Positions 1-32,000 of a DNA stretch of 32,000 nt are shown here, one piece after another. The notes below the pieces were generated by a model. The model searched no databases. It was not told the origin of the DNA and saw nothing but the letters and a program-made list of their open reading frames with translations. A program made the position numbers and the translations under genes. Source of the stretch: Vulcanisaeta distributa DSM 14429. Lineage in GTDB: Archaea > Thermoproteota > Thermoprotei > Thermoproteales > Thermocladiaceae. Location of the stretch: contig NC_014537.1 in assembly GCF_000148385.1 (NCBI RefSeq), positions 2,250,001 through 2,282,000 of the forward strand. Reading direction: 5' to 3'. Positions within the stretch are counted from its first letter, which is position 1, and every line of letters starts with the position of its first letter.

Positions 1-11
1 GAAAGTAATTA

Positions 12-61
12 GTGATGATGCGTCCCGTTGCGGAATAATGACGAGCCTAACTCCTCGCTGA
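12..61 (+). ncRNA. candidate C/D box sRNA (weak, at window edge)
   Basis: GTGATGA (12-18), 12 nt, CGGA (31-34), ata, ATGACGA (38-44), 13 nt, CTGA (58-61). The C and D boxes are perfect and the internal boxes are degenerate. Upstream context is cut off by the window edge. Confidence 0.3.
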
Positions 62-121
62 GGTGCAGATTTTGCACATAAAATAATGTATTAAGGCATT
101 GATAAAGCAGTGAAATAGGCA

Positions 122-1498
122 ATGCGTAATGTCGCAATTAATGAGTATAGGCATGAGAAGGCCTCCCTAGACCTAATTGAAAGACTCCACAGTAGGGTCG
201 GTATTAAGCAAGGTGGGCATGGCATTAATGGGCTTAGGGAATTATTGAAGGGGAGGTTACGTGAAAACAGGAACTTAGTTCTCTCGCTAAGTCTCTGTAT
301 GGGCTGCGGTGCATGCCTAATGGTATGCCCCGCATATCTAACGACGCGCAACATCAAGAATTCACCACTTGGTAGGATAGCTCTGGCAAGGTCATTAATG
401 CGTGGTCCCGTTAATGAGGACTTAATAAACGAGGCATATACGTACTTTTGGCAATGCTTAACATGCAGGAGATGCGCCTGGACCTGCCCCTTCGGTGTCG
501 ACGTCGCCGACATCTCAAGGACCATTAGATCGCTACTCTACGAAATAGGTTTGGCGCCTAACTACGTAGCGGGAGTAATAAATAACCTGGAATCCACAGG
601 GAACTTCCTCGGCCTGCCCGAGGACGTAATTAAGGAAATAATACTAAACGTGGCCAATCAAATCAAGCTTGAGAAGGGCGTTGACATTAGGGTTAAGATT
701 AATGAACCCGCCTACGCCCTGTTGCTCCCATCGGCCTGCGCCGACTATACGGTGGCTATAAACACGCTTAAGGGCTACATACTACTGCTCAATGAGTTGG
801 GTATAGACTTCACCCTAAGCACTAGGGCGCCTGACATAACGAATTATGGCTTATTCATGGATGAGAGGCACATGAGGCTCATAGCGGAGAGAATCATTGA
901 GGAGGCGCGTAGGTTAGGCGTGAAGTTAGTGATAGCTGGTGAGTGTGGTCATGGCTGGAGGGTGTTCAAGAACTACGTGGTGCCAAGGCTTAGGGAGTAC
1001 GGCATTGAGGGGACGCACATAATCTACATAGCCGCAGACGCCATAAGGAGGGGCTTAATCAAGCTTGATCCATCACTCAATGGCAACCTGACCTACATAT
1101 ACATGGACCCGTGCCACTACGCCAGGGGTGGGGACCTCACCAGGGAACCAAGACTCGTAATGAGGCATGTCGTGGCTCGTTACGTAGAGTTGAATGATAA
1201 GCCCGAGTTAGCGATATGCTGTGGGGGGACGAGTGGTATGTTGGCCAGGGAAATGGAGGGATTATCCATTAAATACGCAGAGCTTTGGTACTCAAAGGTA
1301 ATTGATAAGGGCGCCAATTGTGTGGTGGTGCCATGCGCAGCCTGTAAATTGCAAATGGATAGGGTATTACCAAGACTGAATAAGTTATATAATCGTGAAT
1401 TAACATTCACGGGACTAATGGACCTGGTGTACAAAGCTATGATACCAGTAAAGATAGGCACAGGCAAGGGTAAAATAGCTAATTCCAACGATGAGTAA
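122..1498 (+). CDS. Fe-S oxidoreductase subunit, HdrD/GlpC-like (2x[4Fe-4S] ferredoxin motifs plus Cys-rich CCG-type segments)
   Basis: 458-aa ORF with an ATG start. Two CxxCxxCxxxCP motifs (CMGCGACLMVCP, CLTCRRCAWTCP), then CCGG and PCAACK cysteine motifs typical of heterodisulfide-reductase D-like proteins. Confidence 0.8.
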   Translation: MRNVAINEYRHEKASLDLIERLHSRVGIKQGGHGINGLRELLKGRLRENRNLVLSLSLCMGCGACLMVCPAYLTTRNIKNSPLGRIALARSLMRGPVNEDLINEAYTYFWQCLTCRRCAWTCPFGVDVADISRTIRSLLYEIGLAPNYVAGVINNLESTGNFLGLPEDVIKEIILNVANQIKLEKGVDIRVKINEPAYALLLPSACADYTVAINTLKGYILLLNELGIDFTLSTRAPDITNYGLFMDERHMRLIAERIIEEARRLGVKLVIAGECGHGWRVFKNYVVPRLREYGIEGTHIIYIAADAIRRGLIKLDPSLNGNLTYIYMDPCHYARGGDLTREPRLVMRHVVARYVELNDKPELAICCGGTSGMLAREMEGLSIKYAELWYSKVIDKGANCVVVPCAACKLQMDRVLPRLNKLYNRELTFTGLMDLVYKAMIPVKIGTGKGKIANSNDE

Positions 1499-1794
1499 TG
1501 CCTTTAATTAAGTCCTTCAACTCCACCTCAATGATTGATTACACATTTTACAAACATGTCATGGAGTTTCTAGTCAAGTACCTGGGCCTTGAGAATGAAT
1601 TATTATACATGAGCGTCCTTCGCTATAATGAGACGGTAAATGGCGTGAAGGCCTTAGTAGCCATTTATCGAGTAAACAGAGGAGAACTAATTACTTACTG
1701 CGTAGTAAAATTCGATAATTTGGCAGGCAAAGCCGAGCCAACATGCAGTGAGGATAGGAAATACGTGGAAAGGATTTACGAGGAAATGACTTAG
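1498..1794 (+). CDS. hypothetical small protein, translationally coupled to the Fe-S protein gene
   Basis: 98-aa ORF whose ATG overlaps the upstream stop (TAATG). I recognised no motif. Confidence 0.45.
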   Translation: MPLIKSFNSTSMIDYTFYKHVMEFLVKYLGLENELLYMSVLRYNETVNGVKALVAIYRVNRGELITYCVVKFDNLAGKAEPTCSEDRKYVERIYEEMT

Positions 1795-1849
1795 CGTAAA
1801 GTTGGACCATGAGACCTGAAGCGCCGTATAAGGCATTACACTGAAAAGC

Positions 1850-1857
1850 TTAAAATT
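1850..1857 (+). promoter_or_regulatory. TATA-like box for tRNA-Pro
   Basis: TTAAAATT centred about 25 nt upstream of the tRNA 5' end at 1878. Confidence 0.4.
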
Positions 1858-1877
1858 GCCCATGGGAATGATAGCTT

Positions 1878-1996
1878 GGGGCCGTAGTCTAGCCTGGCTA
1901 GGATGCACCAGGTTATGCCCTGGGTCCAACGGCCTGGGGAGCAATCCCCGCACGGTACGCCGGTGATCCCGGGTTCAAATCCCGGCGGCCCCACCA
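1878..1996 (+). tRNA. tRNA-Pro (anticodon GGG at 1936-1938) with two introns, CCA encoded
   Basis: Acceptor GGGGCCG/CGGCCCC, T arm CCGGG-TTCAAAT-CCCGG, discriminator A plus CCA. The gene is 119 nt, versus 78 nt expected for the mature tRNA. My best parse removes 1907-1929 (23 nt, inside the anticodon stem) and 1941-1958 (18 nt, at or next to position 37/38). That leaves stem CCGGC/GCCGG and loop CTGGGGA (U33, G37). Confidence 0.75.
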
Positions 1997-2090
1997 CGGA
2001 ACATTTATGTTGGATAAGGGTTTATTACCGTTATTGAAAATTGAAATGTGAAGGCGTAGTTGCATTCATGGCCGTGAGTTGGAGCATACG

Positions 2091-2384
2091 TTACACGCCT
2101 ATTTCCTGGAAGATCCTGTGCTTGGGCTTGTCCTCTAGGATCGTTCTTCCATACGTTATGGTCTCCTTATACTCCCTACTCATTATGAACCTTTTAAATG
2201 ATTCCAAATCTCTCCATTCACTATATATTAGGTATTCCGATGGATCATCAACGCTTCTATAGAGTTTTGCGTTTATGAAGCCGTCCACGTTTTCCCTAAG
2301 GAAGTTTAAAACCTCATTAAACATTCTCTCAAACTCCTCCTCATGACCCCTCTTAACCCTATAATACAGACCAACACTTATCAT
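2091..2384 (-). CDS. ABM-type (antibiotic biosynthesis monooxygenase-like) dimeric alpha/beta-barrel protein
   Basis: 97-aa ORF. The size and the pattern YRVKRGHEEEF...YLIYSEWRDLESFKRF resemble the ABM/ferredoxin-like fold family. Confidence 0.55.
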   Translation of the reverse strand: MISVGLYYRVKRGHEEEFERMFNEVLNFLRENVDGFINAKLYRSVDDPSEYLIYSEWRDLESFKRFIMSREYKETITYGRTILEDKPKHRIFQEIGV

Positions 2385-2415
2385 TTAAATCACCCATTAC
2401 TCTATCCCACATAAT

Positions 2416-2778
2416 TTACTGTTCAGTCAGGTTAAACATTGATTCATTTATTGTCACAACCTTACCATCATAATCCTCAACCCTTACACTCCTTTCACCA
2501 CCACTTATGGAGATGAGCACTGTCTTAACCCTACCAATGTTGCCTACCGCGATGGCCCTCTGAATTATTCTCCTGAACTCCTTATAATGATCTCCACAAC
2601 AAAAATACAACCTAGCACCAGCAACCTCCTGATAAGCCCCACTCCACGGCTTACCGCACACTTTACATCTAAGCGTTCCATCAATACTCAGGTAAGTGCC
2701 TGTCCTCCTATTATCACCACATAATGCGCATCCCGTGTACTCATCGCCAACCTCCCTGCCATTAATTATCACCTTCAT
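2416..2778 (-). CDS. Cys-rich putative zinc-binding protein (TRASH/zinc-ribbon-like)
   Basis: 120-aa ORF with CALCGD, CKVCGK and FCCGDHY cysteine motifs. I did not identify a family with confidence. Confidence 0.5.
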   Translation of the reverse strand: MKVIINGREVGDEYTGCALCGDNRRTGTYLSIDGTLRCKVCGKPWSGAYQEVAGARLYFCCGDHYKEFRRIIQRAIAVGNIGRVKTVLISISGGERSVRVEDYDGKVVTINESMFNLTEQ

Positions 2779-2898
2779 AATACTAAATCATTAATTATCT
2801 TACATTTATTGTGTTTGCGGCTTCTAATCTTTTATGAACAGTTATATTTATTAATATTTACTTCAATACAAATAAATATATTAACCATTGGCCAAGCA

Positions 2899-2905
2899 TT
2901 TTAAA
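2899..2905 (+). promoter_or_regulatory. TATA-like box for the C/D box sRNA
   Basis: TTTTAAA centred at 2902, about 25 nt upstream of the C box start at 2928. Confidence 0.4.
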
Positions 2906-2927
2906 CCCGCCCCACGCATTTCTAACT

Positions 2928-2976
2928 GTGATGTTAGGGAGTACGGCTGAGGGTTGATGATGTGGTCCTTCGCTGA
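2928..2976 (+). ncRNA. C/D box sRNA (2'-O-methylation guide) candidate
   Basis: Canonical layout: C GTGATGT (2928-2934), 12-nt guide tagggagtacgg, D' CTGA (2947-2950), ggg, C' TTGATGA (2954-2960), 12-nt guide tgtggtccttcg, D CTGA (2973-2976). Possible flanking stem ctaa/ttag. It has its own TATA upstream. Confidence 0.6.
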
Positions 2977-2988
2977 CGACTTAGTAAA

Positions 2989-2999
2989 GTTTTTAATTT
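2989..2999 (+). promoter_or_regulatory. TATA box of rps8
   Basis: GTTTTTAATTT centred 27 nt upstream of ATG 3021. The same 11-mer occurs at 13959-13969. Confidence 0.5.
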
Positions 3000-3020
3000 G
3001 CGTCTCTGCACGTTGGTTGT

Positions 3021-3413
3021 ATGGTAATGCTTGATGTCCTGGCGAATGCATTGACGATGATTAAGAATGCGGAGATGAGGGGCCATAGGGAGGTGATTAT
3101 TTGGCCTTCTTCTAAACTTGTTGGTAATGTTCTCAGGGTTATGCAGAGGTATGGCTATGTTGGTGAGATTGAGTTTATTGAGGATGGTAGGGGTGGTAAG
3201 TTTAAGGTTCAACTTCTCGGCAAGATAAACGATGTCGGCGCCATAAAGCCCAGGTTCAGCGTTAAGGTTTCTGAGCTAATGAGGTGGGAGGAGAAGTACT
3301 TACCGGCAAGGAATGTGGGCATACTGATCCTTAGCACGTCTAAGGGCGTATTATCGCATTTAGAGGCTAGGCAGATGAACGTTGGCGGCGTATTAATTGC
3401 ATACGTCTATTAA
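3021..3413 (+). CDS. rps8p: 30S ribosomal protein S8 (uS8)
   Basis: 130 aa. [12 protein letters not shown]...[16 protein letters not shown]...[28 protein letters not shown] is the uS8 pattern. Confidence 0.93.
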
Positions 3414-3420
3414 TGGTGGT

Positions 3421-3431
3421 AAATTTAAAAA
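3421..3431 (+). promoter_or_regulatory. TATA-like box of rpl32e
   Basis: AAATTTAAAAA centred about 29 nt upstream of ATG 3455. This supports the long N-terminal form of the protein. Confidence 0.4.
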
Positions 3432-3454
3432 GGCATTAACAGGGTGCTTCTGCG

Positions 3455-4060
3455 ATGTCCACGGAGGAGAGTAAGCCCACGGAGCAGGAGGCCCAACAGC
3501 AACCAAGTGGTGAGCAGGTGCAGGCAGAGACTCAAGCGCAGTCTGCTCAACAGTCACAGCAAACCACTGAGCAGGCAGTGGCTAAGCCAGAGGCCAAGCC
3601 GGAGGTTAAGGAGGTTAAGTTGCCGAGGCCCAGGGTCTCGCTGAGTGGTAAGTTGAGGCAATTATTGAGGCTTAGGTTGTTAATGGAAAGGAGGGAGCCG
3701 CGTTGGATGAGGATGGATGAGTGGAGGTACCTGAGGGTTGCTCATGGTGAGCATTGGCGTAGGCCCAGGGGTAATGATAATAAGATTAGGCTTGAGATTA
3801 AGGGTTACCCGAAGAGGGTTAAGGTTGGTTATGGAAAGCCGAGGCTTACCAGGAACTTACACCCAAGTGGTTTTAAGTTGGTTATTGTTCATAGGCCTGA
3901 GGATGTGGATAAGGTCGACCCGGCCAGGGAGGCCATTGTGATTGGCAGGACCGTAGGCCTTAGGAAGAGGGTTGAGATAGTTAGGAGGGCTATTGAGAGG
4001 GGCGTGAGGGTCATTAACGTCACTAAGGACGTAATTGAGGAATTAAGGAGGGCCCAGTGA
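3455..4060 (+). CDS. rpl32e: 50S ribosomal protein L32e (eL32) with a Q/E/A-rich N-terminal extension
   Basis: The C-terminal ~130 aa carry WRRPRGNDNKIRLEIKGYPKRVKVGYG...HPSGF, the eL32 signature. The first ~70 aa are low complexity (EQEAQQQPSGEQVQAETQAQSAQQSQQ). Confidence 0.9.
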   Translation: MSTEESKPTEQEAQQQPSGEQVQAETQAQSAQQSQQTTEQAVAKPEAKPEVKEVKLPRPRVSLSGKLRQLLRLRLLMERREPRWMRMDEWRYLRVAHGEHWRRPRGNDNKIRLEIKGYPKRVKVGYGKPRLTRNLHPSGFKLVIVHRPEDVDKVDPAREAIVIGRTVGLRKRVEIVRRAIERGVRVINVTKDVIEELRRAQ

Positions 4061-5980
4061 TTACGCCTTCAACTTCTCATTGAACCAATCAACAATAGCC
4101 TTCAACCTAACCATTCTGTGGCTGGGCTTACCGAACCTCGATAGGTCATGATTCTCGCCTGGAAACACAACCATCTTAACCTCCTTACCCAGGTACTTGA
4201 GTGCCGTGTATAGTTGTATGGCCTGCTCAAACCAACAGCGGTAGTCCTCGAGTGAGTGTATTATCAGTAATGGAGTCTTAACATTCTTCACGTACATAAT
4301 CGGCGACTTAACCATATAACTCTCTAGGTATGTCCAGAAGTCTCTGTCCTCACCACCACCGATTTGGTCATTGGCGAAGTAGGGCCCAATATCACTTGCA
4401 CCGAAGAAACTCACCCAGTTGGATATTGACCTATCCGTAATTGCAGCCCTGAACCTATCCGTATGCGTTATTACCCAATTGGTCATGAAGCCACCGTATG
4501 AACCACCAATGACCCCCAGCCGATTTGGGTCTATGAAGTCGTAATTCTTAATTACGTAGTCAAGGCCCTCCATTAAATCTTCATAATCCCTTTCGCCATA
4601 GTGCCCACGTATGTCTGCGAACTCCTCATCATAACCATCACTGCCCCTGGGATTCATGAAAACAACCACAAAGCCCTCACTAGCTAATAACTGGAATTCA
4701 AACATGAATGAGTAGCCATAGGCCGTCTTTGGGCCACCGTGAATCTCCAGAACCGCTGGATACCTAATGCCCTGTTTAAACCCTGTAGGTCTCATTAACC
4801 AGCCCTCAACCTCTCTACCATCGCTCGCACGGAACCTGAAGGGTTCGGGTCTTGAGAGCTCCACTGAGTTGACCCAGTCATTGAAGTTAGTTATCCTCTC
4901 CTCACTGCCATTGAACCACCTATATAGTTCAGTGGGTCTCAGTGGATCCATAGAGATGAAGTAAATGGTGCCATCCTTCATGACCGCGAAATCCTCTATA
5001 CTCCTCTCACCGCTAATCACGACATCAACACCACCATTGACACTAGCCCTAACCAGCTTTGACGCACCACCATCCATCATTATGAAGTAGACCCAATCAC
5101 CAACCCACTGAAGCCTTATCGGTGGTGGTGAACCCCTAACATCACTATTAAGGCTATTACCAACATTTCTATCGACACTCCTCATTAAATCAATGACCTC
5201 ACCACCCTCAGACCTAACAAGCATTACGTGGTCATGGGTAGCAAAACCCCTATGAAGGTCATTACCCACCAAAGCCAGGTACTTACCATCTGGCGACCAC
5301 TTAATTGCCGACACACTATAGTTACTAAGGACTGAATACCTCTCACCACTCTCTAAATTTACCACCCAAACCTCATTCCTGTAGGGCTTAAACTTGTTAG
5401 TGCTCACGGCAATGGCGACCCTCCTACCACTGGGCTCAACATCATAGGCAACAACATCGAAGTCCCCACTAGTTATTTGCCTAATTGAACCACCTAAATC
5501 AAGTGAGAATAGGTGCGATTTAAACGTGTGTATGAATCCCCTGCCATTAAACCAGAGGGGCCAATCCTCAACAAACTTAACATCCTCCTGAACAGGACCA
5601 ACATTACTCATGAAGTACATTACGCCATTAATAATTCGTAAATCATTAACGCCACCACCAATGTAAGCCACCTTCATGGCTTCACCACCATCAAACGGTA
5701 GGTACCAAACCTCAACGCCAGGTTTATCCTTACCAAACCCCCTCCTTGTTAGGAACACTAAGCCCTTACCGCTTAGAATCCTTGGTGAAAAGTCGTTATT
5801 ACCCCTCGTAACCTGCCTAAGGGTCTTACCATCATAAACCCAAACATTTCTCTCGTAATCCTCTAGGGAATCCGCAATCTTAGAGACGGTAAAAGCCAGG
5901 AGACCACCTTCAACGTCTGCATTTAGGTCATGGACCATCCTAACGAGCCTCAAGTCCTCAATTAACAACCTCCTAACCAT
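4061..5980 (-). CDS. S9-family serine peptidase (acylaminoacyl-peptidase / prolyl-oligopeptidase-like): beta-propeller plus alpha/beta hydrolase
   Basis: 639 aa. Nucleophile elbow GGSYGGFM, downstream acid (IHSLEDYRC) and His (GENHDL). Long N-terminal repeat region typical of propeller domains. Confidence 0.85.
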   Translation of the reverse strand: MVRRLLIEDLRLVRMVHDLNADVEGGLLAFTVSKIADSLEDYERNVWVYDGKTLRQVTRGNNDFSPRILSGKGLVFLTRRGFGKDKPGVEVWYLPFDGGEAMKVAYIGGGVNDLRIINGVMYFMSNVGPVQEDVKFVEDWPLWFNGRGFIHTFKSHLFSLDLGGSIRQITSGDFDVVAYDVEPSGRRVAIAVSTNKFKPYRNEVWVVNLESGERYSVLSNYSVSAIKWSPDGKYLALVGNDLHRGFATHDHVMLVRSEGGEVIDLMRSVDRNVGNSLNSDVRGSPPPIRLQWVGDWVYFIMMDGGASKLVRASVNGGVDVVISGERSIEDFAVMKDGTIYFISMDPLRPTELYRWFNGSEERITNFNDWVNSVELSRPEPFRFRASDGREVEGWLMRPTGFKQGIRYPAVLEIHGGPKTAYGYSFMFEFQLLASEGFVVVFMNPRGSDGYDEEFADIRGHYGERDYEDLMEGLDYVIKNYDFIDPNRLGVIGGSYGGFMTNWVITHTDRFRAAITDRSISNWVSFFGASDIGPYFANDQIGGGEDRDFWTYLESYMVKSPIMYVKNVKTPLLIIHSLEDYRCWFEQAIQLYTALKYLGKEVKMVVFPGENHDLSRFGKPSHRMVRLKAIVDWFNEKLKA

Positions 5981-6023
5981 TAATAATACAGGAACCCATT
6001 AGGCTATTAAGATTTCACCCTGG

Positions 6024-6431
6024 TCAATGGACAAGTAATCCAATCACCACGATTATAAACATAAGCTCAGCAATCTCGTAATAACCATAACGTCTGAGAT
6101 TGCTGCGATTACGTGATAGGTAACTCAACGCACCCCTCATGTATAGGTAAGTTCCACCCACATGTATCACCAGAAATAGTACCGTTAACCCTAGTAATGC
6201 AATGCTGTAATGGTTTATTAATAGGTACGTTAGAAGTAGCACGTAGTAAGTACTCTCGTAAATGGCTATTGGCAGACCAACGGACCTCGGTATTACTAAG
6301 TATCTAAGGCTGATTAATGCCACTGTGGTATGTATGATGATCATGGGAATTGTAAGGGCAAGCATTAATACGGATAGCACAATGTGGCATTGATACTCTG
6401 TAATAAAATCCTTATCTACGTAACCGCCCAT
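6024..6431 (-). CDS. hypothetical integral membrane protein
   Basis: 135-aa ORF with about 4 hydrophobic segments. No motif recognised. Confidence 0.45.
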   Translation of the reverse strand: MGGYVDKDFITEYQCHIVLSVLMLALTIPMIIIHTTVALISLRYLVIPRSVGLPIAIYESTYYVLLLTYLLINHYSIALLGLTVLFLVIHVGGTYLYMRGALSYLSRNRSNLRRYGYYEIAELMFIIVVIGLLVH

Positions 6432-6634
6432 GAGCCTAATACGGCACCTAGTATTGAGCTAAGGCAGGATTGGGAGCAATAACTTTAGTGTATGTCAATA
6501 TCATGAAATAATCAATGCTAGTTGGTACTACATATTCATGGTGTGGGGCATAAGGAATAGAAGGCCTAACACTTGACAAATTAATAATTAAGAATTCGGC
6601 TTTTCAGGATCGTGAATTTTGAAAAACCTTTTTA

Positions 6635-6949
6635 TTGGCTCTAAGGGAATTGAGCAACGTGGCTAAGCTCAATAGGTTGTTACTATTTGCCTTTGCATCA
6701 AATAGTGTGGAGCCTATGAGCCTCGCAGTGATGCACCAAAATGATATTGAGTTGTCGTTGTCAGTTATATCAATATCTGCGGTCGCATTAACAGTCTACC
6801 TACTCATTAAAAGGTATTGGGGCCCCGGTGGCCTTTATAGACATGCCTTGTCTGTCTCAACACCGATGGCCTATGCCCAATTATCCGCGTGGCTGACTAG
6901 TTATTTCTTATACCTTGTATTTACGGTACATATCATTCTACGTACTTAA
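6635..6949 (+). CDS. hypothetical membrane protein, possibly the 5' part of a frameshifted gene
   Basis: Hydrophobic ORF. The track start is TTG, but an in-frame GTG at 6659 sits about 27 nt after the TATA-like CTTTTTATT. The 3' end overlaps the next membrane ORF in the +1 frame. Confidence 0.4.
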   Translation: MALRELSNVAKLNRLLLFAFASNSVEPMSLAVMHQNDIELSLSVISISAVALTVYLLIKRYWGPGGLYRHALSVSTPMAYAQLSAWLTSYFLYLVFTVHIILRT

Positions 6950-7706
6950 CATACCAGACACATGGGCTAAGCTATTAACCGTAGCAATACCAATTGCGTC
7001 ATCAATACTCGTGTTTACGGAACTCTCGTACTGGTTCCTCCTGGGCACCGCGATTATCGGCATCGCGTTATCCATACCGCTTAACTGGAGGTATAGCCTA
7101 GTATTAACGCCCACACCATTAACTAACCTATTCACTGGTATCTTCTCATCCAGTCTTCTCCTGATCTGCATAACCCTAACTCCCTACGTAGATGCTGACC
7201 CAAGGGATGCTAAACTCGTTCTATACGCATTTTACGCGTCAGCAATCCTAATGATCATAGGTAATCTATTCAAACCACCGGCTATTATATACGAGCTTCA
7301 ATCAATCGGCATATTCTCATTGATCGTAGTTGAGTACATTGCCATATACAACCTATTAACGAGGGAGGTTAGGGTTAATCGCCTGATATATGCCGTGCCC
7401 ATATTGGCCACGGCATTGGCAGCACTTAGCCTGGTTAATTACGACCTTTTCTACGACTACACCATATACCTATCCCTGGCGGCGCTCTACGTATCCCTAG
7501 CCCTAGGCCTAGTGCCTGTATACGCAGTCTCAAAACCGTGGGGCATGCTCCTAGCCGCCATAGATGTTGGTTTAATGGCCCTTGGCGAGTACTCCCTCTT
7601 AACTCAAGCCGGCGGTATATACGTATCGGCTGTGGTGCTCAGCATGCTGGGGCCGGCATTAACTGGTTTATTGGCCTGGTTAATAAGGCGTCTAAGTAAT
7701 CGTTAA
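6915..7706 (+). CDS. hypothetical polytopic membrane protein (no ATG start; see frameshift finding)
   Basis: 263-aa ORF, very hydrophobic (7 or more segments). There is no ATG and no promoter-like element near its 5' end. Confidence 0.5.
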   Translation: MYLRYISFYVLNIPDTWAKLLTVAIPIASSILVFTELSYWFLLGTAIIGIALSIPLNWRYSLVLTPTPLTNLFTGIFSSSLLLICITLTPYVDADPRDAKLVLYAFYASAILMIIGNLFKPPAIIYELQSIGIFSLIVVEYIAIYNLLTREVRVNRLIYAVPILATALAALSLVNYDLFYDYTIYLSLAALYVSLALGLVPVYAVSKPWGMLLAAIDVGLMALGEYSLLTQAGGIYVSAVVLSMLGPALTGLLAWLIRRLSNR

Positions 7707-7823
7707 GGATTAGGACGTGCTTTTATATCACTTATCTCGTTTATACTTAGCATAATCATTAAGTCATTAGGGCATTAAAAATGCAGGAAAATAGGGTTGT
7801 GCCTTATTTAAGCATGGGCCTTA

Positions 7824-8066
7824 TTATTTAACCGTTAGTTTCCTGGCCTCCCTCTCCGTCTCCCTAAGCATCACTATATCTCCAACCCTAACAGGGCCCT
7901 TGATGTTTCTGGTTATTACCCTACCCTTATCCCTACCTTCGAGTATCCTAACCCTAACAATACTAACCTCACCGGCTATACCAGTCCTACCCAGTATCTG
8001 GACTACCAATGCGGCGACGGCATCCTCATACGGACTAAACCTCTCAACCTTAGTCTCCTCACTCAC
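7824..8066 (-). CDS. rps28e: 30S ribosomal protein S28e (eS28)
   Basis: 80 aa. [24 protein letters not shown]...[21 protein letters not shown] is the eS28 pattern. The GTG start overlaps the rpl7ae stop (GTGA). Confidence 0.93.
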
Positions 8067-8584
8067 TTGGATTCACCCTTCCTGGCAGCCCTCTTGGCAG
8101 GTGCCTTCTCAGCCGGCGGCGCGGCCTGCGGCTGCGGTAATTGTATTGGGTTAAGACCAGCCTTAACCCTAACATCGTTTATCTGCTTAACGAGATTCTC
8201 CAACTCCGCGGCTGCCTGCCCTGGGTCAATTATTACGGCTGAGGCTGCCGACGTGTTCTGCAGCCCAGCGGCCTTGCCAAGTCTCTCCTTGCTTGGCACA
8301 TAGACGTAAGGCACGCCCTTCTCCTCGCAGAGTATTGGTAGGTGGGCAACGATCTCAGGTGGGTCGACATCCTCCGCGATAAGGACTAACTTGGCCAAGC
8401 CTCTTTCCACAGCCTTCGTTACCTCATTAGTCCCCTTCTTTATCTTCCCCGTCTCCCTGGCAGCCGACAATACTTCGTAGGCCTTCTCGGCTATTTCCTG
8501 CGGCACTGCGAATCTGACGTAGAATGGTTTTCCCTGCGGTGGGTTTGCGTAAAATGTCTTTGGGTCTATACTTACTGTTGCCAT
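8063..8584 (-). CDS. rpl7ae: 50S ribosomal protein L7Ae (eL8 family, K-turn binding) with N- and C-terminal extensions
   Basis: Core [57 protein letters not shown]. 173 aa, versus about 120-130 typical. A/P/K-rich C-terminal tail. Confidence 0.93.
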
Positions 8585-8608
8585 ACTCGTCTAAACCGTG
8601 AAGTTGGC

Positions 8609-8616
8609 ATTTATAA
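8609..8616 (-). promoter_or_regulatory. TATA box of the rpl7ae-rps28e operon
   Basis: TTATAAAT on the minus strand, centred about 29 nt upstream of ATG 8584 (leaderless). Confidence 0.5.
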
Positions 8617-8645
8617 GTATTTTTCAATACGAAGTAATGAAGAGA

Positions 8646-9245
8646 TTACTTTGAGGCTATGTGCAGCGTGCTCCTCGTAGCCTTGAGACCAGGCTCGCCA
8701 TGCTGCACTATCTTTGAGGTTATTGCGAACTCGCCCAGGTAGTGGCCGATGTGCCATGGGCTAATCGTGACTGGTAGGTACGTGATGCCGTTGTAGACGG
8801 CGATTGTTAAACCAACCATCTCAGGTAGTATTATCATGTCCCTGGCGTGGGTCTTGAGGGTTACCTTCTTGCCCTCCGCCATGAGCTTCTTCGCCTTTCT
8901 AACCTTCTCGAGGAACTTCCTATGCTCTGGCTTTAAACCCCTCATTAACGACCTCCTCTGCCTAGCCGGTAACAGCTTAATGAACTCCTCCATGGACATT
9001 TTAGAGATCTCCTCAAATGTGAACCCCCTGTATCTAAATCCCTTCCACTCCTCCTGTGGTATTACCGCGGCGGTTAACCAACCCTTCCTACCAGCCTCAG
9101 CACCCTCCTCTTCCTCCTTAGCCGCGGCAGCTGCAGGCGCGGCTGCCGGCTTCTCCGCCGCCTTCTCTGCCGCTTTACCAGCAGCCTTAGCTCCAGCCTT
9201 CTCCTCAGCTTTACCCGGTGCCTTTGTCTCTGGCTTCTTCGACAT
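8646..9245 (-). CDS. rps19p: 30S ribosomal protein S19 (uS19) with an A/K/E-rich N-terminal extension
   Basis: The C-terminal ~140 aa carry [35 protein letters not shown]...[14 protein letters not shown]...YNG...GHYLGEF (uS19). The first ~55 aa are [35 protein letters not shown]. Confidence 0.9.
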
Positions 9246-9267
9246 TCAAAACCGCAGTAACCACCTT

Positions 9268-9275
9268 ATTTATAA
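9268..9275 (-). promoter_or_regulatory. TATA box of rps19
   Basis: The same octamer, TTATAAAT, on the minus strand, centred about 26 nt upstream of ATG 9245. Confidence 0.5.
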
Positions 9276-9379
9276 CTTTTACTCGTTGCTGGTCAGGGCA
9301 TTGCACTATCGTTTTACTTATATGAAGCGGCGCCTAAATGAATTAATTTTAATAAGGTACTTAATAATCAATAATTAAT

Positions 9380-11383
9380 ATGGCGGAGAAGGTTAGGATT
9401 CTTTGGCAGCCTAATCAAGATGTAATTAGGAGTTCTAACATACTGAGGTTCGTTAATTGGCTTGATGAGGTTTTTGGTTTTGGGTTTGAGGTTTCGGTCG
9501 ATGATCCTCTGAGGAATGTGGGTAATTATGATAGACTTTGGAGGTGGAGTGTTGAGGATCTTGAGGGTTTTTGGGTGAGTGTTTGGCGTTACTTCGGTGT
9601 TGTGTCCCACTCGCCGTATACGAAGGTTCTTGAGCCAAGGACGATGCCGGGGGCTCGTTGGTTCATTGGTTCTAGGCTTAATTATGCGGAGCATGTGTTT
9701 AAGGCTGCCCGTTGGGGTGAGGAGGCTGTTGTGTATGTTAGGGAGGATGGGCTTAGGAGGAGCCTTACGTGGGATCAGTTGTATAGGGAGGTTGCGGCAT
9801 TGGCTGATTGGCTTAGGAGTGTCGGCGTTAATAGGGGTGATAGGGTTGCCGCATACGTTAGCCAGGTCCCGGAGGCTGTGGTTGCCCTATTGGCTACGGC
9901 GAGTATTGGGGCTATTTGGGTTGGTGTTGGTGCTGAATTGGCTCCGAGGGCTGCGATTGATAGATTCAACATGCTTCAACCCAAGGTGTTAATCGCGGTG
10001 GATGGCTATCCATACAGGGGTAAGGTCTTTGATAAGTACGGCGACATTAAGCAGATAGTCGACTCGGTGAAGAGTATTGAGAGGGTTGTGGTGGTACCAA
10101 ACATGAGGGATTCAGTGGAACTTAGCCTCGGTAAACCAGTCCATGACTGGAGGGAGGTCACAGGCAGGAGGGGCGTTGGGCTTTTCTTTGAACCCATGGA
10201 ATTCAACGAACCACTGTGGGTCCTATTCACGTCTGGGACCACGGGTATACCGAAGCCCGTGGTCCACAGCCACGGTGGTGTGCTCCTCGAGGCCTATAAG
10301 GTCGGTCTTCACATGGATTATAAACCAAGTGATAAGTTCACTTGGTACACGACACCGTCATGGATGATGTGGAACTTCACAGTCGATGCCCTACTCTTTG
10401 GCACAACAATACTATTCTATGATGGTGATCCAACAGCTAGGAATTTCGAACCCTACTGGGAGATCACGGAGAAGGAGGGCCTCACAATACTTGGCCTCAG
10501 CGCGCCCTATATTCATGCTGCCATGAAGTCCACGATAGAGCCCGGTAGGCAATTTAACCTAAAGACACTTAGGGAGATTGGCTCAACAGCGGCGCCGCTG
10601 TCGCCCCAGGGCTTTGAGTGGGTTTATGAGAAGGTTAAGGAGGACGTGTGGCTGGCGCCAATTAGTGGCGGTACGGACGTGGTCTCGGCATTCGTCGGAG
10701 GCTGCCCAATACTGCCTGTGTGGGAGGGTGAGATGCAGTGTAGGTGGTTGGGCGCGGCGGTTAATGTCTATAATGAGGAGGGTAAGCCCGTGGTTAATGA
10801 GGTGGGTGAGTTAGTAATTGAGAAGCCCATGCCCTCAATGCCCATTTACTTCTGGAATGACCCAGACTACAACTGGTACAGGGAGTCCTACTTCAGCATG
10901 TTCCCCGGCGTGTGGAGGCATGGTGATTGGGCGTTAATAACCGATAGGGGCACGGTAATAATAAGCGGGCGTTCAGACTCGACGATAAAGAGGAAGGGGA
11001 TTAGGATAGGCACCCTGGACATATACAAGGTCGTTGAGTCCCTGCCTGAGGTCGTGGGTAGCCTGGCCGTTGAGGTTAAGAATAAGTTAATACTATTCGT
11101 AGCCCTGAGACCCGGCCTGCAATTGACTGAGGAGTTGAAGAAGAAGATAAACGATGCACTAAGGAGTCAGCTGGGGCCTTATTACATTGCTGATTATATA
11201 ATACAGGTCCCAGACATACCAATGACTAGAAACTACAAGAAGCTTGAGGTCCCCATTAAGAAGGTTCTAATGGGCTGGCCGATCGATAAGGCCGTGAACA
11301 TAAACGCCGTGCTAAACCCAGAGGCTTTTTACGCGGTTATTGAGGCATTGAAGCCGTACATGGATGAGATAATGAAGGAGTGA
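9380..11383 (+). CDS. AMP-forming acyl-CoA synthetase, acetoacetyl-CoA/acetyl-CoA synthetase-like
   Basis: 667 aa. AMP-binding motif FTSGTTGIPKPVVHSHGG. The length and the N-terminal LW.P...F..W pattern fit acetoacetate-CoA ligase-type enzymes. Confidence 0.85.
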   Translation: MAEKVRILWQPNQDVIRSSNILRFVNWLDEVFGFGFEVSVDDPLRNVGNYDRLWRWSVEDLEGFWVSVWRYFGVVSHSPYTKVLEPRTMPGARWFIGSRLNYAEHVFKAARWGEEAVVYVREDGLRRSLTWDQLYREVAALADWLRSVGVNRGDRVAAYVSQVPEAVVALLATASIGAIWVGVGAELAPRAAIDRFNMLQPKVLIAVDGYPYRGKVFDKYGDIKQIVDSVKSIERVVVVPNMRDSVELSLGKPVHDWREVTGRRGVGLFFEPMEFNEPLWVLFTSGTTGIPKPVVHSHGGVLLEAYKVGLHMDYKPSDKFTWYTTPSWMMWNFTVDALLFGTTILFYDGDPTARNFEPYWEITEKEGLTILGLSAPYIHAAMKSTIEPGRQFNLKTLREIGSTAAPLSPQGFEWVYEKVKEDVWLAPISGGTDVVSAFVGGCPILPVWEGEMQCRWLGAAVNVYNEEGKPVVNEVGELVIEKPMPSMPIYFWNDPDYNWYRESYFSMFPGVWRHGDWALITDRGTVIISGRSDSTIKRKGIRIGTLDIYKVVESLPEVVGSLAVEVKNKLILFVALRPGLQLTEELKKKINDALRSQLGPYYIADYIIQVPDIPMTRNYKKLEVPIKKVLMGWPIDKAVNINAVLNPEAFYAVIEALKPYMDEIMKE

Positions 11384-11444
11384 TGTTCCTTAAACCTTAG
11401 TTATTTATTTCATAAAAATAATAATGAAAATAACGGAGTAGTTA

Positions 11445-11942
11445 ATGGACCCAGGACTCCGGAGGATATATGCAAAGTGCATTGTCGAGGTCGAGCGTGG
11501 AACACTACCAGACTTAGTCAATGATAGGTATGATTACTTAATGATAGACCTGGCGAGTATAACCTACGGCCTCAGGGACCCAAGGACATTCCTAGTGAAC
11601 GTTAGGCTTGCCCTTGACTACGACTACCTAAGGCCAAACGTAGTATTTGTGATCGATTACTCAAGGCCTGAGCACAAGGCCGTCGCCGAAACTAGGATTA
11701 AGTGGCTTAGGGAGTTAGGCCTCGATTACATACTCGCGGATGACGAGCCAGCCGAGGTTAGGGCAGCCAAGGAATGTCTGAGGAGGGGTAAGTGCATAGT
11801 CCTGAGTAGGGACTATGACCCACTCACCGTAATGAGTGAGATGATACAGCCAATAAAAATAACCGAGAGGGCATGGATAAATAGAAAGATAATAATAAAT
11901 AAGGAATGCCTAAATAATTATTTAAAGAAGAAACATAATTAA
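11445..11942 (+). CDS. hypothetical protein, PIN-like / Mut7-C-like nuclease fold suspected
   Basis: 165 aa. LMIDLAS (N-terminal Asp), KWLRELGLDYILADDEPAEVRAAKE and IVLSRDYDPL resemble the acidic motifs of PIN-like 5' nucleases and Mut7-C domains. Judged by eye only. Confidence 0.45.
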   Translation: MDPGLRRIYAKCIVEVERGTLPDLVNDRYDYLMIDLASITYGLRDPRTFLVNVRLALDYDYLRPNVVFVIDYSRPEHKAVAETRIKWLRELGLDYILADDEPAEVRAAKECLRRGKCIVLSRDYDPLTVMSEMIQPIKITERAWINRKIIINKECLNNYLKKKHN

Positions 11943-12009
11943 TGAGATTATGCAAAATATTTCATATACTTATTTTAATAAATATCTGTACTTAATTCTC
12001 ATTAATTAT

Positions 12010-12025
12010 GTTTCCTATAGGAAAC
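12010..12025. promoter_or_regulatory. perfect 16-bp palindrome (putative operator) upstream of the AAA ATPase gene
   Basis: GTTTCCTATAGGAAAC. The half-site GTTTCCTAT recurs at 12043-12051. The TATA-like ATTTATAA at 12028-12035 lies between the two sites. Confidence 0.5.
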
Positions 12026-12070
12026 AGATTTATAATTAAGTTGTTTCCTATTTAATACTGAATCCACGGC

Positions 12071-13339
12071 ATGAGTATTGAGGGTGTGCTTAGGGAGGTT
12101 ATTGAGGAGTGGTTTGTTTTTAATCTGCCTAGGGTTATACCTAGGGATATTTCGTACTTATTACCTGAGGGTTCAGCCCTTGCGTTGGTCGGTCCTCGTA
12201 GAGCCGGTAAGACATATTTCATGTATTGGATCGCCCAAGACTTAATGAGTAAGGGTTGGCCTAGGTCAAGCATTATTTACATTAATTTCGAGGATGTTAG
12301 ATTAAGCGTTCTTAAGCCAACGGATTTCAGCATGTTTCTTAAGGTCATTAATGAGGAGGCGCGGGAGTACAATGGCAAGATATTGCTAATGCTTGATGAG
12401 GTTCAAAACCTACCGGAGTGGGGTCGCTGGGTGAGGACCCTGCTTGATAAGGGCAGGTACTTCGTGATACTCAGTGGTTCATCATCAAGGGTAAGGGCTA
12501 GTGATGTGGCTACGGAGTTGAGGGGTCGCTATATCGATAGGTTAGTGTTGCCATTTTCCTTCAGGGAGTTCCTAAGGGTCAGGGGTTTCGAGCAGGGATT
12601 TCTTGAGGTACCCGAGAGGCACGGTAAATTACTTAATCACTTGAGGGATTACGTACTTAATGGCTCCCTACCCGAGGTAGTGCTAAGGCCGGAAATGGCC
12701 AGTGACTTGGTTAGGACGTATAGGCAGACAATTATTTATAGGGACATAATCGAGAGGTACAGGATTAGGGATGCGGCGTTCTTTGAGACCTTCCTGGAGA
12801 TTGTTGAGAATAGTTTTGGAGGTTACGTCTCGGTGACGAAACTAAGCAATTACTTTAAGAGCTTAGGTATTAGCAAGAGCAAGAAGACACTGAGTAATTA
12901 CCTTAAGTACCTGGAGGAGTCGTACTACGTGGTACTCATTCGAAGGTTTGGGTTTTCAAGTAGGGAGGTCATTCAGCAGCCGAGGAAGGTGTACCCAATA
13001 GATACGGCATACTTCAGGAGGAAGTCCATTGAGCCAATGATGGAGAGCGTGGTTGCCGTGGAACTAATGAGGAGGGGACTTTCTTACAATTACCTGAGGA
13101 TAAATGATTACGAGGTTGATTTCGTAATAAATCAGGAGCCCAGGGAATACATCCAAGTCACCTACGCCTCGGCAATGGATGAAATCGATAGGAGGGAATT
13201 CAAAGCCTTAATCAGGGCCAATGAGGTGCTTGGGCGTGGGGTAGCTAGGGTAATTAGTTGGGACTTGGAGGATGAGATCGAGATCGAGGGAATCAAGGTC
13301 AAGGTAACGCCGCTCTGGAGGTGGTTACTCATGGGCTAA
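12071..13339 (+). CDS. AAA+ ATPase of the COG1373 type (AAA_14 N-terminal domain plus DUF4143-like C-terminal half)
   Basis: 422 aa. Walker A GPRRAGKT, Walker B LLMLDEVQ. The length and overall pattern match the widespread archaeal/bacterial predicted ATPase family. Confidence 0.8.
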   Translation: MSIEGVLREVIEEWFVFNLPRVIPRDISYLLPEGSALALVGPRRAGKTYFMYWIAQDLMSKGWPRSSIIYINFEDVRLSVLKPTDFSMFLKVINEEAREYNGKILLMLDEVQNLPEWGRWVRTLLDKGRYFVILSGSSSRVRASDVATELRGRYIDRLVLPFSFREFLRVRGFEQGFLEVPERHGKLLNHLRDYVLNGSLPEVVLRPEMASDLVRTYRQTIIYRDIIERYRIRDAAFFETFLEIVENSFGGYVSVTKLSNYFKSLGISKSKKTLSNYLKYLEESYYVVLIRRFGFSSREVIQQPRKVYPIDTAYFRRKSIEPMMESVVAVELMRRGLSYNYLRINDYEVDFVINQEPREYIQVTYASAMDEIDRREFKALIRANEVLGRGVARVISWDLEDEIEIEGIKVKVTPLWRWLLMG

Positions 13340-13374
13340 TGCTTAAAGCCCATGGCCGTAACGTTAAGTGGGCA

Positions 13375-13857
13375 ATGCAGGAATTAAGGTGTGGGGAAAG
13401 TAATGATGAGTTGTTGAGGGTGATGAAGGTCATTGAGGAGTTAAGCCCCTACTGGGAATTGATAGGGATTAAGGTTGAGGATGTGGGTAGGGACTGCGCC
13501 ATAGGCTTCGTGGAGGTGGGCAGGAAGCACCTACAGGTGCTAGGCACGGTACATGGCGGAGTCCACGCGGCGCTGGTCGACGCAATGGCCTGGGTAGCCA
13601 TAATAAGCCACTACTACCCAAGGTACGTAATCGCAGTAACCACAGACCTAACAGTGAAGTACCTAAAGCCAATAACCGAGGGAGTGCTCAGGGCAGTGGC
13701 AAGGATAACACACATCAAGGAACCAATGGCACTAATAACCGCAGAACTAAGGAACAAAAACAACGAATTAATAGGAACATCAACAATGACCTACTGGATA
13801 ACGCCCACAAGCAAGGCACTAAATGAAGTAATAAACGAATTAAGGAATATGGCATGA
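13375..13857 (+). CDS. hotdog-fold thioesterase, PaaI family
   Basis: GTVHGGVHAALVDAMAWVA is the PaaI-type motif. Start is uncertain: ATG 13339 overlaps the upstream stop (TAATG), while ATG 13375 lies about 30 nt after the TATA-like CTTAAAG. Confidence 0.75.
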   Translation: MQELRCGESNDELLRVMKVIEELSPYWELIGIKVEDVGRDCAIGFVEVGRKHLQVLGTVHGGVHAALVDAMAWVAIISHYYPRYVIAVTTDLTVKYLKPITEGVLRAVARITHIKEPMALITAELRNKNNELIGTSTMTYWITPTSKALNEVINELRNMA

Positions 13858-13880
13858 TAAGTTGGAAGAGTTTAGAAGCG

Positions 13881-13934
13881 TATTCCTTAAATCGTTCCGT
13901 GGCAAAATTTTGCCATGGCTCGAATTATTGGAAA
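13881..13934 (+). repeat. left copy of a perfect 54-bp inverted repeat (contains the 16-bp palindrome TGGCAAAATTTTGCCA at 13900-13915)
   Basis: Checked base by base: this is the exact reverse complement of 16769-16822. Confidence 0.95.
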
Positions 13935-13958
13935 TTATTCGTGGTTCGTGGGTGGTTT

Positions 13959-13969
13959 GTTTTTAATTT
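13959..13969 (+). promoter_or_regulatory. TATA box of the P-loop ATPase gene
   Basis: GTTTTTAATTT centred 28 nt upstream of ATG 13992, preceded by the 13-mer TTCGTGGTTCGTG (13938-13950). Confidence 0.5.
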
Positions 13970-13991
13970 TTGTGTTGGTGGTTTTCTCTTG

Positions 13992-15167
13992 ATGGTTGGT
14001 TTGAGTGTTGATTCGTTGGTTGGGTGGATTGGTGGTCGTGAGGTTGTGTTGGGTGGTTTTCGTACTAGGTTTAGGGATAGGGGGTTTGAGGTTGGGGCTT
14101 TGCTTGGTGATTTGTTTAGGTTTGAGCATGTTGGTGTGGTTTATGGGCCCCTGGGTGCTGGTAAGTCTACGTTTCTTAGGTTGTTTGTTGGTGGTGTTGA
14201 GGAGCTTGGTGGTGTTGCTGGTGTTTATATTAATTATGATGGTGGTATTGTTGACGTGCTTTACCGTGGGGTTGATGCCTTCGGTGTTAGGGATTCTGTG
14301 GTTAATGCTGTGCTTAATGTGGTGGCTTCCCCGTCTGGGACGTCCGTCGGTGTTTCGGTGGCTTTGGGCGTGATTGTTTCGTTGATGAGGAGACTCTTTG
14401 AGTTAGTTAGGGGTTGGGGTGTTGACCGTGTTGTCATTGTTCATGATGACCTGGATAGGTGGTTGGCTTCGAGGGGCCTGGGGAATGCCATTGAGGGTCT
14501 TGTGGGTCTGCTCTCGAATTTGTACGAGGGTGGTCCTGCGGGTGTTGAGAGGCCCTGGGGTGATAAGTACAGCGTCACCTACGTGGCGTTGAGTGATTAT
14601 ACTGCGGTGGAGGTGGTCAATAGGTATAGGGGTAAGGGCGGACTACGCGCAATGCTCATGTGGAACCTGCCCAAGGAACCATTCATGGACTTAATCCTTG
14701 AGTTGGCGGGGAGGCGGGACATCGATATTGAGTTGCTGTGGCAGTTACTCGGTGGTAACCCAAGGGCCCTATCACAGTTAGCCACCGCCTATGGCTGGGA
14801 CGTGGATGCCTGGCTTAGGGATGCCATTAACGAGGTTGTTGGGGTACTGAATGAGGAGAAGGAGAGGCTGGGCCTCGGTAGTGTTGGTGAGGTCTTGGAC
14901 ATCGTGATCAGGCGCGTTGGGCAGGACGTGGGTCCGGACAACCTAGTACTGGGCACGCCGCTTCACGTGGGGCCATTGTTGAGGAATAACATATTGATTG
15001 GCATGAGCTCGACGGCAATATCGCAACTACCGAGCGAGCCCTGGGTAGGGAGGCACTATGCGTATCAATTACCGACGTATTACTGGGTGGTCAGGGCGAT
15101 GGCAATTAGGGGTAAAGTGGACGTAAAACCAGGCGATGTTGTGAGTGTGATAAGGCAATCAATTTAA
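13992..15167 (+). CDS. P-loop NTPase of the archaeal ATPase (Arch_ATPase/STAND-like) type
   Basis: Walker A GPLGAGKST, Walker B VVIVHDDLD. The track ORF begins at 13854, but those 46 codons cover the repeat and the promoter, so ATG 13992 fits a leaderless start. Confidence 0.7.
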   Translation: MVGLSVDSLVGWIGGREVVLGGFRTRFRDRGFEVGALLGDLFRFEHVGVVYGPLGAGKSTFLRLFVGGVEELGGVAGVYINYDGGIVDVLYRGVDAFGVRDSVVNAVLNVVASPSGTSVGVSVALGVIVSLMRRLFELVRGWGVDRVVIVHDDLDRWLASRGLGNAIEGLVGLLSNLYEGGPAGVERPWGDKYSVTYVALSDYTAVEVVNRYRGKGGLRAMLMWNLPKEPFMDLILELAGRRDIDIELLWQLLGGNPRALSQLATAYGWDVDAWLRDAINEVVGVLNEEKERLGLGSVGEVLDIVIRRVGQDVGPDNLVLGTPLHVGPLLRNNILIGMSSTAISQLPSEPWVGRHYAYQLPTYYWVVRAMAIRGKVDVKPGDVVSVIRQSI

Positions 15168-15225
15168 TGATAAGACGTCCTCGGCAGGGAATGGCTCCCC
15201 TCAAGCAATCTTGGGATTTCGCCGT

Positions 15226-15243
15226 CGCCTAATTAATTAGGCG
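15226..15243. promoter_or_regulatory. perfect 18-bp palindrome upstream of the NTase-like operon
   Basis: CGCCTAATTAATTAGGCG, 20 nt upstream of the TATA-like element at 15263-15273. Confidence 0.45.
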
Positions 15244-15262
15244 TTAATTCATGGTTTTAGTG

Positions 15263-15273
15263 CTATTTTTAAG
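15263..15273 (+). promoter_or_regulatory. TATA-like box of the NTase-like operon
   Basis: CTATTTTTAAG centred 28 nt upstream of GTG 15296. Confidence 0.4.
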
Positions 15274-15295
15274 TTGTCTTATCCCTTATTTGTTT

Positions 15296-15811
15296 GTGGA
15301 GGTTCCTCGGGAGGTTTTGTTGGTGGTTTCGGTGCTTAGGAAGCTTGGCTTTAGGGTTTTTCTTATTGGTGCCAGGGCCCTGGCTTTTTATGGTATTGTT
15401 AGGGAGACGGGTGATTGGGATTTAACCATTGATAGGCCGTTCAGCGTTGAGGTTAGGGATGCGGTAACTAGGGAGTTGAGGGGTTTGGGTTTCTCCGTGC
15501 AGTGGCGTAGGTGGGGCTTCTACGTTGATGCCGGCGCCGTTCATGCTTACATTAACTGCATGCCCCTAACCCTGGATGAGGAATTCATCAGTAGGTCTAG
15601 GGCTTTGGGGGATGTCCTTATTCCATCGATTGAGGATTTAATAATCCTTAAGTTGATGAGTGGTGAGGATAAGGACGTGGAGGACGTTAAGAGACTGCTC
15701 AAGCTACCCAACCTTGACCTACCCTACCTGCTCCGGCGCTCACGCGATGCGGGTGTTGATAAGGATTTATTAAGGATTGCCAGGAAGATTGGCTTGAGGA
15801 TTGATGGTTAG
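15296..15811 (+). CDS. nucleotidyltransferase-fold protein (minimal NTase / AbiEii-DUF6036-like)
   Basis: FLIGARALAFYGIVRETGDWDLTI resembles hG[GS]x9-13DxD. IEDLIILKLMSGEDKDVEDVKRLL is typical of this family. The track start ATG 15251 adds an implausible hydrophobic leader, so GTG 15296 is preferred. Confidence 0.6.
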   Translation: MEVPREVLLVVSVLRKLGFRVFLIGARALAFYGIVRETGDWDLTIDRPFSVEVRDAVTRELRGLGFSVQWRRWGFYVDAGAVHAYINCMPLTLDEEFISRSRALGDVLIPSIEDLIILKLMSGEDKDVEDVKRLLKLPNLDLPYLLRRSRDAGVDKDLLRIARKIGLRIDG

Positions 15812-16295
15812 GGAGTTCGTGTTTAACGAGGGTTGCGTGGTCATTGATAATGTCAGGTTGCCCATTGACGTGGCCAGGGCATTGAGTAATTATGGTTGCT
15901 CCTTCACAGGCTGGACCGCCCTAGCCATACACGCGGGGAGCAAGTTGTTGATTCTATACCACCCGAATTACCTCGAGATCGCGTGCCCGGACATCGAGGC
16001 CGTGGTCAGCGGGCTCAGGAGGCTCGAACTAGTGATTTGGCGTGGGAGGCGCTGGGCCACGGTTGGTTGGGTCTACAGACCGCTCAGGGTGGCGCTCGGT
16101 GAATTGAGGATCTTCAGTGAGGAGGTTAGTAGCGAGGGTGAGAGGTGTGGGTTGGGCGTGGCCTCGATAATCGACGCCGCCAGGCACATAATGCGGTTTA
16201 GGGAGCGCGTGAGGGACCTCAGGCTTGTTGAGAGGTACTCAAACGGCAGGGTTAGAATACCCACGGGATTGATGACGGCAAAACACCATTTTTAA
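15804..16295 (+). CDS. hypothetical protein, apparent degenerate paralogue of the upstream NTase-fold protein
   Basis: ATG 15804 overlaps the upstream stop by 8 nt. The sequence is colinear by eye (ALSNYGCSFTGWTALAIHAG vs LRKLGFRVFLIGARALAFYG; RGRRW vs WRRWG), but the acidic DxD pair is absent. Confidence 0.5.
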   Translation: MVREFVFNEGCVVIDNVRLPIDVARALSNYGCSFTGWTALAIHAGSKLLILYHPNYLEIACPDIEAVVSGLRRLELVIWRGRRWATVGWVYRPLRVALGELRIFSEEVSSEGERCGLGVASIIDAARHIMRFRERVRDLRLVERYSNGRVRIPTGLMTAKHHF

Positions 16296-16316
16296 CGGGT
16301 GAAGCATCAATCCACA

Positions 16317-16580
16317 TCACTGGTCAAGACCACCCCTCAACTCCCTCAAGGCCTCAACAGCACCCCTGATATACTCCTCCTCCCTATCAGGAACCACAGC
16401 ACCATAAATAGTCAAAGTCCTCCACTGAGTCCTGGTAGCATACACATACTCAGCAGGACCCACATAACAACGAGAACCATCACCATGATAAAACCTGAAA
16501 TAAACCCTACCATTAGACCTAAACGAATGCACAGACCTAACAACCCTCCCACACCTCGGACAAATCAACACCTCACCCAT
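16317..16580 (-). CDS. small zinc-ribbon protein (CPRCG ... HGDGSRC)
   Basis: The TATA TTTATAAG (minus strand, 16603-16610) is centred 27 nt upstream of ATG 16580 (MGEVLICPRCG...). The track start 16601 would overlap that TATA. Confidence 0.55.
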   Translation of the reverse strand: MGEVLICPRCGRVVRSVHSFRSNGRVYFRFYHGDGSRCYVGPAEYVYATRTQWRTLTIYGAVVPDREEEYIRGAVEALRELRGGLDQ

Positions 16581-16602
16581 CAATAAACAAAACCCAACCA
16601 AA

Positions 16603-16610
16603 CTTATAAA
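16603..16610 (-). promoter_or_regulatory. TATA box of the Zn-ribbon gene
   Basis: TTTATAAG on the minus strand, 27 nt from ATG 16580. Confidence 0.45.
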
Positions 16611-16768
16611 TTACTTTCACCATTAATAATACCTATTATATTAATAAAAATTTCATAATATAACAAAACTACGGTAATTATACAACCAAACAAACATCAA
16701 ATACAGCAAACCACAACCACAAGACACATCACCCATTTTCCTTCACTAATTCGGCACATTATGACTAT

Positions 16769-16822
16769 TTTCCAATAATTCGAGCCATGGCAAAATTTTG
16801 CCACGGAACGATTTAAGGAATA
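16769..16822 (-). repeat. right copy (inverted) of the 54-bp repeat (16-bp palindrome at 16788-16803)
   Basis: Exact reverse complement of 13881-13934. The outward flank 16823-16842 still matches the reverse complement of 13861-13880 at 11/20, and 8 of the 9 mismatches are transitions. Confidence 0.95.
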
Positions 16823-16868
16823 TATTTTTAAATTCTTTTTATGGTTTGTCTTTCGTGGTTTGTGCGTT

Positions 16869-16879
16869 GTTTTTAAATT
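16869..16879 (+). promoter_or_regulatory. TATA box of the mannosidase gene
   Basis: GTTTTTAAATT, preceded by TTCGTGGTTTGTG (16852-16864), and centred about 28 nt upstream of GTG 16902. Confidence 0.45.
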
Positions 16880-16901
16880 GGTGTTTGTTATTTCGTTGTT
16901 G

Positions 16902-19829
16902 GTGTTTGTGGGTTTTGATTTGAGGGATGTTGGTGGTGTTAGGACTAAGTTGTTTTATCTTGAGGCTGCTTCCATAATGGGTGTTGATGCTGTTAATCTT
17001 GAGGCCTGTGGTGGTGCTCTCTGTGGTTCTGTTGTGGTTAGGGATTTTGGTGAGCCTTGGTTTTTTGTTGATGTTGTTGGTGAGGGTACTCTCAGGGTTG
17101 ATGATCTTCAGTTCGCTGTTTTTAATTACGGTGATGAGGGTGAGAGTAGGTGGGTTAGGGCTTCCCCAGGTAGGCATTCCCTATCGCTTGTTTTGTCCCC
17201 TGTTAGGATGTTTGGTGAGCGTAGGGTTAGTTTCAATGGTATGTACGTTGTTTATAGGGAGCCATCACTGTTCAGTTTTGTCCTTAGGGCTAAGCTCCTG
17301 CTTGATGTTGCCGAGGCCTTCGAGGACCTAAGGACTGACTACCTCAAGGTACTTAATGAGGCCCTTGACGCGGTTCCCCTGGACTCCGTGGCTAATTGGC
17401 AGTTGGAGTTCGCGGTTAGGGCTCATATTGTTGAGCCTCCAGGCTTTGTTAGGGCGTTGTTTAATTACTACGATGCCAAGGAGCTGACGCACCTGAGGCC
17501 GCCTGATTTCAGCGAGCTTGGTAGGGCTGCTAAGGAGGGTTTGAGGATCCTTGAGGAGGGTATTGAGGGGTTGAGGGTTAGGAGGGGTCATAGGGGCGTT
17601 GTTTATGTTGCTGGTCACGCGCACATAGACCTTGGCTGGCTTTGGAGTAGGGACGTGACCAGGGAGAAGGTTAGGAGGACAATCATCAACGTCCTATCGC
17701 TACTTCAGTCGTACCCGGAGCTCACATTCCTCGTGTCTAACATGGCGTACCTAAGGTGGCTTAGTGAGGATAGGGATTTGTGGGTTAGGGTTAGGGAGGC
17801 CGTTAAGGCCGGTAGGATAGTGCCCGTGGGCGGTATGTGGGTTGAGAGTGATGCTAACTTGCCCGGTGGTGAATCCCTGGTGAGGCAGTTCCTATACGGG
17901 CAGAGGTTCCTCCTCAGGGGGTTTGGCTTCACCACGGAGATTGGTTGGTTGCCCGACACCTTCGGATTCCCAGCATCACTACCACAAATACTAAGGAAGG
18001 CGGGGATTAGGGTGTTCTTTGAGCATAAGATGTATTGGAACACGGTCAATAGATTCCCATACTCCGTATTCCTTTGGGAGGGGATTGATGGCTCGGTGAT
18101 ACCCACAATAAACTATGCAACCTACGGCGCCGACTTAACGCCTAGGCAAATAGCCAGGGCCTGGTCAGACCACACAAGCCCCGAGCTACCGGCCTTCCTA
18201 CCCTTCGGTAAGGGTGATGGTGGTGGGGGACCGACATGGCTAATGCTCGAGAGGTACAGGGTGTATAGGGACTTGCCAGGTATGCCGAGGCTCATCATGG
18301 GTAATCTAAAGGACTTAATTAGTGAGGTTGTGAGGGACGACTCATTACCGAGGTGGAGGGGTGAGCTATACCTTGAGATTCACAGGGGGGTTTACACGAA
18401 TGGTATAAGGCTTAAGCAGTTGGTTAGGGCTCTCGAGACGAAGCTTAGGGAATTGGAGACCTTCAGTGTAATTGCCGGTGTAAGGAGGAGTTATGAGGAG
18501 CTTTGGTATCCACTACTCGAGGCTGAGTACCACGACCCAATGGGGGCTACGTCGACGAAGTCCGTATATGATGAGGTGGTCAATGAGCTCGAGGAGGACT
18601 TGAAGAGGGTTGATGGGGAGTTGATGAACGTGCTCAGGAAGACCCTTGGCACAGGCTGCTTCGTAACGATCGTTAACCCACTGCCCTGGGCCCGTAGGGA
18701 GTTGGTCATGGTTAGGGAGGAGCTGAGTGGTGTGGCAACGCAGAGGGTTGGCAATGGTTACCTGGCGCTCATTGAGGTCCCGGCCCTTGGCTGGAGGTCC
18801 TTCGAGAAGGGCCCAGGGAACTCCATGGGTGACGTAACCGTGGGTAGTAACTATGTCGAGAATTCCGTGGTTAGGGTTGTGTTTGATGGTTCGTTGAGGA
18901 TCTACGATAAGGAGGTTGGGAGGTGGGCCGTTGAGGACGGCTATTTAATGGCCTGTGAGGATATGCCGAGTCGATGGGATGGATGGGACATAGACGCTTA
19001 CTACAGGAGGGTTTGTAGGAGGTTGGAACCGACTGGGTTTAGCGTCGTGGAGGGTGGACCGTTGAGGGGTTGTATTGAGGTTAATTATAGGTTTAGGGAG
19101 TCGAGTATTAGGCAGAGGATTTGCGTGAATGCCTTCAGTAGGCGTGTTGATGTGGAGAATGAGGTTGACTGGAGGGAGAGGTTAACGCTTCTGAAGGCCG
19201 TTTATAAACTCGGCATATTCGGGCATAGCGCATCCTTTGAGGTACCCTACGGCGTGGTTAATAGGCCGACGAGGCCGAGCAATACCTGGGAGGTGGCTAA
19301 GTTTGAGGTACCCGCCCTGCGTTGGGTCGATGTTTGGGACCCAGACTACGGCGTCGCCATACTTAATGATGGTAGGCAGGGCTACTCAGTTGAGGAGAAT
19401 ACCGTGACAATAACACTACTCAGGTCACCCATTTACCCGAACCCATTCCTGGACTACGGCCATAACAAGTTCACCTACGCCATATACCCACACTCAGGTG
19501 ATTGGAGGACTGCCCAAGTGCCCAGGAGGGCTTATGAGTTCAATCAACCACTAATTATTGTTGAGGGTACGGCGGGCGGCGACTCATCATTCCTCGAGAT
19601 CACAAACCCAGCAATAATGCTCGAGGCCCTTAAGTGGGGTGAGGACTCGGGGATTGTACTAAGGCTTTACGAGACCTACGGAGTAAACACATGCACCGAG
19701 GTCAGGGGCTTCATCAAGGGTGAAGGCGTTGAGACCGACCTCCTCGAGCTAAACAATTACGGCAATGCGGACCTGGGCAACCTCTGCTTTAGGCCCTTCG
19801 AGATAAAGACAATACTAGTCAAGTCATGA
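16902..19829 (+). CDS. GH38-family alpha-mannosidase
   Basis: About 975-989 aa. The GH38 metal/catalytic motif VAGHAHIDLGWLW is present. Start is uncertain: the track gives TTG 16860, promoter spacing favours TTG/GTG at 16896-16902, and the first ATG is at 16977. Confidence 0.85.
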   Translation: MFVGFDLRDVGGVRTKLFYLEAASIMGVDAVNLEACGGALCGSVVVRDFGEPWFFVDVVGEGTLRVDDLQFAVFNYGDEGESRWVRASPGRHSLSLVLSPVRMFGERRVSFNGMYVVYREPSLFSFVLRAKLLLDVAEAFEDLRTDYLKVLNEALDAVPLDSVANWQLEFAVRAHIVEPPGFVRALFNYYDAKELTHLRPPDFSELGRAAKEGLRILEEGIEGLRVRRGHRGVVYVAGHAHIDLGWLWSRDVTREKVRRTIINVLSLLQSYPELTFLVSNMAYLRWLSEDRDLWVRVREAVKAGRIVPVGGMWVESDANLPGGESLVRQFLYGQRFLLRGFGFTTEIGWLPDTFGFPASLPQILRKAGIRVFFEHKMYWNTVNRFPYSVFLWEGIDGSVIPTINYATYGADLTPRQIARAWSDHTSPELPAFLPFGKGDGGGGPTWLMLERYRVYRDLPGMPRLIMGNLKDLISEVVRDDSLPRWRGELYLEIHRGVYTNGIRLKQLVRALETKLRELETFSVIAGVRRSYEELWYPLLEAEYHDPMGATSTKSVYDEVVNELEEDLKRVDGELMNVLRKTLGTGCFVTIVNPLPWARRELVMVREELSGVATQRVGNGYLALIEVPALGWRSFEKGPGNSMGDVTVGSNYVENSVVRVVFDGSLRIYDKEVGRWAVEDGYLMACEDMPSRWDGWDIDAYYRRVCRRLEPTGFSVVEGGPLRGCIEVNYRFRESSIRQRICVNAFSRRVDVENEVDWRERLTLLKAVYKLGIFGHSASFEVPYGVVNRPTRPSNTWEVAKFEVPALRWVDVWDPDYGVAILNDGRQGYSVEENTVTITLLRSPIYPNPFLDYGHNKFTYAIYPHSGDWRTAQVPRRAYEFNQPLIIVEGTAGGDSSFLEITNPAIMLEALKWGEDSGIVLRLYETYGVNTCTEVRGFIKGEGVETDLLELNNYGNADLGNLCFRPFEIKTILVKS

Positions 19830-20057
19830 CGTGGCCGGGCTGATGAATAGTACCGTGTCACCCCTAATAATCATTAAACCACCCTTAACACCGCCCTTCG
19901 GATTGACCTCCTCCGTATTCGTAAGCAGTAGGTTAAGGTGCTGGTCATAACCAACGAGGACGCCCCTAATCTCAGTACCGTTCCTAAGCTTCACTAGAAT
20001 CACCTTATTCAAACTCTTCTGCAGCTCCTCATTAACAATCTCCATACAGCGAGGCAT
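19824..20057 (-). CDS. Sm-like (LSm) archaeal protein
   Basis: 77 aa. Sm1/Sm2 motifs VILVKLRNGTEIRGVLVGYDQHLNLLL ... IIRGDTVLFIS. TATA CTTTAAAATA lies about 26 nt upstream of ATG 20057. Confidence 0.88.
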   Translation of the reverse strand: MPRCMEIVNEELQKSLNKVILVKLRNGTEIRGVLVGYDQHLNLLLTNTEEVNPKGGVKGGLMIIRGDTVLFISPATS

Positions 20058-20214
20058 TGGGGCTAACCCAAAAACAATATTTTAAAGGTTAATCTCCACA
20101 AGGTACCCACGAAAAACCACGCAGTAAAGCAACGATGGTGCAGAATAAGGGTAAAATCAGAATGAATTACGTAATTATTAAGAACGGTGATTAATTAGGA
20201 AGGACTGAGCATTA

Positions 20215-20292
20215 TGGGGCCGGGGCCGGGATTTGAACCCGGGTTCACGGGCTCCACAGGCCCGCATGCTTTCCAGGCTGCACCACCCCGGC
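20215..20292 (-). tRNA. tRNA-His (GUG), intron-less, CCA encoded, discriminator C73, no encoded G-1
   Basis: Reverse complement: GCCGGGG TG GTGC AGCCTGGAAA GCAT G CGGGC CTGTGGA GCCCG TGAAC CCGGG TTCAAAT CCCGG CCCCGGC C CCA. Confidence 0.9.
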
Positions 20293-20486
20293 AATGGTAT
20301 TCCTATCATCCATACTTTTAAGTTTTTGTCCCTGTTGCTCCGTATTTATTGAGTGCGTTTATTCACTTTTTCTACTTCCTTCTTATGCAGAGCTTCACGT
20401 TCAACTTATCATTTATTTTTCAGTTATTTTCTCATTTTGCTTTTGTAGAATGGTTTAAATACCCAACTTCCTCCATCGTTTGTTGT

Positions 20487-20924
20487 ATGAATGAGGAAAT
20501 TCAGGAAAGCGTGGTTTTTGCAAACCTGGTTTTCGTGGTAATGACAGCCATCTACTCACTGGCCTTTCAATTAATACTGCTATTTAATGATTCATTAACA
20601 ACCATAGGCTTAAGTATTGCCGCATGGCTTATACTTGCCTATGCATTGGTCGCTAGGCGTGGTCCCTGGGCCCTTCTATACGCTAAGGTCCACAGGGCAC
20701 TGACTGGTGTTAATGTCCTTGGTATCACTAGAATCGAGAGACTTTTACTAATGCCCTACGTAATTAACTACGCAATTGCCATATTACTCACGGCATTTAC
20801 TGGATATTCAATATTGAGTCTTGCCCTGAGGATCATAGTCACGATGCCAATGTTCATAATGATTGGTGAATTCGCAGTATTACCGCGAGTGGTAATGAGC
20901 AATCACGCTAAAATGTCCTGGTAA
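20487..20924 (+). CDS. hypothetical membrane protein
   Basis: Hydrophobic ORF. ATG 20487 (MNEEIQ...) lies about 29 nt after the TATA-like GTTTAAATAC (20453-20462). The track start TTG 20349 is probably over-extended. Confidence 0.45.
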   Translation: MNEEIQESVVFANLVFVVMTAIYSLAFQLILLFNDSLTTIGLSIAAWLILAYALVARRGPWALLYAKVHRALTGVNVLGITRIERLLLMPYVINYAIAILLTAFTGYSILSLALRIIVTMPMFIMIGEFAVLPRVVMSNHAKMSW

Positions 20925-21042
20925 TTGCCATTAATTACTTAACTGTTAATTATCAATTAAATATTGACCATGTTCTTACGCGACTTTAAGCACTGAATAA
21001 GTATTTTATCAGTTTAAATCGGTGGTTGAGGATTACGTTATA

Positions 21043-21178
21043 GCCCCGAGGTCCCGGCACGCCGGTTTCCCGCGGCCTCGCGGACCGCAGTACTCCCGAA
21101 CGCGGCAGGGCGTTTCACTTCCGGGTTCTGGCGAGTCCGGGTGGTGCCACCCTGCCTATGGCCGGGTTACCTCGGTTT
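21043..21178 (-). rRNA. 5S ribosomal RNA
   Basis: The reverse complement reads ACCGAGGTAACCCGGCCATAGGCAGGGTGGCACCACCCGGACTCGCCAGAACCCGGAAGTGAAACGCCC...GCCGGGACCTCGGGGC. It has the conserved CACCCGGACTC...GAACCCGGAAGT core and a closing helix (CCGAGGT/ACCTCGG, CCCGGC/GCCGGG). Ends are accurate to about 3 nt. Confidence 0.85.
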
Positions 21179-21257
21179 GGCCGTTAATGACGTGCTCACC
21201 CCAGTTTTTAAGCTTTATTTACCTTAAAACGACCGAGGCTCTTAAGGTCGCGAAGAT

Positions 21258-21335
<78 letters not shown>

Positions 21336-21386
21336 GGTTATTAATTATTTAAGGCATATATTAAGTTTTTATTGTTGGTTCGTAAC

Positions 21387-22271
21387 TCACGTTGGTATTA
21401 TTAAGGCTGCGCCGTATATTAGGCAGTATATTGTGTATAGTAGTCCCGTCCTTGCATCTATATCGTGTGCATTGTCCCTGAAGGCCCTCGCCAGTCTTGG
21501 TATTAGGGCTGCCGTGGGTAGCGTGGCCAGTGCGGTGTATGGTAGTATGCCGGTGATTACCAATGCCGTGTTGACTATGTAGGCCGTAATTAATGAGCCT
21601 ATGTATATTTGATAGCCGTACTTAGCCGTTAACATGGCCAAAGTCCTAATTCCGGCCTTGGCATCGTATTCCCTATCCCTATAGTTGTTTGCGTATATTA
21701 TCGAGAACATTATGAGGAATGGCGGTAATGAGACAAGGAGCACGCTTAGTGGTAGTGAGCCGCCGGATGCAGCCGCAAAGAAGCCGCTGACAAGTAATGG
21801 GCCCCAGGTCAATGCAACCGATAACTCACCAAGCCTCCTGTACTTAAGTGTGAAGGGTGGGCCTGTGTAGGCGTAGAGTAGGAATACACCAAGTAACCCA
21901 AGCGCTAGTATTAGGTAGCCCTCCATCACCGTTAGATACACGCCGATTGAGGCCCCCGCAATAATTAATGAGAATCCCAGGTTCCTAACGAATGATGGGC
22001 TTACCGTACCCATGACCAGCGGTTGACGCCTATAAACAGCCGTGGGTGAGTTTGGGCTGTCAACACCGTGTATGAAGTCGTAGTAGTCATTAAGCACGTT
22101 GACACTGGCATGAAGAAGTAAGGCGCCCGCCACAGCCATTACTGAGTACACAATTCTCAAGCCGTAGTAAAGCCCAAGGTGGTAGGCATAGCCAATACCG
22201 ACTAGGGAAACGGCTAACGTCATTAATAGGCTCCATGCCCTGATAAGTCCGAGGATGTCGCCCTTATTCAT
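21387..22271 (-). CDS. UbiA-family aromatic prenyltransferase, MenA-like
   Basis: 294 aa, polytopic. First Asp-rich motif NVLNDYYDFIHGVD, second NNYRDREYDAKAGIRTLA. Confidence 0.78.
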   Translation of the reverse strand: MNKGDILGLIRAWSLLMTLAVSLVGIGYAYHLGLYYGLRIVYSVMAVAGALLLHASVNVLNDYYDFIHGVDSPNSPTAVYRRQPLVMGTVSPSFVRNLGFSLIIAGASIGVYLTVMEGYLILALGLLGVFLLYAYTGPPFTLKYRRLGELSVALTWGPLLVSGFFAAASGGSLPLSVLLVSLPPFLIMFSIIYANNYRDREYDAKAGIRTLAMLTAKYGYQIYIGSLITAYIVNTALVITGILPYTALATLPTAALIPRLARAFRDNAHDIDARTGLLYTIYCLIYGAALIIPT

Positions 22272-22353
22272 TAATATTCAATTCAATTATTAATCATTTA
22301 AAAGCATTATTTTCTATATTAAGTAAAATAACCATGGCACGAGCCGCGCATCG

Positions 22354-22974
22354 CTACGAAACCAGTGGGAGGAGCACCATCATCAACTCTAGCCACACTA
22401 CGTGGGTTATTATTGAGGCCGTGAGGCCAGCCTTATCCGCAAGTACACCATCAACAAGCCCAATGGCGAAGGCCCCGGCAATTAGGGCTGGATTTAACGT
22501 GGATATGTGGACGAGCGTGTAATAAATCATTGACGCTATCCAGGGCTCACCATTAAAAATGCCGCCTAATCCCCTCGCCAATTCCTGAAGACCACCCCTC
22601 CAGTAAACCTCCTCCATGAACCCAATGATCACCAGGGCAATGGATAAGGCATAGGCATTGACCATGCCCCTAACCATTTCATAAACGATGACCACATAAC
22701 CCGCAAGCCCCATGTATTTAAGCAACGCATAACCACCAATAAAGACCATGTAGAGGACGCCGGACATAATAAGGCCAAGTACTATCACCACCACGGCGTT
22801 GATCCTAAACCACCGAAGCCTATCCCTAAACCAAGCCAGTGACAATGAACCAAGCAGTAACGTTGATAATGCCATGCCATAGACAAAGTACCTACTAAAC
22901 ACGTCGAAGGAAAGCGGCCACAAAACCAGGGGTAGCACTATGTAAGCCACGTCCCTAGCCCTAGTCCCACTCAT
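22354..22974 (-). CDS. CPBP-family intramembrane glutamic protease (CAAX protease/Abi-like)
   Basis: 206 aa membrane protein with EEVYWR (EExxxR), YTLVH and ITHVVW motifs. Confidence 0.7.
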   Translation of the reverse strand: MSGTRARDVAYIVLPLVLWPLSFDVFSRYFVYGMALSTLLLGSLSLAWFRDRLRWFRINAVVVIVLGLIMSGVLYMVFIGGYALLKYMGLAGYVVIVYEMVRGMVNAYALSIALVIIGFMEEVYWRGGLQELARGLGGIFNGEPWIASMIYYTLVHISTLNPALIAGAFAIGLVDGVLADKAGLTASIITHVVWLELMMVLLPLVS

Positions 22975-23989
22975 GACGCATCACCACCTTACCAACCACA
23001 CCCCTGCTCTCCATCAATTCATGGAGGGTCGGCGCCTCCTTAACCGTGGCCACCCTACTTATGAATGGCTTAATGCCCTTACTAACCATGAAGTCAATTA
23101 CCTCCCTAAGGTACGCCTTAGACGCATTATGAATGCCGATTAACCTCGTATGCCTCAGATAAAACCTCCTAATGTCGACCTGGACAATTGGTGACTTCCC
23201 AAGGACTCCAAACGCGACCACGGTGCCCCCAGGCCTAATGGCTTCAAGGGCCATGGGCAGTGTATCGCCAATACTATCTATGGCCACGTCGACGCCGCCA
23301 TCAGTATTCTCATTGACAAGCCTCATCAGCTCCTCCCTATCATAGCCAACAACCACGTCAGCACCAAGGGACTTCAAAAGACTGGGCCTCGTGGTAACGG
23401 CGATTACCCTGGCTCCCAACGCCTTAGTCAATATTGTTAATGCAGTGCCAATGCCGCCAGACCCACCAAGGACCAAAACCCAATCCCCTGGGCCAACATT
23501 AGCGACCCTAAGGGCCTTCCAGGAAACGCTATAGGCCAGCGGCAATACGGCCAATTCATTAATGCTCAACTCCCTAGGCGCCTTGACAAGGGCCTTAACG
23601 GGGACTCTAACCAACTCGCCGTATCCACCCCAAACATGAAAGCCAGGCATGGTCCATGAGGGACAGTGATCCTCCATGCCAGCCCTACAGAACCTGCACG
23701 ATCCACAACCCCACACATTACTGACCAGGACTAAATCGCCAATCCTGAAATCACCGAGGTCCGTGCCCGGCCCAGCGGACTCTACATAGCCAACTATGTC
23801 GGCGCCAGGCACGTGAGGAAACTTAACGGGTATTCCTGGGTAGCCCCTACGCACTATTGCATCAATTCTATTCAACGAGGTGGCCAAGACCCTAACAACG
23901 ACCTCGCCAGGGCTCGGCCTAGGGTCCGGGAACTCCATAACCCTAAGCACGTTGGGGTCTCCATGCCTATCAAAGCCCACTGCCCTCAT
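22961..23989 (-). CDS. MDR-superfamily NAD(P)-dependent oxidoreductase (Zn-ADH/quinone reductase-like)
   Basis: 342 aa. Structural-zinc cluster CGSCRFCRAGMEDHC, Rossmann motif GGSGGIGTA. PGADIVGYV replaces the classic GHE motif. Overlaps the CPBP gene by 14 nt. Confidence 0.85.
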   Translation of the reverse strand: MRAVGFDRHGDPNVLRVMEFPDPRPSPGEVVVRVLATSLNRIDAIVRRGYPGIPVKFPHVPGADIVGYVESAGPGTDLGDFRIGDLVLVSNVWGCGSCRFCRAGMEDHCPSWTMPGFHVWGGYGELVRVPVKALVKAPRELSINELAVLPLAYSVSWKALRVANVGPGDWVLVLGGSGGIGTALTILTKALGARVIAVTTRPSLLKSLGADVVVGYDREELMRLVNENTDGGVDVAIDSIGDTLPMALEAIRPGGTVVAFGVLGKSPIVQVDIRRFYLRHTRLIGIHNASKAYLREVIDFMVSKGIKPFISRVATVKEAPTLHELMESRGVVGKVVMRHEWD

Positions 23990-24180
23990 ACCTGGTTGAA
24001 AGACCGTAATTAATCCAGGATTTAAATCTTGGGTGTCTTCCCAATGGGTTTACCGAGGTTTCTCTATTCTATTCCATCATTTCTATCTCTTCTCAATAAT
24101 TATGCGAATAAATTCAACAAAGTAAATTATAATTTCTCAACAAAGCTTTTATGCTTCATGTGTAGAAAGAGAATACTATA

Positions 24181-24537
24181 ATGATCAATAAGGCAGACCT
24201 ACTAATCACAGCAACGCTGGCAAACCTACTTGACTTGGCAACGAGTTACCTAGACTTCTCACTGCTTGGGCTACAGGAGCTTAACTACTACGCAACAACC
24301 CTACACCTAAACAACTACCTAGCCGCGGCAGCGGCCTTCATGACCTACGAGGCACTCATGGCAATAATATACCTGGCGACACCCAGGTACCCAAGGCTCA
24401 GGTGGTTTATGGCAGTGTTCATAGTCATGAAGTTCATGGCCGTGGCCGGCAACATAGCAGCGTCAATGGGCGTGTACAGCATAAACAACGCAATCATAGG
24501 AATGAACCAATCACTAACCAATGCCCTTAAATACTAG
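24181..24537 (+). CDS. hypothetical small membrane protein
   Basis: 118-aa ORF with about 3 hydrophobic segments. No motif recognised. Confidence 0.4.
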   Translation: MINKADLLITATLANLLDLATSYLDFSLLGLQELNYYATTLHLNNYLAAAAAFMTYEALMAIIYLATPRYPRLRWFMAVFIVMKFMAVAGNIAASMGVYSINNAIIGMNQSLTNALKY

Positions 24538-24702
24538 CCAAGAAAGACAAGGTATGGGAAGCAGAAACTAAGCCATACAATGAATGATAGAAAGAAGAAC
24601 CAGAAACATAACCCATAAACACGCAACATTAGTTGCCCACGCTTCTACCCCAGTAGAAAGAGTTCTTACAAAATAGAAAGTACCAAAAACCACGCCTGCG
24701 AG

Positions 24703-24713
24703 CATTTATTAAG
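24703..24713 (+). promoter_or_regulatory. TATA-like box of the pilin-like gene
   Basis: CATTTATTAAG centred about 29 nt upstream of ATG 24737. Confidence 0.4.
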
Positions 24714-24736
24714 TAGTTGAAAGACCAACAACACGT

Positions 24737-25264
24737 ATGGCAACAAAAATGAATAGAAAGGGTATATCCAACGTAGTGGCAACAATAATACTCATAGCCG
24801 TGGCAATAGCACTGGCAGTGGCAGTCGCCGTATGGGTCTTCGGCCTAGCAGGCTCAGCAAGCAAAACAGCATCACTTCAAATACAGGCACTGGGCTTAAG
24901 TGGTGTCGGTAACGGTAATAACACCTCTCCATACCTAGTAATCTTAGTCAGCAATCCATCAAGCAGTGGCGTTGGTATTAACGGTTTCACACTAGGAAGC
25001 TTAAGCTGTGTGTTTACTCAGCCAATTTCAATAGCCGCCGGAACACAGGGAGGAAACCTAACGATAGTACTACAGACATCTAATGGCTACTTCGCAACGG
25101 GATCAAACGCTATAACTGTAAGTTACAAGTATAACGGTAATACAGAATCAACAAGTGGAAGCTGTAGCGGACAGCAGGCTGCCCAGGTTGGTATACAATA
25201 CAGTGGCTATATAACGACCGTTAGCGGGCAAACATACCCATTCTCAGTAACGGCAACCTCATAA
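24737..25264 (+). CDS. archaeal type IV pilin-like protein with a class III signal peptide
   Basis: N-terminus MATKMNRKG/ISNVVATIILIAVAIALAVAV is the PibD/FlaK-type cleavage motif plus hydrophobic helix. The rest is S/T/G/N-rich. Confidence 0.75.
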   Translation: MATKMNRKGISNVVATIILIAVAIALAVAVAVWVFGLAGSASKTASLQIQALGLSGVGNGNNTSPYLVILVSNPSSSGVGINGFTLGSLSCVFTQPISIAAGTQGGNLTIVLQTSNGYFATGSNAITVSYKYNGNTESTSGSCSGQQAAQVGIQYSGYITTVSGQTYPFSVTATS

Positions 25265-25303
25265 TACGGTTAATGCCTTAAATCGTTTCGTTAAAAAATT
25301 CAA

Positions 25304-25317
25304 TTCTTTTTGTTTTT
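25304..25317 (+). terminator. oligo-T terminator candidate after the pilin-like gene
   Basis: TTCTTTTTGTTTTT, two T5 runs 40-55 nt after the stop codon. Confidence 0.4.
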
Positions 25318-25363
25318 ATCTACAAAACTTATACGGTTGCTATCATCTTATTACGCATTGTAG

Positions 25364-26371
25364 TTATTTACTGAACCAGGGTTCTTTGCCGAACCAGGGT
25401 GTCTCTACCTCGTCTAATCTCCATCTTTGTTTTGTTACTGCCTCGGTTGGGTCTATGGTGATTCCGCTTTTGTAGGCGAGTAGCCCTGTTAGTGCTATCA
25501 TTCCTCCGTTGTCTCCCGCGTACTCTGGTGGTACTATGCCCAGTTTTGCGTTGAATTCATTGGCTATCCACTCCATTATTGACCTGAGCCTCCTACTCCT
25601 CGCCACGCCACCAGCCAGTAGCAGTTCCCTCTTGCCCGTCAACGCGAGTCCCCTCTCGACCACTTCACCGAGCATTGAGTATGCCGTTTCAACAAGGCTT
25701 AGGCATACGTCAGGTAACGCGACGCCCCTCCTAACGAGCCTTAGGGCCTCCTCGACTAATCCAGAGAAAGATACGTCCTGCCCCTTCACTGTGTATGGCA
25801 GCGGTATGTATTTACTACCCTTCTCCGCACACTCCTCCAGGTGCGGCACGCCTGGGTTTGGCAACCCAACACTCCTCGCGAAGTAGTCTAGGGCATTGCC
25901 GACGGCCATGTCTATGGTCTCGCCGAAGACCCCGTAGGACCTACCGGAGTGGGCTATAACCATAGTGTGGCCTCCAGACACGAGTAGGACTAGTGGGTCC
26001 CTGAACCTTACGGACCACCTAGCAACCTCGACATGCGCCACACCGTGGTGCACAGGCACCAGCGGCTTGCCGAACTTAATGGCTATTGCCCTCGCCAGGG
26101 TGGCGCCGACCCTCAGGGCTGGACCAAGGCCTGGGCCCATGGAGAAGGCCACTGCGTCTATATCCCTAATGCCTATACCCAACCTCCTTAGTGCCTCGTT
26201 GAGTATTCTTGGGCCTACTGTCACGTGGTGGTCCGCGGCAACCCTTGGGTGTATGCCCACGCCCTGTGGTGGTGTGTACGTGTCGTTGATGTTCACGAGT
26301 ATCCCATCCTCACTGGCTATCCCAACGCCGAAGGTGTGCGCCGTGGATTCGATGCCCAGTACGAGCGTCAT
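25364..26371 (-). CDS. kae1: Kae1, tRNA N6-adenosine threonylcarbamoyltransferase (KEOPS catalytic subunit)
   Basis: 335 aa. N-terminus LVLGIESTAHTFGVGI, VHHGVAHVE metal-binding His pair, ASKHA-fold pattern throughout. Not fused to Bud32. Confidence 0.9.
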   Translation of the reverse strand: MTLVLGIESTAHTFGVGIASEDGILVNINDTYTPPQGVGIHPRVAADHHVTVGPRILNEALRRLGIGIRDIDAVAFSMGPGLGPALRVGATLARAIAIKFGKPLVPVHHGVAHVEVARWSVRFRDPLVLLVSGGHTMVIAHSGRSYGVFGETIDMAVGNALDYFARSVGLPNPGVPHLEECAEKGSKYIPLPYTVKGQDVSFSGLVEEALRLVRRGVALPDVCLSLVETAYSMLGEVVERGLALTGKRELLLAGGVARSRRLRSIMEWIANEFNAKLGIVPPEYAGDNGGMIALTGLLAYKSGITIDPTEAVTKQRWRLDEVETPWFGKEPWFSK

Positions 26372-26739
26372 CAGTACACACCCTCCATTATTGAGTCAAC
26401 GACGTCATCCAGCTCACCATCACTCAATCCGCCGTACTTACTGACTACGTAATTAATTGTGGACTTCACGGAATTCTCGAGCCAGCCACACCCTGGGTCA
26501 TAATCATTGTCGATGGGTATTACGAAGTCACCCATTGTCTTGACAACGCCCGACTTCACCAGTCTCTCAATGACGCTTATGAATTCCGGGCTCGTTAGGA
26601 CCAGGTCAATTCTATCCCAGTTAAATGCCTCAAAGCCTCCCAACCTATCTACCAGGAACACTATCTTGGCAAGTCTATCTAGGCTTACCCTGCCAAGTCT
26701 CCTGAGGGCATCAACGACTATGCACTCGATTAAGCCCAT
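26371..26739 (-). CDS. hypothetical protein translationally coupled to kae1 (wHTH-like N-terminus suspected)
   Basis: 122-aa ORF whose stop overlaps the kae1 start (TGATG). I recognised no family. Confidence 0.5.
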   Translation of the reverse strand: MGLIECIVVDALRRLGRVSLDRLAKIVFLVDRLGGFEAFNWDRIDLVLTSPEFISVIERLVKSGVVKTMGDFVIPIDNDYDPGCGWLENSVKSTINYVVSKYGGLSDGELDDVVDSIMEGVY

Positions 26740-26843
26740 GCCCCTTGCAGCAGTGCTAGTCCCCTTTATTGGGTAATTAAACTTACTACCTACGCGCGGC
26801 AGGTGGGCAATGCTTAAATCCTGGGTTTAGCCGTGTATGGCAT

Positions 26844-27410
26844 ATGGTCAGTCCTGACCTACTAAGGGAAATACTAAAACCGAGCAATTCCGTCCTCGTG
26901 GTTTGGGACGTGCATAGGGCGTTGTTTAATGGTATATTCAATAAGGATGAGTTTCAAAGGGCTTTGAACACGGCAATAAACGCCGCCAGGAGGGTCAATG
27001 TGCCGATAATATTCACGAAGATAACCCCATTCCCAAGTGGTTTCGAGCCCGTAACCGCGAAGATAATGCAGTGGAGAAGGGGCTTCGGGCCTGAGGAGAT
27101 GGAGTTGATAGTTCAGCCACAGCCCAATGACATAGTCATAAACAAGAACACATGGTCACTCTTCGTTGGGACAAACGTGGAGTTACTACTCAGGAACTCG
27201 GGTAGGTACACGGTCGTTTTCACGGGTATTGCCACGGACATAGGCGTGGAGACCAGCGCGAGACATGCCTATGCACTAGGCTTCATACCGGTGATAATCT
27301 CTGACGCGGTATCCTCATACGACAGGGAGGCCCACGAGAGGTCGCTGGCGAACATGAGGAGGTTCTTCCCGGTAATAACAGCTGATGAGTTAGCTAGGTA
27401 CTGGTCGTGA
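26844..27410 (+). CDS. isochorismatase-family hydrolase (Gly at the usual nucleophilic Cys position)
   Basis: 188 aa. VLVVWDVH (Asp), IIFTKITP (Lys), [22 protein letters not shown], where the family consensus has C at the G. Confidence 0.78.
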
Positions 27411-27504
27411 GTTCCACATTCACCGGCTATTTCAAATTGGCTTCTCCTTTTATTTAGCTATTACCATGGCAAAGATTTATAAGTTCCAGAATTGAAAAAT
27501 AAAC

Positions 27505-28059
27505 GTGGAACAGAAAGAAACCCACAGTGTAGCTCAGGGTAATGGGCAGGGAATTGACGAGGCAAGGAGGCACTACTCACGTGGTATCGCCCTTATAAGG
27601 CTGGGTCGATTCGAGGAGGCACTGCCCGAGATTGAGAGGGCATTGGAGTTGGATCCAGGTAATGAGAGGTATAGGCTGACTAAGTTAGCCGTATTAATTG
27701 GGCTTGAGAGGTTTGAGGAGGCTGAGAATGAGTTGAGGGCCTTATACATTGGTCGACAGCAAGGCCCGTTGGTGGTTGGTTCGAATTCTAATAACGGCGT
27801 TGGGTTTAATGGAAGTAGGGATAGCGTAAAGCCCATGATTGGTAGAATTAATGTCAAGGAGTTAAGTGCCCTACTAATGAGGATGTTGCGTAAAGCCCGG
27901 GCTCTATTGATTAGGGTGGGTATTGTAATGGGGAGGTTGCTTGATCATCTTATGGCCAAGGCGCGGCTATACCTGGGCGTGGTTAGGGCTCGGTTGGCTA
28001 AGGCCATTAACTGCGTTAATGGTAATACACCCAACTCCTGCAATGGTAATAGCAACTGA
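27505..28059 (+). CDS. TPR-repeat protein
   Basis: The GTG start lies 26 nt after TATA TTTATAAG (27476-27483). YSRGIALIRLGRFEEALPEIERALELDPGN is a canonical TPR unit. The C-terminal half is unassigned. Confidence 0.55.
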   Translation: MEQKETHSVAQGNGQGIDEARRHYSRGIALIRLGRFEEALPEIERALELDPGNERYRLTKLAVLIGLERFEEAENELRALYIGRQQGPLVVGSNSNNGVGFNGSRDSVKPMIGRINVKELSALLMRMLRKARALLIRVGIVMGRLLDHLMAKARLYLGVVRARLAKAINCVNGNTPNSCNGNSN

Positions 28060-28096
28060 GTTTTTACCGCGGTACGGCCCGCCGACAATGAGCGAC

Positions 28097-29455
28097 CTAT
28101 CTACGCATTACCTCACTCAGTAAATTCCTGAACTCCTCCATCAAAACCCTCGCGTGGTCCCTCGTATGTATCATCGATGGCAGTAGGTGTGCCGTATGCT
28201 CGGTCATGTACAATATCCCCTTAACCCTCATAAACAGGTGGGTTAGGCTATACAGATTCTCGTCAATTCTATCTGCATAGGCCATCCTAGCGTTCATCGG
28301 CCTACTTCTGGTGAAATGTATGCCGAGCATGCCGCCAACGCCTGTTGCCCAGCAGATCCTGCCGTACTCCTCGCACGCCCTGTCGATCTCCCCACGTACC
28401 CAATTCCAAAGGTCGTTGAAACTCTCATAGAGTGGCTTGTGCTGGCTCAAGTAGTTTATCAGTGTGTAGCCCGCGGTGAGTGTTATCCTGTTGCCCGTGA
28501 ATGTGCCTCCGTGGAAGCTCCTGGCCCTCGCGTTTGGCCTCTTGACTTGGTTGAGTAGTTCCATTATTTCCGTCCTTGAGGCAATGGCTCCAGCCCCTGG
28601 GTAACCACCACCGACTATCTTCCCAAGCGTCACTATGTCAGCCTTAACATTGAACAATTCCTGACCGCCACCAAGGGCTAGCCTAAAGCCCGTGATTACC
28701 TCATCAAATATGAGCAATGCGCCGTACCTATCCACCAACTCCCTAACACCCTTCAGGTAACCTGGCTGGGGCTCTATGCAACCGCCAGAGCCCAGCACGG
28801 GCTCCACGATAACCGCAGCAACGTCAAAGTTCCTTAGGGCGTTCTCTAGGGCGTTTAGGTCGTTAAATGGAACCACGAGGGTATACTTAATGTGCTCAGG
28901 GGGCAACCCAAGACTCTCTGGACCTTCAAACGGTGGGCTGACACCGACGTGCAAGCCGTCATAGCCACCGTGCCAGCCACCCTCCATCTTGATCACGTAC
29001 CTACGCCCCGTGTATGCCCTAGCTAATCTAACGGCGTACATGTTAGCCTCGGTACCGCTATTCGAGAACCTAACCATCTCTACGTTGGGTATGACCTTTG
29101 CCAGTAATTCCGCGTACTCAACCTCTAGGGTGTTTGGGTAGCCCAGGTGGGTTCCCTCATATGCTGCCTCATTAACTGCCTTAACCACGAAATCTGGTGA
29201 GTGACCGAGTATGTGGGTTCCGTGACCCATCCAGTAATCAACGTACTCATTACCATCAACATCCCAAACCTTAACACCGCTGGCCCTCGTTATGTATATT
29301 GGGTATGGTGCGAAGTACCTAATTTGGTATGTCGTACCTCCAGGGAGCACCCTCCTAGCTCTCTCGAATAGCTCCCTTGACTTACCCGTCCTCTCCGCAT
29401 AAATTTTAGTATATTTATCAATCAATTCCTGAATCCTACCACCAAGATCGCTCAT
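28097..29455 (-). CDS. class-III PLP aminotransferase, glutamate-1-semialdehyde 2,1-aminomutase (HemL)-like
   Basis: 452 aa. DEVITGFR, PLP-lysine motif TLGKIVGGGYP, GGTFTGN. Confidence 0.82.
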   Translation of the reverse strand: MSDLGGRIQELIDKYTKIYAERTGKSRELFERARRVLPGGTTYQIRYFAPYPIYITRASGVKVWDVDGNEYVDYWMGHGTHILGHSPDFVVKAVNEAAYEGTHLGYPNTLEVEYAELLAKVIPNVEMVRFSNSGTEANMYAVRLARAYTGRRYVIKMEGGWHGGYDGLHVGVSPPFEGPESLGLPPEHIKYTLVVPFNDLNALENALRNFDVAAVIVEPVLGSGGCIEPQPGYLKGVRELVDRYGALLIFDEVITGFRLALGGGQELFNVKADIVTLGKIVGGGYPGAGAIASRTEIMELLNQVKRPNARARSFHGGTFTGNRITLTAGYTLINYLSQHKPLYESFNDLWNWVRGEIDRACEEYGRICWATGVGGMLGIHFTRSRPMNARMAYADRIDENLYSLTHLFMRVKGILYMTEHTAHLLPSMIHTRDHARVLMEEFRNLLSEVMRR

Positions 29456-29491
29456 TAACTTTATCCGTAATTGCTAAGTTATTAAGTATTG

Positions 29492-29896
29492 TTATGGTAA
29501 TTTTGTTAGGAAACCATGGATGGTGATCAAGTGAAGTAATGTGTCAATGAGTCTAGTTGATTTATAACCACATTTCACGCATACGAAGTACCTCCTTTTG
29601 TGAAATGAGTTCCTTGAGTATGGCTCGACCCTAACAACGAGCCACTGCCCATACTCCTTAGTCCTAATAATATGCTCATTAAAGCCGCTAAAGTGCTGGA
29701 TAAAACCGAGCCTAACCTGGTCAGTATGGGGTGTCACGTATAGTTTAAACTCCTTACCAGTGAATGGACATTTAACAACGCCACTGAGGAAGGTCCTCTT
29801 ATTGCTCTTGGCAACATAAACCACTAGGTCTACGTACTTACCCTTAATCTCGGTACTCCTCCTAAGGCCCAGGATCTCCACCTGCTCGCTTGTCAC
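29492..29896 (-). CDS. hypothetical protein with a C-terminal C2H2-type zinc finger
   Basis: 134 aa, GTG start. FVCVKCGYKSTRLIDTLLHLITIH matches C-x2-C-x12-H-x4-H. Confidence 0.5.
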   Translation of the reverse strand: MTSEQVEILGLRRSTEIKGKYVDLVVYVAKSNKRTFLSGVVKCPFTGKEFKLYVTPHTDQVRLGFIQHFSGFNEHIIRTKEYGQWLVVRVEPYSRNSFHKRRYFVCVKCGYKSTRLIDTLLHLITIHGFLTKLP

Positions 29897-29944
29897 GATC
29901 TCATACCCATTAAAGTAGGGCTTTAAGCATTACTTTACGGGGAA

Positions 29945-30670
29945 TCACTGAATCACTCCATACCTCCTCATCACATCCAGTATTTCATTAACGTACTTAA
30001 TAACGTGATCCTTGACCCTGGGCATCAGGTTAATGAATGGACTGCCCAGCCTATCAATATCTCTGGCTTGGGATAATATTATTAGGGACGATGTAGACCT
30101 AATATCGACCTTGACGACCACGTCTTCACCAACCCTAACCCTGACGATCCCCGTTACCTTACCCTCGGTATAGGTTATGACCTCAATAACACCACCATCT
30201 ATAGGTTCTGCTACCAGGTTAAGTGTTACGTTATTACCACTGTGTGTTACGTAAATCCTATCACTACCTGCAAGGCTGATACTTACCTTACCAAGTCTCG
30301 TGGAGTCGAGAACCCTCCTCCAACCATCACCAACGAGCTTGAGGTATTCATCATGGTTATTGAGTCTTTTCATTAGGTACTGAATTGGATCCCCACTCTC
30401 AACGTTCTTTACATTAATATTAACGTTAACCTCACGCCCAATACTAATAATAAGTTCGTCAAGTTTATCGAGTAGTTCATTGAAATAATCCTTGTTATTA
30501 CTAATTACCTGCCTAGCCTCATCGCTATTTATCTCCAGTAATCTCTCCTCATAGCTACCATCCGGCCCAATGCCTATTATGAAGACGTACTTATCACTTA
30601 TCGAGACCTTGGCATTACTCAATAATCTACCTCCAACATTAACCGAGCCAAGTGGTGCCAGGAATTCCAT
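29945..30670 (-). CDS. hypothetical protein
   Basis: 241-aa ORF with an ATG start. No motif recognised. Confidence 0.5.
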   Translation of the reverse strand: MEFLAPLGSVNVGGRLLSNAKVSISDKYVFIIGIGPDGSYEERLLEINSDEARQVISNNKDYFNELLDKLDELIISIGREVNVNINVKNVESGDPIQYLMKRLNNHDEYLKLVGDGWRRVLDSTRLGKVSISLAGSDRIYVTHSGNNVTLNLVAEPIDGGVIEVITYTEGKVTGIVRVRVGEDVVVKVDIRSTSSLIILSQARDIDRLGSPFINLMPRVKDHVIKYVNEILDVMRRYGVIQ

Positions 30671-30697
30671 TTTTATTATTACATGGTTTATTTAATC

Positions 30698-30705
30698 CTT
30701 ATAAG
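30698..30705. promoter_or_regulatory. palindromic TATA element shared by divergent genes
   Basis: CTTATAAG is self-complementary. Its centre is 28.5 nt from ATG 30730 (+) and 31.5 nt from ATG 30670 (-). Confidence 0.4.
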
Positions 30706-30729
30706 CACTTGGGCGATGCATATGCCCGT

Positions 30730-31491
30730 ATGGGTGAGTTCAGCAATAAGGTGGTGCTAGTTACGGGTGGTACCCGTGGTATTGGTAGGGCGATTGCTGA
30801 GGCATTCCTGAGGGAGGGCGCTAAAGTCGCCGTGACCTACGCCAGAAGTGATGATAAGGCCAGGGAGCTTGAGAAGATGGGTATATTGGCTATTAAGTGC
30901 GATGTTGCGAATAGGGATGAGGTTAGGAGGGTTGCGGAAATAGTTGGGAGCAGGCTTGGCGATGTTAGTGTACTCGTTAATAACGCTGGTGTGATGTATT
31001 TAATGCCGTTTGAGTCATATAATGAGGAGTTATTTGATAGGATGATAGGCGTTAACCTTAAGGGTATAATCTATACAACCCTTGAATTCCTACCGCAGTT
31101 AAAGAGGACGAGAGGTGCCATAATCAATATAGCTTCAAATGCGGGTATAGGTACGGCATTCGAAGGCACTACCTACTACGCAATAACGAAGGCTGCCGTG
31201 ATAATACTCACGAAGCGCATGGCCTTTGAACTTGGGAAATACGGCATTAGAGTCAATGCGGTCGCGCCTGGTTGGGTCGAGACAGACATGACCACCGCCA
31301 ATAGGACTCCTGAGGAGATTGAGAAAACAAAGGCTCTAGTTAGGTCAAGGACCATGCTAAATACTACTGGCGTGCCTGAGGACATAGCCAACGTGGTACT
31401 TTTCCTAGCCAGTGAGAGGGCTAGGTACATAACTGGGCAAACCATTGTGGCTGATGGTGGTAGGATCGACTATTTAACCCACGGTATTTAA
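30730..31491 (+). CDS. short-chain dehydrogenase/reductase (FabG-like 3-oxoacyl reductase family)
   Basis: VTGGTRGIGRAIA (TGxxxGxG), NNAG, YYAITKAAV (YxxxK). The track start GTG 30652 overlaps the divergent gene, so ATG 30730 is preferred. Confidence 0.85.
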   Translation: MGEFSNKVVLVTGGTRGIGRAIAEAFLREGAKVAVTYARSDDKARELEKMGILAIKCDVANRDEVRRVAEIVGSRLGDVSVLVNNAGVMYLMPFESYNEELFDRMIGVNLKGIIYTTLEFLPQLKRTRGAIINIASNAGIGTAFEGTTYYAITKAAVIILTKRMAFELGKYGIRVNAVAPGWVETDMTTANRTPEEIEKTKALVRSRTMLNTTGVPEDIANVVLFLASERARYITGQTIVADGGRIDYLTHGI

Positions 31492-31540
31492 CAAACCTCA
31501 CTACTTAATAATCCCAAGCCATTCATTATTATTTAAATCA

Positions 31541-32000
31541 ATGATGAGCCTTTCACCCACTCAGTACTACGTGTTGGCTGTACTCGCATTAGCGATAGTA
31601 TTATTGTTAATACGTGCCATTAGGTATGATGTAGTTGGTTTACTCGTAATGGTACTACTAATTGTTGGTGGTGTAATTAGCCCTGAGAAGGCCTTGGCAT
31701 TCATTGGTTCGGCCACGGTCGTGGTGCTTGGTAGCGTCATGGTGATTAGTAAGGTTCTCGAGGAGTCGGGCTTTCTCGATAGGTTAGCTGAGGAGTTAGA
31801 TAGGGTATTTAGGAATGAGTATGTGCTCCTGCTCATTGTAATGCTAATAGTTTCGTTATTATCGGGATTCATGAGTGACGTGGCCCTGGTCTCCATTTTC
31901 ATACCGTTCATGTACGCAGTGTCGAGGAACCACAATAAGAAATTATCCAAGTACCTACTCCCCCTCTCCTATGCAGCTATTGTTGGTGGTAGGTATACAA
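31541..32000 (+). CDS. partial (5' end) anion/dicarboxylate permease, SLC13 / ArsB-NhaD superfamily-like
   Basis: My own translation from ATG 31541 runs without a stop to the window end: MMSLSPTQYYVLAVLALAIVLLLIRAIRYDVVGLLVMVLLIVGGVISPEKALAFIGSATVVVLGSVMVISKVLEESGFLDRLAEEL... It is missing from the ORF track because it is truncated. Confidence 0.55.
   Translation, partial: MMSLSPTQYYVLAVLALAIVLLLIRAIRYDVVGLLVMVLLIVGGVISPEKALAFIGSATVVVLGSVMVISKVLEESGFLDRLAEELDRVFRNEYVLLLIVMLIVSLLSGFMSDVALVSIFIPFMYAVSRNHNKKLSKYLLPLSYAAIVGGRYT

Follow-up and report, generated by a model that had tools for sequence, protein, structure and literature searches.

The 32-kb window, the whole stretch of Vulcanisaeta distributa DNA analysed here, contains a four-gene cassette that lies between a 4HBT thioesterase gene and a GH38 α-mannosidase gene and is bracketed by two inverted copies of a 54-bp repeat (Table 1). 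In line with a preliminary description of the window, the cassette comprises a PF01637 "archaeal ATPase" gene, which is its variable part, a pair formed by a DUF6036 nucleotidyltransferase-like (NTase) gene and a 164-aa partner, and a minus-strand Zn-ribbon gene. The partner has no family match in Pfam, NCBIfam or PHROGs, and no cassette protein matched a recombinase in these databases. The cassette had also been described as devoid of a transposase or integrase, and Pfam scans of 30 window ORFs, which did not include five of 90 aa or more towards its right end, detected no transposase, integrase or resolvase domain. Of the cassette genes, only the Zn-ribbon gene is shared by every version of the cassette at the thioesterase/mannosidase locus, and in L099 and L107 the cassette has no other gene (L numbers designate loci of relatives). 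A homologue search with its product returned 15 clusters, and all those traced to an organism or locus are of Vulcanisaeta type. The box upstream of this gene is near-identical in L098, L099 and L102, and is a candidate promoter.

Table 1. Features of the cassette locus and its surroundings in the window
Feature	Position	Strand	Basis or remark
Left anchor, 4HBT thioesterase	13321..13857	+	Pfam; synteny
Left-copy outer flank, "L-type", putative distal left arm of an ancestral ~100-bp palindrome	13861..13880	+	Matches L-type flank of L021/L010 and left arm of L037
Left copy of element E, perfect 54-mer (outer arm, palindromic core, inner arm)	13881..13934	+	nhmmer E-profile, E=4e-15
16-bp perfect palindromic core TGGCAAAATTTTGCCA, left	13900..13915	.	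Motif scan
Second conserved box TCGTGGTTCGT, left copy	13939..13949	+	23 nt 3' of core; family consensus TCRTRAYTYGT
PF01637 ATPase gene	13992..15167	+	Pfam ATPase_2, 4.3e-14
DUF6036 NTase-like gene	15251..15811	+	Pfam, 7.7e-07; conserved in L021, L010, L098, L106
164-aa partner gene	15801..16295	+	
Zn-ribbon protein gene (CPxC..H..C)	16317..16580	-	Homologue search, alignment
Promoter-like conserved box GGTGAAAGTAATTTATAAG	16601..16623	-	~25-30 nt upstream of Zn-ribbon ATG
Second conserved box TCATAATGTGC, right copy	16754..16764	-	Same family consensus, by eye
Right copy of element E, inverted	16769..16822	-	Repeat search, script, nhmmer E-profile
16-bp perfect palindromic core TGGCAAAATTTTGCCA, right	16788..16803	.	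Motif scan
Right-copy outer flank, "R-type", putative distal right arm of the ancestral palindrome	16823..16842	-	Orthologous to right arm of L037
Right anchor, GH38 α-mannosidase	16902..19829	+	Pfam; synteny; ORF opens at 16860, start likely near 16902
Decayed third E-like half-element, between convergent genes	25273..25300	+	23/28 to left arm

A script comparison and recounts agree with the anatomy given in the preliminary description: the two 54-mers are exact reverse complements (54/54), the outer 20 nt agree at 11/20 with eight transitions and one transversion, and the core is a perfect 16-bp palindrome, the 54-mer's own arms matching at 19/27. An exact inverted match of 54 nt is expected by chance about 1e-24 times in 32 kb, by our own arithmetic. 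An inverted-repeat search of the window delimited the pair as 13866-13940 and 16763-16837 (75 nt, 91% complementary), which is by a wide margin the longest inverted repeat present. The left 54-mer begins 24 nt after the thioesterase stop codon (13855-13857). With up to three mismatches allowed, TGGCAAAATTTTGCCA has three matches in the window against 0.13 expected; the half-element to the right of the locus scores under the nhmmer threshold.

Element E in the genus Vulcanisaeta

Both 54-mers belong to a low-copy, Vulcanisaeta-specific, dyad-symmetric element, termed E, with the core TGGCAAAATTTTGCCA and a consensus of approximately TYGNNYCRTGGCAAAATTTTGCCAYGRNNCRA. The element occupies at least seven conserved intergenic sites across the genus, namely thioesterase/mannosidase, ABCE1/SDH, citrate synthase/CarB, ATPase-A/ATPase-B/u303, LysE/PpsA, S10/M16 peptidase and ?/MarC. 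The core is conserved in copies from six assemblies and many metagenome contigs, an invariance that is partly ascertainment, as the scans demanded the core. The preliminary description had considered dozens of scattered copies, the mark of a generic repeat family; E has one to three exact cores per assembly, at orthologous sites. Inspection by eye suggests a second conserved box, 23-26 nt away from the core, in most E classes.

In its setting E is an intergenic, 3'-proximal imperfect palindrome, located 25-85 nt past a stop codon in eight of nine positions measured. About half of the sites sit between convergent 3' ends, 25-60 nt from the stop codons, including E(C), E(D), CarB/citrate synthase and MarC. 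The others are in tandem settings, and the only copy at divergent promoters is the derived right copy of the window. In all four tandem settings the asymmetric E is oriented co-directionally with the upstream gene, and its centre in tandem settings lies 85-120 nt upstream of the next start (mannosidase, SDH, ATPase-B, M16 peptidase and NTase/ATPase), always ~105-120 nt in the case of the mannosidase. The ~60-nt E units of L009 and L024-D lie in unrelated flanks and share 93% identity across 61 nt. No direct target-site duplications were found around E, database searches gave no match in phages or plasmids, and Rfam gave none even at E<=10. A TnpB IS lies ~80 nt from site E(B), and sequence comparison showed its ends to be unlike E.

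Cassette variants, inversions and gene conversion

In L011, L037/L084 and L019, one uninterrupted long E palindrome lies between the thioesterase and mannosidase genes. The outer arms and flanks of the window copies align with the left and right arms of these single palindromes, and the inner arms of the window are the inverted ends of the cassette. The left copy has orthologues in L021, L010, L098, L011, L019 and L037, and the right arm of the single palindrome of L037/L011 is the orthologue of the right copy's outer (right) arm together with its flank. Since cassette-free relatives carry orthologous single sites, the outer arms are older than the cassette. The two copies derive from one ancestral palindrome plus the inverted cassette ends and not from two independent insertions.

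The cassette has the same orientation relative to the flanking genes in the window, L098, L021 and L010. It includes the ATPase gene in L098 and lacks it in L021 and L010, where ~48 nt stand in place of window positions 13940-15266. L106, a short contig without visible flanks, has the same internal gene order as the window. Other relatives carry a Zn-ribbon-only cassette between inverted E' copies at the same locus, and the Zn-ribbon gene occurs in E-bounded intervals of three different architectures. It is also present at ATPase/LysE loci, with 58-70% identity and with E not always on both sides; in L102 the only E lies at a distance of 2.2 kb from it, and LysE is not followed by one. Both copies within a genome share core or arm variants, as seen for GGGCAAAATTTTGCC in L099 and for the inner arms of L098.

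Both orientations of an E-bounded segment exist between lineages at two loci, the opposite orientation being represented by L107 and L035, each a single metagenome contig. The Zn-ribbon-only cassette is parallel to its flanks in L099/L100/L101/L105/L108-L111 and antiparallel in L107. Comparison of L107rc with L099 by blastn revealed a clean 0.6-kb inversion, with positions 1-2990 collinear, 2949-3572 inverted and 3543-5264 collinear; the overlaps between these segments fall on the E cores, which contain the breakpoints. At the second locus, the 3.48-kb B..D interval of L024/L062 is inverted in L035, where the outer-left flank of B is fused to the inner flank of D, exactly as an inversion predicts. 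The repeats of L107 and L035 are 30-42 nt long, below typical final assembly k-mers, and in sample 3300003614 all contigs that show a flanking gene have one orientation. The earlier proposal of an invertible segment is therefore borne out in relatives (L107 versus L099; L035 versus L024/L062), but in the clade of the window the four assemblies with visible flanks (window, L098, L021 and L010) all present one orientation. The accompanying idea that inversion re-pairs genes with flanking promoters gained no sign in its favour, and no invertase was found nearby; no recombinase adjoins E at the loci whose neighbouring genes were examined. In L094 a deletion/duplication junction falls in the flanking homology, ~50 nt away from the core, and fits homology-driven exchange.

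In sister genomes the two E copies are far less alike than in the window, with only 40/54 identical positions in L021. At the 14 diagnostic positions within the 54-mer, both window copies have the same states, of which nine are R-type, four L-type and one unique. Beyond the 54 bp, the left copy is mostly L-type (12 L, 7 R and 6 other among 25 diagnostic positions) and the right copy is R-type at 23 of 25. The L/R mosaic shared by both copies shows that the perfect identity results from recent gene conversion, which erased ~14 older differences. Gene conversion had been among the alternatives offered beforehand, whereas the statement that only the core had stayed identical was wrong in detail, given the 40/54 identity in sisters and the mosaic in the window.

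Origin and function of the repeats

The observed anatomy of the repeats, the orthology of their arms, the variation among relatives in orientation and presence of the cassette, and the mosaic left by conversion probably reflect a cassette situated within an old Vulcanisaeta palindrome, of which the two 54-mers are the left and right junctions and whose E copies recombine. The repeats are active recombination points, as relatives carry the cassette flipped, shortened or absent. The ancestor would have possessed one ~100-bp E palindrome between the thioesterase and mannosidase genes, and in the clade of the window the cassette would have come to lie in the middle of it, with a complete symmetric core linking it to either arm. 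With a complete core at each joint, the junctions read outer arm, core and inner arm, and are mutually inverted. A core that is identical on the two strands allows two E copies to pair either way round, and their recombination would invert, remove or insert the DNA in between. In the window lineage, the two copies would lately have exchanged sequence by gene conversion. We infer that recombination of the general kind at the repeat, homologous or short-homology, and not a dedicated enzyme brings about these exchanges. This cassette-in-palindrome model has its difficulties: ordinary homologous recombination cannot precisely gain or lose a segment between inverted repeats, so that the 16-22-bp symmetric core has to work as a direct repeat. 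Moreover, the mannosidase identity matrix implies at least two gain/loss events at the locus, which looks more like site-specific exchange. The single orientation in the window's own clade, the single contigs behind L107 and L035 and the partial dependence of core invariance on the search pattern also weigh against it.

Those same gains and losses, repeated and precise at the core of one locus, leave some room for a less probable reading by analogy with known systems, in which E would be the crossover site of a dedicated system with its recombinase encoded elsewhere in the genome, and the E-bounded segments true mobile or invertible modules. The modules would be the Zn-ribbon gene, the NTase pair and the PF01637 ATPases, comparable to Acinetobacter dif modules or shufflons, and the symmetric AT-rich centre would permit inversion as well as excision and integration. 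E is built like recombinase core sites, with conserved inverted inner arms around a AAAATTTT centre and more variable outer arms; the inversion breakpoints within the core at two loci, the three E-bounded architectures of the Zn-ribbon gene and the variants common to both copies in L099 and L098 also accord with this reading. However, no recombinase was found in the scanned window ORFs or beside E at the loci examined, the junction in L094 falls beyond the core, many E sites are solitary and stably kept from species to species, and the Zn-ribbon gene of L102 has only its one distant E. Neither a phage or plasmid match nor sequence similarity to known dif sites links E to such a system. We therefore only tentatively consider E the site of a previously unrecognised archaeal cassette-exchange/inversion system, in which an unlinked host recombinase, possibly assisted by the Zn-ribbon protein, inserts, excises and flips small modules at the fully symmetric TGGCAAAATTTTGCCA; such a system would correspond, on a crenarchaeal chromosome, to dif modules or shufflons. 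Much more improbable is the chance bracketing of four genes by two independent, oppositely oriented insertions of a palindromic MITE. The earlier MITE-like proposal is right in that E is a dispersed family with near-identical ~60-nt units in different contexts (L009 and L024-D), but these are low-copy, lack target-site duplications and occupy conserved orthologous sites; in addition, no related transposase was found, the TnpB IS ends differ from E, and, as the single sites of relatives without the cassette show, the outer arms are older than the cassette.

Apart from recombination, we infer that E has another primary role at gene 3' ends, where it is probably protein-bound. Its position past stop codons, its absence from divergent promoters other than at the derived right copy and its co-directionality with upstream genes could also suit a hairpin formed at 3' ends in RNA or in single-stranded DNA, which would terminate transcription in both directions or stabilise transcripts as bacterial REP sequences do, with the pair in the window and all the rearrangements as side effects of dispersed repeats; we consider this a minority option. 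The predicted fold reaches -22.3 kcal/mol (z = -4.9; opposite strand weaker, -18.4), the variable stem pairs on that strand all toggle to G.U and none to A.C, and several E classes have a T-rich run ahead of the left arm. Nevertheless, covariation is absent beyond column composition (73.3% paired versus 73.4% in shuffles), the G.U bias is explicable by the strong sense-strand G+T skew of these regions, Rfam has no match, the right copy of the window has no co-directional upstream gene, and the palindrome continues unbroken across its centre and leaves no loop, as is typical of sites recognised as duplex and not of RNA hairpins. The perfect 16-22-bp dyad kept across species while flanks diverge, a half-site consensus without covariation and the spacing to the next start codon in tandem settings would be expected if a dimeric transcription factor used E as its operator or upstream site to co-regulate the neighbours, the pair giving the convergent cassette units and the mannosidase one control site. 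As a general role, a shared operator, also proposed earlier, is nonetheless unlikely: about half of the conserved sites lie between convergent 3' ends and have no space for a target promoter, the neighbouring genes have no common function, and no regulator gene is linked. E may act as an operator at the mannosidase, where it always lies upstream.

Comparison with known systems

The core sequence has no occurrence in the literature searched, and we know of no description of E or of any module-shuffling site in Thermoproteales. A short symmetric sequence marks gene gain, loss and flipping in several Vulcanisaeta lineages, and its two copies evolve in concert. Should a dedicated enzyme act at E, Archaea would have a new recombination system whose site is compact and portable; if there is none, E would be a clear natural case of a conserved palindrome driving local genome plasticity in a hyperthermophile.

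In dif modules, inversely oriented recombination sites flank the module, the inner dyad being conserved and the outer parts variable (PMC6449649). E is similar in that small discrete modules, in dif modules often toxin-antitoxin-like or accessory genes, lie between inverted short dyad sites with conserved inner and variable outer parts, what may be the same content is found in different configurations, and the sites have IS elements inserted near them, here the TnpB IS near E(B). It differs in being chromosomal and archaeal, in its length of ~32-54 bp versus 28 bp, in its fully symmetric centre, in having no linked Xer-type enzyme and in being found, too, as lone, stable sites behind housekeeping genes. 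Inspection by eye showed no likeness between the E core and the 11-6-11 architecture and consensus of dif sites (PMC2958812, PMC6449649).

Like the invertons Hin, Gin, Fim and shufflons, E includes inverted repeats that bound a segment seen both ways (L099 versus L107; L024 versus L035), but it has no invertase gene in or beside the segment and no evident promoter switch, it is heterogeneous between lineages, and its family also sits singly at other loci. With bacterial REP/BIME, E shares oriented imperfect palindromes of tens of nt that are 3' intergenic and serve as points of recombination and rearrangement. Unlike these, it has a handful of copies per genome, orthologous sites across species and a palindrome perfect through the centre, and we know of no RAYT-like transposase for it. 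Campbell-type integration differs from E in that no integrase, circular form or element-like gene content was observed for the cassette; the att sites of known archaeal integrative elements are usually in tRNA genes. The resemblance to this type of integration lies in the arms, the outer ones corresponding to attB halves, as they match the empty sites L011, L019 and L037, and the inner ones to attP halves, with the crossover in the shared core.

The inverted repeat and the genes between its copies

The two window copies of E, a dyad-symmetric intergenic element of Vulcanisaeta, are 54-mers of which the left is identical at 54/54 positions to the reverse complement of the right, confirming the preliminary description. 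Its counts for the outer 20-nt flanks (11/20 in agreement, with eight transitions and one transversion among the nine differences) and for the two arms of the 54-mer itself (19/27) were also reproduced. A repeat search of the window extended the inverted pair to 75 nt at 91% identity, compared to 40 nt at 75% for the runner-up. The window contains two exact matches to the core TGGCAAAATTTTGCCA, and three when up to three mismatches are allowed, versus 0.13 expected. In addition, a third E-like half, decayed to 23/28 identity with the left arm and with its core lost, sits between a convergent ORF and the TsaD/Kae1 gene, a 3'-end placement of the same kind as that of intact E copies elsewhere.

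The window is archaeal, with genes for ribosomal proteins, 5S rRNA and an intron-containing tRNA; one Rfam tRNA match, spanning 116 nt and presumably containing an intron, was missed by ARAGORN in bacterial mode. The cassette between the E copies is flanked by a thioesterase gene on the left and a GH38 mannosidase gene on the right. The AlphaFold model of its Zn-ribbon protein is of moderate confidence (pLDDT 73) and gave no significant fold match in the PDB, and the protein had no family match in NCBIfam or PHROGs. The family is small: a homologue search yielded 15 clusters, and all those traced to an organism or locus are Vulcanisaeta-type. The window ATPase is unrelated beyond the superfamily level to ATPase-A and ATPase-B at a second E-bearing locus (L024), and the co-occurrence of E with PF01637 ATPases may thus be chance; a link between them was dropped. 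The ATPase segment, present in the window and in V. sp. JCM 16161 (L098), is missing from V. distributa JCM 11216 (L021) and JCM 11217 (L010), and its right edge bears a perfect 18-bp palindrome, CGCCTAATTAATTAGGCG. As the preliminary description had stated for transposases and integrases, a scan of 30 window ORFs detected no recombinase domain; this set excluded, close to the right end, five ORFs that reach 90 aa or more.

Features of the window and of related genomes or contigs
Feature	Sequence	Position	Remark
tRNA match	window	1878-1993	
Left 54-mer	window	13881-13934	
Right 54-mer	window	16769-16822	
Extended inverted pair	window	13866-13940 / 16763-16837	
ATPase segment	window	~13945-15243	
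PF01637 ATPase gene	window	13992-15167	between repeats
DUF6036 nucleotidyltransferase-like gene	window		between repeats
164-aa partner of DUF6036 gene	window		between repeats; no family match
Zn-ribbon gene	window		between repeats; minus strand
18-bp palindrome	window	15226-15243	
ORF convergent with E-like half	window	24737-25264	
E-like half	window	25273-25300	
TsaD/Kae1 gene	window	25364-26371	
Zn-ribbon gene	L024	5899-6180	
Zn-ribbon gene	L102	6051-6329	
Insert in thioesterase gene	L010	4002-5765	
IS607-like pair	L098	1923-3837	
TnpB insertion	L030	3283-4778	
TnpB insertion	L079	2900-5442	
Unrelated palindrome	L073	732-882	bacterial contig

Element E and the old palindrome at this locus

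Scanning one genome per species for CCRTGGCAAAATTTTGCCA returned 23 stretches, eight of which come from six Vulcanisaeta assemblies; the others are single matches in unrelated, mostly GC-rich bacteria, at roughly chance level by estimate. The metagenome scan returned 74 stretches, mostly on Vulcanisaeta-like hot-spring contigs. One bacterial contig (L073, GC 0.60), found only via its resemblance to the E core, has its own repeated palindrome, TCCGTGGCAAAAATTTGCCACGGAT, unrelated to E. The conserved part of E is a dyad of ~32 bp, TYGNNYCRTGGCAAAATTTTGCCAYGRNNCRA, accompanied in many copies by a second box (TCRTRAYTYGT, noted by eye) 23-26 nt to one side. The core is nearly invariant, partly as imposed by the scan pattern, and two variants are on record: the right copy of L010 lacks 1 nt, and site C in L062 reads GCCG. 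E forms a repeat family of low copy number: each Vulcanisaeta assembly holds one to three exact cores, and the copies occupy conserved sites.

These sites lie between the genes for thioesterase and mannosidase (this locus), ABCE1 and a saccharopine dehydrogenase-like protein, citrate synthase and CarB, LysE and PpsA, S10 and an M16 peptidase, and an unnamed protein and MarC, as well as in the ATPase-A / ATPase-B / u303 region. At 8/9 positions measured, E lies 25-85 nt past a stop codon. Its contexts are tandem or convergent genes and not divergent promoter regions, with the sole exception of the window right copy, the placement of which is argued to be derived. About half of the sites have convergent 3' ends on both sides, a placement that speaks against E acting generally as a promoter operator.

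Synteny searches by BLAST revealed both E copies in L021 and L010, with the cassette oriented as in the window and without the ATPase, compared to a single E directly separating thioesterase from mannosidase in V. sp. JCM 14467 (L011). UBA163 (L019) has one E that forms a perfect 50-nt palindrome and has different genes after it. The metagenome contigs L037 and L084 also have a lone E between thioesterase and mannosidase, and the L037 palindrome reaches ~45 nt on each side. The 2.29-Mb contig of L098 carries the full four-gene cassette in the window orientation. By alignment, the left arm of the single palindromes is the orthologue of the left outer arm and flank of the window, and their right arm that of the right outer arm and flank, so the cassette occupies the middle of a long, old palindrome, with the inner arms as its inverted ends. 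The best supported reading is that the inverted repeat represents the two junctions of a cassette embedded within a conserved palindrome. The flanks described earlier as transition-decayed correspond to the distal arms of this palindrome.

In L010, a 1.7-kb insert splits the thioesterase gene and carries minus-strand ORFs of 296 aa, with a weak WhiA/LAGLIDADG-like match, and 193 aa. In L098, where the gene content past the mannosidase is unlike that of the window, ~6 kb separate the right E copy from an IS607-like pair that combines a serine recombinase (Resolvase + HTH_17) with an MJ0013/TnpB-like gene.

Conversion, inversion, and gain or loss at E

The preliminary description held that only the core of an ancestral repeat had stayed identical, and named gene conversion among the possible causes. 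The left and right copies of L021 are identical at only 40/54 positions, and at the 14 positions separating them both window copies share the same mosaic: nine right-type states, four left-type and one unique. Beyond these 54 bp, left-type states predominate in the left copy (12 left, 7 right and 6 other of 25), and right-type states make up 23/25 in the right copy. As the left/right distinction is already present between the two arms of L037, the perfect identity in the window is the outcome of recent homogenisation and not of preservation, in favour of gene conversion. Both inner arms of L098 likewise share states absent from the other genomes (by eye).

The idea of an invertible segment is supported in relatives, whereas the window, L098, L021 and L010 share one orientation. 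In eight genomes or contigs (L099, L100, L101, L105 and L108-L111), the cassette consists solely of the Zn-ribbon gene, runs parallel to the flanking genes and is bounded by inverted copies (E') with the core GGGCAAAATTTTGCC. In L107, this cassette is antiparallel to its flanks. A blastn comparison of L107, reverse-complemented, against L099 showed collinearity at 1-2990, inversion at 2949-3572 and collinearity at 3543-5264; the segments overlap at the E cores, and the inner arms have changed places, as predicted for an inversion. At the second locus, the core in L035 connects the outer-left flank of site B with the inner flank of site D, the configuration that would be expected from inverting the 3.48-kb B..D interval of L024/L062. 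Each of the two inverted configurations is represented by a single contig. Identity between L107 and L099 is 85.6% in the left flank, 84.0% in the inverted cassette and 96.5% in the right flank (mannosidase), a jump that coincides with the right E copy and suggests that recombination between lineages had a breakpoint at E.

The cassette is missing from three lineages. Placed on a grouping taken from the mannosidase identity matrix and not from a tree, (L099,((L019,L037),(L011,(L098,(W,L021))))) with W as the window, this distribution would imply two or more events of precise gain or loss at the core; the choice between insertion and excision hinges on this one-gene distance matrix. ATPase-B, bracketed in L024 by direct E copies, is absent from L094, the junction of which is ~50 nt outside the core, within flanking homology. 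In genomes lacking the cassette at thioesterase/mannosidase, the Zn-ribbon gene is found elsewhere, beside a PF01637 ATPase and LysE, within the inverted E(C)..E(D) interval in L024 and with only one E nearby in L102.

Recombination mechanism and nature of E

Judged from sequence comparison, E copies recombine, as shown by conversion in the window and, among relatives, by inversion as well as by gain or loss. General or short-homology recombination between the copies probably forms part of this explanation. A dedicated recombinase acting on the symmetric core is a rather unlikely alternative. Among the closest analogues are the Acinetobacter dif modules, in which modules lie between inversely oriented dyad sites (PMC6449649), but E differs in having no dif consensus or Xer link. 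Classical invertible segments and REP elements are also close; E differs from the former in having no adjacent invertase, and from the latter in its low copy number and lack of target duplications. As it fails the defining tests of each, we filed E as a variant apart from all three.

A TnpB insertion (Cas12f1-like TNB domain) of 1.5-2.5 kb at the 3' end of ATPase-A, ~80 nt from site B, occurs in L030, L079, L028, L062 and L090 and brings a 26-bp duplication of the ATPase-A end. Its ends differ from E, which ruled out an origin of E from IS200/IS605 ends.

Rfam had nothing on E, either in the whole window at the gathering threshold or in 13700-17000 at E<=10; viral contigs gave no match to the core, phage and plasmid collections none to the 2.98-kb segment, and a literature search none to the core sequence. 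TTCCGTGGCAAA in E resembles a mini-ORB, but an origin-recognition box was dropped, given that its 'TTCC' part varies among E copies and the neighbourhood has no orc1/cdc6 gene. Readings of E as a C/D-box, H/ACA or tRNA-fragment sequence were rejected as their defining boxes are absent (by eye). As a single strand, E folds strongly, at -22.3 kcal/mol (z = -4.9), compared to -18.4 for the opposite strand, and the variable stem pairs all go to G.U on the sense strand. However, the sense strand in E regions is strongly G+T-rich (by eye), which could produce the same pattern, and among 21 non-redundant copies the helix showed no covariation beyond column composition (73.3% versus 73.4% in shuffles). 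The palindrome is unbroken through its centre, a symmetry that would favour recognition of E as duplex DNA.

What the first reader, a model, noticed from the sequence alone, without database searches (positions are those of the whole stretch)
13992..14460. Extreme promoter-proximal G+T (keto) skew on the sense strand that decays along genes
I hand-counted 60-nt sense-strand blocks. ATPase gene: 14001-14060 = 54/60 G+T, against 34/60 at 15101-15160. Mannosidase: 16901-16960 = 50/60, against 28/60 at 19741-19800. Acyl-CoA synthetase: 9461-9520 = 46/60. Minus-strand Zn-ribbon gene: 16521-16580 = 48/60 on its own sense strand. Both amino bases (A and C) are depleted. That is the signature expected if the displaced non-template strand suffers C->U and A->hypoxanthine deamination near promoters at high temperature. 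The C>T decay of the repeat flank at 16823-16842 points the same way. Alternatives are selection on the 5' ends of leaderless mRNAs or on R-loop-prone structures. The skew forces V/G/L/F/W/R-rich N-termini. It also produces the long spurious antisense ORFs rich in P/T/N/K/Q seen in the ORF track (for example 13935-14129, 16299-16586, 16839-17177, 9368-9694). It is not uniform: the S9 peptidase and the r-protein tails show much less of it.
Basis: partly seen in the sequence, partly recalled or inferred. Interest (0 to 1): 0.65.

Follow-up and report, generated by a model that had tools for sequence, protein, structure and literature searches.

The report
Strand skew centred on palindromic site
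The extreme G+T richness at the start of this archaeal gene is real, but it is one arm of a mirror-image composition pattern that spreads about 450 bases to both sides of a conserved palindromic recombination-type site, whichever way the neighbouring genes point, so it is not simply wear on the promoter-near end of each gene.

Summary
The window is Vulcanisaeta distributa DSM 14429. 13992-14460 is 78% G+T, against at most 62% in shuffles. The skew is strongest at four-fold degenerate sites: T 66%, G 24%, C 8%, A 2% in the skewed gene starts.

The anchor is a palindrome, not each gene's promoter. The skew changes sign exactly at GGCAAAATTTTGCC (13901-13914 and 16789-16802). On each side, the strand running 5'->3' away from the site is T/G-rich for about 450 nt. 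This held in 23 of 24 arms at 12 independent sites, and not at chance copies in unrelated organisms.

Genes that end at a site show the mirror image: A 57%, T 5% at four-fold sites of their own sense strand. The gene's own transcription cannot produce that. Vulcanisaeta genes without a site show only a weak gradient (about 0.17).

The sites also bracket strain-variable gene cassettes, with hybrid and empty-site junctions typical of site-specific integration.

The mechanism is unresolved. I favour an outward polar process, such as divergent transcription with strand-asymmetric heat damage or repair. Selection on the flanks and nick-primed repair synthesis remain open. I found no prior description.

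The parts
13901..13914 (.). Core of palindromic site 1, GGCAAAATTTTGCC (extended form CCGTGGCAAAATTTTGCCATGG). The strand skew changes sign here. Site type B|A.
13866..13940 (.). 75-nt arm of an inverted repeat that contains site 1. Its partner is 16763-16837 (91% complementary).
   Evidence: mismatches listed
13935..14552 (+). Right-hand skew domain of site 1. It holds a non-coding G+T tract, a TATA-like TTTTTAA (13960-13966) and the first ~560 nt of the ATPase_2 gene. It includes the reported 13992-14460 (78% G+T). Third codon positions are 93-100% G/T for the first 270 nt.
13500..13857 (-). Left-hand skew domain of site 1. The outward (minus) strand is T-rich, which makes it the antisense strand of the 3' end of the 4HBT thioesterase gene. 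Four-fold sites of the sense strand go from A 0.10/T 0.35 at the gene start to A 0.72/T 0.00 in the last 174 nt.
13992..15167 (+). Archaeal ATPase_2 (PF01637) gene, a strain-variable cassette gene. It is absent from the eight related loci and present at the same position in JCM 16161 (L015).
15211..15465 (+). G+T patch at the start of the DUF6036 nucleotidyltransferase gene. In L005 and L010 this gene lies directly after the palindromic site. In the window the ATPase gene lies between them.
16419..16741 (-). Left-hand skew domain of site 2. It holds a non-coding G+T tract (about 16690-16741 on the minus strand) and the Zn-ribbon gene 16317-16601(-).
16789..16802 (.). Core of palindromic site 2, inside inverted-repeat arm 16763-16837. 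Site type A|B. The sign switch is 0.95 over +-250 nt, the largest in the window.
16838..17182 (+). Right-hand skew domain of site 2. It holds a G+T tract, a TATA-like TTTTTAAA (16872-16879), and the start of the GH38 alpha-mannosidase gene. The promoter module is similar to that of the ATPase gene (13938-13958 against 16852-16872, 86%).
9425..9980 (+). G+T patch at the start of the acetoacetyl/acetyl-CoA synthetase-type gene. It has no palindromic site and no mirrored arm, so it is a separate and unexplained case.

Best explanation
SHOWN. The G+T-rich 5' end of the ATPase gene is the right arm of a two-fold symmetric composition domain. The domain is centred on a conserved intergenic palindrome, GGCAAAATTTTGCC with conserved arms of about 30 nt. 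On both sides, the strand that runs 5'->3' away from the site is enriched in T and to a lesser extent G, and depleted in A and C. The enrichment runs from about 50 nt to about 450 nt from the site. It appears in coding DNA (most strongly at synonymous sites), in non-coding DNA, and on either the sense or the antisense strand of the neighbouring gene. The same sites flank strain-variable gene cassettes. The junctions are hybrid sites (B|A and A|B), and an empty B|B site exists in another strain. This is the pattern left by site-specific integration with crossover inside the core.

INFERRED (about 0.8). Some polar process starts at the site and runs outward on both sides, and it treats the two strands differently.

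MOST LIKELY MECHANISM (about 0.35 on its own). The A/T-rich arms carry outward-facing promoters, so both flanks are transcribed away from the site. Where a gene ends at the site, this transcription is antisense to it. The outward strand is then the displaced non-template strand. At about 85-90 C and acid pH it accumulates C->U, A->hypoxanthine and depurination. Depurination is read as T, which fits the observed T gain and A loss. The template strand is comparatively protected or repaired. Decay with distance would reflect the length of these transcripts or R-loops.
For: Anchoring. The sign switch sits at every copy of the palindrome in the window and in related Vulcanisaeta loci. Across 12 non-redundant sites, 23 of 24 arms are positive, with mean outward skew +0.32 over 50-300 nt and about 0 beyond 450 nt. 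For 174 arms around the same 18-mer in unrelated organisms the mean is 0.00 (p=3e-12). All switches of at least 0.7 lie on the site, and there is no opposite-sign switch of that size.

Independence from gene orientation. Gene tails that abut a site have four-fold keto skew -0.65 (A .57, T .05), n=9, against -0.01 for 79 other tails (p=1e-5). Gene heads that abut a site have +0.65, n=5, against +0.08 for 83 others (p=.0015). Pfam matches confirm the gene orientations (LysE, PEP synthase, citrate synthase, an ABC-type ATPase with 4Fe-4S domains, MarC). The 4HBT gene tail in the window shows the same pattern.

Not a family trait. A 50%-identical ATPase homologue is nearly unskewed, and homologues carry K/E/I/N where this protein has G/V/R.

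Outward transcription. Genes that leave a site start about 80-130 nt from its core and have TATA-like boxes inside the repeated module. The first 50 nt of the arms are A/T-rich (A .32, T .33) with TATA-like runs, and the skew begins at about 50 nt. Vulcanisaeta genes without the site show a weak 5'->3' gradient.

Spectrum. At four-fold sites T rises .27->.66, A falls .18->.02, C falls .29->.08 and G stays flat. Between ACS orthologues the main synonymous differences are C->T 26, A->T 19 and A->G 19.

Recombination-site reading..
Against: No transcript data exist, so the outward promoters and antisense transcripts are conjecture. The G+T tracts begin upstream of the best TATA-like boxes of ATPase and GH38. 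The model needs antisense transcription to outweigh sense transcription at the 3' ends of housekeeping genes such as PEP synthase, carB and citrate synthase. Ribosomal-protein genes show little skew. Silent-site turnover in the strongest patches is not raised (F81 distances 0.08-0.25 against 0.42-0.65; two-state analysis roughly equal). A pure damage hot spot would predict saturation, although the counts are small. ACS has strong skew without any site. Skew strength differs widely between sites.
Confidence: 0.4

Rival explanations
1. Each gene's own transcription exposes its non-template (sense) strand near the promoter. C->U and A->hypoxanthine deamination at high temperature then produce a promoter-proximal G+T skew that decays along the gene.
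For: The skew is greatest at four-fold sites and decays along genes. Differences between orthologues are mostly transitions toward G/T on the sense strand. Genes without the palindrome show a weak general gradient. The ACS gene start is skewed without any palindrome and shows faster silent-site change.
Against: Genes that end at the palindrome have the opposite skew on their own sense strand. The extreme values occur only next to the palindrome. Non-coding tracts upstream of the TATA-like boxes are skewed. At silent sites A is depleted more than C and G does not rise. Ribosomal-protein genes are weakly skewed. Without the site the gradient is only about 0.17.
Confidence: 0.12
2. Selection on the flanks of the site. 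The recombination or boundary function of the palindrome needs flanks whose single strands cannot self-pair. One candidate function is extrusion of the palindrome hairpin from single-stranded DNA, as with integron attC or IS200/IS605 ends. Another is insulation of neighbouring transcription units. A and C on the outward strand would then be weakly selected against over several hundred bases.
For: The pattern is two-fold symmetric, independent of gene orientation and present in non-coding DNA. Silent-site turnover is not raised, and by a four-state distance it is 3-5 times lower. In the ATPase gene head, third positions are frozen at G/T while first and second positions keep changing. The single strand is predicted to fold back around the palindrome more than full shuffles do (z about -2).
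Against: No function is known that needs +-450 nt. The flanks show no specific complementarity once each flank's composition is kept. Oligo-T terminator runs are under-represented, not enriched. The two-state rate analysis does not show clear constraint. Skew strength varies several-fold between sites.
Confidence: 0.2
3. Nick-primed repair synthesis. The recombinase that uses the site, or another nuclease, often nicks both strands at the core. Repair synthesis then runs outward and replaces the outward strand for some hundreds of bases. G.T-type misinsertions (T opposite G, G opposite T) accumulate in the new strand.
For: The site behaves as a site-specific recombination site, with hybrid and empty junctions. 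The geometry fits: the outward strand is the one resynthesised. So do the two-sided symmetry, the independence from genes, and a decay on the scale of a repair patch. Transitions toward G/T dominate between orthologues.
Against: There is no evidence of nicking. Copying a damaged template would give the opposite sign, so the outcome rests on an assumed polymerase bias. T greatly exceeding G at silent sites, and frequent A->T changes, are not explained by G.T mispairs. No recombinase gene lies in the window. Break-and-resection versions predict the opposite polarity.
Confidence: 0.15
4. Shared ancestry. The G+T-rich stretches are the terminal sequences of one mobile element, copied from place to place.
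For: The 75-nt arms, and about 50 nt of promoter module downstream of them, are homologous between the ATPase and GH38 sides. A palindrome plus a 65-nt G+T tract behaves as an insertion or deletion unit upstream of the Sm gene in L009 compared with the window.
Against: Beyond about 30-60 nt the arms are unrelated in sequence, with mirrored identity at the level composition alone predicts. They lie in unrelated, conserved host genes (GH38, 4HBT, PEP synthase, carB, citrate synthase, LysE), where the skew sits at synonymous sites. Empty sites have skewed flanks too.
Confidence: 0.03
5. Selection on the 5' ends of leaderless mRNAs, for low structure or a slow-codon translation ramp.
For: G/U-only RNA can form only weak G.U pairs. 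NNU codons need wobble decoding. The skew starts near the start codons of genes that leave a site.
Against: The skew extends 150-200 codons, not 10-50. It is mirrored at the 3' ends of genes that arrive at a site and is present in non-coding DNA. It is weak in most genes.
Confidence: 0.03
6. A replication-origin-like site, with bidirectional initiation at the palindrome giving leading-strand-type G+T excess.
For: The sign switch has the polarity of an origin, minus to plus. The arm sequence CGAAACGAAAAA resembles part of archaeal ORB elements as I remember them. That resemblance is from memory and was not tested.
Against: The skew fades within about 450 nt and does not persist along a replichore. 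Sites occur every 1.3-2.9 kb in arrays. The window ORFs scanned against Pfam gave no Orc1/Cdc6 match.
Confidence: 0.03

Closest known systems
Transcription-associated strand asymmetry. From my own knowledge: excess G+T on the coding strand of mammalian genes, strongest near the 5' end; GC-skew peaks downstream of TSSs in plants and fungi; C->T excess on the non-transcribed strand in E. coli. Reviews were found (PMC3269016, PMC2927911, PMC10030826).
   Same: It enriches the same bases (G and T on the strand that would be non-template for outward transcription). It decays over hundreds of bases from a start point. The sign changes at a divergent centre.
   Different: The magnitude is far larger here, up to 96% G/T at four-fold sites. 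The anchor is a specific palindrome and not promoters in general. The mirrored skew lies on the sense strand of genes that end at the site. T gain dominates and G does not rise. I found no report for archaea.
Skew switch at replication origins (GC/keto skew, Z-curve; PMC3269012, PMC4009838)
   Same: The sign switch has the same polarity, with the outward strand G+T-rich.
   Different: The effect is local (about 450 nt) and multi-copy, and it has no initiator gene or persistent replichore-scale skew.
Repetitive extragenic palindromes (REP/BIME), reported as widespread in bacteria and archaea (PMC12306157)
   Same: It is a multi-copy intergenic palindrome, usually just downstream of stop codons and often between convergent genes.
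   Different: That paper does not mention strand skew in the flanks, nor Vulcanisaeta. Here the sites also behave as cassette integration junctions. No RAYT-type transposase was seen.
Core sites of site-specific recombinases (dif/Xer with integrating elements, lox/FRT-type sites, integron attC/attI)
   Same: Inverted arms flank a short A/T spacer. Inserted DNA is bracketed by hybrid sites. The empty site equals the two outer halves. Sites occur in arrays with one to four genes between them.
   Different: No recombinase has been identified. The spacer is symmetric. Cassettes lie in both orientations and carry their own promoters. As far as I know, none of the known systems has a flanking strand-composition domain.

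Membership tests
Transcription-associated strand asymmetry | The skew lies on the non-template (sense) strand of the transcribed gene | tested here: not met
   Met for genes that leave the site. Genes that end at the site have the opposite skew on their sense strand: four-fold keto -0.65, n=9, p=1e-5, and the 4HBT tail has A .72/T 0.
Transcription-associated strand asymmetry | The skew starts at the transcription start site and scales with expression | not testable with these tools
   No transcript maps or expression data are available. G+T tracts lie upstream of the TATA-like boxes. Ribosomal-protein genes are weakly skewed.
Transcription-associated strand asymmetry | It is a general property of genes, visible at neutral sites | tested here: inconclusive
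   In Vulcanisaeta genes without the palindrome the gradient is weak: head +.12, tail -.05, n=38, p=.009. It is absent in 16 genes from other contigs. Pooled head minus rest is +.08, p=.04.
Replication origin | A skew switch that persists along the flanking replichores | tested here: not met
   The skew returns to about 0 by 450-500 nt.
Replication origin | Orc1/Cdc6 gene and ORB repeats with an A/T-rich unwinding element | tested here: not met
   The 20 window ORFs scanned against Pfam gave no Orc1/Cdc6 match. The A/T centre is only 8 bp. ORB similarity was not formally tested.
REP-type extragenic palindromes | A multi-copy palindrome in intergenic DNA, typically at gene 3' ends | tested here: met
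   There are two copies in the window, arrays in L019, L061 and L110, and about 30 Thermoproteales-like metagenome contigs carry it. Most sites lie 40-85 nt after a stop codon.
REP-type extragenic palindromes | An associated RAYT (IS200/IS605-like) transposase | not tested
   None appears among the window ORFs scanned. The genome as a whole was not available.
Site-specific recombination core site | Inverted binding arms around a short spacer | tested here: met
   CCRTGGCA-AAATTT-TGCCAYGG, with conserved outer arms of types A and B.
Site-specific recombination core site | Inserted DNA is flanked by hybrid sites, and the empty site equals the outer halves | tested here: met
   In the window and L010 the sites are B|A ... 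A|B. The empty site in L008 is B|B, with the same outer arm sequences. L004 has an A|A site.
Site-specific recombination core site | A cognate recombinase and demonstrated recombination | not testable with these tools
   No integrase or transposase domain appears among the window ORFs scanned. Experiments are needed.
Integron | An IntI gene with attI, and co-oriented promoterless cassettes each ending in an attC | tested here: not met
   No integrase is present. Cassettes lie in both orientations, hold one to four genes and have their own TATA-like boxes.
5' codon ramp / reduced mRNA structure at starts | Confined to about the first 10-50 codons of genes | tested here: not met
   It extends 150-200 codons. 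It is also present at gene 3' ends and in non-coding DNA.

The most novel reading that the evidence does not exclude
Vulcanisaeta and related hot-spring Thermoproteales carry a family of palindromic site-specific recombination sites. These sites serve as integration points for small gene cassettes (AAA+ ATPase_2, nucleotidyltransferase pair, Zn-ribbon, EVE-domain genes). They also organise a composition domain of about +-450 bp with mirror symmetry, in which the outward strand is driven to as much as 96% G+T at silent sites. That would be a previously undescribed local footprint of a polar DNA or RNA transaction in a hyperthermophile: recombinase- or nick-primed synthesis, divergent transcription with one-strand heat damage, or selection for single-strand behaviour.
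Probability: 0.4. Interest if true: 0.8.

Novelty: new variant of a known kind. Interest (0 to 1): 0.7.

Why it matters
Strand-composition asymmetry is normally a small genome-scale signal, used to find origins or to infer transcription-linked mutation. Here a sub-kilobase signal of extreme size overrides codon choice. It visibly reshapes protein N- and C-termini in conserved genes, and it is tied to one short DNA site.

If the cause is mutational, it gives a natural, site-anchored read-out of which strand is exposed or repaired at about 90 C. It would also be a way to test whether Crenarchaeota have strand-specific repair. If the cause is selective, it points to an unknown requirement of an archaeal recombination or boundary element.

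There are practical consequences. These domains generate long spurious antisense ORFs and can mislead gene callers, as happened with the Zn-ribbon gene. The sites also mark hot spots of gene-content variation between strains.

Tried and rejected
1. Protein-level explanation. Rejected because the skew is strongest at four-fold sites.

2. Family trait of the ATPase. Rejected by homologues and by DNA of a 50%-identical homologue.

3. Replication-scale skew. ACS and GH38 lie on the same strand 0.8 kb apart, yet they shift in opposite directions between lineages.

4. Double-strand break at the palindrome, 5'->3' resection and damage to the 3' tail. The geometry predicts the opposite polarity (my reasoning, noted).

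5. Fail-safe oligo-T terminators on the outward strand. Runs of five or more T are fewer than composition predicts, 10 against 15.7 and 7 against 18.0.

6. Relic of a long inverted repeat, or a selected extended hairpin. Beyond 30 nt, mirrored identity equals what composition predicts. Folding against flank-preserving shuffles is inconsistent, with z from -3.7 to +1.5.

7. Known RNA family. Rfam found only a tRNA at 20218-20292.

8. Known defence system. PADLOC gave no hit for the window cassette proteins.

9. Viral origin of the site. There was no match in IMG/VR.

10. Rate test. I first read the F81 distances as proof that the patches are not hot spots. A two-state analysis showed the test is under-powered, because G/T<->A/C differences saturate at very low values. 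I therefore use it only as 'no evidence of raised turnover'.

11. Singleton polarisation in metagenome variants gave balanced flux, 173:159. That is expected under both mutation and selection.

12. Outgroup polarisation of ATPase substitutions with a 58%-identical outgroup is confounded by composition, so I did not rely on it.

13. Paralogue-based sampling of more of the V. distributa genome failed, because the search returned no usable V. distributa paralogues.

14. The second palindrome, CGCCTAATTAATTAGGCG upstream of the nucleotidyltransferase gene, is unique and not a family.

15. Literature. Six searches found no description of the motif or of such a skew.
Full report
SOURCE AND GENES. 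The window is Vulcanisaeta distributa DSM 14429, or a near-identical strain. The ATPase protein it encodes is on record on a contig of 2,374,137 bp, which is the published genome size (PMC3035369). GH38 orthologues of 76-94% identity come from eight other Vulcanisaeta genomes.

The genes around the finding are as follows:
- an AMP-forming acyl-CoA synthetase, ACS (9380-11383+)
- an AAA_14/DUF4143 ATPase (12071-13339+)
- a 4HBT thioesterase (13321-13857+)
- an archaeal ATPase_2 (13992-15167+; an independent gene call confirms the start)
- a DUF6036 nucleotidyltransferase (15251-15811+)
- a 164-aa ORF (15801-16295+)
- a Zn-ribbon protein (16317-16601-)
- a GH38 alpha-mannosidase (16860-19829+)

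13992-14460 is 78.0% G+T. The window mean is 51.3%, and the largest value for a window of that size in 200 shuffles is 62.3%. The skew decays along the ATPase, GH38 and ACS genes.

It is a nucleotide-level effect. Four-fold degenerate sites in the first 300 nt have keto skew 0.82-0.93, against 0.05-0.31 in the rest of the same genes. Pooled over the skewed gene starts, four-fold sites are A .02, C .08, G .24, T .66, against A .18, C .29, G .26, T .27 further along. So T gains, A almost vanishes, C drops and G does not change.

The pressure reaches amino acids. Homologues of the ATPase have K/E/I/N where this protein has G/V/R. A 50%-identical homologue is almost unskewed at the DNA level. The skew is therefore not inherited with a gene family.

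THE ANCHOR IS A PALINDROME. A 75-nt inverted repeat (13866-13940 and 16763-16837, 91% complementary) brackets the four genes from the ATPase to the Zn-ribbon. Each arm is centred on the perfect palindrome GGCAAAATTTTGCC.

In the window and in every related locus that holds the motif, the plus-strand keto skew flips at the motif. It goes from about -0.3 to -0.6 on the left to +0.5 to +0.7 on the right, and decays over about 500 nt. All sign switches of at least 0.7 (+-250 nt) in roughly 200 kb of Vulcanisaeta-like sequence lie on the motif. No opposite-sign switch of that size exists.

To the left of 13901 lies the 3' end of the co-oriented 4HBT gene. Its four-fold sites run from A .10/T .35 at the gene start to A .72/T .00 in the last 174 nt. 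This is the mirror image of the ATPase gene start, but on the antisense strand. Non-coding G+T tracts also lie between the palindrome and the TATA-like boxes.

INDEPENDENT SITES. About 30 have 45-50% G+C and carry the same extended palindrome with conserved arms. Only one is orthologous to the window. The remainder are chance matches in unrelated organisms and serve as a control.

Over 12 non-redundant sites (24 arms), the strand running away from the site has mean keto skew +0.32 between 50 and 300 nt. It is positive in 23 of 24 arms and falls to about 0 by 450-500 nt. The 174 control arms average 0.00 (p=3e-12).

In 88 genes from nine non-redundant loci:
- Tails that abut a site have four-fold keto skew -0.65 (A .57, C .26, G .12, T .05; n=9), against -0.01 for 79 other tails (p=1e-5).
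- Heads that abut a site have +0.65 (n=5), against +0.08 for 83 others (p=.0015).

The arriving genes are ordinary housekeeping genes, and Pfam confirms their orientation: LysE, PEP synthase, citrate synthase, an ABC-type ATPase with 4Fe-4S domains, and MarC. After correcting for the usual sense-strand baseline, the shift is about the same on sense and antisense arms: T about +.11, A -.085, C -.07, G +.04.

HOW GENERAL IS A PROMOTER-PROXIMAL GRADIENT? Without the palindrome the gradient is small. In Vulcanisaeta genes, four-fold keto skew is +.12 in the head, +.03 in the middle and -.05 in the tail (n=38, head against tail p=.009). It is absent in 16 genes of the other contigs. A 21-kb sample of Pyrobaculum islandicum showed little. 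In the window alone, genes without a site average +0.23 (10 of 14 positive, p=.009). ACS is the one strong case without a site and remains unexplained.

WHAT THE SITE IS. Gene content between 4HBT and GH38 differs between strains. There is nothing in L008, L009 and L095. There are three genes in L005 and L010, and four in the window and L015. L004 has a GH15 gene after the site.

The outward arms come in two types, A (ATGGCTCG...) and B (ACGGAACG...). Occupied loci have B|A at one end and A|B at the other. The empty site in L008 is B|B, built from the same outer arm sequences. L004 has an A|A site. This is the junction pattern of site-specific integration with crossover inside the core.

In L019, sites lie 1.3-2.1 kb apart. 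The first two bracket an ATPase_2 gene with a winged-helix C-terminus, a second such gene lies just upstream of the first site, and the next interval holds an EVE-domain gene, a Zn-ribbon homologue (59% identical) and a LysE gene. Most sites lie 40-85 nt after a stop codon, often between convergent genes. No recombinase gene appears among the window ORFs scanned. There was no viral match, no PADLOC hit for the window cassette and no Rfam family at the site. Empty sites have skewed flanks too, so cassettes do not import the skew.

MUTATION OR SELECTION? A four-state (F81) distance at four-fold sites is 3-5 times lower in the GH38 and ATPase heads than further along the genes. In the ATPase head, third positions differ less (0.09) than first positions (0.15).

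However, G/T<->A/C differences saturate at very low values when 90-96% of sites are G/T. A two-state analysis gives about equal relaxation in head and body, from only a handful of differences. I therefore conclude only that turnover shows no sign of being raised. A pure damage hot spot, weak selection and one-strand protection all remain possible. Singleton changes among metagenome variants are balanced, 173:159, as every equilibrium model predicts. The ACS head evolves faster than its body.

MECHANISM. Any explanation must give outward polarity on both sides of a two-fold symmetric site, regardless of gene direction.
- Break-and-resection models predict the wrong sign.
- Oligo-T fail-safe terminators are not enriched.
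- There is no extended inverted repeat and no specific flank complementarity. The segregated composition alone does make the single strand fold back around the palindrome more than full shuffles do (z about -2).
- An origin-like reading fits the sign but not the 450-nt decay or the arrays.

Three models remain:
(i) Outward transcription from both A/T-rich arms, with the displaced outward strand taking heat damage and the template strand protected. The damage would be deamination plus depurination read as T, which fits the T gain and A loss.
(ii) Repair synthesis primed from recombinase or nuclease nicks, with G.T-type misinsertion.
(iii) Weak selection on flank composition for the site's own function.

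I favour (i) at about 0.35. My reasons are that genes leaving a site start about 80-130 nt from its core with TATA-like boxes in the repeated module, that the skew begins about 50 nt out just after an A/T-rich stretch, and that a weak transcription-oriented gradient exists elsewhere. No transcript evidence is available.

COMPARISON WITH WHAT IS KNOWN. The closest known phenomena are transcription-associated strand asymmetry and origin skew switches. The closest known elements are REP-type palindromes and recombinase core sites. None of these, to my knowledge or in six literature searches, combines a short palindrome with a local mirror-symmetric composition domain of this strength.

VERDICT. 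The structure behind it is a new variant of strand asymmetry and is worth following up.

Noticed in passing
window 13866-16837 (sites at 13901-13914 and 16789-16802); L005, L008, L010, L015, L004, L019: The palindromic sites bracket a strain-variable 2.8-kb cassette holding ATPase_2, a DUF6036 nucleotidyltransferase, a 164-aa ORF and a Zn-ribbon gene. The junctions are hybrid (B|A and A|B), another strain has an empty B|B site, and L004 has an A|A site. This is the pattern of site-specific integration. No recombinase gene lies in the window.
   Followed up: partly
window 13938-13985 and 16852-16900: The promoter regions of the ATPase and GH38 genes are similar in direct orientation (TTCGTGGTT.GTG...TGTTTTTAA). 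Two unrelated genes therefore share a duplicated promoter module next to the site.
   Followed up: partly
window 9380-11383, and L006 7197-9197 and 10001-12961: Between V. distributa and Vulcanisaeta sp. AZ3, the whole ACS gene shifts by about -0.3 in keto skew and the whole GH38 gene by about +0.2. Both lie on the same strand 0.8 kb apart. No site or replication argument explains these gene-wide, lineage-specific shifts.
   Followed up: partly
window 15226-15243: A perfect 18-bp palindrome, CGCCTAATTAATTAGGCG, sits 8 nt upstream of the nucleotidyltransferase start codon. It is unique in the window and in all fetched loci apart from the same strain's own contig.
   Followed up: yes
window 19824-20057(-) and 20218-20292(-); L009 13125-13270: An Sm-like protein gene overlaps the 3' end of GH38 by 6 nt, and a tRNA gene follows it. 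In L009 the Sm gene has a 65-nt almost pure G+T tract plus a palindromic site upstream. The window lacks both, as if that roughly 85-nt unit were inserted or deleted as a block.
   Followed up: partly
L019 2235-3344 and 3548-4675: Tandem ATPase_2 genes with an MCM-type winged-helix C-terminus lie on either side of the first palindromic site, and the second gene is bracketed by two sites. These proteins are candidates for binding the site.
   Followed up: no
L095 1733-3064(-): A 443-aa ORF downstream of GH38 in a metagenome orthologue of this locus has an N-terminus that looks to me like a TnpB/IS605 OrfB-type protein. This is by eye only. I did not scan it.
   Followed up: no
window 16299-16586(+) against 16317-16601(-); also 9368-9694(-) and 16839-17177(-): The skew creates long stop-free antisense ORFs. 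A longest-ORF gene caller picked the wrong strand for the Zn-ribbon gene, and a codon model and public gene calls corrected it.
   Followed up: yes
L005, L008, L009, L010, L012, L015 (JCM draft genomes): Many genes in these drafts are broken into two to four collinear fragments, for example ACS, S9 peptidase and hydantoinase. I took these to be frameshift-type assembly errors. Codon-based comparisons with them need DNA-level alignment.
   Followed up: partly
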